A stretch of DNA of 64,000 bases from contig NC_059430.1 in assembly GCF_021028975.2 (NCBI RefSeq), positions 38,998,001 to 39,062,000 on the forward strand. The letters run 5' to 3'. This document shows, one piece after another, positions 1 to 64,000 of the stretch. The position numbers were made by a program, and so were the translations under genes. The notes below the pieces were generated by a model. The model was not told the DNA's origin. It did no database searches and saw only the letters and a program-made list of their open reading frames with translations. Position 1 is the first letter of the stretch; each line of letters starts with the position of its first letter. The stretch is from Sphaerodactylus townsendi. Taxonomy: Eukaryota.

Positions 1-283
1 CTTGGGCCATGTCTCTCACCCTCCATCTTCCAGACAGATGGCCCATATTACAGAGTGTCTCAAGCAGAAAGGAGGAGGAAAGAAGGCACATTGTGTCTGA
101 GGTCTTTACGAGACAAGGAATAAGTTTAGCAATACAGAACCCTACAACAGGGGTATATAATTATTTAATGGATGCAGCAGGACTATGCAAGAAGACAAAT
201 AGTGGTGCTACAGTCTCAAAAAGATCAGGGATTATTTATTCCCTCTCCCAAACTTATGTGTACCCATGAAATAATTTTTTTAC

Positions 284-3200
284 CTTTCTGACATAGGAAG
301 GTGACTTTTTTTTACTGCCAGAAGTCTTGGAGGCACCAAAGGGATCCTCATCATCTGATGGAAATCAATAATACCATTCTCAATTTCTCCTTTGCAGTAC
401 AATTTACATTGGGCATAGTACACTCTCTGCACAGCATGTTCATTTGACATTTTGTGTTAGTGGGATTCTTTATTATCCCTATGACATTAGGATGATTGTT
501 CCTGTGAAAGGCTAGCATATATCGTTGACTGACCAACTACATCCAAGCACTCCTCCTTCCTATACCTCTGAAAGCAATTCCTTGGGAGTCTAAACAGAGC
601 AAAAATGATTCTGATTCAGACAGATAAATACCATCTGTGGGCACCTGCGCGTTCTCCTTATCCAGGAAGAAATAATTCTACCAAGGCAGAAAAAGAAACA
701 GTCAATAATTCCATTATGGCTGGATACCAACTTCTATGAAAAACAGCCCAGCCCAGCTATTTTCTTTAACAGCATTAGAAACTGCAACTGTAGTGCCTCT
801 TATGCCTAAAAATACTACACCAGGTTGTCCACAAAACACACGTGTGCCAAGACAATGGAATATCACAAAAGGACTGTCATGTTTAGAAAGCCAAAAAAAA
901 AAATCTTGTGGAGCCTTAAAAGATTAATAGATAAATTGAAATAATTTTTGAGGGCTAAATTCCACCTTTGACACATCTGGCAAAGTGGGCTCTAACTGAA
1001 AAGGCTTCATTCAGCTTTGGTAGTGTTGTTAGTCTTCATGACACCACCTGATTCCATTTTGGTTTTTATTAATCACAGCTGATAATAATTAATTGTCAAA
1101 AAACCTTAAACACAGTGTTCAAACATTATATCCCAATATAAAAACAACAGGCAAGTTCTTAACAACTTAGTAAATGAAACTATTCCACTGTGCAGTTGCA
1201 CACTCATACATAATTGCCTAAGAGATGGAATGTCTGACCACGAACCCCCAGCCAACGGGCATCTGCACGCCCCTTTGTGGGCAACATTCCATTCCATCCC
1301 CACATGCTCTCCCACCCCAGGAGCCTTTCCCCAGCCCCAAACAAGAAACCCGCATGCCGGGGCAGCGGTGTCTTGTCACGCACTGTCCTGCCGAGCCTGC
1401 CGCCTGCTGCCTGCGGAGCCCACCCCAAGCCTCCCCACTGCATCTTCCCCAGCCTCAAAAAGCAACCCGACTCAGTACAGCAGTGGCAGTTTGCTGCCCA
1501 CCACCCTGCTTAGCCCACCCCAAGCCTCTCCATTTAACCTACCTCAAAAAGCAATGCAGTCAGGCATTGCCCCCCATCCCAAACAAGCAGCAGGACCTAT
1601 CCAACAAGGACAATGAGTGCCGGCCTCGGGAAAGTCTGGCTGGAGCAGAGGTTGGTCTGAACCTGGGGTGGCTCTCCTGGGGGCGGGGGGGGGGGGGCGG
1701 GGCAGAAAAGGGGGGAAGAGGAAACTCTCTCCCTCACCCCTGTCTAGAACCCATTTTATTTTAATTTAAAACAGGCTGAAGTGCTAGTGGCACCATAAGA
1801 GCCAGTGCATAATTTGGAGTTCTCTCTTCTTCTTCTTCTTCTTTTTTTGGCCCTAGTTACAATAGGGGGGATTTTGCTTTACACAGCAGATGCCTGCTTT
1901 GCTCAGCGCTGGTGAGACAGGGGTCAATTTGGACAGTATTCTTACCAGCTCCTAATTTGCTCTTTCCTGACAACATCTCTTCTCTCCTGGATCGCTCTGG
2001 TTCCAGTTGGGAATAATCCCATTTATTGTAATGCCCAGGAGCATGAAGTGTACCTGTTAAACAGAAAACAACAGATGGAAACAAAGGAAGAAAAGTTGTT
2101 TTTTATATCCTGCTTTTTTCTACCATAAGGAGCCACAATGCAGCTTACAATGCCCTTCCCTCCCCCTCCCCACAACAAACACCTCATAAAGAAGGTGGGG
2201 CTGAGGGAGTTCAGAGAGAACTGTGACTAGCCGAAGGTCACCCAGCGGGCTTCATATGGAGGAGTGGGAAATCAAACCCAGTTCTTCAAATTAAAGTTGG
2301 CTGCCCTGATGCCCTCTGACAGTGAGGAAAACCAGGTGTAGGACTGTCATCAGCATAATTCTTAATTTATTAGACAAGGCTATGGGTCATTTTGTTTTGA
2401 TGTCACAAAAATAATTTTAAGAGAAGCAGTGGAAAATTCTTGGTGAATGGATTAGGGCTTAACCAGAGGTGACATGTACACTTGCAGGTAACTTGGAAGA
2501 GTTGTGTTGGTTTGATTATGATGATTGATGTGGATGAAGGAAAAAAACCTTTACGATGATTGACAGAAAAATGAGGTGTGATTCTGCTGCTTGGAAGATG
2601 GAACTAACTATGAAAATTACACTGCTTGTTCTCCAAGGCAACAAGACCCAATGTAATTATTTTCCTTAAAATGTAGGACATGCAGACACCAGGAAATAGC
2701 AACATGAAACATGAGCAAGACAACAAACCAAAGGTAACCTATGATGTGGAACAGCATAAAAAGGATACGACTGAGCTCCGGAGAGTCAGTACAATTGAAA
2801 GACTGGGAGTATCTGGGTTCCAAGCTCTACTCTATGAAGCTTACTTTGAGTCAGTCATGCTTTGACCTGCCTTGCAGGATTGTTCTGAGCATAAAAAGGG
2901 AGGAAGAGAGAAAAATATGTGCTATGAACTCCTAGCAAGGGTGTAATAAAAGTGTGACAGATTTAGGCACACTGTAGGTGGCATTAGTCATGCCCAGTGG
3001 GATTTCTTAACCTCTTTTTTTTAATTTGGAACTCTATGCCATGTTTCAAATTGCTTTTGAAAGCCCCCTCACTTGCAAAAAACAGTCTGCAATGTGGCAC
3101 AGATAACAGCTGTTCAAGAAAGGCAGCATAACAAGTTGTATTTGGGATCTAACTCTACAATGAAAGTATCTATGAAAAGGTCAGAAAGCCATAGATTCTT

Positions 3201-6200
3201 TTGAGTTTTGTTCGTTTTTTTGCACCACAGAGGGGTGGAAATAACCATAAGGCAGCAAAGTGTCAACTGGTGGTAACTGACATCCCCCCCCACCCCGTTT
3301 TACTCCTGGAGTAGGAAGAAAGGGGCTGCTTACCTCCCAGCCACTCACAGAAGACATCACAGAGCTGGGCCTTGAATTCATGCGTGTTGAACCATGACCT
3401 CGTGAAACAGGAGCAAAAGCAAGTATACACTGTTTGACTCAGCAATGATGGGAAAACCTGTAGTTCAAGCAAAGGAAAGAAAACAAAACAGAGCATTCCT
3501 TACTGCATAGTTGCGCTTTGCTTCATCTTGTACCCAGAGATCATCCAAAACTCTAATCCAATTCTTTTCAAACCGTGTTCCTTACAACTTTGTGGTTCAC
3601 TGAAGTCTCATCAGGTACAACTTTGTGGTTCACTGAAGTCTCATCAGGTTTGTGAGAAAGTTAGCAACGGTGGACAAGCTTTCACGAAAGACAACTTGCT
3701 CACCACTTCTCAGCCTCTGCAGCAAAGTGAAGCTTCTCAGATGTTGCATATGTGTCCCACAAAGTTTAAGTGATGAGCCTGATTTGGATTCTTGCTCACC
3801 CTTTTTTTTAACAGATGAACAAATTACCAAACTGAATCTTGAAGCCACCGCAGTATTAGGCACCATGAAGAAGCTAGTTGAAAGTGCTACTTAATTCTTG
3901 GCAATCAATTATTACTAAGTTCTTTTTTTGTGTGCAGCTACATCACCACGCGCATGCATAGATAGAACGGTAGCTGTTTTTCACACTAAGCTACGTTCAT
4001 GCGCGGCTTCGACATGCTTTACCCACACAGCTGCACTGGCATGAAAGTCTAATTTTATTTTACAGTTGGCACAGAAAATCATGTTCCACGCAGCCACGTT
4101 TCAACGTAACCGCCACTGGTGCAGGAAAAAAAGGCTGCGCGCGCATCGCACACAACCCACTGTGCTCTGATTGGCTGGAAGGCTCCACGTCACTCCCAAT
4201 GGCGGGAAAACAAACCTACATTCAGCCTCTGAACCTCCCCACCGATCTGGTTTCGGTGTGTGTTTTTTTTAAAGGTGCACTTCCATGCAAGTTTTCAAAA
4301 AACACGTGATAAGGGGGAGAGGGAGCACTAGAACCAAGATGAATCTGTGTTCGGCAGTTAAGCAGCAGGGAGTTCTTGCTGAAACCTTGATATTTCGCAT
4401 GAGTATCAAGCGATTAATTGACCGTGGGGAATCGACCTATTACTACTTTCCTGTTTGAAGTCTACACACTTCCTTTTAAGAAGAATCCTTGCACACTTAC
4501 TTTAAGAATGTTTTCCTGGTTGGAAACCTTGTGACAGCCCAGTAGGATCCGGGAATAATTTTCTGCAATGCGGTCAAACAAATATCCCTGAATCTCCTGA
4601 TTTGGCTGTAGGGAGAGAAATTCATAGATGGTTTGACTGACTGAAGAAGCTAAACGAAGTGTAAGTATATATTATTCTCACTAGGCTCCCTCCTGGACTA
4701 GATCAGCTCTCTGCTATGATCATCTTCCTTTCTGATAGCATGCCATTTCCAGATGACTCCAGCACAGTTATGAAAAGGGGGAAAATAGCCTATCTCACAG
4801 AGTTATTCTGAGGTAACATGTCACTCTGAAATCCTTTGTAGAGAGCAGGATTCAAATGTGTATATATATTAAAAGCTTTGGATTATGTTCTATTGTCCTG
4901 GGCCAACTTTTTGCTTGTTTTTAGAAGCAAACAAGGTTTTCAAGGCCAGAAACACCTGCCTCATATCTTTAGCTCCAAGTTCTGTGTGGGATTGAAAGTA
5001 GGATTGTGAAGGAAGTTCAAAACCAGAATTCTGCACAGGGAGAGTTTTCAGGCTCCATGTATCTCCATAATACAATAAAGATTCCTAATGCTCATGTGCA
5101 GTTTGTGATAGAGCTGACATGGAACTGTTTGTAGCAGCAATGCCCTATCTCAGGAGGAGAAACTGGGCCGAAGGAAAAGCTAACATCAGAAGTGAAATAT
5201 CCAGAGCAATATCATCTCCCATACCCCTGTATTGGGGTCTTGTCCTTACATGATAGAGCTGTAGAAAAAGCCACCAGAAACTATCCAGTAAAACAGCTTG
5301 GGTGCAGGGAGCGTTGAGAAACTTGTGCAGCATCTTCTGACACCAGGTTGTCTGTAAAAAAATTAAACTGTAAAATTATGGTTTAGGTGTGTTAAAAAAA
5401 ATCACTGGTTGCCTGCACTTTCCAGTCTGTCTCCTCTTTTTTCAGAACCAACCAAACTACCTAAGCTATTTAAACCCTGATGTCAATAGGATTATAGCAC
5501 CTTAATTGCCTTCACCAATTTAACTGTGGCATGATTTGAACGGAATAAGACCTGACACAAGTCACATTTATATCTCATGCCCAGTTGCTGAACTGTCTGC
5601 ATGTACAATGTAAATGTGTGCTTATACCTTATGCAATGCACCTACTACTACTAAAATGCTTATTCTGGCATTTTTGAAGTATGGAGAGTACCTTCCCAAT
5701 GGGTGTTTTTCCTTGGGCATGAATTACTTTCTCCACAATTTCCGCTAGCTCCACTCCATTTGGCAGAGGTGTCAGTTCCTCCTTATTGTACCCTGGATAT
5801 TGATACAGCTCTACAAGTTTATCTTTTTCCGATACTACCTAGGATCAAAGAAGAAAGTAAAACGTGAAAGCGAGCAGATCTTTACCTAGTTCAATAGGAA
5901 CCTGATGATATGTCAGAGCTTCTTGGACACGTGATAATCCTATTTCCATCTCTTCTTCTTCTTTTTAAAGTAAGGCTCAAGGCAACAAACTAGGCTTTTA
6001 AGCAAGATAATAAATGCACATTCTGGAGAATTAGACATTTTAGAAAATTGTCTTATTTAGCTAGAAATGATGTTATGGCAGTAATCCTTGTTGCTCAACA
6101 GCTTAGTCCTATCATCTCAGTGAGATTCACACTCCATGTTTAAGTACATGCACTGGAAAGAGGTTCCACCAACTTAAATGATTTCCAGTTTAGTGAATGA

Positions 6201-9200
6201 AAGAGCCCAGCCTGATCATGTCTGGGTATAAATGGTTAAATTCAATATAATTGTTTTGGTCTAGGAGGGTTTGTGTACTTACAAGCATGCTAACCATGAT
6301 TACTCAGTAGTAAGCATTGTTTTAAGTGGGATTATTTCCTATTAAATGTGAAAGACTGCAACCTTATTGCTTTATAGGAAAATCCCTGTGGTTTTCTGAA
6401 AACATTTAGCTTTCTGGTTCTGTGGCAGCAGCCAGGATATGAAGGCTATGATTAGGAGTACATTTTAATATATTTGGAATTAGTTGTATTAGAAAAATTG
6501 GGCATGAACTATTAGGCCCTCTCACAGCAAGATTTATAGGAAAACTTGTTTTTCCTGTTTAGTGCAACTCTGCAGGAGCTGTCTTATGCATATCTATAAG
6601 ACACTTAGCCTACTAACGATACTGAAGTGTAAATGGCCCTTTCTGGCCTAGGCAATAACTCAGTAGGGAGTTACAATTCTCCTGAACATCAAGAGTACTT
6701 AAGGAACATAACATATTCCTAAAGGCTATTAATTAGATTCTTCCTCCTCCTGAATAAAAGATAAGTACATTAGCCAAAACACCAATTCATTGTTGCAGTG
6801 GAAGAGTTTCACATTCAACTGTACTGGAATGTTGCCCTGGGTCTCGTTAGCATGGCAAAATCTCCACTTCCAGGAATCTCTTGGCTGCCATTTTCTGATC
6901 ATGGGATGTATGAAATCACCTGAAAGGGGCTCCACCTGTTATCCTATGCAAATGGCCAGCTGTAAGTGATGGAATCAGTGATATTCTTGTGATTGATAGA
7001 TGTTTGTTTATATAATCTCTGAACTTTGATGCTGCTTTTCTTTTGCCTTTGGTCAGTTGCCTATTTTGGCTGCAGATCAAAATAAACTTATCTTTATACC
7101 TCCCATTCCTGGTGTTGGTTTGATAGGGCTTTTATGCAACACCAGGTGCCAAGCCTAGACCGCACTGGTGGGACTATTGGCTTCCAAACAAGGTGCTTTG
7201 GTAAAATCCATTTTGGAAGCAGTCAAAATATGTGACTAGATATACTCAGTCATTATAGTAGTAGGAAACATGGTGTAGCAGTTAGCGAGTCAAAGATCTG
7301 GGGAAAGCAAGTTTGAATCCTAACCCTGCCATGCAGAGGCGTAGCTGGGCCAAACTGCACCCGGTGCGCAGTGTGTTTTTTTTCCGGGCCTCCCATGACC
7401 CCTGTTCCATTCGGGCTTTAATAATTCTCACAATCTCTACCTTGGTTCTCTTTTCTTTTTTCTAGTACTTTTTCGGAGGGCTTGAAAGAAAGCGATTGTA
7501 CAGTTCAGGCTAAAAACTGCTTGAGGAACTACAGTTCCCAGGAGACCTTGTGAGCCCCAAGGTCTCCTGAGAACTGTAGTTCCTCAGGCAGTTTTTAGCC
7601 TGAACTGTAAATAGGCCGCTTTTTTCAGCCTGAAAAAGTACTAGAAAAAAGGGAACGAAGGTAAATGTGGGAAAGGGACTGCGGGGGGGGGGAGGGGCTG
7701 CACGGGAGGGCACAAGGAAAAGGGGGAGGGGTGATTTTCCGCCCCCAGGCGCGTGCCCGGTGCACCCCCTGTCCCCTTGCCGCTCTGCCACTGCTGCCAT
7801 GGTAGCTTGCTATGTGACCTTGGGCCACTCAGTCTCACCAAGTCTAACCTACTTCATGGGTAAGAATAAAATGGAGGAAGAAAGAATGCTAGAAGCCACT
7901 TTGGGTTCCCAGTGGGAAGAAAGGCAGGGATATACATATTTAAGTAAATAGAACAATAGCACAGTAATCTGATTCGCTGTGGCATCATCATAGGCACTAC
8001 TCTCAAAAGGAAGCTCCCTGACCACTTGGAATCCAACTGCCCACCTTCGAAATAATATACAGGGGACAGGAACAAAATGGATAGCTCCTGCTCTCTCACA
8101 GCCCATCATACCTTCTTCTGGGGTACTTTGCTCTGGCGTACATCAGCAGTAGCAGAAACATGTCCGCTCTGTATTACCTTCCATTCTTTCTCTGAAACAG
8201 AAGGAAAAGAATGGTCCCACTGAGCATCTGAATTATCAGGATATAATGGGCAAGCCTGCAAAAGAACTGGTTAAATCACTTTACTGAGTTTGACTTGCAG
8301 ATATTTCAGCTCAACCAGAAAAGAGAAGAAGTATTTTTCCCCATATGTGGTGCTATTCACAATGTACAAATGCATAGTATTATTTGCACTTTACAAGAGT
8401 TGAATTGCAATATGGATAAAATAAATTTCAAGTAATAGGTGCTGTTGACTTCCCTTTTCCAGGCATGGCTGATTTAGGGCTAAACTAGATTATTTTTAAA
8501 GAGTTGGGTCCAGGTTCCCCACAGCCATGGCTATTTAAAAAAAAAACAAAGCAGAGCCTATGTAGACCCAAAACACTGCCGTGGGCCGAGAAATAGCTCC
8601 TGCCTCCCCCCTCAGCCATTTTTCATAACAAAACACAGCCTGGGAAAGTTATTTCCCTGGTTTTGCTGCTCTGTGTGTACAGAATACCCTGCTCAGTGGC
8701 GTAGCGCCAAGGGGACGAGGGGTGCGTGATGCACCGGGTACATGCCGGTGCAAGGGCATTCCGGGGGCATGTCAGGGACGGGCGGGGCATGACAGGGAAT
8801 TAGGGTGCACGAGTGCCCTGGGCACAGTTTCCCCCCTCACTCCGGCCCTGACCCCACCACATGGAGTGGCAAAAATAACCCCTTCCTTAAGCTTGTTTGG
8901 CACGGAAAACTGCTTTGGAAAATGGCTTGGAGAGGAGAACCCTTAATGGTGGCATTCTGAGCCCAGACAGGCTCTGCTTTGTTTTTCATTAGACATTCCC
9001 AACAACTGCTGTGGGAAACTTGAGTTGGTCCAGGGAACCCAGACCCAACTCTTAAACAAAGTGACTGTCTAGTTTAGCTCTTAGATTTGCTTCATCTCAG
9101 TGAGTTGTACTGGTGATATTCCCCTTCCCAGGGCTCGCTAGCCACAGGTCCCATACATTTATTTATCACGGTGAATTCACTTCTTCCTCCAAGATGCTTT

Positions 9201-12200
9201 GAGTGCAATACACAAAGGAACCCAACTTCACAAGAATGCTGTGAGGCAGTTCAAACTGACAAAAAGCAACTTGCTCATGCCTACACAATGAGCATCATGA
9301 CTGAGTGGGTTTTGAACCCATGTCTCCCTAGTCCAGCAGACGACCTGCTATACTTAAAATATTTACATCGCACAAAAGTTAACTATTTGGCATGGATTAA
9401 TTAAGTCCACGTAAAATATCTTATATCATCCTGACATACACATTTTTGTTCAGGAAAAACAAAAACAAATCAATGCCAACATAATTGAAGTCATCTACTT
9501 ATTTTTTAACCCAACTGGCCTGAATGGAGATTACTTCTTAGTCAGAATATTTAGGATCTCAGCCTTATCTTAAATTCAGAGCACCTGAAGGACCACTTTC
9601 TCCCTATGAGCCTGCCTGAATGTTCAAGTCATCACCTAAGGCCAAAGCCATGCACACACTGTAAAATGCAGACAGGTTGAAATGTGACTGCAAATCAATC
9701 CTCCTGCATCGATTCAGAAACTTGATATGAATATTTAAAACCAGCTTTCCCCCCCTAATGTGTAGTGGGAGAAGGCTGCCAAACTCTTCAGGCAGTGTTT
9801 GTGAACTTGGTCATAGACTCTTATGTCATGATAAATCTGTTGGAATGCAGGTTTGCTTTCATCTGTCTCTCACGCACACCCAAAGGCACACACATTCACC
9901 TCCAAGGGAGGTTCAGATGTTTCATTCTTCTGTCAGAGACAAACAAAAGTTGCTCTTTTCCAAAACAGACTTGGGGAAAATGGGAACTGCAACCCCAGGA
10001 ATAACCTTTCCAGGGGGCAGAAATGGCTGCTGTGATAGAGGGGATCCTTGCACAGATTGCCTTGTGCCACATTCTACTCACCATAACAACAACATCAGAA
10101 AATAACCCAATGAAGTCCAGGAAAAGCTGCTATTTTATGAATCCTTCATTGTGTTCTAAGTTACAGAGACTTCATAAATCAAAACAGCACGTTACCTGCT
10201 AAGATGCATGATAAATAATTGCTCCACAAAGCACTGAATGTGTTCCAGTTGAGTTGGAAGTACCTCAGTTGTGTCCCAATGAATATACATGGGCTCCTCA
10301 ACATAACATGCAACTCAAACATGAATAAAGCAGGCATTTGTGCCATTAGGTCTCACATTCCCAAGGGCCTAACATATTTCCCAAGCTGAAGCCTTCAGAT
10401 GCACCATTAATGAGATGTTTCTTATTTGGTTACTTTATCCTAGGATCCAGAAACACTTCTGAGATACAAAAAAATGATGCTTCAAAGACGTAGCTTTCAT
10501 CAATGATACAGCAAGATTGATTGTCACTCCATCACACGTAGTACGCATTGAGATGGAATTCTGCTCCAGAGTATGTGCCAAACAGGTATTCTTTAAAAAG
10601 AAAATACTGGCATTCTCTTGGCTCAGTATGTTCTTGGCCCAGTGCACAGTCTGTAAACATCTGATACTAATATATTACTATAGCTAAGTAGGCATGAACC
10701 TGGCTTGCAAGCTGGAAGGCAATTCTAGGTAAAAGTTATATAAACAAATATATAATTCAAAATATATAATTCAAAAACACGTGCTAATGTAGACGTTATA
10801 AACATGGCGCAAAGGTAGCAATTTCATGCGTACCTTTCCCCCTGCTTGGACATATTTGCCTGGATTTCTTTAGTCCTGAAGGTTTTTTTGAACTTGCATC
10901 CTCAATCACCTTTAATGACAAAAAAATATATCAGTGTTACGCACTGCTTTTCTAGAGATGAATGGCATCTGTAGTTTACTTGTGCCAAAACAGGACATCA
11001 AGAGCACTCTCAAAGGCATTCTTAGGTTGCTTGAACATTCACAGTGGCCACACAACCTCCACAAGGGGATATTCTCTGGCCAAAGTGCATATGTGGTGGC
11101 ACCAAAACTCCAGCATTCCCTGAAGGACATCACTTATCTGGATTCATGATAGAGAGCTTCCTAGCCTGTTTTTAGAACAGCATTATGGCCAAACTTGACA
11201 ATACACTTGACAGCCCCTTTGTGGCTATATGTGCTGTTGGAAAATTAATGCTTCCAAGTAGACTGGGGCCCAGTTTGGCTTGAGAACATGGCACAGGGGG
11301 AGGAGCGGATTCAATCTCCTTCCTGTGCCATTTTTGTGAGGCAAAACAGCCACAGTCAGTACATATGCAGCCTCATAGTGAGGCAAACTGAATTCCCCCA
11401 TGGCTGTTTAGGCTCAGATTCCCACCCTAATGTGTAAAACTTCTCATCTAGTTTGGCTCTTAGTCACTCTAGGAGTTAGATAGGATGAGTGTATTCCTGT
11501 TGGGTTTTGTGGATCTCTTAGACACTTTTGATACTATTGACTATGGCAGGGGTCCTGCAACTTGCAGCTCTCCAGATGTTCATGGACTACAATTCCCATT
11601 AGTCCTGCCACCATGGCCAATTAGCCATGGTGGCAGGGGCTGATGGGAATTGTAGTCCATGAACATCTGGAGAGCTGCGGGTTGCAGGACCCCTGGACTA
11701 TGGTGACTGCCAGGGCTGCCTAATCAGGTTGGGTTTACATGACTCTATTCATCCCTGGAGGACAGTTCTCAAAAGGTAGGGACAGGGGACTGGTGCTCTG
11801 CCATTGATCTGAGGGTACAACAAAGTCTATCTTGTTCTTTTGCTGTTGAACATTTACATTAAATTGGTTGGAGAAGTTATCCAATGATTTGGTCCTCTGT
11901 TATCAATATGCATGTGATACCTTGTCATCCCTCTTTCTGCTATTTTGGGGAAATCTTTGGAAACTCTGAAGGCCTGACAGAAATCAGTGACTGCATGGAT
12001 GAGGGCAAACAAAGGTAATCATTGATTGTATGGATGAGGGCAAACAAAGGCAATCATTGATTGTATGGATGGGGGCAAACAAATTAAGGCATTCTTGGTC
12101 CCACAATATGACTCACCTGGGCTTATCTGAACCTCTGCTGGATGGGCTTGCATACACCTGGAAAACCCAGGACTGCCACTTACGGGCACTCCTAGGTTCA

Positions 12201-15200
12201 CTACTACGACTGGATAGTTAGGCAACAGAGGTTGCCCAGGACACATTTTATCATTTTTCACCTTTCTCAGAAGGATCAAAGGATCAAGAAGGATCAAAGT
12301 TGCCAACAGCATGGAGAATAAAATTCCTGTCTTTTTAACTGGCTTAATGGAATGTTATTCCCCTCCATGCCATGAAAAGCTTCAACTACACACTTTCACA
12401 CAATGAAGGACTATTTTCTTCAGTTGTTAGCAACGCTAGAAATGATGTAGTCATGGTTACTCATGCCTTAATGACATCCAGACAACAGTACTGTGAGGCA
12501 GTTTGTGTATTTCAGTGCAAGAACAAAGAATGGAAGACTTTGACTGAATTCAGCTTCCCCAGTAATATGCAGAAGGTGACACCATGTTGGTATTCTTCAT
12601 GATGGATGCAAGAGCAGACCTTCAACCCTATGGCTTAAAGAATCTCCTTTCTGACTTACTATCTTTTTAAATTTTGATACACCCAACCTGATGAAGAGTT
12701 CTGTGGAGCTCAAACGTTTGCATAATGTTTTTGTGTCAATTTGATTTTTCCTAATAAAGGTATTGTACAGATTTTGTTCTTGTTTATAGAGAAGGCTGCT
12801 CCTAAGCTGGTGATAAGGGCAAGGCAACAAAGGAGATCTTCTCTGATTCAGATTGCTAGAATTATATCCTGTACAGCCCTAAATGATCAAGGACCAGAAT
12901 TCTTTAAAGATAATCTTCTCTCAGTGAGACCTATCCAAACAGTAAAAAAAATCTGTGAAGATTTCCTTTTCAGAGGTTGGCCCCAAAAGAGAAGGTTTCT
13001 AGCTCTATTATTACTAGGGAATCTGGCTTTCGATTGTATGATTAAGTTTATGTTGTGGATGCAGAGATTGATTTGGCCTGTTTTCTGTCTTTATTACGAA
13101 ACTTTTCTTCTGGTTTTATTGCTTTAGTAGTGGGTTATGAACTATTCCAGGCACCTTGTCTAGCTGGGAAGTGTAAGTATTTTAAATAAATTCAGACACC
13201 AAAAGCTTTAGTTATATTAGATCCAAGTCAGCCCAAACTTTCTAGTTCTATTGACACATGCTAAAATCTTTTCCTTGGAAATCAAAGGGACAGAAAAGAT
13301 TTTAACTCTGATGGAATCATGAGCTTTGTTTCCTGTTCCTGTACATTTTCATTTACCGTATTTATTGCTTTTGAGGGGCTTAAAGAAATGTAAGCCCTAA
13401 TTATTCCACTAGGGCTAAATACCTGTAATCTGTTTAGCATAGTTTGCTCTTACTCCTCTTTTCTGAACAATTACAGACACAGCCAAGCCATCAGCTCCAC
13501 AAATATTTCCTTTCTTGTTCCATCTTTCTTACATTATGAACATGACTGGCTTCAAGTTGAATAGCTTGTAAAATTAAAAACTGGTTCAGTAATCAGTAAT
13601 ATCATTGCACCTGGTTTATACCTCTTGTTCTATGGATAGTTCAATAAAGGATGATATATGGCCAGTGGCGCAGCTGCCATGGGGCAGCAGTGGGGGGCAC
13701 CACACCCCGGGCATGCGCCATTGGGGTCATGCACTTCTTCCCCTTCCCCTGCCCAGCCTAGCAGAAGCCCAGAGCAGCCTGCAAAGAGCAGCTGGCTGAA
13801 CTAAGGTAAGTGGTGGGGGACGGGGCCCCGCAAGGAGGCTGTGGGGGTGGGACCCATGTGAGGGCAGCCCAGAGCAGCCTGGGGTTCAGCCGGCTACAAA
13901 GAGCAGCCAGCTGAACTAAGGTAAGAGGTGGGCAGTGTCTGGGCGCCAGTTTGCCCCAGGCGCCATCCCCCCCCACACCACTATGGCATCTCCTTCAGTA
14001 AGAACAGAAAAGAACGCAAGCTGATTTTCATTTTGTTATTGAAAAGGCTACGGAGGAAACTTTGCCAAGTCCAGCATCATAAAAAAACCCCTTTTTAAAT
14101 TCTGGGATTCTTTGCATAAAAGTGATGCAAGTTCTCTTTACTCACCAGGTCACTAATGTCAAATTTGTATAATCCCACTTTGAAATCCACAATCTTCTGG
14201 TTGACTTCCTGCATGGTTCCAATGGCATATTCTACAAATCTCTGTTAAGGAATCTTTTTTGGAAGATCAGGAGCCTTTTGAGAGGGTTTCTCTTGAAAAC
14301 CATTCTAATAACATCTTTCTATTATGATGCATCAGTATGATTTAGTGGTAATATGTCAGACTGGTGAGATGTAGCTTTGCATCCTCTGTCATTGTCATGA
14401 AGCTCACTGGACAACCATGGGCCAGTCACACATTCTCAGCCTGACCGATTATCTTACAGGGCAGTTGTTGGAATAAAACAGGAAATGTCTTGTTTGCCAC
14501 ATGGCTCCTGGAAGGAACAGTGAAATAAGCATGGGATAAAGACTGAAAGTCTTACAGCACAATTCAGACGCGGGGGCAGGGGGATACACCATGGTGGCCA
14601 GAGATGGCACAGCAAAGGTGACACTGTGCCACCTTTAACGGAGCTCCAGACAGTGTAGCAAGCAGTGGGGCAAAAATCCTACACTGCTGCCTGGAACGCT
14701 CCATAGGAAATAATGACTTGTGCCACATATTATCGTGGTGTTAAGTCATCAGCCGAAAACCAACTATAATCACCTACGCCCCCAGGAATGCCCCTAACCA
14801 TCCTGGCATTCATGTTTAGGCCGGTGCAGCTCTGGGGCTGGAGGCTGCTTCTGGATTGGGCACTATGGAGCTCCACGGCACCTGCCCACCTCCCTGTTTG
14901 CACTCTCAGTTGGTGTAAGTGCCACTTATGCTGGTGGTGTACATTGAGTCTCAGTGAGAAAGGCAGACTATACATAATGTCAATAAAACACATAAATAAC
15001 TTTAAAAATATGTTGAGAAAGAGGAGCAAAAAACAAACACTGTGGTGGCAGCACCCACTGAAACAACATTACTTTAGTCCATGGGTCTGAAACCTGTAGC
15101 TCTCCAGATGTTCACGGACTACAATTCCCATCAGCCCCTGCCACCATGGCCAAAGTAGTCCAAGGTAACATCTGGAGAGCCGCAGGTTGCAGACCCCTGT

Positions 15201-16221
15201 TTTAGTCTGAACAACCAATCAGATCTCCAGTGGCCAATCAGAAGCCCTGCTGGGCAAGACCCCACATGGCCCCACCCATTTTCTAAAAACAATTGGTGGG
15301 TATTAGGAAAAATGTCAGCAGGTGCTGTAGCACCTGTGGGAACTACATTGGAAACCTGTGGGGTAGAATTTTCCTTTTTAAAAAATTGAAAGCTAACAAT
15401 TCAAACGACAGTAGACAGGTTAATAAAACATTATAATACTACAACTATCAACTGCTGATGTTTTTAAAAGCCCTCTTGTGGTGGGGAAAGAATAGCGACT
15501 ACAAGAGCTGATGTGGACCGTGGACAAAGTATCTCTGCATTCACAGTGGCAATAAAAGCTCTACAGAACATTATCCCTATGTGGAAGCAGCCACTGATTG
15601 GGAAAGAAAAGGACTCTATGGAAGCACGTAATTGGTAGTTTCTCATTATAAGTTCTAAAACCAGCAGTGAAGGTTTACACCATTGAAAAGGTGTAAAGAA
15701 CTTAGAACATCTTGTTTTATAGATCTTGTGGTAGCCAGCTATGGATAATTTGAGAGTCAAGACTGGCCAAATAGCTGTCAGCTACCCACAAATGATTAAC
15801 AACTTGTCCTATAGTAAAAGTTCAGGACGGGTAAGGGTACTTCATTATTTGTATCTACACAACACTCCTGTAAAGCAGGTTGTAGTTATAGGCTGGGAAG
15901 GCAGGACTTCAGTAAGATCTCTCCAAAGTTATTGTGCTCTCTTCTGAAAAAGGAGAATGCCAGAAGGGCCAAATAAGTATTTGGATAATCAAAGAACTTT
16001 CATATTAAATAAAAAATAAAACTGAAATGTGTGAGTGTGTAATGCCATTTATAAACACACACACACACACACTTGTATATCCTATATGACCAAAGGATAC
16101 TTCGTGGTCCATCATCTAATTTAGAGTGCACAATGCCACCTTTCTTTTCTTCAGTCGCCGGTGACAATATCAAGAATCCCTTTAAAGGGCTCACAAAACA
16201 ATTAGTGGGTATAAGTTCCAT
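284..16221 (-). CDS. FAM227A: FAM227A (FWWh-domain protein), 5' part; coding exons 16221-16101, 14231-14146, 10909-10834, 8191-8112, 5838-5692, 5351-5250, 4605-4501, 3457-3334, 2053-1946, 354-284; continues beyond the left edge
   Basis: Ten exons with GT/AG ends and compatible phases give 340 open codons: MELIPTNCF..., [104 protein letters not shown]. These resemble FAM227A, and the gene lies head-to-head with CBY1 as in other amniotes. Exons 10909-10834, 8191-8112 and 354-284 rest mainly on splice signals and phase. Confidence 0.88.
3583..3648. repeat. Perfect 33-bp tandem duplication
   Basis: TACAACTTTGTGGTTCACTGAAGTCTCATCAGG x2. Confidence 0.9.
7334..7793. mobile_element. hAT-like element with internal long palindrome, inserted in a SINE
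   Basis: 8-bp TSD CTGCCATG (7326-7333, 7794-7801); imperfect CAG(A/T)GGC termini; inverted repeat 7499-7609. Confidence 0.75.
11547..11695. mobile_element. Palindromic ~150-bp hAT MITE (family A)
   Basis: Whole element is a hairpin; TSD GACTATGG. Confidence 0.85.
11996..12082. repeat. ~34-bp tandem repeat, about 2.5 copies
   Basis: TGGATGAGGGCAAACAAAGGYAATCATTGATTGTA repeated. Confidence 0.85.
14232..16100 (-). other. U12-type (minor spliceosome) GT-AG intron of FAM227A
   Basis: 5' site GTATCCTTT (16100-16092); branch point TTCCTTAAC (14252-14244) ending 12 nt upstream of the exon; no polypyrimidine tract; phase is continuous across the junction. Confidence 0.92.
15080..15199. mobile_element. 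Palindromic hAT MITE family A, internally deleted
   Basis: Similar to 11547-11695; TSD (C/T)TTTAGTC. Confidence 0.8.
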
Positions 16222-16769
16222 TTTTCTTCTGCACAGGAGAGAAAACATGAGCAACACATTTTTATTATTTTCTATACAGACTTTCCCACTGTTCGGCTCT
16301 CAAAACATGATCCCACTTGAGATTCGGTTTAAACTAAAGCGTTCTTTTATGATTTTCAACACAATGGTAGAAAAGTTATAATGAAGACACCACCATATAC
16401 AGCTTAGGGTAGTAAAGAGACTCCATTTCTTATATCCATTTCTTTTTGACAAGAGCAGCAGCCAACAAAGAGACAGACATAAGGCACTAGCAGTTTTGGA
16501 AGAACTCAAACGTAATTGCAGGGTAACACCTTTATAAAGCCAAATAAAATGTCGAAAATATTGAGCAAGCTTTCAAGTTCCCTAGGATATTTCATGAATA
16601 CAAACATGCAGTACAGGCTAAGATTGCCAAAAGGGCTGATGTTGGTTGCAAGCTCCTTATTTACACTTCCTAGTTCCTCACATGAGAATACAACCACAAA
16701 TATTGAGAATACTTAAAGTGGTCTGTACCCGAAAATGAGCCTTGGCCCATGAAATATCATACCCCGCGC

Positions 16770-16801
16770 GCACACACACGCACACACACGCACACACACA
16801 C
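16770..16801. repeat. Interrupted (CA)n microsatellite (others at 16035-16052, 55996-56014)
   Basis: Read directly from the sequence. Confidence 0.85.
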
Positions 16802-17328
16802 CCCAGACCTGTGCTATTTCCTGGTCCAAAACACAGTTTTTGAGCTGATTACTCTAAAGTGGGGTGCCTGGGACGGATGCACATTCAAGAATTGGGGGAA
16901 GCTGTACCCTATCTTTGGACCTGTTGTCTACAAGAGGACATACACTGGTGCCTAGTCCAAATAGCATCAAGAGCTTCCATTGGAGTTGCTCCTGAGAAGC
17001 TTACATTGGGAAAAATTGACATGCCCTCTGCACCCCAAAATAAGCTTCGTACCACCACATGTCTAGTTTTGTCCTCAATGTTAAATACAAGGGTTTTGCG
17101 AACTCTGGGCCAAATGGCTCTCCTGGCTTCAAATCTATTTTGGCCCTTATTTAGATTACACTGTGCTAGATGCAAAAGAAGAAGTTCAATGGTACCATCC
17201 TAAGCAGAGTTATATCCTTCTAAGCCCACTCATTTCACTGGATTTACAAGGGTGTAATTCTACTTCGGAGGACACTGTAGACACATGTGAAAGAAACGCA
17301 AAGCCTGAAAATACTTACTATATGTTAC

Positions 17329-17465
17329 CTTTAAACTTCTATGATGCCCTATGGTATGACACAGAATTTGAAGAGCAAACTTTCCTTCAGACAGTTGTCC
17401 TTAGTTTTGAAGCATTGTTTACATGCTCTTGAATCCGTTGCTTTGCTTTAAATGTTTCAATCAAA
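17329..17465 (-). other. Possible non-coding 5'UTR exon of FAM227A
   Basis: Acceptor ttcctatctgcctctttcactgtAG and donor AAG|GTAACA, lying between the promoter and the ATG exon. Splice signals only. Confidence 0.4.
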
Positions 17466-17972
17466 CTACAGTGAAAGAGGCAGATAGGAAATTATTATTT
17501 TAAAATATTGTACAGCATTTTGGACCTGCAATCCTATGCACACTTTTCTTCCAAGTTAAATCTCATTGTTCAATGGACCTTTAGAGTAAAAATGAATCAG
17601 TCAAATTGGATAATAAGTTTGATTGACCTCATGGGTGAGATTCCCATTCCCTTAGCAGTTGGAACTCTTTCCCTTTTCTGCTAACAATACCCTCAAGGCT
17701 TTGGCTAGTGTAGGCGGCATTGCTGAGAGGTGCTGCTCATCACTCTTATCTAGAAGACACAGGGTAAAGCTGATAGCCTAATCCTATGCATGTCTACTCC
17801 ATCAGCAGTCCTGCTATGTTTGCTGGCAATGAAAGTGTGCACAGGACTGCAGCCTTAGACTGGCACAACCAACAATAAAGAAACAAAGAAAAGGTCTTTC
17901 ATGTGGAAAGTTCTCTTCCTCATCTTATTAGGGTTTTTTTTACAAACAGAAATGTATTTATTTACTTATACT

Positions 17973-18164
17973 CAGTGGTGGGATCCAAACATTTTAATAA
18001 AAGGTTCCGATGGTGCTGGGATTCAAACAGTGGCGTCGCCACACACACGCACCTCCAGCCCCTATTGGGCAGGGAGGTTGCTTTAGTAACCCCTTCTCGG
18101 CACTCAGAAAAAATTAGTAACCACTTCCAGAGAAGTGGAGAGAACTGGTTGGATCCCACCTCTG
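17973..18164. mobile_element. hAT MITE
   Basis: TIR CAGTGGTGGGATCCAA / TTGGATCCCACCTCTG; TSD CTTATACT/CTTATACC. Confidence 0.8.
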
Positions 18165-18285
18165 CTTATACCCCATCTTTCTCCCCAGTGGGGACCCAAC
18201 ACAGCACGTGTTTGTGTGACCTGTGATTACTAAGTGATTGCTAATACAGAAAAACAATACAGAGGATTTAAAAAGTACCTTCCCA

Positions 18286-19943
18286 CAGGGACGTAGGTAT
18301 AGATTATTTATGGGATGGTTTTGGGGGTGGGGCCACACCCCCACCCGCCCCTAGGGCATGGCCACGCTTTCCCAAGCCCCGCCCCCAGCCTAGCGGTCAT
18401 AAAAGCAGACTCCCCCGCCCTGCCCTCCCCTGCCCCCAATCAGCTGGGCACCCAGCTGTCAGCTGGCAGTCCCTTCTGCCCTCCTCTCTGGGCAGAGGCA
18501 TAGAGGGAAAATGGAGCCCGGTGCAAAATCTGAGTTTTGCCCCCCCCCCCCCCCCAGCAGCCGCTGTGATGCTGGAATCCACCCCCAAACAGCATCACTT
18601 TCAATGGTGTTTAAACTAGAGAGCCCAAATTCTCCTGTTAAATCCATCTTAAAGGGAGAATCTGGGGTCCCCAGTTAAACAACACTGAAAGTGATGCTGT
18701 TTTGGGGTGGATTATCCCCCACGGTGAAACAGCATCACTTTCAATGTGGCGTAGTGGTTAAAAGCAATTGCATTCTAATCTGGAGGAACCGGGTTTGATT
18801 CCCTGCTCTGCTGCTTGAGCTGTGGAGGCTTATCTGGGGAATTCACAGGCCAGCTGGGTGACCTTGAGCTAGTCACAGCTTTTGAGACTCTCCTCTGTAG
18901 CCTCCCACCCACCTCTCACAGAGGGTGTTTGTTGTGAGGGGGGAAGGTCAAGGAGATTGCAAGCTCCTTTGAGTCTCCTACAGGAGAGAAAGGGAGGATA
19001 TAAATCCCAACTCTTCTTCTAAACTGAGGACCTCATATTCTCCCTTTAAATCCATGCCGAAAGGGGTGGGATTTCAAAAAGGAAGAATCTGGGGAAATTT
19101 TGGGGGGTGCCTGCTGTCCAGGGGTGCAATTGTTAAAGCTAGCAGCACCAAACTTTTTTAGGGTATCTTTAGGAGACTCTCCTAATGATACCACCTAGGT
19201 TTGGTGAAGTTTGATTCAGGGGGTCCAAAGTTATGGACCCTCAAAGGTGTAGCCCCATCTCCAATTACCTCCCATTGGAAACCATGGGGGATGGGGGCAC
19301 CCCCCTTTGGAAGTCCATAGCTTTGGACCTCCTGGACCAAACTTCACAAAACCTGGGTGGTATCAGTAAGAGACTCTCCTGATGATACCTCCCAGGTTTG
19401 GTGAAATTTAGTTCAGGGTGTCCAAAGTTATGGACCCTCAAAGGTGTAGCCCCCATCTTCTATTAGCTCCCATTGAAAACAATGGAGGATGGGTCACCCC
19501 CTTTGGGAGTCCATAGCTTTGGACTCCCTGGACCAAACTTCACAAAACCTGGGTTGTATCAGTAAGAGACTCTCCTGATGATACCTCCCAGGTTTGGTGA
19601 AGTTTGGTTCAGGGGGTCCAAAGATATGGACCTTCAAAAGTGAAGCCCCCATTTTCTATTAGCTCCCATTGGAAACAATGGAGGATGGGGCACCCCCTTT
19701 GGGAGTCCATAACTTTGGACCCCCTGAACCAAGCCTCACCAAACCTGGGTAATATCATCAGGAGATTCCCCCAAACAATCCCTGAAAGTTTAGTGCTGCA
19801 AGCCTAAACAATGCGCCCCCTGCAGGCCAAAAACCGAAAAACAGTAAAAATGTTTTAAAAACCCACAAACGGAGGGGCGGAGCTTCGGACATGAATGCCG
19901 GGGTTTGAACCCGAGAACCCCCTCCCCCTTACCTACGTCCTTG
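18286..19943. mobile_element. 1.66-kb non-autonomous hAT-like element with internal ~196-bp tandem repeats and a nested SINE
   Basis: TIR CAGGGACGTAGGTA / TACCTACGTCCTTG; perfect TSD CCTTCCCA (18278-18285, 19944-19951); repeat units start near 19173, 19370, 19566 and 19762. Confidence 0.85.
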
Positions 19944-20249
19944 CCTTCCCATCAAATATCCACAGAGACCCAGCGGCGAGTATCAGAGGGAAATAGAGCA
20001 TCCCTCCGGCTCCCCCAAGGCTTCGCTTAGACTTTTATGTAAACATTTGCTCAGACTGATCCTCCTGCGCATGGTTACTCCGAGTCTAAAGCAACAACCG
20101 GATGCTTGCACAGGGAACTACTTTCCCTTGAAAGTTAAGAGTCTGGGGCTTACTCATAAGGAAGCACGTGTTTGGAATGCAACCCTGAAGAGGAACGGAC
20201 AGAGACCGTATCAGCGGCAAGGAGAAAGGGAATACTTCCTTCCCAGCCT

Positions 20250-21110
20250 AGATGAAGGGAGGTGGGTAGGTGGATCTTCCGTGTGGATAGTTAGCGCGGC
20301 CTCAAGCCCCCGCCCGTAAGTCAGCCAAGTGCTCGTTTGGTCCTCCAGCGCCTGGCGCAGGATACCTGTCTGCCTGATACCCTCGCCCGGAACCGGCCGG
20401 CTCGCCAGCCAAATTCTTGCTTGGAAACAAGCGTCCCGCTATAACCATGGCAACCGCACTGCGCCAACCATGTCGCGGATGCTTAAAGCCCCACTCAAAA
20501 CGGGCACCAACCACTCGCTACTGTTAGGGAATCCACATGAGAGGAGGGATTTGTTCGCCTGCTTACTAACCTGGGACTCAAACGAGTAACTAGGCTACCC
20601 CCCCTTAACAATGGTATGGTCCTGACTGAGGCACTGTTCCTCGCCCCGCCCATCATGGCAGTTTGGACGCTACCATTATAGGAAAAGAGACAGAGAAGGT
20701 ACTTTCTGATATTCCGTTATAACCTCTTCAGTTTCTTCTATGGCGCAGTGTCGTTTCTCTCACTTTCAGATTTTCGATAATGCAGTGTGAAGTCGCCTAT
20801 TCAGTGTGAAATTCTTGTGCCAGTTCTCTCCCCCCACCGTCTCCCCGCGCCGCCCATCCCTTTGCTCGAGGGTGGGGCTGACTGTTGCTCCCGTTACCCG
20901 CGCGTCCCTTTCCCACCCGCATTCACAACGTGTAGGAAAGGTGGGTACTTGTGCGCCTGCGCAGATCGGCATAAAAGTGGGTTCTGGGGTTACTTGCGTT
21001 GATGCTGGTGCGCCCGAGTCTCGCGGTTTTTGCATGAGGTTGTCAGGGAGTAGAATTTAATTTGGACCTCTCCTAGTCTTGTAATTTCGCCTCCCCACCC
21101 CGTGTCCGAA
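20250..21110. promoter_or_regulatory. CpG-rich bidirectional promoter region for FAM227A (-) and CBY1 (+); probable CBY1 non-coding exon 1 donor AAG|GTGGGT at 20940/20941
   Basis: CpG enrichment between the divergent genes; X-box-like motifs at 20416-20428 and 20441-20454; GC box near 20643. Confidence 0.7.
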
Positions 21111-21729
21111 GATCACAGTCAGATTATCAGGTTTCCTGCATAAGTGAAGCTAGGAACTCTGTCTGGGGTGGTGCTATTCATCGTCGTTTTGCTTTGGAAG
21201 AGCTTTGTGAAGCATCCTTAGGGATTGTGATAAGTGCCCATTCAAAGAGCTTCACCCGTTGCAAAGATGAGGGGAGCCAAACCTGTTGAACCTCTGGCTG
21301 TCACGAGGAGAGTTCTGTTTTGGGGGTGGGAGGTGTATGGTAGAAACGATAAGGCTTCTGAAAGATGTGAGGAGTGAATTACTTCCACATTTCGCTTAGT
21401 TGGTTCACAGTTTGGCTTACACAGGCCCATAGAGAAAGGTTGTAGAATCCTGGGATGTGCAACTTTTTTAAAATGTTGATTTCCCCACTTGCATCTGAAG
21501 TGATACAGCCCCCTTTTCCTCCTTGGTGTTCTGCCGCTCCATTTCTGTTGCGCGTGTAGGCTGTGCCTAAGCTAGGCAAAGGCGAGGAGCATTTTGTAAG
21601 GGGGTGCAGAAATTGCATTAAAATAGGATTCTCTAGAATATTGAAAAGTTTTTAAAAGCCTGACCAAAATTATCATGATGTGCCTGCCACATGAAGGAAA
21701 GTGAAAGCCTCTGGAGATTTCAGTTTAAG

Positions 21730-22094
21730 AGGACAAAAAGCCCTCACTGAGTGTTAAAATGATGGAGATCTACAGAATCTTGCTTGGTGTGTAGAAGAAG
21801 TGGGCGAGAGATGCTTGTCTTCTGCTCCCAACTAAAACTCAGAGTAATTCTGTGAAACTGATTGGCACGAAATTCAAGATAGACAAATGGAAGTGTTACT
21901 TCAAACACTGGGGAGCTGACTTACAGCACTCATTGCCACAAGCTGTGGTGATGGCCACTGGCTTAGACAGAATTACAAATAGGAGGATGAACAGATTGAT
22001 AGAGGATAAATCTGTCAGCCCTGATCACTGGCAGGTGCTGGGGGGCCCTTTTGAGGGCTTTTCTGTGATATATGACTGGTCACTGTTGGAAACA
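21730..22094 (+). mobile_element. Degenerate CR1 3' fragment
   Basis: KLIGTKFKIDKWKCYF..SLPQAVVMATGLD resembles the CR1 ORF2 end. Confidence 0.65.
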
Positions 22095-23532
22095 GCATTT
22101 TGAGGAACAAACCCTGAAAACAGCACCAAAAAAGCCCACCATATGGTTCCGCTATGTGGATGACACATTCACCATTTGGAGCCACGGAGAAGAAGAACTA
22201 AACAAGTTCCTGGACCATATCAACAAGATCCAGCCTAACATCCAGTTTACTATGGAAAAAGAAAATGAAGGAAAACTGCCATTTTTAGATGTTTTAGTCA
22301 TCCGCAAACCAAACCAGCAATTGGGACACACAGTATACAGAAAACCTACCCACACAGACAGATATCTACACAAAAACTCCAATCACCATCCAGGGCAAAA
22401 AAGGAGTACCATAAAAACTTTGGTACATCGTGCAAACAGAATCTGTGAACCTCACCTCCTACAAGATGAATTGAATCACCTAAACAGGGCTCTACAGGCT
22501 AATGGTTACTCTAATACAGAAATCAGAAGGGCTGCAAGACCAAGAACAAGCCACATGAACAAAGATAAAGAGCCATCTAGAGGGAAAGTGTTCTTACCAT
22601 ACATCAAGGGAACCACACTGGATCTAGTAGGAAAACTGATGAAGAAGCACAACCTGGACAAACAATCTACAGGCAGCACGTCAAGAAAATTCAACAGATG
22701 CTAATGCGTTCCAGCAAAGGATAAGAGGGATCCTTTAGCTACTGTAGGAGCTCTATCGCGATACCATGCAGCTGCCAGGACAAAGTCTACACCCAAAGGA
22801 ACCAAACAAAACGCAGCGCCGCAGCTTAGGACATGTATCAAAGAACCGCGAAGGCACTGCGTAGGACTATTTCAGCCAGAAAAAATCAGCAATAGCAGAA
22901 CACATAATAAACCAACCTGGACATAGAATATTATTTGAAAAAAACAGAAATTCTGGACCACTCTTGAAAGCCACTCACGATCCAGACTACACAGAGAAGC
23001 AATTGAAATCCATAAGCACATGGACGAATTTTAGCAGGGAAGGGGAAGAAACTATGAAAGATGAACAGAACTTTGGCTGCCAGTGTTGAAAATAATGCTA
23101 GAGTCAAGCCAGTGTCTAAACCAGCTCCTACACAAACACAGGATGACCATCATGACAAAAAAAGAAACAAAGGCCAGGATACTTCTATTCAGATGCTCCC
23201 ACCAGTGACCTTGCTATCTCCAAAGTGACAGCCTCCCCATGCTATAATGAACTTCATTGTTACTCATAATTCTATTCAGATGCCCTCAACTATTGACCTG
23301 GTTGCCTTCTTTGTTACTCACAGACAATGTTTCTCCCACCCACCCTGGACACTCCAACAGATATATATACTCCACTTGCTTTCCCAACATCAGATCCTCT
23401 GAAGATGCCAGCCACAGATGCAGGCGAAACGTCAGGAGAGAATGCTGCTAGAAGCATCGGCCACATACCCTTTGTAGCCCGAAACCACACAGCACCCAAG
23501 TGATTCCGGCCGTGAAAGCCTTCAACAATACA
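22095..23532 (+). mobile_element. 5'-truncated Penelope-like element: RT C-terminal part, frameshifted GIY-YIG endonuclease, 3' terminal repeat with hammerhead
   Basis: ORF 22072-22704 contains WFRYVDDTF, NIQFTMEKE..KLPFLDVLV and VYRKPTHTDRYL (Penelope RT/thumb motifs); downstream degraded KSAIAEH and REAIEIHKH are typical of the PLE endonuclease region. Confidence 0.9.
23395..23437 (+). ncRNA. Minimal type-I hammerhead ribozyme motif in the PLE terminal repeat
   Basis: TCCT-CTGAAGA-T-GCC..GGC-GAAAC-GTC-AGGA: intact CUGANGA/GAAA core, GUC triplet, TCCT/AGGA stem I, palindromic ACGT stem III. Confidence 0.8.
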
Positions 23533-24262
23533 TAAGCATTTTATTGTCATTGTGCACACACAACGAAATTTACAGCAGCATTCCTCGATGCACACAATTT
23601 CAGACTCATACCCCATCCTCACTTTCCCCTTCCTCCACCCATCCCTCCACAGCCCCAAACACATCAACATGAATACTGGGCTAGAAGGAGAATTGGCCTA
23701 TTCCAGCATGGCTATATTTGCATTCTTGACATGCCTCATTATCTCCACCAACTCTACTCCAGTAAAAGCTGGGCCTGGGATTTCTTTAAGATATGTTCAG
23801 TTAATTACCAACTCGTTTCTGGGTTATCCTCATTTTGAGAAAGACCTTGTGATATTTAGTTGGCATTCTTGATATCAGTAGTAAGGGACTGCAAAGAATG
23901 GGACATGTGATGTTTTTATTTAACCACTCTGGATTAAATGTTCCTAGGTTTTGCCATAACTGGCCACCCTAACAGCTCCTTTATAAGTGATGGTGTGGTG
24001 GTTAGGGTGTCAGGCTAGGATCTGAGAGACCCATGTTTGAATCCCTGCTATTCAGTGGAAGCTCGCTGAGTAATGTTGGGCCAGTCATACACTCTCAGCC
24101 TAACCATCTTCACAGGGTTGTTTTGAGGATTACACTGAGAACTTGGGACTCCCACTGGGGAGAAAGATGGTGTATAAATGAAGCCAGTACAATTAATAAG
24201 TCTCTGCTTAGGGTCACACTGTACATCACATAAAAAGCAGGCAGAACTGCTCATTACTCTGA

Positions 24263-24403
24263 GGCTCATTCCGCATATGCAGAATAATGCACTTTCAAAC
24301 TGCTTTCAGTGCTCTTTGAAGCTATGCAGAATAGCAAAATCCACTTGCAAACAGTTGTGAAAGTGGTTTGAAAATGCATTATTTTGCGTGTGCGGAAGGG
24401 GCC
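24263..24403. mobile_element. PIF/Harbinger-like MITE
   Basis: Inverted termini GGCTCATTCCGCA / TGCGGAAGGGGCC with long subterminal complementarity; 3-bp TGA on both sides. Confidence 0.65.
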
Positions 24404-24800
24404 TGATACTTTTCATTATGAGAGAGAAGACAGATTAACTTAATTTTGGATCTAAAGATGGCATCCGTTTTTCTCTAATCCCTTCTATTCTTTACAACGA
24501 GCTGTTGTAACAGACCCTTAACCCAAAGGAGGTGGTAGCTAAGGCAACTGAGGAGGGGAGACTGACAATATTTTTGTAAGTTTTCCAATGTAAAAGGGCT
24601 ACAAACTCATTTTTTGAAAAAAAACTGACAGTTGACTTTTTTCCATATGGTTTTCATATCACGCCAAAAGCATTAAGCTTCCCTCGCGAGTGTATTGTTG
24701 TTCAGCTCTTTCTGATGCGCCTTTTGTCATTCTTGCTGTTTATTTCTTTTGCTACTTTTTCATGTTGGCAGTCAGAGTGAGGTTTTTGTACTGAGGAACC

Positions 24801-27418
24801 ATGCCACTCTTTGGGAACACTTTCAGTCCCAAGAAAACTCCACCCAGAAAATCAGCTTCACTTTCCAACCTGCACTCGGTAAGTTCTCGAATCTACATAA
24901 GGAGTGGGCAGATTTCAGCTTGATGGGATAGAGGTTTGTTTTGTTTAACCAGCATCTCAAATCTACCAGACACAGAATGGCAACTCACAGAACCTGTCAG
25001 GATTATATATCATCCACAGTGTCACTTCTCTATACTAACCCATAGCTGTTGCAGATCAGGGATTCTAAAAATGCATCAAACGAGTTACACAGATATTTGG
25101 AGGCAGGTAGCCAATTAACATTTCCATTTTGCAAATGAGAAGCACTGAGGTAGGCACTAGGACCCAAACAGAACATTCTAAGACAAGATGGTCCAGCATG
25201 TTTTACTTTGATCCTTTGGTGAGACAGAGTATGGAAGGGATGTGAACAGTCTGGTTTACCCTCCTTTGTAGGAAAAAAAAGGAAAATGCTTTAAATGTCC
25301 CCTTTCAGATCTATATTCTGGATGAGGGAAAGGTTGGACGGGTAGACAAGGGGGAGGGAATTGGAGTCAGAGCAGTAGAGGAGGAGGCCGGGGCCAGTTG
25401 GGGGGAAAGATCTCCCTCACAAATCTCACATAACTCCACTCTTGTTAACATTTGTACAGAACAGGAACATATCAATGAAGAGAATTAAGGTGGGTGAAAA
25501 TGAAATCCTTTAAACATGTTGAATCAGCTTTCTCTGTACAGCTAGATAGATCTACCCGTGAGATTGAGCTTGGCCTAGACTATGGCACTCCATCCATGAA
25601 CCTTGCTGGACAAAGCCTGAAGTTCGAGAATGGTCAGTGGATTACAGGTAAGGAAGAACAGCCATTGGCAGTAGTGTTACAGAAGCCATACTCAGAGTAA
25701 CATCCCATAACTCAGAAGACACCTCCTGGTATGACAGTAGTCCCTGAGCATCCTGACTCCCTGTTACCAGTCTTAGCTGCAACTTGGAAGAATACTTCCT
25801 CTTTCATAGGCTGATGGGTTGACTGTGCACTCAGTGGTCTCTGTCCTAGACCCGTTCACAGAGGACATGTGGCTTCCCCTTTAGTCTTTCTCTTAAATGA
25901 CCCTTGTAGGCATTGGTTGTAGTGCCTGGGCTGGTTCTGTAAGTGGCACTAACACTGTGGATTGTGTCCACTTGAGTGTTGGTGATCTATTGGGGAACCT
26001 CAGCTTCCTTTTGTTGTCCTCAGTCTCCTTCCTGAAGCTGCTATTGGCTCTTGCTCTTTAGCCTGCTGTTACCAGAGAAGGTATTTATAGGTCTCTTGGC
26101 ATGTGTTGGGATGTTTACACCTTAGCACAGGAGTAGGGAACCTGCGGCTCTCCAGATGTTCAGGAACTACAATTCCCATCAGCCCCTACCAGCATGGCCA
26201 ATTGGCCATGCTGACAGAGGCTGATGGGAATTGTAGTTCCTGAACATCTGGAGAGCCGCAGGTTCCCTACCCCTGCCTTAGCAGTATAGTTGTTTCTCTC
26301 CTGGTTTAATATACCTGTAGGGCCAAATCTAACTGCTGAGCATTTGGAAGGCTGTAGGCCAGAGGTGTCCAACTCTGCTGCTTCAGATGTTCATGGACTA
26401 TAATCCCCAGGGGCTGATGGGAATTGTTGTCCATGAACATCTAAAGCACCAGAGTTGGACATCCCTGCTGTAGACAATATGGGTTTTGCTACACAATCCA
26501 CTGTAGTGCAGGGCAATTTCTTAATACCAATCCTTTCTCCTTTGTAGAATCATTTGGGGGCACTGGAGACCGCAGAGAGACCCAGCGACTTCGCAAAAGG
26601 AACCAGCAGCTTGAGGAAGAGAACAATCTTTTGCGGCTTAAAGTGGATCTTTTGTTAGATATGGTTAGATATGGCTCTGGGTTTTTAGATATACCTCTGG
26701 TCATCTAGCAAAATTTGTTTTCATGGGTTTTCCTAATGCAGAACAGAGAAACTGAAACTGTGAGATGGAGGCCATGACATGTCTCTGGGTTCCTGGAAAT
26801 TCTGGATCTTAAATAAAACAGTAATTCTCCTCTCCTCTGTTCGCTAGCCTTCAGTTTCCCACAATGATAGTGAATGCAGTTCTGTACTACAGCATCTGGT
26901 TTGTTTTGGGATCTGTTCCACTGTTGAATTATATGGGCTGGTAAATAATCCATTCTTGTTCTTCTGAACAAATATTTGGTGAAGAAATAATGGTGGCTTT
27001 CAAATAACATTCCTAGAATTCCTTTATAAGAAGCACGGTAACGGCAAAGAAACAACTGGCTAGAAACATGCTTGTCCATCATTGTCAGTCTTCCCTTTCA
27101 ATGTGCAATCACGTATGGACAACTAGGTCCTAGAGAGTGTCCTGAATTAAGTAAGCCCCGTACAGTTTGCATTAGGTAGAATTCCTTGGCAGAAATTCCT
27201 AATGCAGAATGTGGGTATGAAATCTACATCTTCAGGAAGCTAAGATAAAGGGTTTTTTCCAGTGTGCTGTCAGCCTATCAGCACTAGCACAGCATACACC
27301 ATGTTCTCTTATTTCTGTTGCTGTCTTACATTTGCAGCTCTCTGAAACAACCGCAGAATCTCATCTGATGGAGAAGGAACTGGAGGAAGTGAAAAATTAT
27401 AGCCGGAGGAGAAAGTGA
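24801..27418 (+). CDS. CBY1: Protein chibby homolog 1 (126 aa); exons 24801-24878, 25542-25647, 26548-26663, 27338-27418
   Basis: MPLFGNTFSPKKTPPRKSASLSNLHS-LDRSTREIELGLDYGTPSMNLAGQSLKFENGQWIT-ESFGGTGDRRETQRLRKRNQQLEEENNLLRLKVDLLLDM-LSETTAESHLMEKELEEVKNYSRRRK*; canonical splice sites; RKSASLS 14-3-3 motif and C-terminal coiled coil. Confidence 0.97.
26128..26275. mobile_element. Palindromic hAT MITE family A
   Basis: Hairpin centred on TGGCCAATTGGCCA; perfect TSD CCTTAGCA. Confidence 0.85.
26360..26467. mobile_element. Related palindromic hAT MITE
   Basis: Inverted termini CAG(A/G)G(G/A)TGTCCAACTCTG; TSD CTGTAG(G/A)C. Confidence 0.75.
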
Positions 27419-27627
27419 GCAGGACATGATGGTCTCCAGGTGACGGCAGGAAGAAAACATCATGAGGATCTGGTTTAAAAAACATGGACTTCCCAGAAAT
27501 GATGGCATCACATCTGCCTAGGAAGATTACAGTATTCTGGTCTCACATCTTGCTTGCATCCCAATAGGACATGTAACCAAGGGTGAAATATTAATGAGCT
27601 CTCAGGTATAGCAAAGAAGCAGATTCG

Positions 27628-27714
27628 CAGTGCCATCCTAGGCACAGTTACATCCTTCCAAGTCCACTGAACTCAGTGAGCTTAGAAGGGTGTAACTATG
27701 CTTAGGATGTCATA
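27628..27714. repeat. ~85-bp palindromic repeat in the CBY1 3'UTR (other copies ~17193-17278, 45140-45215)
   Basis: CATCCTAGGCACAGTTACATCCTTCCAAG / CTTAGAAGGGTGTAACTATGCTTAGGATG inverted arms, recurring three times in the window. Confidence 0.75.
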
Positions 27715-28700
27715 GTATTTTACCCCATTCTTTGTGAAGGTTCTTTTTAAAGTGCACTTAACATTCTTTTGCAATGCATGTTTGTTCCAGCCAATAAAGT
27801 TTCTTGCAGATAATGTGAATTTTTGTCTCCCCTCCCCTCTATAGGGGAGAGGGGGTCTCATGCAGAGATCTTCCACACCAGTCTTTCTGAACATCTCTTT
27901 CAGATCTGTTGCTGTCTCAGTTGTGTTGTGTGCCTTTGAACTCTTTCATTTTCTTATCTGGAAATATAAGGTCTGGGCTTCACTTCCTGCCAGTGAGCTG
28001 ACTAAGGTTCAGTACTGGGGGTAAGCATCACTCTTGGATACCCTTCCTGTAGCTCTTAACTAAAGTGTGTATGAGTGAAGGAAACTAATTTGATATCTGA
28101 TTATAAATAATCTGGAAGAATTATGTGTGGCTTACTAAAGCTGCATGTTGCAAACAGTTTGCAGTCATCCTGGATGTGGCCTGAACTCTAAAGGTGACAG
28201 ACAGTGTCATAGTACCCTTGGCTATGTTATCTGTCCCATCACTATGCTGTATTGTCTCACAGGTATGGATTTAAGTCCTTCCATTTCTGTTCTTTTCCTG
28301 ATATGTAATTGATATTGCTCATTAATGGAAAATAGTTAAATAGGACTCAGATTGCCTCCTGAGTTCCAGGTGCATTTCCCTGTTGACTCTTGTTTTAGCA
28401 AAATAATCATTAGCTAATTCTTTCCCGCCAGGTGTTCAATTCTGTACCACCATCAGGCAGTTTAAAGACAGAATGTTGTTGTGCAATGGTCTGTGTGTGT
28501 TTTAAAAGGTGTTGAAGTGATTCTGTGCCCAATTGTAGGTTGTTTTATTGATTTTTCTGTTGCATGTTTTTCAAGTGATGTAATTGCCAAGAACAGGAAT
28601 GGTGTATTTCTAAACTCCATGAGTAACAAGGTATGTTTTGGACTTTGACAGATTTTATCTCCAGAAACAGGGCTGCAGCCCTAAATTTGGCATCTTTCAT

Positions 28701-28706
28701 AATAAA
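28701..28706 (+). terminator. Probable CBY1 polyadenylation signal (alternative AATAAA at 27793-27798)
   Basis: AATAAA followed by GT/T-rich downstream sequence. Confidence 0.5.
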
Positions 28707-29242
28707 ATTTCATGCGTTTTCTAAAATGTAGTGTTTTCTTTGTATAAATTTTCCAGTAATTGGGTTGTGCAACTCTTTCCCACCACCTTAGTAAAGCTCA
28801 TCATTCAGGGAAAAAAGTAAAAACAAGACAAGATGATGGGTAGGAGCTGTAATGAAATGCACCTTGCAAACTACCACATGGCATGACACCTTCAAGTCAG
28901 CTCAGCATAAGGCTAGGAGAATCCTGTGTAGCTTGAAAGGACAAATTATGAAATCATATTCCAACACCTGAACACAAGGCTGAACTTGGATCGTGAACAC
29001 ACCCTTTGGAAAGACAGTGTCTTTACTAGTTTTTGAATGAACCACATAAAGTGCCATAGAACTCATATAAAGTGCCATACGTTCTTGCCCTGGTGGCATA
29101 CCTTGTATTTAGAAGGGCATACGCAGTACCAGAGATTGCATAGTGCAACAGTCACAGTTGCGCTGTAGGGGCGTGGCTGAATGATAGAGCACCTGATATA
29201 CATATAGAAGGTCCCAGATAAAAGACAGTTTTATGTGCTTTA

Positions 29243-29480
29243 TGAAGAAGAGGAGTTTGGATTCATACCTAGCCTTTCTCTCCTGTAAAGTGTCTCACAA
29301 TGGCTTACAGACTCCCTTCCTCTCCCCACACCAGACACCTTGTGAGGCAGGTGGGGCTGAGAGAGTTCTGAAGAACTGTGACTAGCCCAAGGTCACCCAG
29401 CAGGCTTCAGGTATACGAGTGGGGAATCAAACCCAGTTCTCCAGATTAGAGTCCACTGCTCTTAAACACTACACCACACT
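29243..29480 (-). mobile_element. Sauria-type SINE (other copies ~2090-2300, 7270-7950 interrupted, 14340-14540, 18746-19020, 23990-24180, 44008-44432, 59645-59850)
   Basis: Recurring core GGTGGGGCTGAGAGAGTTCTG..CTGTGACTAGCCCAAGGTCACCCAGCAGGCTTCA with a tRNA-like head (GTGTAGTG..TAAGAGC, GGTTTGATTCCC). Confidence 0.7.
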
Positions 29481-30123
29481 GAATACTTCCTCCATCAACT
29501 GGCTAACAACCTCAAACTTTTCATGCAATAAAAGCACCAAGTGTGATGAGAAATGCTTTCTCCATTGATGTCAGACCAGTTCTCATTTGCCTTGAAAATA
29601 TAATGGTGGATATATTATAGTTCTTTGAACTGGAGTTTTGTTCAAATGCTGCATGACAAACGCAAAAATGTTTATAGCATATCTCATTCTAGTTGCATCT
29701 TCATAAAACTGTGTGCCGATTAGTGCCATCAAAGTTGTGTGGGGGTGAACTGCTGACATGGTGCCTTGCCATTAAACATTAAGCCCAATGTAAGGGCCTA
29801 TGTTGCTCTGATTGTCCAGATGTTGCATTTGTGATCTTCCTTTCTTCACTGCCTTGTGCTTCATAAGGCTTGAGTACATTGGCAAAAGAGAGCTTCTACT
29901 GACTTAGTGTCCTGCTATATATTCAGCTGGCTTCCACTTTACATAACAAAAACAAACAAGCAGATTTATTGTAAGAAATGGATGTGTGATAGTGACATAT
30001 TTCAGTTTTTAAAAGTATTCACAAGAACAAGTAGTGTTCAGAGTATAATTTGCTAATCCCTGGGACATAAAAATATATGGTCAACCATTTCTGTTGTAGT
30101 CATTTTTGCAGCTGAGCTTAGAT

Positions 30124-30307
30124 CAGCGGTTCTCAACCTGTGGGTCGCGACCCCTTTGGGGGTCGAATGACCCTTTCACAGGGGTCGCCTAAGACTCTGC
30201 ATCAGTGTTCTCCATCTGTAAAATGGATACATGTTAGGGTTGGGGGTCACCACAACATGAGGGACTGTATTAAAGGGTCACGGCATTAGGAAGGTTGAGA
30301 ACCACTG
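30124..30307 (+). mobile_element. SPIN-like non-autonomous hAT MITE
   Basis: TIRs CAGYGGTTCTCAACCT; perfect 8-bp TSD GCTTAGAT; subterminal sequence as I recall it for SPIN MITEs. Confidence 0.85.
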
Positions 30308-30388
30308 GCTTAGATCTTCATCATAACCCTGCAAGCTTGCCTGTCACCCACACTTTGTCATAGATCAACTGGTGCTTTTTCTAAATAG

Positions 30389-30759
30389 AACAAGTCTAGT
30401 GGCACCTTAAAGAATAGCAACATTTCAATATGAGATTTTGTGACTCACAGCTCACTTCAGTATGTTAATTTTCACTTATCACCTTGCTTACTGCTTGAAG
30501 CTCTGATAACCCTTTATTTATCATTAATTGTTTCAGACTTAGAGGTTGTACTTTGAAGTTTTATGATAGGATTCACAGAGTGAATCTGTATTTGAAGGAC
30601 TCACAATGGAATGAACTCTCTGCCTTAATTCCTTCTCCCCCTTGTAACTCCATAAGAATTCTTAGTTTGATTTCCATGTATACCTGAAGGAGTGAGCAGT
30701 GACTCAAGAAAGCTGATATTGAGATAAATTTTGGTCTTTTAGGTACCACCAGACTTGTT
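30389..30759. mobile_element. Old inverted pair of a second PLE-type terminal repeat with degenerate hammerhead-like motifs
   Basis: 30389-30464 is the approximate reverse complement of 30680-30759; the right arm reads CTGAAGG-A-GTGAG-cagtga-CTCAA-GAAAGCT. Confidence 0.55.
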
Positions 30760-31589
30760 TTGTTTTTCTAAACAGTCCCAAGACAGCTACCCTTTTATTC
30801 TTTTTCTGCAAGTTTCACCATTACCTCAAGTTTGAAATCCTGCAAAACTCCACTGAATTCAAATATATCTTCCACTTGAACAGCAGACTACAAAAAGCCA
30901 TCAAATGACCCTAAGCCAAAGATGTTTCCCAACTCACACAACTTCCCAATTTCATGGATGATCAGAGTTGCTGGGACCCCACTCTCCAATAGCCGTGCGT
31001 CTCATTTCCCAGTTTGGTAAGATCACTGTGGCTGCCATTTCCGCTGAAGCTGCTTCCTTTTACCCACACTTTTTTGTGAGTGCAGGTATGTCATGCATTA
31101 CAACTGTAAGAAAGAGAGAACGTGCTTTTGGTTTACAAATGAAACCAGCACCTGCATGCATATGAGAATTGAATCAAATGTTGAGCATTGTAAAGAAAAA
31201 ACAAGTGTACACCCTAGTTTATATGTGTGCTCATTGCAACTGGTTAACAGGGCTAGAGGCCATGATACCAATAGACAATTCTTGACTAGTGCTTCAGAGT
31301 GCGGGGCGGGAGATTTTTAGAGACTCGGGTGAAAGTTCCCTTTCAACCCTAAAGGCCTGGGTGCAAGCCTCCTTTCAATCGCTGCTATTCAGTCTCCTTT
31401 CTCCCATGCATGAAATGGTAATATTTCTCAGAGTCAAATGCAAGGATGGGCACGAGAGCCGTGGGCTTGAATCAACTTTCCCCCCTCTCTACCAACGTCC
31501 TTCAAAAGCTTGCACGCTGTTAGGAATCATTTTAGTTGGTCTTAACATGGAGTTCGTATTTTCCTTTGGAGCAGCACGGGATTTCTTTT

Positions 31590-31777
31590 TGCACAGCCCC
31601 AGGGGTCATGAAATCCTCGCGGGAAGCCACGGGCCTTGACACGCGTGCCATCCTTCTCCGCCATCAGATGTCGCTGCGCACCTACCGCGCCCTGACCTTT
31701 GACTGGCCTCACTTCCGGTGACGCTCTAGCCGCTGCCGGTCTCCGCTCTCGGTTGTCCCTGTTCCCTAGTTGCAGCC
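31590..31777 (+). promoter_or_regulatory. TOMM22 CpG promoter with ETS/GABP site and DR1-like nuclear-receptor element
   Basis: CACTTCCGG at 31710-31718; TGACCT-T-TGACTG at 31693-31705; CpG-rich. Confidence 0.6.
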
Positions 31778-34700
31778 ATGGCCGTGGCGACGCCTCTGAC
31801 TCCTGAAGACCTTCTGCTGCCCAAAAGTGTCTCGGGCAAGGCCGAAGAGCTGGATGAAGAGGTGACGGAAGAGGACGACGAGGAGGAGGTAGCGGCCCTC
31901 CGTCCTGCTTGTGCGGTGCTCTGCCGGGCCTCGCCATGTGCGAGAGGTCACTCCCTGGGAGCGGGCTGGCCCTGAGCCTGTGGGTGTGAATGAGGTTGGA
32001 GGGATGGGGGCGACGCCCGGGCGCTTTCTCTGGGCTGTGGGGTGTCAGGAACTGGGGCTGGAGAATGCCTGGGGGCAGTTTTGGAGGTGTGGATTGAAGG
32101 TGATGTGAGGGGCAGTGTTGGAGGTGTGGATTGGCAGTCGTCTGCAAATAGTAGGAGGAGGGAAGGCTGTTGAGGGAGCACCCATTCATCGGTCGTCTTG
32201 TGATTCTTATTGCAGCTGGATGAGACTTTGGCAGAGAGGCTTTGGGGCTTGACAGAGATGTTCCCCGAAGGGGTCCGAACTGCGGCTGGAGCGACTTTTG
32301 ACATGTCTCTTTCTGTTGCCCAGAAAATGTACAGGTGAGAAAAATGAAGGGATCCAAACCCAGTCTCCCGTTTATTCTAAGAGATCACATTAGAGCTGAG
32401 CAGAATTATGTGGCATATGTTGTTGGTGAGCATGGCAATATACCATTACTAGAGCTGCAGAATAATGACTCTGAAACCATTGTGAAGTTTTCTATCCTCC
32501 TTTATCCCAGGGACTTGGAGCAGCGGTAGTTTCCCCAAATACAAACATTTCTGTCCCCCAAAAGCTCACAAATGAGATTAATGATCTGGCTGCACCAAAG
32601 ATTGCAAAATGAATGCAGTTGTTTGTTTCATGTTTTTTTTAACTTAAAGCGCTTTGTGAAAGAAGCAATATGTGATAGTTTGTGCTCAGTGTGACTCCAT
32701 TAAGTAACCTTTATATTCTTCAGTTGATCAGACAGCAAGCTTAACAATAAAAATTTCAAAAAAAAAATTGAACATTTTAGGAAATTGAGGTTAAAAGAGA
32801 TGGGGGCTTGCTTTATTTAAAAAAAGAGAAGTAAATTTTGGGGAAATGTTGGAAATTATATCTTAGACATTTGCTTTCTGAGCTTTTTTTTTCACAACAA
32901 TTACAGTCCTCAATCATAACAAGCATATAAGAGTTGTGTTTTTTCTTACAGAAAAAGTCAACTTATTTTCAAGATTTCTCGGAGATCAGACAACTTTGTT
33001 ATAATAGAAGTCTAAATATTGACCATCGTGTAGTTTATATTTTTCCCTAAATTTATTAGTTCCTTATGGTGTGTTAGAATGGAAGATTAATGTTACTAAG
33101 CAGAAAGACTTTGAGATCGTGGCTAATAGGAAGAATTTTGATGTGCAAAGGAATGACAAAATAGCATTCACATGAAGCTGCCTTGTACAGAATTAGACCA
33201 CTGGCCTGTCAAGGTTGGTGTTGCCTGCTCTCATTGGCAGCAGCTGTCCAGAGTGCCAGGCAGAGGTATTTCACAGCTGGAGGTCCTGGGGATTAAATGT
33301 GGATTTTGTTTTGCTGAGAAAGCAAGGGCTGAAGCTGTAGTACTGGCTCTCTAAGCAACCAAGTGATGACAGGTTAGCTCCTGAGTTTTGGAAATGGCTC
33401 CTAAATCTGGTGCTATATGCAAGCATTTGAAGTGAGGTAATAGCAAAACTTTAGGGCCAATTCTTTCCATGTTAACAGTGATGGAAATCAATTGTTTTGC
33501 TTTTGTCCTGCTGTCTAAAGATTCTCCAGGGCAGCTTTGTGGATTGGGACTACCTCCTTCATGATCCTAGTCCTTCCTGTTGTTTTTGAAACGGAAAAAC
33601 TTCAGATGGAGCAGCAGCAGCAACTGCAGCAACGGCAGGTGAGAACTGCATTGTTCTCTTCTGTAGCCTGTTCATTTAGTGGTTCTTGTCCTGTTTTTGA
33701 AATTACTTCCTTCTTTGATCTCTGGAGCTTTAGCACTGTTGTTGCTTTCCGTTCCCCCATCCCATCCCCTCATCATTAACCATTGAAATGTAGTTTTATT
33801 TTTGTATGTTATTAATTAGTATGAATCCTTCTACATATGTAATGTCTCACAAAACACACCCAAATTACGTACAAATAACAATACAAATTGCACCCCAAAA
33901 CACACCCAAATTACATACTTATCAACACTTTCCCTGATGTAGACACCCCACATTACCACCATATGCACCTGTTTATATAATTGTTTATATAATTGTTTAT
34001 CTTGTTTTAGGGTAAAGTTTCTCAAGTCTTTAAATTAACACCAGGACATGCAGACTTCTGCCTAACTTTTTCTGTTCATTGCTACCTATCCAACTTTAGT
34101 TCTGGTCATACTTGTATTTTAACTATGAAATAGGACACATTTCCTCTGACTGAATTTGAGTGGATGTAGTTGAATATTTACTGTTTTCAGAGTGAGTGCA
34201 TCTGATTGCTGGATGCATTATTACATCAAAACATGCAGCCTATAACAATGTATATCCTCAAAAGAATGGCATCACCTTGTCATTGGCATGACTCTGTGAC
34301 CTTGGCTGTCTTCCGTCCTTCATTCAGTGGATCATAGCCGCATATGCCATGTTTAAGGTGTTCAGCAAAAAGTATAATTCATGGTAAAACATATATGGTC
34401 CTTGAGTATCTGACTAGAGATCACAATATTGGTACCTTAATGTTGCACAACTGGTGCCTTGTGTATCCGTGCTGACTTTTCAACTCGTCTTCTGAAGGGG
34501 AAAAAAATCCCAGCAGTGGTATAGACTGTGGGACGTTGCATTGGACAAGAGATTTTCATTGCTTGAATTACTAGAAATATTTTCACATTGGCCTTGTGTA
34601 CTAAAGCAGTCTGGGCAGAATGATAGAACAGGCAACAAAGAACAGTACTGAACGTCATCAAATGCTAGGCTTGCATTCTTCAAAAGAACTGAGACATACC

Positions 34701-34863
34701 AGTCTGAGGTGAAAATCCTTCCTAATTAAACTGTAAAGAGGCTTGTATGTGATTCTTGCATTCAGTCATGTTTTCTCATTTCTTTCAGATTTTATTGGGA
34801 CCCAACACAGGGCTGTCCGGAGGAATGCCAGGGGCCCTGCCTTCTCTTCCTGGAAAGATTTAG
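31778..34863 (+). CDS. TOMM22: Mitochondrial import receptor subunit TOM22 (140 aa); exons 31778-31888, 32216-32334, 33521-33638, 34789-34863
   Basis: Acidic N-terminus, LDETLAERLWGLTEMFPE, transmembrane ALWIGTTSFMILVLPVVFETE, QQQQLQQRQ-ILLGPNTGLSGGMPGALPSLPGKI*; phases consistent. Confidence 0.97.
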
Positions 34864-35412
34864 AGAAATTACGTTGGAGCCATATCATGAAAGGCAATCT
34901 TGGGAATTATTTGACGGAACTATCGATTGGTTAGGCTGGGGTATTTTTTCCCCATAAACCTTGGAAAATCAACCTATTCACGGTGGAGGCAGGATCCCTG
35001 TCTGGATCTCCTGAAACGGGCTATCTTCCTTCCCGCTTAGGCAGTCATGACTTTTCCATCTGCTCAGTCCCTGTTGTAAGCAACTGCAAAGATTTTAATA
35101 AGCTTGTTTTGGTATCCTTATCTCCAGGAAGCCACCTCAGGACATGTCAGATTCTGGCCAGCCAGAAATATTGTCAGTGTAAATATTCCTGTATTCCTCT
35201 CCTGCTGTATTGTAGACCTGTTTCAGAGCAGTGACAGCAAGAGTGACTGTTCCAGCACATAGAACATCCAGTAGACTCTATGCAGTAAGCTCCTACTTGA
35301 AGAAAATTACATGCCCTATAAATATTTGAAAAATGTGGGGAAGAAGGGAAAGTCATTTTTGCCAAGTCTCTGCTGAATCTATTAGTATCGAAGTCAGCTA
35401 CAGTACTTTTGT

Positions 35413-35418
35413 ATTAAA
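35413..35418 (+). terminator. Probable TOMM22 polyadenylation signal ATTAAA
   Basis: ATTAAA followed by GT-rich sequence about 550 nt after the stop codon. Confidence 0.5.
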
Positions 35419-35617
35419 TAGTTTCAGTGCAAACACGAGTGTTTTCTTTAATATTTCGTGTATTGTTTACTTCTTTACATTGGATAATGTATGTTATACC
35501 TCAGCGTGACATGTGAATGTTTAGCAGAGAATGGTGGGAGAAGTGGACTAGGATGCCTCCTGAACTAGAATAGGTGGGCAAGAAGACTTCCTTTAAAGCT
35601 TCAACTTCATACCAATG

Positions 35618-35702
35618 TTTATTTTGGCTTTACATGCATCATTACAGGACACTTCAGTGCAACAGAAAGTGACAAGACACGAAAGTTTTTTTCATTTTTA
35701 AT
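35618..35702 (-). terminator. Probable JOSD1 polyadenylation signals (ATTAAA 35702-35697, AATAAA 35623-35618)
   Basis: Hexamers on the minus strand at the end of a ~2.1-kb 3'UTR-like region with no recognisable repeats. Confidence 0.45.
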
Positions 35703-37758
35703 ATTTGGTTAAACAAAATACATCTCTGTAAACAAACCCAGGACAAGGCTATAACAAAACAAAACCAAACAAGCAAGAAAACGATTATGGGCTTCTCCAT
35801 TCCCAAGCAATGGGACTGGGCTAGTACCTTTTTCTGTTACCATAACTCTTGTCCAGAGGGGTGTGGGTGATCACATGTTCCCTTTTCCTGAGCAGCTGAA
35901 TCACACCACTTTCCCTAGGAACAGAACAATGGCAAAAATACAGAGAAGAGAAACAGCCTTAAGTTTTTTAAAAAGATATTTGCATATTGTGCACTGGTCC
36001 ATTGATTTCCATGCAAACAGGGTCTCTCCAAAGTGCTGTTTAGTCAGCGTAGAGCATAGTCTTTCCTGCTGAGTTTTTAAAAATGCTCTTCAAAAAATGG
36101 CTTCAGGTAAGAAGCAGAACTGCAAGCCTGATGTTCTGCTGGTGGAAAGTGTGGGTAGGTGTGTACAAATTCTGCCAGCTGGTTTTGGTCATTGGAATGT
36201 GTAGTCCAGGAGGAGGGCGGGCTTGGTAAAAATAGATGTATTGGGCTTGGGCTGTAGTACATGCAGAGAAGAGCCACTTAGGTTTCCAGTATATTGTCTG
36301 CAGGTTGTCCAAAGGCCAAAGGATAAGATCATATTCTTATCTTGACACCACATGCTGCATCAAAGTGTGAAAGGATAGCATAGGTACTTGGAATGCTGAA
36401 TTAGCCGGTGGTGTACATTGTGCTCACATTCAGGAAGGGTAGGCCAAAGACTCCCACAACAGTGAAAAATGCAGAAAATGTAGGTTCTCTTTCTGCTGTT
36501 CCAATATTACTGGAGATGAAGCAGGCAGAAAACAATAGTAATGAAAAATGCAACAGTCATCCAGAGTCAGTAACAAAAAGTCCATCCCAAATTTTCCATT
36601 TCATCTACTGACTGTGACAATAATACTACATGCAACACCTGCACGGGGTGACATGGAAAACTGTAATTCAGTTTCCTGCTGTGGTGTAGGGCAGAGGGTG
36701 GCACAGTACAAAGCTGATTAATTCAGAGGACTGTTTATCTGCCAACCACAATGGAAGATTGTGGCTCAGTCTACCTCCAGGAAACAATCTCTTACCATTG
36801 GCCAACTTGCTGAAACACCTACCCCAACCACTTCCAGCTACTATGGGAGCCACAGAAATTTAGCCCTTAGATCCTATTTCATATTACTCCTTCCATCAGC
36901 ACTGTTTCCTAGAATGAGTCTTAGGTTGCTAAAATATAGCCAGCCTTCCCTTAAATTTTATTATTCTATCCCTTGTTTTAATCCCTGCTCAATAAATGTC
37001 TGCCTGCACTACAGGATTAACAGGATTTAGACTACAGCGAAGTCCCTTCCTCATCCTGCACAAACAAAAAAAACCCTGTGAGGCTTTTCAATAAGCTACT
37101 GCTTACCTCTTCCAACCCAGCTACTCTCTCATGCTCAGACCAACAAAGGACTCATTTAGATTGGCTAGCAGAAGACAAGAAAACTGCAGGATTTCCATAA
37201 TGGTGGTCCCATTTCCCCCCTATATGTCCCACAACTCTTGCTGCAATTAAGACTCCCAAGCTCTGTACTGTTGCTAAGAATATGTAGAGTTTCCTGTGAG
37301 TTCCATATAGTTTGCAAGTTTCTTCAAAATAGTTCTGGGTGGATATGAAGGGAGCATGCTTGGTCCCAGCCTTCCCACAAAGGAAAGGTAAGACACACTC
37401 TCCAGCCAAAAGGAGCTTTGGGAACTTCTGGAGACTTGTGTGTAACCGTTTAACATCCCTTAAGATTAATGGGAAGGAAGGGAAACAGGATTCTGATACC
37501 TCACTCCTAAAGCATATTCATGCATTTTAATTATACAGCATCGAGCAGATTCTTCTCCCAGTTAGTGTCTAGTTTCTGTTCTTCATGTTGGCTCTGACAA
37601 TACCTTGTGGCTGCTTTTATTGCACCCTTCAAATAAAAAAACAAACCCCAAACCCCCAGGGAACAGGTGTTAAAGCACTTATTATCCACATCACAGAACA
37701 AAGTAGTTGGTGAGGGGAAAGAACCAGTACTGTAGTGCAAGAACAAGGTGTTTGCAGG

Positions 37759-40700
37759 TCATGCATCAGCTCTCCAACTCTGATGTGCCTCTACATCCTC
37801 AGGCACTACCAAGAGAAGTTCACAGTTCTTTCCTCGCAGCTGGTGTCTCAAAAACTTCCTATGATATTGGAAAAGACAGGGAAAAGACAGTTAATGACAC
37901 CAGCTTCATTCTAGAGAAACCTAAAATCATTAGACCTGCATATTTAAGTCATTACCTCAAGCTTTCTCTCCCTCACAGAACAAAGCCAAACACTTGGATT
38001 TTGATTCAGGAGACCCGGTCCCAAGTTCTACTCTGCCATGGACTGGCCTTGTGGCCTCAGGCAACTGGCCACCTCTCTACCTGAGTGGCTCATCTGGACA
38101 ATGAATATAGTACAAACATTACCACTTCAGTTTAAACTGAAGCTAGAAATCTACACTCATCCCTGAGGCCAAGGACACAAACTATGGTACAAAGAATAAT
38201 AAATGCCTGCTTCCAATATTATCTCTTACTTATATTTTTCCTAATTCAGTTGCAAGAACAAGATCCAGAATGACACATATAGTTCCCCCCTTTTTAGCTC
38301 TGTTGCCAACCCTGTCTCTCCACATTAAAACACAATCATACTACACAGAAAACATACTCCAATTGACATTGTGTGCCAAGGCAGCACCCGTGATTGAAGG
38401 CTAGGATGGAAGAAGTCCTACCTGAGCTCATTTTCACCTCCAATCCATTCAGGCACCTTGAGTTTGGAGTCAAGATTGTAGTAAGAACCTCCCACTTCCC
38501 GAACACAGATCCAATGTTGCCGTTTAAGGGGGAGTTTTAATGGACCCCAGCAGAGGCTTGAGGGCAAATTCATAATGAAGCCCATCACATTAGAGAGGGC
38601 AATTACGTTAACATCCCTAGGAAAGAACAAAATGGTAAGGGACTCATACCCAGTTAGAAAAATCACCTAAAAAGCAAGAATGCTGATAGTGAGCCTGTCT
38701 TGGGACTCTGCTTCTCCTTACCTACGTTTATCCCACCAAACTGCTTCATAGCCTTTGGTTTGAAGAGCTGCCATGATGACATTCACATCGTAGTTCCCAT
38801 TTCCCAGCATGCTCTTCTTGTGTGGGGTCACCATGGTATTGGGAGACAACCTGAACAAAGCAAGGAAATGTATGTTTAGACAGTGACCAAAGAGGTGAAA
38901 TGAGCCATTGAAGGCTATATTAGGGAAAGAAGGATGAGAATGGTTGCTATTTTTCTCTCTGCAGCAACCCCCATCCCCCCATCTGCACATTTGCCCTCCT
39001 TATCCTTCACAGAACATACATTTCAGAAGCATGCCACTTCCACAACACCAGCTGCTTCCATCAGATGATAGCAGTCTTCCTGAGAGAAGTTCAAAAGGTG
39101 TATGCAGAACCCACAACTATGTCGGATGAACCTAAAGACTGCTTGAACAATGGTCAATAGATGCCAGCATCCAATAGAAGCCTCATCCATTATAAACAAT
39201 TTCAGAGAAATGTTTTTGAGAAACAGGTATTTTGACTTTCAAAGAGGGACAATGCAAGAAGATTCCATCTATTGTTCTAAAAAGTTTCTATTTAAGATTC
39301 ATACATCAAATATTACCTGAAGCAAGAAAGGAAGGTCATCTTGGCCTCAGACAAAAGAATAGTAAAATGCAAAGCTTCAATACTTCTGCATTAGGAATGA
39401 CCATCTTCAGACATTTACCATGAATAGATCTTTCCTCTCTGCTACTAGATGACCTTTCATAGCCCAGATTAACCTAATTTCATCACAGCTTGGCTATGAA
39501 GCAAAGCTGGAATTTAGATAGGAGACTAACAGCTGAATCCAGAGGTCTGGAAGAGCAGGCGGAACCATTGCTACTGCCACTGCCACCTCCACAGGACTTT
39601 TTGGTGACGCTGGGAGAAAAAAAAAGACAAAACCTCCTTGCTGCTGGAAACCCCTCCATAAGGCTCCATGGACTTACACCATTGGAGCCCAGGGCCACAG
39701 TGCATCCAGAGGGAAAGAGCCAACTAATTTTGTGCATCCAGAGGGTGGCGCCAACTAATGTTGGCACCACCCCTGGCCATGCCTGGTGGCAGATTTCCCC
39801 TCCACCCTAGAAAGTGCCTTGGGAAGGGTATTTGTGCCAGCATAGGGCCACACTGTACCCACAACTCCCTCATAACTTCCCCACCCACACGCTCTGGTGT
39901 CGGTTGTGTCTGCTATACAGAGAAAAGCAATGGCAAACCACTCTGCCCATCTCTTGCCTTGAAAACGACATGGGATCATCATGAGTCAGTTGTGACTTGT
40001 GGGCACTTTTCAGGTTTTAATTTCTCTCTCTTTTTTAAATTGGGGAGAAGGGGCCTGCTGTCATAAATGTCTAGTCTACGTAGGTAGAGAAACAGGCGAG
40101 GAGAAATATTAGCTGAATGTAGACAGTACAGGGGCCCTTTTCTATAGGAAAACTATAGGCTAAACTACATATATGAGATGTCTGAAATTATATTTGAAAG
40201 AACATAAACCTTACAACCTGCAGTCAAGAACCTAGAAATCAGGAGGCTTCCTGAAGTTTCAGATGTTTTTCACAAACTTGATTTTTCATTTCCTGCCAGC
40301 CCAAATTAGAACTCAAGTTCCATGTGCTGTGTCTTAAATTAAGGCTCCTGAGAATTGTTAAGGAACAGAGAATACTCCCCTAAGAGCAAGAAAACACTGC
40401 ACAAACAACACAGGAACTATTGCACTCACTATTTTACTTACTTTCATTTTCAATAAAAGCTCCGAATCAAAGTTAGAAAATTCTGTCTTTATAGCACCAT
40501 TCTGTATCAATGGGATTTACTCCTAATAGGCATACAAAACACATGCCAGGAGAGAATTTCAGCTTGCAAATGGCTGGGCAGTACGTTTAATAAAAACAAA
40601 TAGTTAACAAGTTCTGGTGTAGATTTTTCAGCTTAAGCTTCAAGCCACTTACAAAGTGTTAATGCTATTATGAGAATGTTATCTACTCTTTCATCAGAGG

Positions 40701-41457
40701 ATAGGAGGGGATACAGGATGCATTGCTGCATTTTGTCAGCAACCTGTGCACTTGGAAATTAGGAAAACAAGTGTTTGCAGAAGACAGCGATTTCCAAATA
40801 GCAGGTTATAGGCAATGTGAAGATGGTCTGTAGGCTATCAGCTGTAACTCAAAGGACTAAGGACCACACAGCAAACATGGCAGCAAATGTATGTTTAACT
40901 CTGTGTCAACATAGCAGGAAACATCGGTCAAACATGCCTCTCCTTTTGTAATGTGTACATATGTGTGTTTTTTAAAAATGTGTATTGATTTAAGACCTCT
41001 GCAAAGTGGCTCTAAGTGGATTTTGTTTCCAAGTCAAAGGCCAGGCTATGACCCTAACAAGGACAAAATGTACGGACGAAAAAACTCTTTTGACAGCTGC
41101 TGGCAAAAAAAATCAATTCAACAATCCGTAGTAATATTCTCAGTACCTATCTTCTTTCTCATACTCACTCTACAAACTGCTTCCAAGGCACTAATCCAAG
41201 GTACAAAAAAAAAAAAAGGAAAGACACATACACAAGATTATCAGAGTGCCAGCAAAGTTAAGTTTGACATACCTCTGGAAAATCTCCTGCAGCGTGTCTC
41301 GTGTAAAGGCATTGCTGTCCTGGAAGACATTATTGAGGGCATGGAGGGCACACAACTCCCTGTGTTGTTTTTCATGATAAATATGCACTGGCATTAGCTG
41401 TGGTGTTTCTGGTGATTCTGATTTGGTTTTGTCACCTTTCCATGGCACACAACTCAT
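37759..41457 (-). CDS. JOSD1: Josephin-1 deubiquitinase (202 aa); exons 41457-41273, 38850-38722, 38616-38422, 37858-37759
   Basis: [10 protein letters not shown]...[21 protein letters not shown] (catalytic Cys), [36 protein letters not shown] (catalytic His/Asp), ...AHQSWRADA*; 609 nt, phases consistent. Confidence 0.97.
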
Positions 41458-42439
41458 TTTTTTTGTAGTGTACGAAGTGAAGATGGGAAGAGATAAAATG
41501 TGTAAAGTCTCTTCTCACACACAAACAAATAGCAACTGACAACTTTTTTTTAATAGAAAACTCCAGTTCACAAGCTGCAAGCCTGTTGCTGCTTTAAGAG
41601 TTGGTCTTATTGGATGATTGCATAAGAAACTTTTAAAGATCTGAATCATTTTTCTTCCATCGTCATTCTTCCTCCGCTTTCAAGAGACTGTCCTTAATAT
41701 ATACCCCTCTGTATCTTAGTTACTCCTTGAAAAAAATATTTTACAATTTATGTGGCCATAACATCAGATTGCCAGAAGAAATTTATCACATCGTTCTTTT
41801 TCCTCCATTTCCTCTGGTCAATGATGCCACTAAGCAACAGATCCACAGCCAAAGTCTGAAATTATGCTCACTTTCAAAAAACAAAAGAAAGCAGAAACTT
41901 CATGAAATTAAGGAAGGCCAGCTGGCTGCTGTCCAAAAGGAATATAGGAATGCCAGAGAGGCATCAAGGGCACTTTTCCATTCTTGAGAGAGAGGCTATG
42001 TCCTAGAAACAAAGATGCCAAGAGGTAGACAACTTCCTCTTCCAAGGTAGAAGGGAATAAAGCAGCTCCACTTCACTAATGCTCCTTGTATTCCTGACAA
42101 GAGAAAAGACAGCTCCAATTAGGCACTTTCCCCTTTTCACTATGCTGAGAACAAAAATACAAATAAGCACCTCGAAGCTGGTTTTTACAGCTATGTTGTA
42201 TAATTACACCCAAGGCAACAACAAAACTCCAAGGCCTACACCGCCCAGGACCCACAACCTCGTTTCTCCCAATTTGGGAAGGCTGGCTTTCCCTAGCCTG
42301 CCCAATACAACCGTTCCAGGCACAGCAGAGCTAAGGATGCTGTCCTTTCTCACCACAGAAGGAAAAGCTCCGATAGCAAAGGGGGACTTGGGGGAAGGGG
42401 TTCCGTGTTTGCCAGGCCAGAACTCTAGCCTGTGTTGTA

Positions 42440-43010
42440 ACGCCGCAACTGGGCACGAAGCGAGGCCTGGTCGAGACTCCGCCACCACCTCCCACTAGTC
42501 ACGGGAGAAAGCTGCTGCTTATGGCAGCCACTTCTTGAGAACGGGGGGGGGGGGGGCGCTGGAGCACTTGCCAACTTGGGGTGACTCAGATATTCCGTGG
42601 GGAGGGGAACTGCCCAGGGCGGCGTGTGAGGGAGGCTACCCAGGTCCTCAGAGAGGAAGGGCCGGAGACCCTCTAGGCGACCACCCGACTGGACCCTTCT
42701 CGAGTGGGTCAAAGAACGCCCCCCCCATACTCCCCTCCCGCCCCCCCCACTCACCCGACCACCTTGGCCGCAGAGGCTGCACATGCGCACCCATCCCAGG
42801 CCCGTCGCGCGCACGCTTGGCCACGCCTCTCTACGTCCCCAGAGCGGGGCTCCGCGTAACGTCGTAGCAAGGGGCGTTTGTTGCCCTAAAAGCCCAGAAG
42901 GGGCCTCTTTTCTCGTAGCAGGAACGGTGCAGTTGCTGTTGCCCCAGGTTGCGGCGTATTGGGCGCGTGCAGCTTTTTTAAAGAGGATAGTGCGCAGTTG
43001 TAGAGACTAA
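42440..43010 (-). promoter_or_regulatory. JOSD1 CpG island/promoter and probable non-coding exon 1 (donor CGG|GTGAGT at 42755/42754, acceptor at 42095-42094)
   Basis: CpG-rich; NRF1-like TGCACATGCGCA at 42778-42789; strong donor; pyrimidine-rich acceptor ctgtcttttctcttgtcAG. Confidence 0.65.
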
Positions 43011-43059
43011 AGTATTACAGTTAAGCTAACAAGCCAGTTTTCTTCTTCCCGCAGAGCTG

Positions 43060-43193
43060 GTGGATTCCGCCCAGCAGGTTTATAACGAGTTGTAGTCGTT
43101 ATAGTTGAATTCTTCTTTTCCATTTATACGAAGGGAAAACGAGTTGATTTATAACAATTGCAACTCGTTATAAATCTGCTGTACGGAATCCAC
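43060..43193. mobile_element. Palindromic MITE just upstream of the JOSD1 promoter
   Basis: GTGGATTCCG..CAGCAGGTTTATAACGAGTTG / CAACTCGTTATAAATCTGCTG..CGGAATCCAC inverted arms. Confidence 0.7.
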
Positions 43194-44059
43194 TGCGTTT
43201 GTTTGTTTGTTTATATTACATTTTTACCCCGCCAATCTTCCGAAGGACTCAAGGTGGCTTACAAATAAAGACATATAAAACAGTACAAAAACATAAATAA
43301 TATAAAATATGGACATTATATAAACATTATAAACATCAAAACGAGTTTCAACAAGATAGCATTAAAAAAAACCTACACGGGGACACAAAGACTCTTGTTC
43401 CCTATCGCTAAGGGCTGGTTGCTGGGATAAAGTGAAGGTGTGTACGCGATTCTTGGAGATGAGATAGGGCACAAAATTCCATTAATGATTTTTAGGAGTT
43501 GCCCTCACACCTAGGACTGTATACCTCAGGGGGTGTAGCTTAACATAGGCATGTTTTTGCTTTGGCACAGTGCAGACGCAAAAGTTTCTACCTGGATTTT
43601 CTCCACATGGGACGTAGGTAACCACTGTATTGAAGGGGAACGTTGATAAGGTTCAGCTATGTCAAGGTTGACTTGTGACTGTGTGGAAACTTTTCATTGA
43701 TTCAAGGTGCAAACACTGGCCAGAATTGATTGTATATTGCCTACTTTGGGTACCAGGAACAGTTTCAGGTTCCATCGTTTGCCAGTGGGTACCCCTGGCA
43801 GATCTAACCGGAAGTAGGGTTGCCAGCTCCTTATGTCTTCCTTCTAGCTATACTCCAGCTCCCTGGTTTACTAGGGAGTTTGGGGAATTAAGAAGTACTG
43901 ATGTGCTGATGCAATGTGTAATTGGCTCACATCAAGGCAGACTGTGTAGCCCACCTGAAGACCTATGAGACAGTGCGGACAGCAGCAAAGGCTTTAGTTT
44001 CTATTAGAAAAAGAGGAGTTTTTGTACCTCACTTTTCTTTACCAAAAGGTGTCTCAAAG

Positions 44060-44186
44060 TGGCTTTTTGAGTTTTCTGGGCTGTGTGGCCATGATCTGGT
44101 AGTTTTTGTTCCTACCGTTTTGCCTTCATCTATGGCTGGCATCTTCAGAGGCATGTCATCATAGGAAGTGTGTCTTTCCATGGCAT
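44060..44186 (-). mobile_element. Degenerate PLE terminal-repeat fragment nested in a SINE
   Basis: Similar to the left arm of the 44825-45072 element; flanked by direct repeat GGTGTCTCAAAG (44048-44059, 44187-44198); hammerhead GAAA changed to AAAA. Confidence 0.7.
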
Positions 44187-44824
44187 GGTGTCTCAAAGCA
44201 TCTTACAGTCACCTTCCCCACCCCTCAACAGACACCTTGTGAGGTAGGTGAGGCTGAGAGAGTTCTGAGGGAGCTGTGACTAGCCCAAGGTCACCCAGCA
44301 GGCTTCATGTGGAGGAATGAGAAAACAAACCTGGTTCACTGGATCAAAGTCTGTGGCTCATGTGGAGGAGCAGAGAATCAAATCCAGTTGTCCAGATTAG
44401 AATCTGCCCCTCTTAGCCACTACACTACCACACTGGTTCTCTGTTGCATTTGCTGAATCACATTCAGCACAACTGTTCAGGATTGTACAGAACCAGTATT
44501 TGACACACTTGTGGAAAATAATGTGATTATGCTCTGTGATGAATTTGCATTGTTCTTTGCAGACAAGATATATCTGATCCAATTTAACTTGGATGCCTGT
44601 TTGCATTTAGGTTGCATAGGAAAAGTATTAGAAGCACCATCTTGTCGATTTTCTATGGATAGTTTAGGACTGGTATCCCTGAACAGTGTTGGTTGGATTA
44701 TAGGTATTCTGAAGGCCATCGCCTGTGTGGCTTGGACCCTTGTCTCTGTGACCAATAAAATTCTGCCTTGAAAAGCTGAGAGTACCCTGTGTGGGAGAAT
44801 TTCTCCATGAAAAAAGGAAGAAAT

Positions 44825-45072
44825 TGTCGAAGGATTTCACAGCCAGATTCAACTGGTTCTTGTGGGTTTTCCGGGCTGTGTGGTTGTGGTCTGGTGGATC
44901 TTGTTCCTAACGTTTCGCCTGCATCTGTGGCTGGCATCTTTAGAGGTGTATTACAGAGGGTGACTTCCCTCTGTGATACACCTCTGAAGATGCCAGCCAC
45001 AGATGCAGGCGAAACGTTAGGAACAAGATCCACCAGACCACGGCCACACAGCCCGGAAAACCCACCAGAGCC
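44825..45072. mobile_element. Fold-back (inverted) Penelope terminal-repeat insertion with two opposed hammerhead motifs
   Basis: 107-bp inverted arms (44854-44960 / 44967-45073); 12-bp direct repeat AAAGGAAGAAAT at 44813-44824 and 45073-45084; arms resemble 23395-23530. Confidence 0.85.
44981..45021 (+). ncRNA. Minimal hammerhead motif, intact core
   Basis: CCT-CTGAAGA-T-GCC..GGC-GAAAC-GTT-AGG. Confidence 0.7.
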
Positions 45073-45269
45073 AAAGGAAGAAATGTTTACTGGTACACAT
45101 TTGATGTGGCAACTTACAGACTGGTCTCCAACAGTGTAGACTTAAGCAGAGTTATATACTTCTCAGCCTACTGAAGTCAGTGGGCTCAGAAAGGTGTAAC
45201 TCTGCTTAAGTCTGCTTCTTGACCTGTTGGGACAATATGATATGTATGGTATGTATTATATGTTGCTGC

Positions 45270-45930
45270 ATCTTCCTTGACAAGTGTTCATCCAACTGGG
45301 GGAGCTGTTACCTCCCTAGGCAACTGATTCCACTGCTGAACAATTCTTATTGTAAAGATTTCCCCCTAATATCTGGCTGGTACCCTTCAACTCATAATGT
45401 GAACCCATGATTGCAAGTCCTATCCTCTGCTGCCAACAGAAACAACTCCTTGCCCTCTTCTAAGTGACATCCCTTCAAATACTTAAAGAAAGAAATCATG
45501 TCCCCCTCACCTCCTCTTCCCCAGACTGAACACTCCCAAGTCCCTCAGTCTTTCCTTGTAGGGTTTGGCCTTGAGGCCCTGGTTATCCTTGTCTCTCTCT
45601 TCTACCCCTCTCCAGTCTTTCAAGATTCTCCAGAACTATACATAGTATTTTGGGTGCAGTCTGACCAATGCTGTGTACAGCAGGACTATGACATCTTGTG
45701 ATTTGGATGTTATGCCTCTGTTGATACCTCCCAAGACTGTATTAGCCTTTTTTGCCACTGTATTACAGTGGCTGCTCATGTTTAGTTTACAGTGCACCTG
45801 TACCCCAAGATTTTGTTCACACACACTACTATCCAGAATGTTATCCCCATTTCAGTTCATGTGTTTCTTTTTTGTTACCTAGATGTAGAATTGTGCATTT
45901 ATCCTTGTTGAATAACATGTTGTTCACATG
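45270..45930 (-). mobile_element. Degenerate CR1 LINE fragment
   Basis: EQNLGVQVHCKLNMSSHCNTVAKKANTVLGGINRGITSKSQDVIVLLYTALVRLHP is a CR1 ORF2-like peptide. Confidence 0.8.
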
Positions 45931-46189
45931 TTGTATCTCTACTTACGTAGCACCATCTACTGCTCGTTTAACATGTCATGTTTAATATTATGCATTGCTC
46001 ACATTTCTGCTTTGTTTCATATTTCTCCAACCCCAGCCCTATTAGGTCTCATCCAATTAATTGTATTGACTTACGCTGTGTAATCCTCCTTGAGTCTCAG
46101 TAACCAAGATGGACTATAACATTAATAAATAGATAAAATGTGCCTTTCGACAAGTGGTGACAGAGCAGCTACAAAAGCCCCTGCAGCCT

Positions 46190-47030
46190 TTTTCAGTCTG
46201 GCTTCAGATCTGATTTTGGGACCAAGACACATTAATCATTCTGATGGATGACAGTCAGTTGTAGCTGGAAAAGAATAATGCATCCCTTTTGGTCCTATTA
46301 GATCTGTCTGTAGTCTTTAGTACTGCTGACCATCTAATTCTCTTGAGCCATTATGTGGGCAGCACTCTGATTGTTTTAGCCCTTCCTGTTGGATAGAACT
46401 CAGAAAATAGTCATCAGAGATGCTAAAATCAACAGTTTGGTTGTTATGCAGCCCCTTTTCCTTGCCTCAGTGAATTCTAACATTATGTTAGACTAGAGAT
46501 TATCCACACATTCGTGTCTGTGTACCATCAATATGTAAGTAACATCCAGCTTTCTATGTAATTAAATTAGCCTCCAGAACAGCTGGATGGGTCAGTCCTG
46601 GATTAATGGAAGCATACTGTGGTCAGATGACTAAGGAAGAACAAGCTAAAATGTTTAGTTGGTTAGTTAGTGGAGAGATCCCCTTCTTAGTTTTGTATTG
46701 GGTGAATTTAGTACTAACTGATTTTGGAGTGTTCCTTGATCCAGGTTTGCTTTTGGAAAAGAAGGTTGGCAGTGCTGTTGCAAGAAGTGTTTTCTTTCAA
46801 TTACATTTTATGTGGAGCTAATCTTGCATTGTAGGCTCAACTGTTTTGGCCTTTCTGACGCACATTACTGTAACCTCACAGTTAGATGATTGATTCTACC
46901 CTTACAAACTCCTCAGAAATTTCACTTGGGGAAAGGCAGAAATTTTGCAGCCTATTCGTTGACTGGAGCCCAAAGATATGATTGTAAAAAAACCAGTCTT
47001 AAAACAGCTTGATTAGCTGCTTTCAGTAGT
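46190..47030 (+). mobile_element. Highly degenerate L2-like LINE RT remnant (similar remnants near 11490-12190, 43700-44760, 51800-52060)
   Basis: Remnant motifs FQSGFR and LVLLDLS..F.T.DH.IL. Confidence 0.5.
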
Positions 47031-47041
47031 ATCAGATTTGC

Positions 47042-47482
47042 CTATAGACTTAGAATCATAGGGTTGGAAGAAACCCCAAGGGCCATCAAATCCAACCCCC
47101 AGCAATGCAAGAACACATAATCAAAGCACTCCTGACCATCCCGCCTCTCTTTAAAAACCTCCAAAGAAGGAGACTCCACCATGCTCCAAGGTAGTGGATT
47201 CCACTGTTGAACAACCCTTACTGTCAGGAAGTTTTTTTTGATGTTTAGGTGAAATCTCTTTTCCTTCATCTTGAACCCATTACTCTTGGTCCTAGTCTCT
47301 GGAGCAGCAGAAAACAAGCTCGCTCCCTCACCAACATGACATTTCTTCAAATATCTGAAAATGGCTATCATGTCATCTCTTAACCTTCTCTTGACCAAAC
47401 TAAACCTCCCCAGCTTCTAAGTCTCTCCTCGTAGGGCATGGATTCCAGACCTTTTACCATTTTGGTTGCCCTCCTCTGGACC
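47042..47482 (-). mobile_element. CR1 LINE 3' fragment
   Basis: Translation KRRLRDDMIAIFRYLK...RTKSNGFK...KKNFLTVRVVQQWNPLP..VESPSLEVFK matches the CR1 ORF2 C-terminus; ends in a TTCTATGATTCTA-type tail. Confidence 0.85.
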
Positions 47483-48899
47483 CTCTTGGCAGGCTTAAGC
47501 CTAGGGCCTTAAAATTTAGGGGGCTTCCAGCTAAGGTGTATAATATTTTTGACACTGTCATAGTCCTTTCTTACACATGCTGTCATGACGCACTTTAGTC
47601 TATGGTATTTAACAATAACGTCTTATGTCCTTTAGAGGAGGAATTGTGAACAGTGTAATTTTAAACACCCATCATAATCCTAATCTTTACTCAATTTTGT
47701 TTAAAACACTCTTCTATCTTTTCCAGTCATGAGGGTGGGGGATTGGGAGGGATCTCACCAGTGGAGCAGCCTAGGGCCTCCCTTTATCTAAATCTGGTAC
47801 TGGCTTCCAGGTGCTATTTGAAGTGTGTCAGGATTAAGTTTCACTTTGTAAATTTCACTTTCCCTTGTAAGTTTCATTTCCCTGAATCCCCTGGCTCCCA
47901 CCCACTATGAAGACCCGCCCACCCCCCACCCCTTATATATACTGGGACTGAGGGCAAGAACCCTCAGTTCCAGCACCCTGTAGCTAGGGTGACATAAATC
48001 AATAAAGTTTTTTTTTTTATAAAGTCTACTTCGTTTGAGTGTGTTCAGCCTTACAAGTGAAGTGGTTCTCTCTACTCCCGCCCTTCCAGTTGTTTCAGGC
48101 GTAAATGAATTATGAGCAGTTAGTCGGTTTTAAACTCTTCTATGTTTATTGATTTAGATATTTAAACCCCACTTTCCCTTCATTTGGGGGCCAAAGGCTT
48201 TCAACATCATTCTCCCCATTCTTCAGTTTGATTGTAGCTAGGATATTCTATTGGCACTTCTAAATCATTCTAAAGAATCAATGCCATCTGGAATAGGAAT
48301 TGTAATGTTTTATTGCCATTATTATTTTAAGCTTGTTGCTAGAATATGTTATCAAGTTTTGTTAGCTGCTCAGAGCCTGGCTGTCAGGTCTGGAAGAGTG
48401 GGATATTAAATCCAGTAAATTAAAAATAAATATTTAAAAATCTTATCTTCACTGCAATCCTGTGAGATTACTGCTGACCCAAGGTTAACCAATAAGTTTA
48501 ATGGCTGAGTGGAGATTTGAAGTTGGATCTTTTAGGTTCTAGGTTCGACCCTGGATTTTTCATTGGGATATAAATAAGCTTTATTATAGTAAAACAGTTA
48601 CTTTTAATGGGCCAAAGCTTCTGGAAACCATGAATCTGAATGGAAACGTCTATGAGTGAATCTTTACAGTTGGCATGTTTAGAGATTAGTCCGGGCATGT
48701 TCCAACAGCATGACTCATATCATGTCAACTCTTTTCATCAGCTCACTACAGCTGAAAGGAATCTATTTCAGCTCTCTGTCATCAGCAGGGGCTATCCCGA
48801 ACCCGGATATTTCTGCCACAAAGAGGCAAAAGTAAACATTGGAAAACCCCACACACTACCATAATATAGTCTTAATATTTTATTCGCTTATGTTGGCGA

Positions 48900-49395
48900 C
48901 TTTCAAATGAACAACGCTTTCTGATTGGTCATAACGACACATTTCCCGCCTTCTTTTCTAACCTCACCTCCCTTTTCGCGATCCTGTTTTGTGATTGATG
49001 AGAATTCTGCTTCGTAGCTCTCATTTAAATATTTAGCTGGATTGGTGACGAGCTTTGTTTATCAAGAATTCTTCGCTCCCATTGGTCTCGAGGTGCTAAA
49101 ACGTAGGGGGTGGTTCTACCTTCAAGGTTATTAAAGGGGTGGCGCGGTACAGCCGCTTCTGAATTTATCCAGCCTGCAGGAAGCGGAAGGGGGCGGGGGA
49201 AAGATGAATCGAAAGAGGCGTGGCTGATGAATATGAATAATCCTATGACAGCTGTCATAGAACTATAGTAATTTTTAATGAGGAGGCATGGTGATTGGTG
49301 AGAAAGATAATAAATTAAGTAGTTCTGCATAATTTACGCGAGGCTGGGCGGGGTCTATGCTAATGAGGCGGGAGAAGGAGACCGGGGCTGGCAAG
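48900..49395 (+). promoter_or_regulatory. GTPBP1 promoter with four inverted CCAAT boxes, E2F-like sites and a GC box
   Basis: ATTGG at 48924, 49041, 49081, 49294; TTTCCCGCC 48942-48950; TTTTCGCG 48973-48980; GGGGCGGGG 49190-49198; YY1-like AAGATGGCGGC over the start codon. Confidence 0.65.
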
Positions 49396-63999
<14,604 letters not shown>

Positions 64000-64000
64000 A

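Follow-up and report, generated by a model that had tools for sequence, protein, structure and literature searches.

An inverted, truncated copy with a tail of 30–40 bp on one side only is typical of insertions of Penelope-like elements (PLEs), according to the portions available of PMC8557442 and PMC3846280. For the Poseidon element of Anolis, the available parts of PMC11167929 report two start sites of reverse transcription, one lying 111–118 nt into the ORF and the other a tail-length from it, as well as cutting and extension of both target strands; they also predict that the protein forms a dimer. Cleavage by the hammerhead ribozyme of the Anolis element needed protein, and the ribozyme was dispensable for insertion in vitro. 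In PMC4209133, also available in part, a single minimal hammerhead motif did not cleave, and the minimal type I hammerhead of PLEs is described as needing a same-sense partner. The same source notes pairs of hammerhead motifs on opposite strands, 100–700 bp apart.

The window analysed here, a stretch of 64,000 nt from the gecko Sphaerodactylus townsendi, contains a 248-nt insert between two identical 12-mers (Table 1). Its 107-nt arms (44854–44960 and 44967–45073) are 94% complementary and are separated by 6 nt, and the predicted fold reaches −228.5 kcal/mol (z −25.8; none of 200 shuffles was as good). This bears out the fold-back that an earlier note had described from the sequence, with its arms, loop, length and flanking repeat. 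The hammerhead cores that the note had recognized are likewise present: the plus-arm core is intact (CTGAAGA at 44984–44990 and GAAAC-GTT at 45011–45018), and in the minus arm a C>T change at 44941 generates the G5A core mutation. The note had also stated that most arm differences would be G-U pairs, and five of the six are so on plus-strand RNA, the sixth being a T/C mismatch. The 6-nt loop is made up of T44961, which fits neither arm, and of 5 nt of extra plus-arm length, while the unpaired segment at 44825–44853 is the PLE tail belonging to the minus arm. The last bases of the adjoining 12-mer also fit PLE sequence, up to +115. Both arms translate as the opening residues of the PLE ORF.

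Table 1. Features of the fold-back insert (positions in the window; offsets with + or − are relative to the ORF ATG)
Feature	Position	Strand	Basis or remark
Left copy of 12-bp target-site duplication (TSD)	44813..44824		Single copy at the empty site of organism E
PLE 'tail' of the minus arm (roughly +84 to +113), lacking on the other arm	44825..44853	-	Tail as in PMC8557442 and PMC11167929 (parts available)
5'-truncated PLE end 1, −23 to +113/115, ORF ATG at 44937	44825..44960	-	91.9% identical to the subfamily majority
Hammerhead motif (minimal, type I) carrying G5A at 44941	44906..44946	-	Mirrors the plus-arm motif
Junction base, matching neither arm's family sequence, likely untemplated	44961..44961		Compared with the family majority
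5'-truncated, tail-less PLE end 2 with ORF ATG at 44990, covering −28 to +83/84	44962..45072	+	96.4% identical to the subfamily majority
Hammerhead motif (minimal, type I) with an intact core, a GUU triplet, a helix I of 3 bp and no loop on helix III	44981..45021	+	As in PMC4209133 (parts available)
Right copy of 12-bp TSD	45073..45084		Identical to the left 12-mer; empty site of organism E

Judged by sequence comparison, the insert is a pair of head-to-head 5'-truncated ends of an abundant Poseidon-type PLE. A search of its own genome with the insert returned 3595 candidates, and the 40 that were scored are near-full-length two-arm matches at 88–93%. Exact genome counts are 13,189 for a 22-mer of the subfamily and 7,971 for the tail pattern. 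A 19-mer covering the hammerhead and ATG has 43,561 exact matches, taking in several subfamilies. Longer copies that begin from the same end lead through the 3' region into a GIY-YIG-type C-terminus and a reverse transcriptase (RT) with a DKG motif, in agreement with the PLE origin put forward in the earlier note. The RT is recognized in L218 (RVT_1, E 8e-12), with the DKG motif in the upstream frame, and GIY-YIG endonuclease (EN) motifs are visible in L082, L132 and L078. Atlas matches of the EN lie at 0.94–0.96, and the top three carry PF01541 on 11–30% of their members; Pfam gave no hit on the EN fragment. All of the longer copies examined are broken by stops or frameshifts. A Zn-finger-like linker between RT and EN separates Neptune and Nematis from Penelope/Poseidon (PMC8557442, part available); in the L082 translation the linker, by eye, is short and lacks such a finger. 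A pLTR or partial tandem with a tail, accompanied by an inverted 5' copy, is exemplified by L226, which consists of an inverted piece at the 5' end, the ATG arm, a broken ORF remnant of about 2.7 kb, and a pLTR with tail.

Comparison with other organisms gives an indication of the age of the insertion. In organisms A, B and C, which are closer relatives than organism E, contigs run from both flanks into the insert. The empty site is documented by one contig of one run, from organism E, which matches 44470–44824 (35 other letters and 12 gaps), contains one copy of the 12-mer and then, by eye, matches 16 of the 19 letters from 45085 onward before skipping to about 45183. Since the empty site of organism E has a single 12-mer, the 12-mer is therefore the TSD, and the orthologous-site check proposed in the earlier note comes out in favour of one insertion event. 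At the same site, organism D has no coverage, and organisms G, H and I give partial or no matches. These sequences date the insertion to the time between the split from organism E and the divergence of A, B and C. Decay has since affected this copy in the same way as its siblings.

The ends of related copies were compared in a census drawn from a single contig (its first 17 Mb), in which alignment ends are accurate to within a few bases and at least two likely segmental-duplicate pairs (L241/L242 and L295/L156) are retained. With the hammerhead as anchor, an inverted arm adjoins 53 of 89 anchors (96 of the first 100 places); with the tail as anchor, an inverted partner arm is found in 71 of 99 copies (99 of the first 100 places). 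The partner arms end at +80 to +92 in 57 of the 71, and the tail arms mostly end at +113 to +117. In the insert itself the outer ends lie at +84 and about +113, in keeping with the published pair of RT start sites on either side of the PLE tail. Priming on both nicked strands followed by end joining would account for 3' ends that are fixed at two sites and 5' ends that vary independently, and it also suits the TSD and the short overlaps or added bases at the junctions. The preferred and probable reading takes the insert as one head-to-head pair of truncated Poseidon-type ends with a TSD, likely generated by two-strand priming on element RNA with joining of the cDNAs, a mechanism that we infer from end positions only. 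As a point against this reading, a crude exact search found a TSD of at least 10 nt in only 26 of 59 canonical pairs. The GIY-YIG domain would cut the AT-rich target with a stagger of 12 nt; of the two 3'-OH ends, one would start reverse transcription at the site near +113–117 and give the tail arm, and the other would start at about +84 and give the tail-less arm. Synthesis of both cDNAs would halt slightly upstream of the ATG, at −23 and −28, with one base added as end joining linked the two short products. The product would be a hairpin because both cDNAs cover the same RNA segment, and the hammerheads would be included solely through their overlap with the ORF start. The arms differ by 7.8% within a copy versus 9.7% between copies, and subfamily variants are shared within a copy; this sharing fits a single source RNA or locus.

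An improbable alternative to two-strand priming is self-priming, in which a single cDNA, or an antisense template, folds onto itself and serves as template for the second arm. Such a mechanism has been proposed for palindromic PLE junctions in PMC3846280 (part available), where inverted junctions are read as self-priming on an antisense template. In its favour, variants are shared at 1.6% of positions within a copy versus 0.65% between copies, and many junctions show short overlaps or inserted pieces of the element. If the tail arm were made first, however, its partner could never reach further 5', yet the tail-less arm does so in 37 of 59 pairs. If the tail-less arm were made first, the tail would have no template, and the tail arm would not be the longer one, as it is in 14 of the 59; in the other eight the two ends lie within 5 nt of each other. 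In addition, some pairs barely overlap (L288: +82 versus −44). Under simple snap-back of one cDNA, the same arm, tail or tail-less, should contain its partner in every pair, which the 37/14 split contradicts; antisense self-priming as read in PMC3846280 becomes less probable. A literature search on PLE twin priming and inversion found no PLE report, and one on geckos and squamates found nothing on such stubs; both searches were limited and do not show absence from print.

The census also provides a lead from the inner, 5' ends of the arms. Of 170 such ends, 41 fall between −52 and −43 and only 14 lie beyond −55; the resulting wall near −50 falls at TCACT. An initiator-like word matching TCACT has been noted in a rotifer pLTR (PMC3846280), and a promoter has been located inside the Drosophila virilis element (PMC2377424), each in the part of the source available. 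The pile-up some 43–52 nt upstream of the ATG may mark the RNA start. A cap G was not seen at −49 (28 G, 31 A and 41 T among the first 100 of 268 non-templated bases) or at −50 (3 G and 13 A among 16 non-T rows), and there was no clear pile-up at +26 to +32 as from hammerhead-cut templates (7/48, p=0.09). In the fullest version of this reading, which we offer tentatively and at slightly under even weight, the stubs would be fossils of a PLE integration step not yet described, in which an RT-EN dimer primes on both strands at the two sites bounding the tail, mostly in the 5'-most pLTR of the transcript, with run-off at the end of an RNA that starts about 48 nt upstream of the ATG at the initiator-like TCACT. 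If this is true, the short hairpins are near-complete copies of the 5' end of the RNA and not random truncations.

The earlier note had raised a further possibility, that the insert belongs to a non-autonomous hairpin/ribozyme family, transcribed and re-inserted as a unit by the PLE RT. The near-constant length and fixed outer ends would suit such a family, as would the near-full-length two-arm matches among the 40 scored of 3595 candidates and the 3,529 short fold-backs in the genome with both cores exact (several subfamilies). The fixed ends are, however, explained by the RT start sites, and the junctions are not shared. The exact junction 18-mer of the insert has two matches genome-wide, the other of which lies in unrelated sequence, and 57 of 59 canonical pairs in the sample have distinct junction coordinates. 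Even the best-recurring junction has only three exact matches genome-wide, with the tail placed reciprocally on opposite arms. The core is present on both arms in only 28 of the 59 canonical pairs. At 28 other distinct loci that were fetched, the outer ends are constant while the junctions and flanking duplications differ. Many copies sharing one junction but bearing different TSDs, as in a SINE- or MITE-like mobile family, were not found. For this copy a hairpin family is largely refuted and, overall, very improbable. Every stub arises afresh, and in the continuum that the stubs form this copy stands at the near-symmetric extreme. The other suggestion of the note, a 'one-off 5'-inverted truncated PLE', holds as regards an inverted truncated PLE but not as regards 'one-off', since the tail copies with an inverted partner counted above share its architecture.

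The hammerhead motifs within the insert are predicted to be inactive passengers. In folding of the plus-arm motif alone, the probability of pairing is 0.96 for helix II and 0.23 for helix I; in the full element that of helix II falls to about 1e-30, in line with the earlier view that the long hairpin and the ribozyme fold would exclude each other. No cleavage is predicted because each transcript strand would carry one sense copy locked in its own antisense. A second same-sense copy, from which a dimeric fold could form, is absent from the insert, its second copy being antisense. The other hammerhead copies in the window lie at 44068–44151, in the opposite sense to the plus arm, and at 23396–23437, 21 kb away. 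The Rfam scan that the note had recommended gave nothing to support a hammerhead: no family reached the gathering score on the window, and the 14 weak hits, mostly generic microRNA-type hairpins, included no hammerhead family; identification of the motifs is based on the core motif and the literature. The GUU triplet of the plus arm is the family majority in this genome. GUU is the weakest of the NUH triplets.

The mutations of the two arms look like ordinary decay, both in the case of G5A and in that of the G-U bias. G5A occurs in 218 copies versus 13,189 intact ones, and in a sample of 30 of the 218 it lies on the tail arm in 12, on the tail-less arm in 16 and on a broken arm in 2; the four G5A arms in the mutation and end census had all been retrieved with this copy as search seed. 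A designed pair with one ribozyme on and one off was considered and rejected on these numbers and on the occurrence of the mutation on both arm types. In 71 two-arm copies, about 29 of which were chosen by likeness to this copy, mismatches between arms comprise 203 G-U, 166 A-C and 171 others (G-U versus A-C, p=0.061), and there is no G>A excess on either arm. Selection at the RNA level as a source of the G-U bias is not supported by these figures. Variation is 18.8% at CpG positions, 3.1% (325/10538) at other non-CpG positions and 2.1% (26/1254) at non-CpG positions of the core (core versus other, p=0.052). The overall picture is one of neutral decay, with two borderline signals against it, those of the core (p=0.052) and of the G-U pairs (p=0.061).

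The interval around the insert is flanked by a Josephin exon on the minus strand (41194–41514) and a GTP_EFTU exon on the plus strand (54558–54983), both identified by Pfam. From these hits and from their N-terminal sequences, the genes are presumably JOSD1 and GTPBP1. CpG-rich blocks are present at 42–44 kb and 48–50 kb, about 2 kb and 4 kb from the insert, respectively, so that the setting described in the earlier note, between two divergent genes, holds. No role of the insert for the neighbouring promoters was found.

Other repeats are present in the window. At 22069–23530 (plus strand) there is a 5'-truncated PLE of a related subfamily, with a 211-aa frame for the RT core and thumb, a broken EN, and a pLTR with hammerhead and tail; it is 70% identical over about 460 nt to the subfamily of the insert, and Pfam did not recognize its RT-thumb fragment. 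A lone, older PLE end of a related subfamily lies at 44065–44200 (minus strand), about 700 nt from the insert; its 44065–44151 portion was considered as a second fold-back and rejected, as it has one older arm only. In a sister subfamily (contig C1), the turning point of many fold-backs lies some 10 nt before the ATG, immediately behind a pyrimidine tract with a terminal CAG that resembles a 3' splice site beside helix I; a 3' splice site next to helix I is reported for D. virilis Penelope (PMC4209133, part available). A second small palindrome, with 37-nt arms, 84% complementarity and a 2-nt loop, occupies 45138–45213; it is repeated in read data, has no BLAST match in the fetched loci, and lies partly within a segment (about 45104–45182) that organism E lacks. 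Further common repeats beside the insert lie at 44200–44440 (matches in 146 fetched loci) and 45400–45600 (34 fetched loci). A frame on the minus strand of the window at 47042–47416 resembles the RT C-terminus of a CR1-type LINE.

Co-option of the insert by the host, as a source of dsRNA or small RNA or as a regulatory element between the divergent gene pair, has very little probability: the position between two CpG-rich blocks, the presence in organisms A, B and C and the very stable predicted hairpin would be compatible with it, but the insert is absent in organism E, its divergence and mutation types are as in sibling copies, and several other repeats lie in the same interval.

This copy is one neutral stub among thousands and matters little alone. 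Taken together, the stubs provide an extensive natural data set for PLE integration, a step that the cited literature, in the parts available, calls unresolved. The arm ends point to priming on both strands and to a possible RNA start. In addition, the stubs seed thousands of potential dsRNA hairpins genome-wide, including the short fold-backs with both cores exact.

The insert is well explained as an ordinary truncated and inverted PLE insertion, and may be compared with several known systems. In L1 twin priming, the second target strand primes on the RNA and the result is an inverted product with a TSD and an end-joined junction, as in the insert. The two L1 cDNAs cover different parts of the RNA, whereas those of the insert overlap, giving a hairpin. 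Non-LTR retrozymes (bioRxiv 10.64898/2026.07.22.740005, part available) share with the insert a non-coding nature, derivation from PLEs and a type I hammerhead. They are, however, head-to-tail tandem units, while the insert is one inverted pair with a one-off junction. The motifs of the insert resemble the minimal hammerheads of metazoan PLEs described in PMC4209133 (part available) in the lack of a helix III loop, the extra base before helix II and the palindromic ACGU. In those PLEs the hammerhead dimer needs a second same-sense copy; the second copy of the insert is antisense.

In PAc, the Poseidon element of Anolis carolinensis (PMC11167929), the ORF likewise starts at hammerhead stem II, the target is AT-rich, and the ends fall at about +113–117 and one tail-length upstream. 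PAc belongs to a different subfamily and host, and the comparison is with its published description. The portions of that paper available to us include neither fold-back stubs nor a two-strand-priming model for them. The EN+ Penelope/Poseidon insertions (PMC8557442), including Adineta Pen2a (PMC3846280), show head-to-head inverted ends, a tail at one end and a TSD, as does the insert, and in both cases the pLTR includes the first codons of the ORF, according to the parts of these sources available. Unlike those insertions, both partners in the present element are only about 110–135 nt long and there is no ORF body, so that the whole insert is a hairpin.
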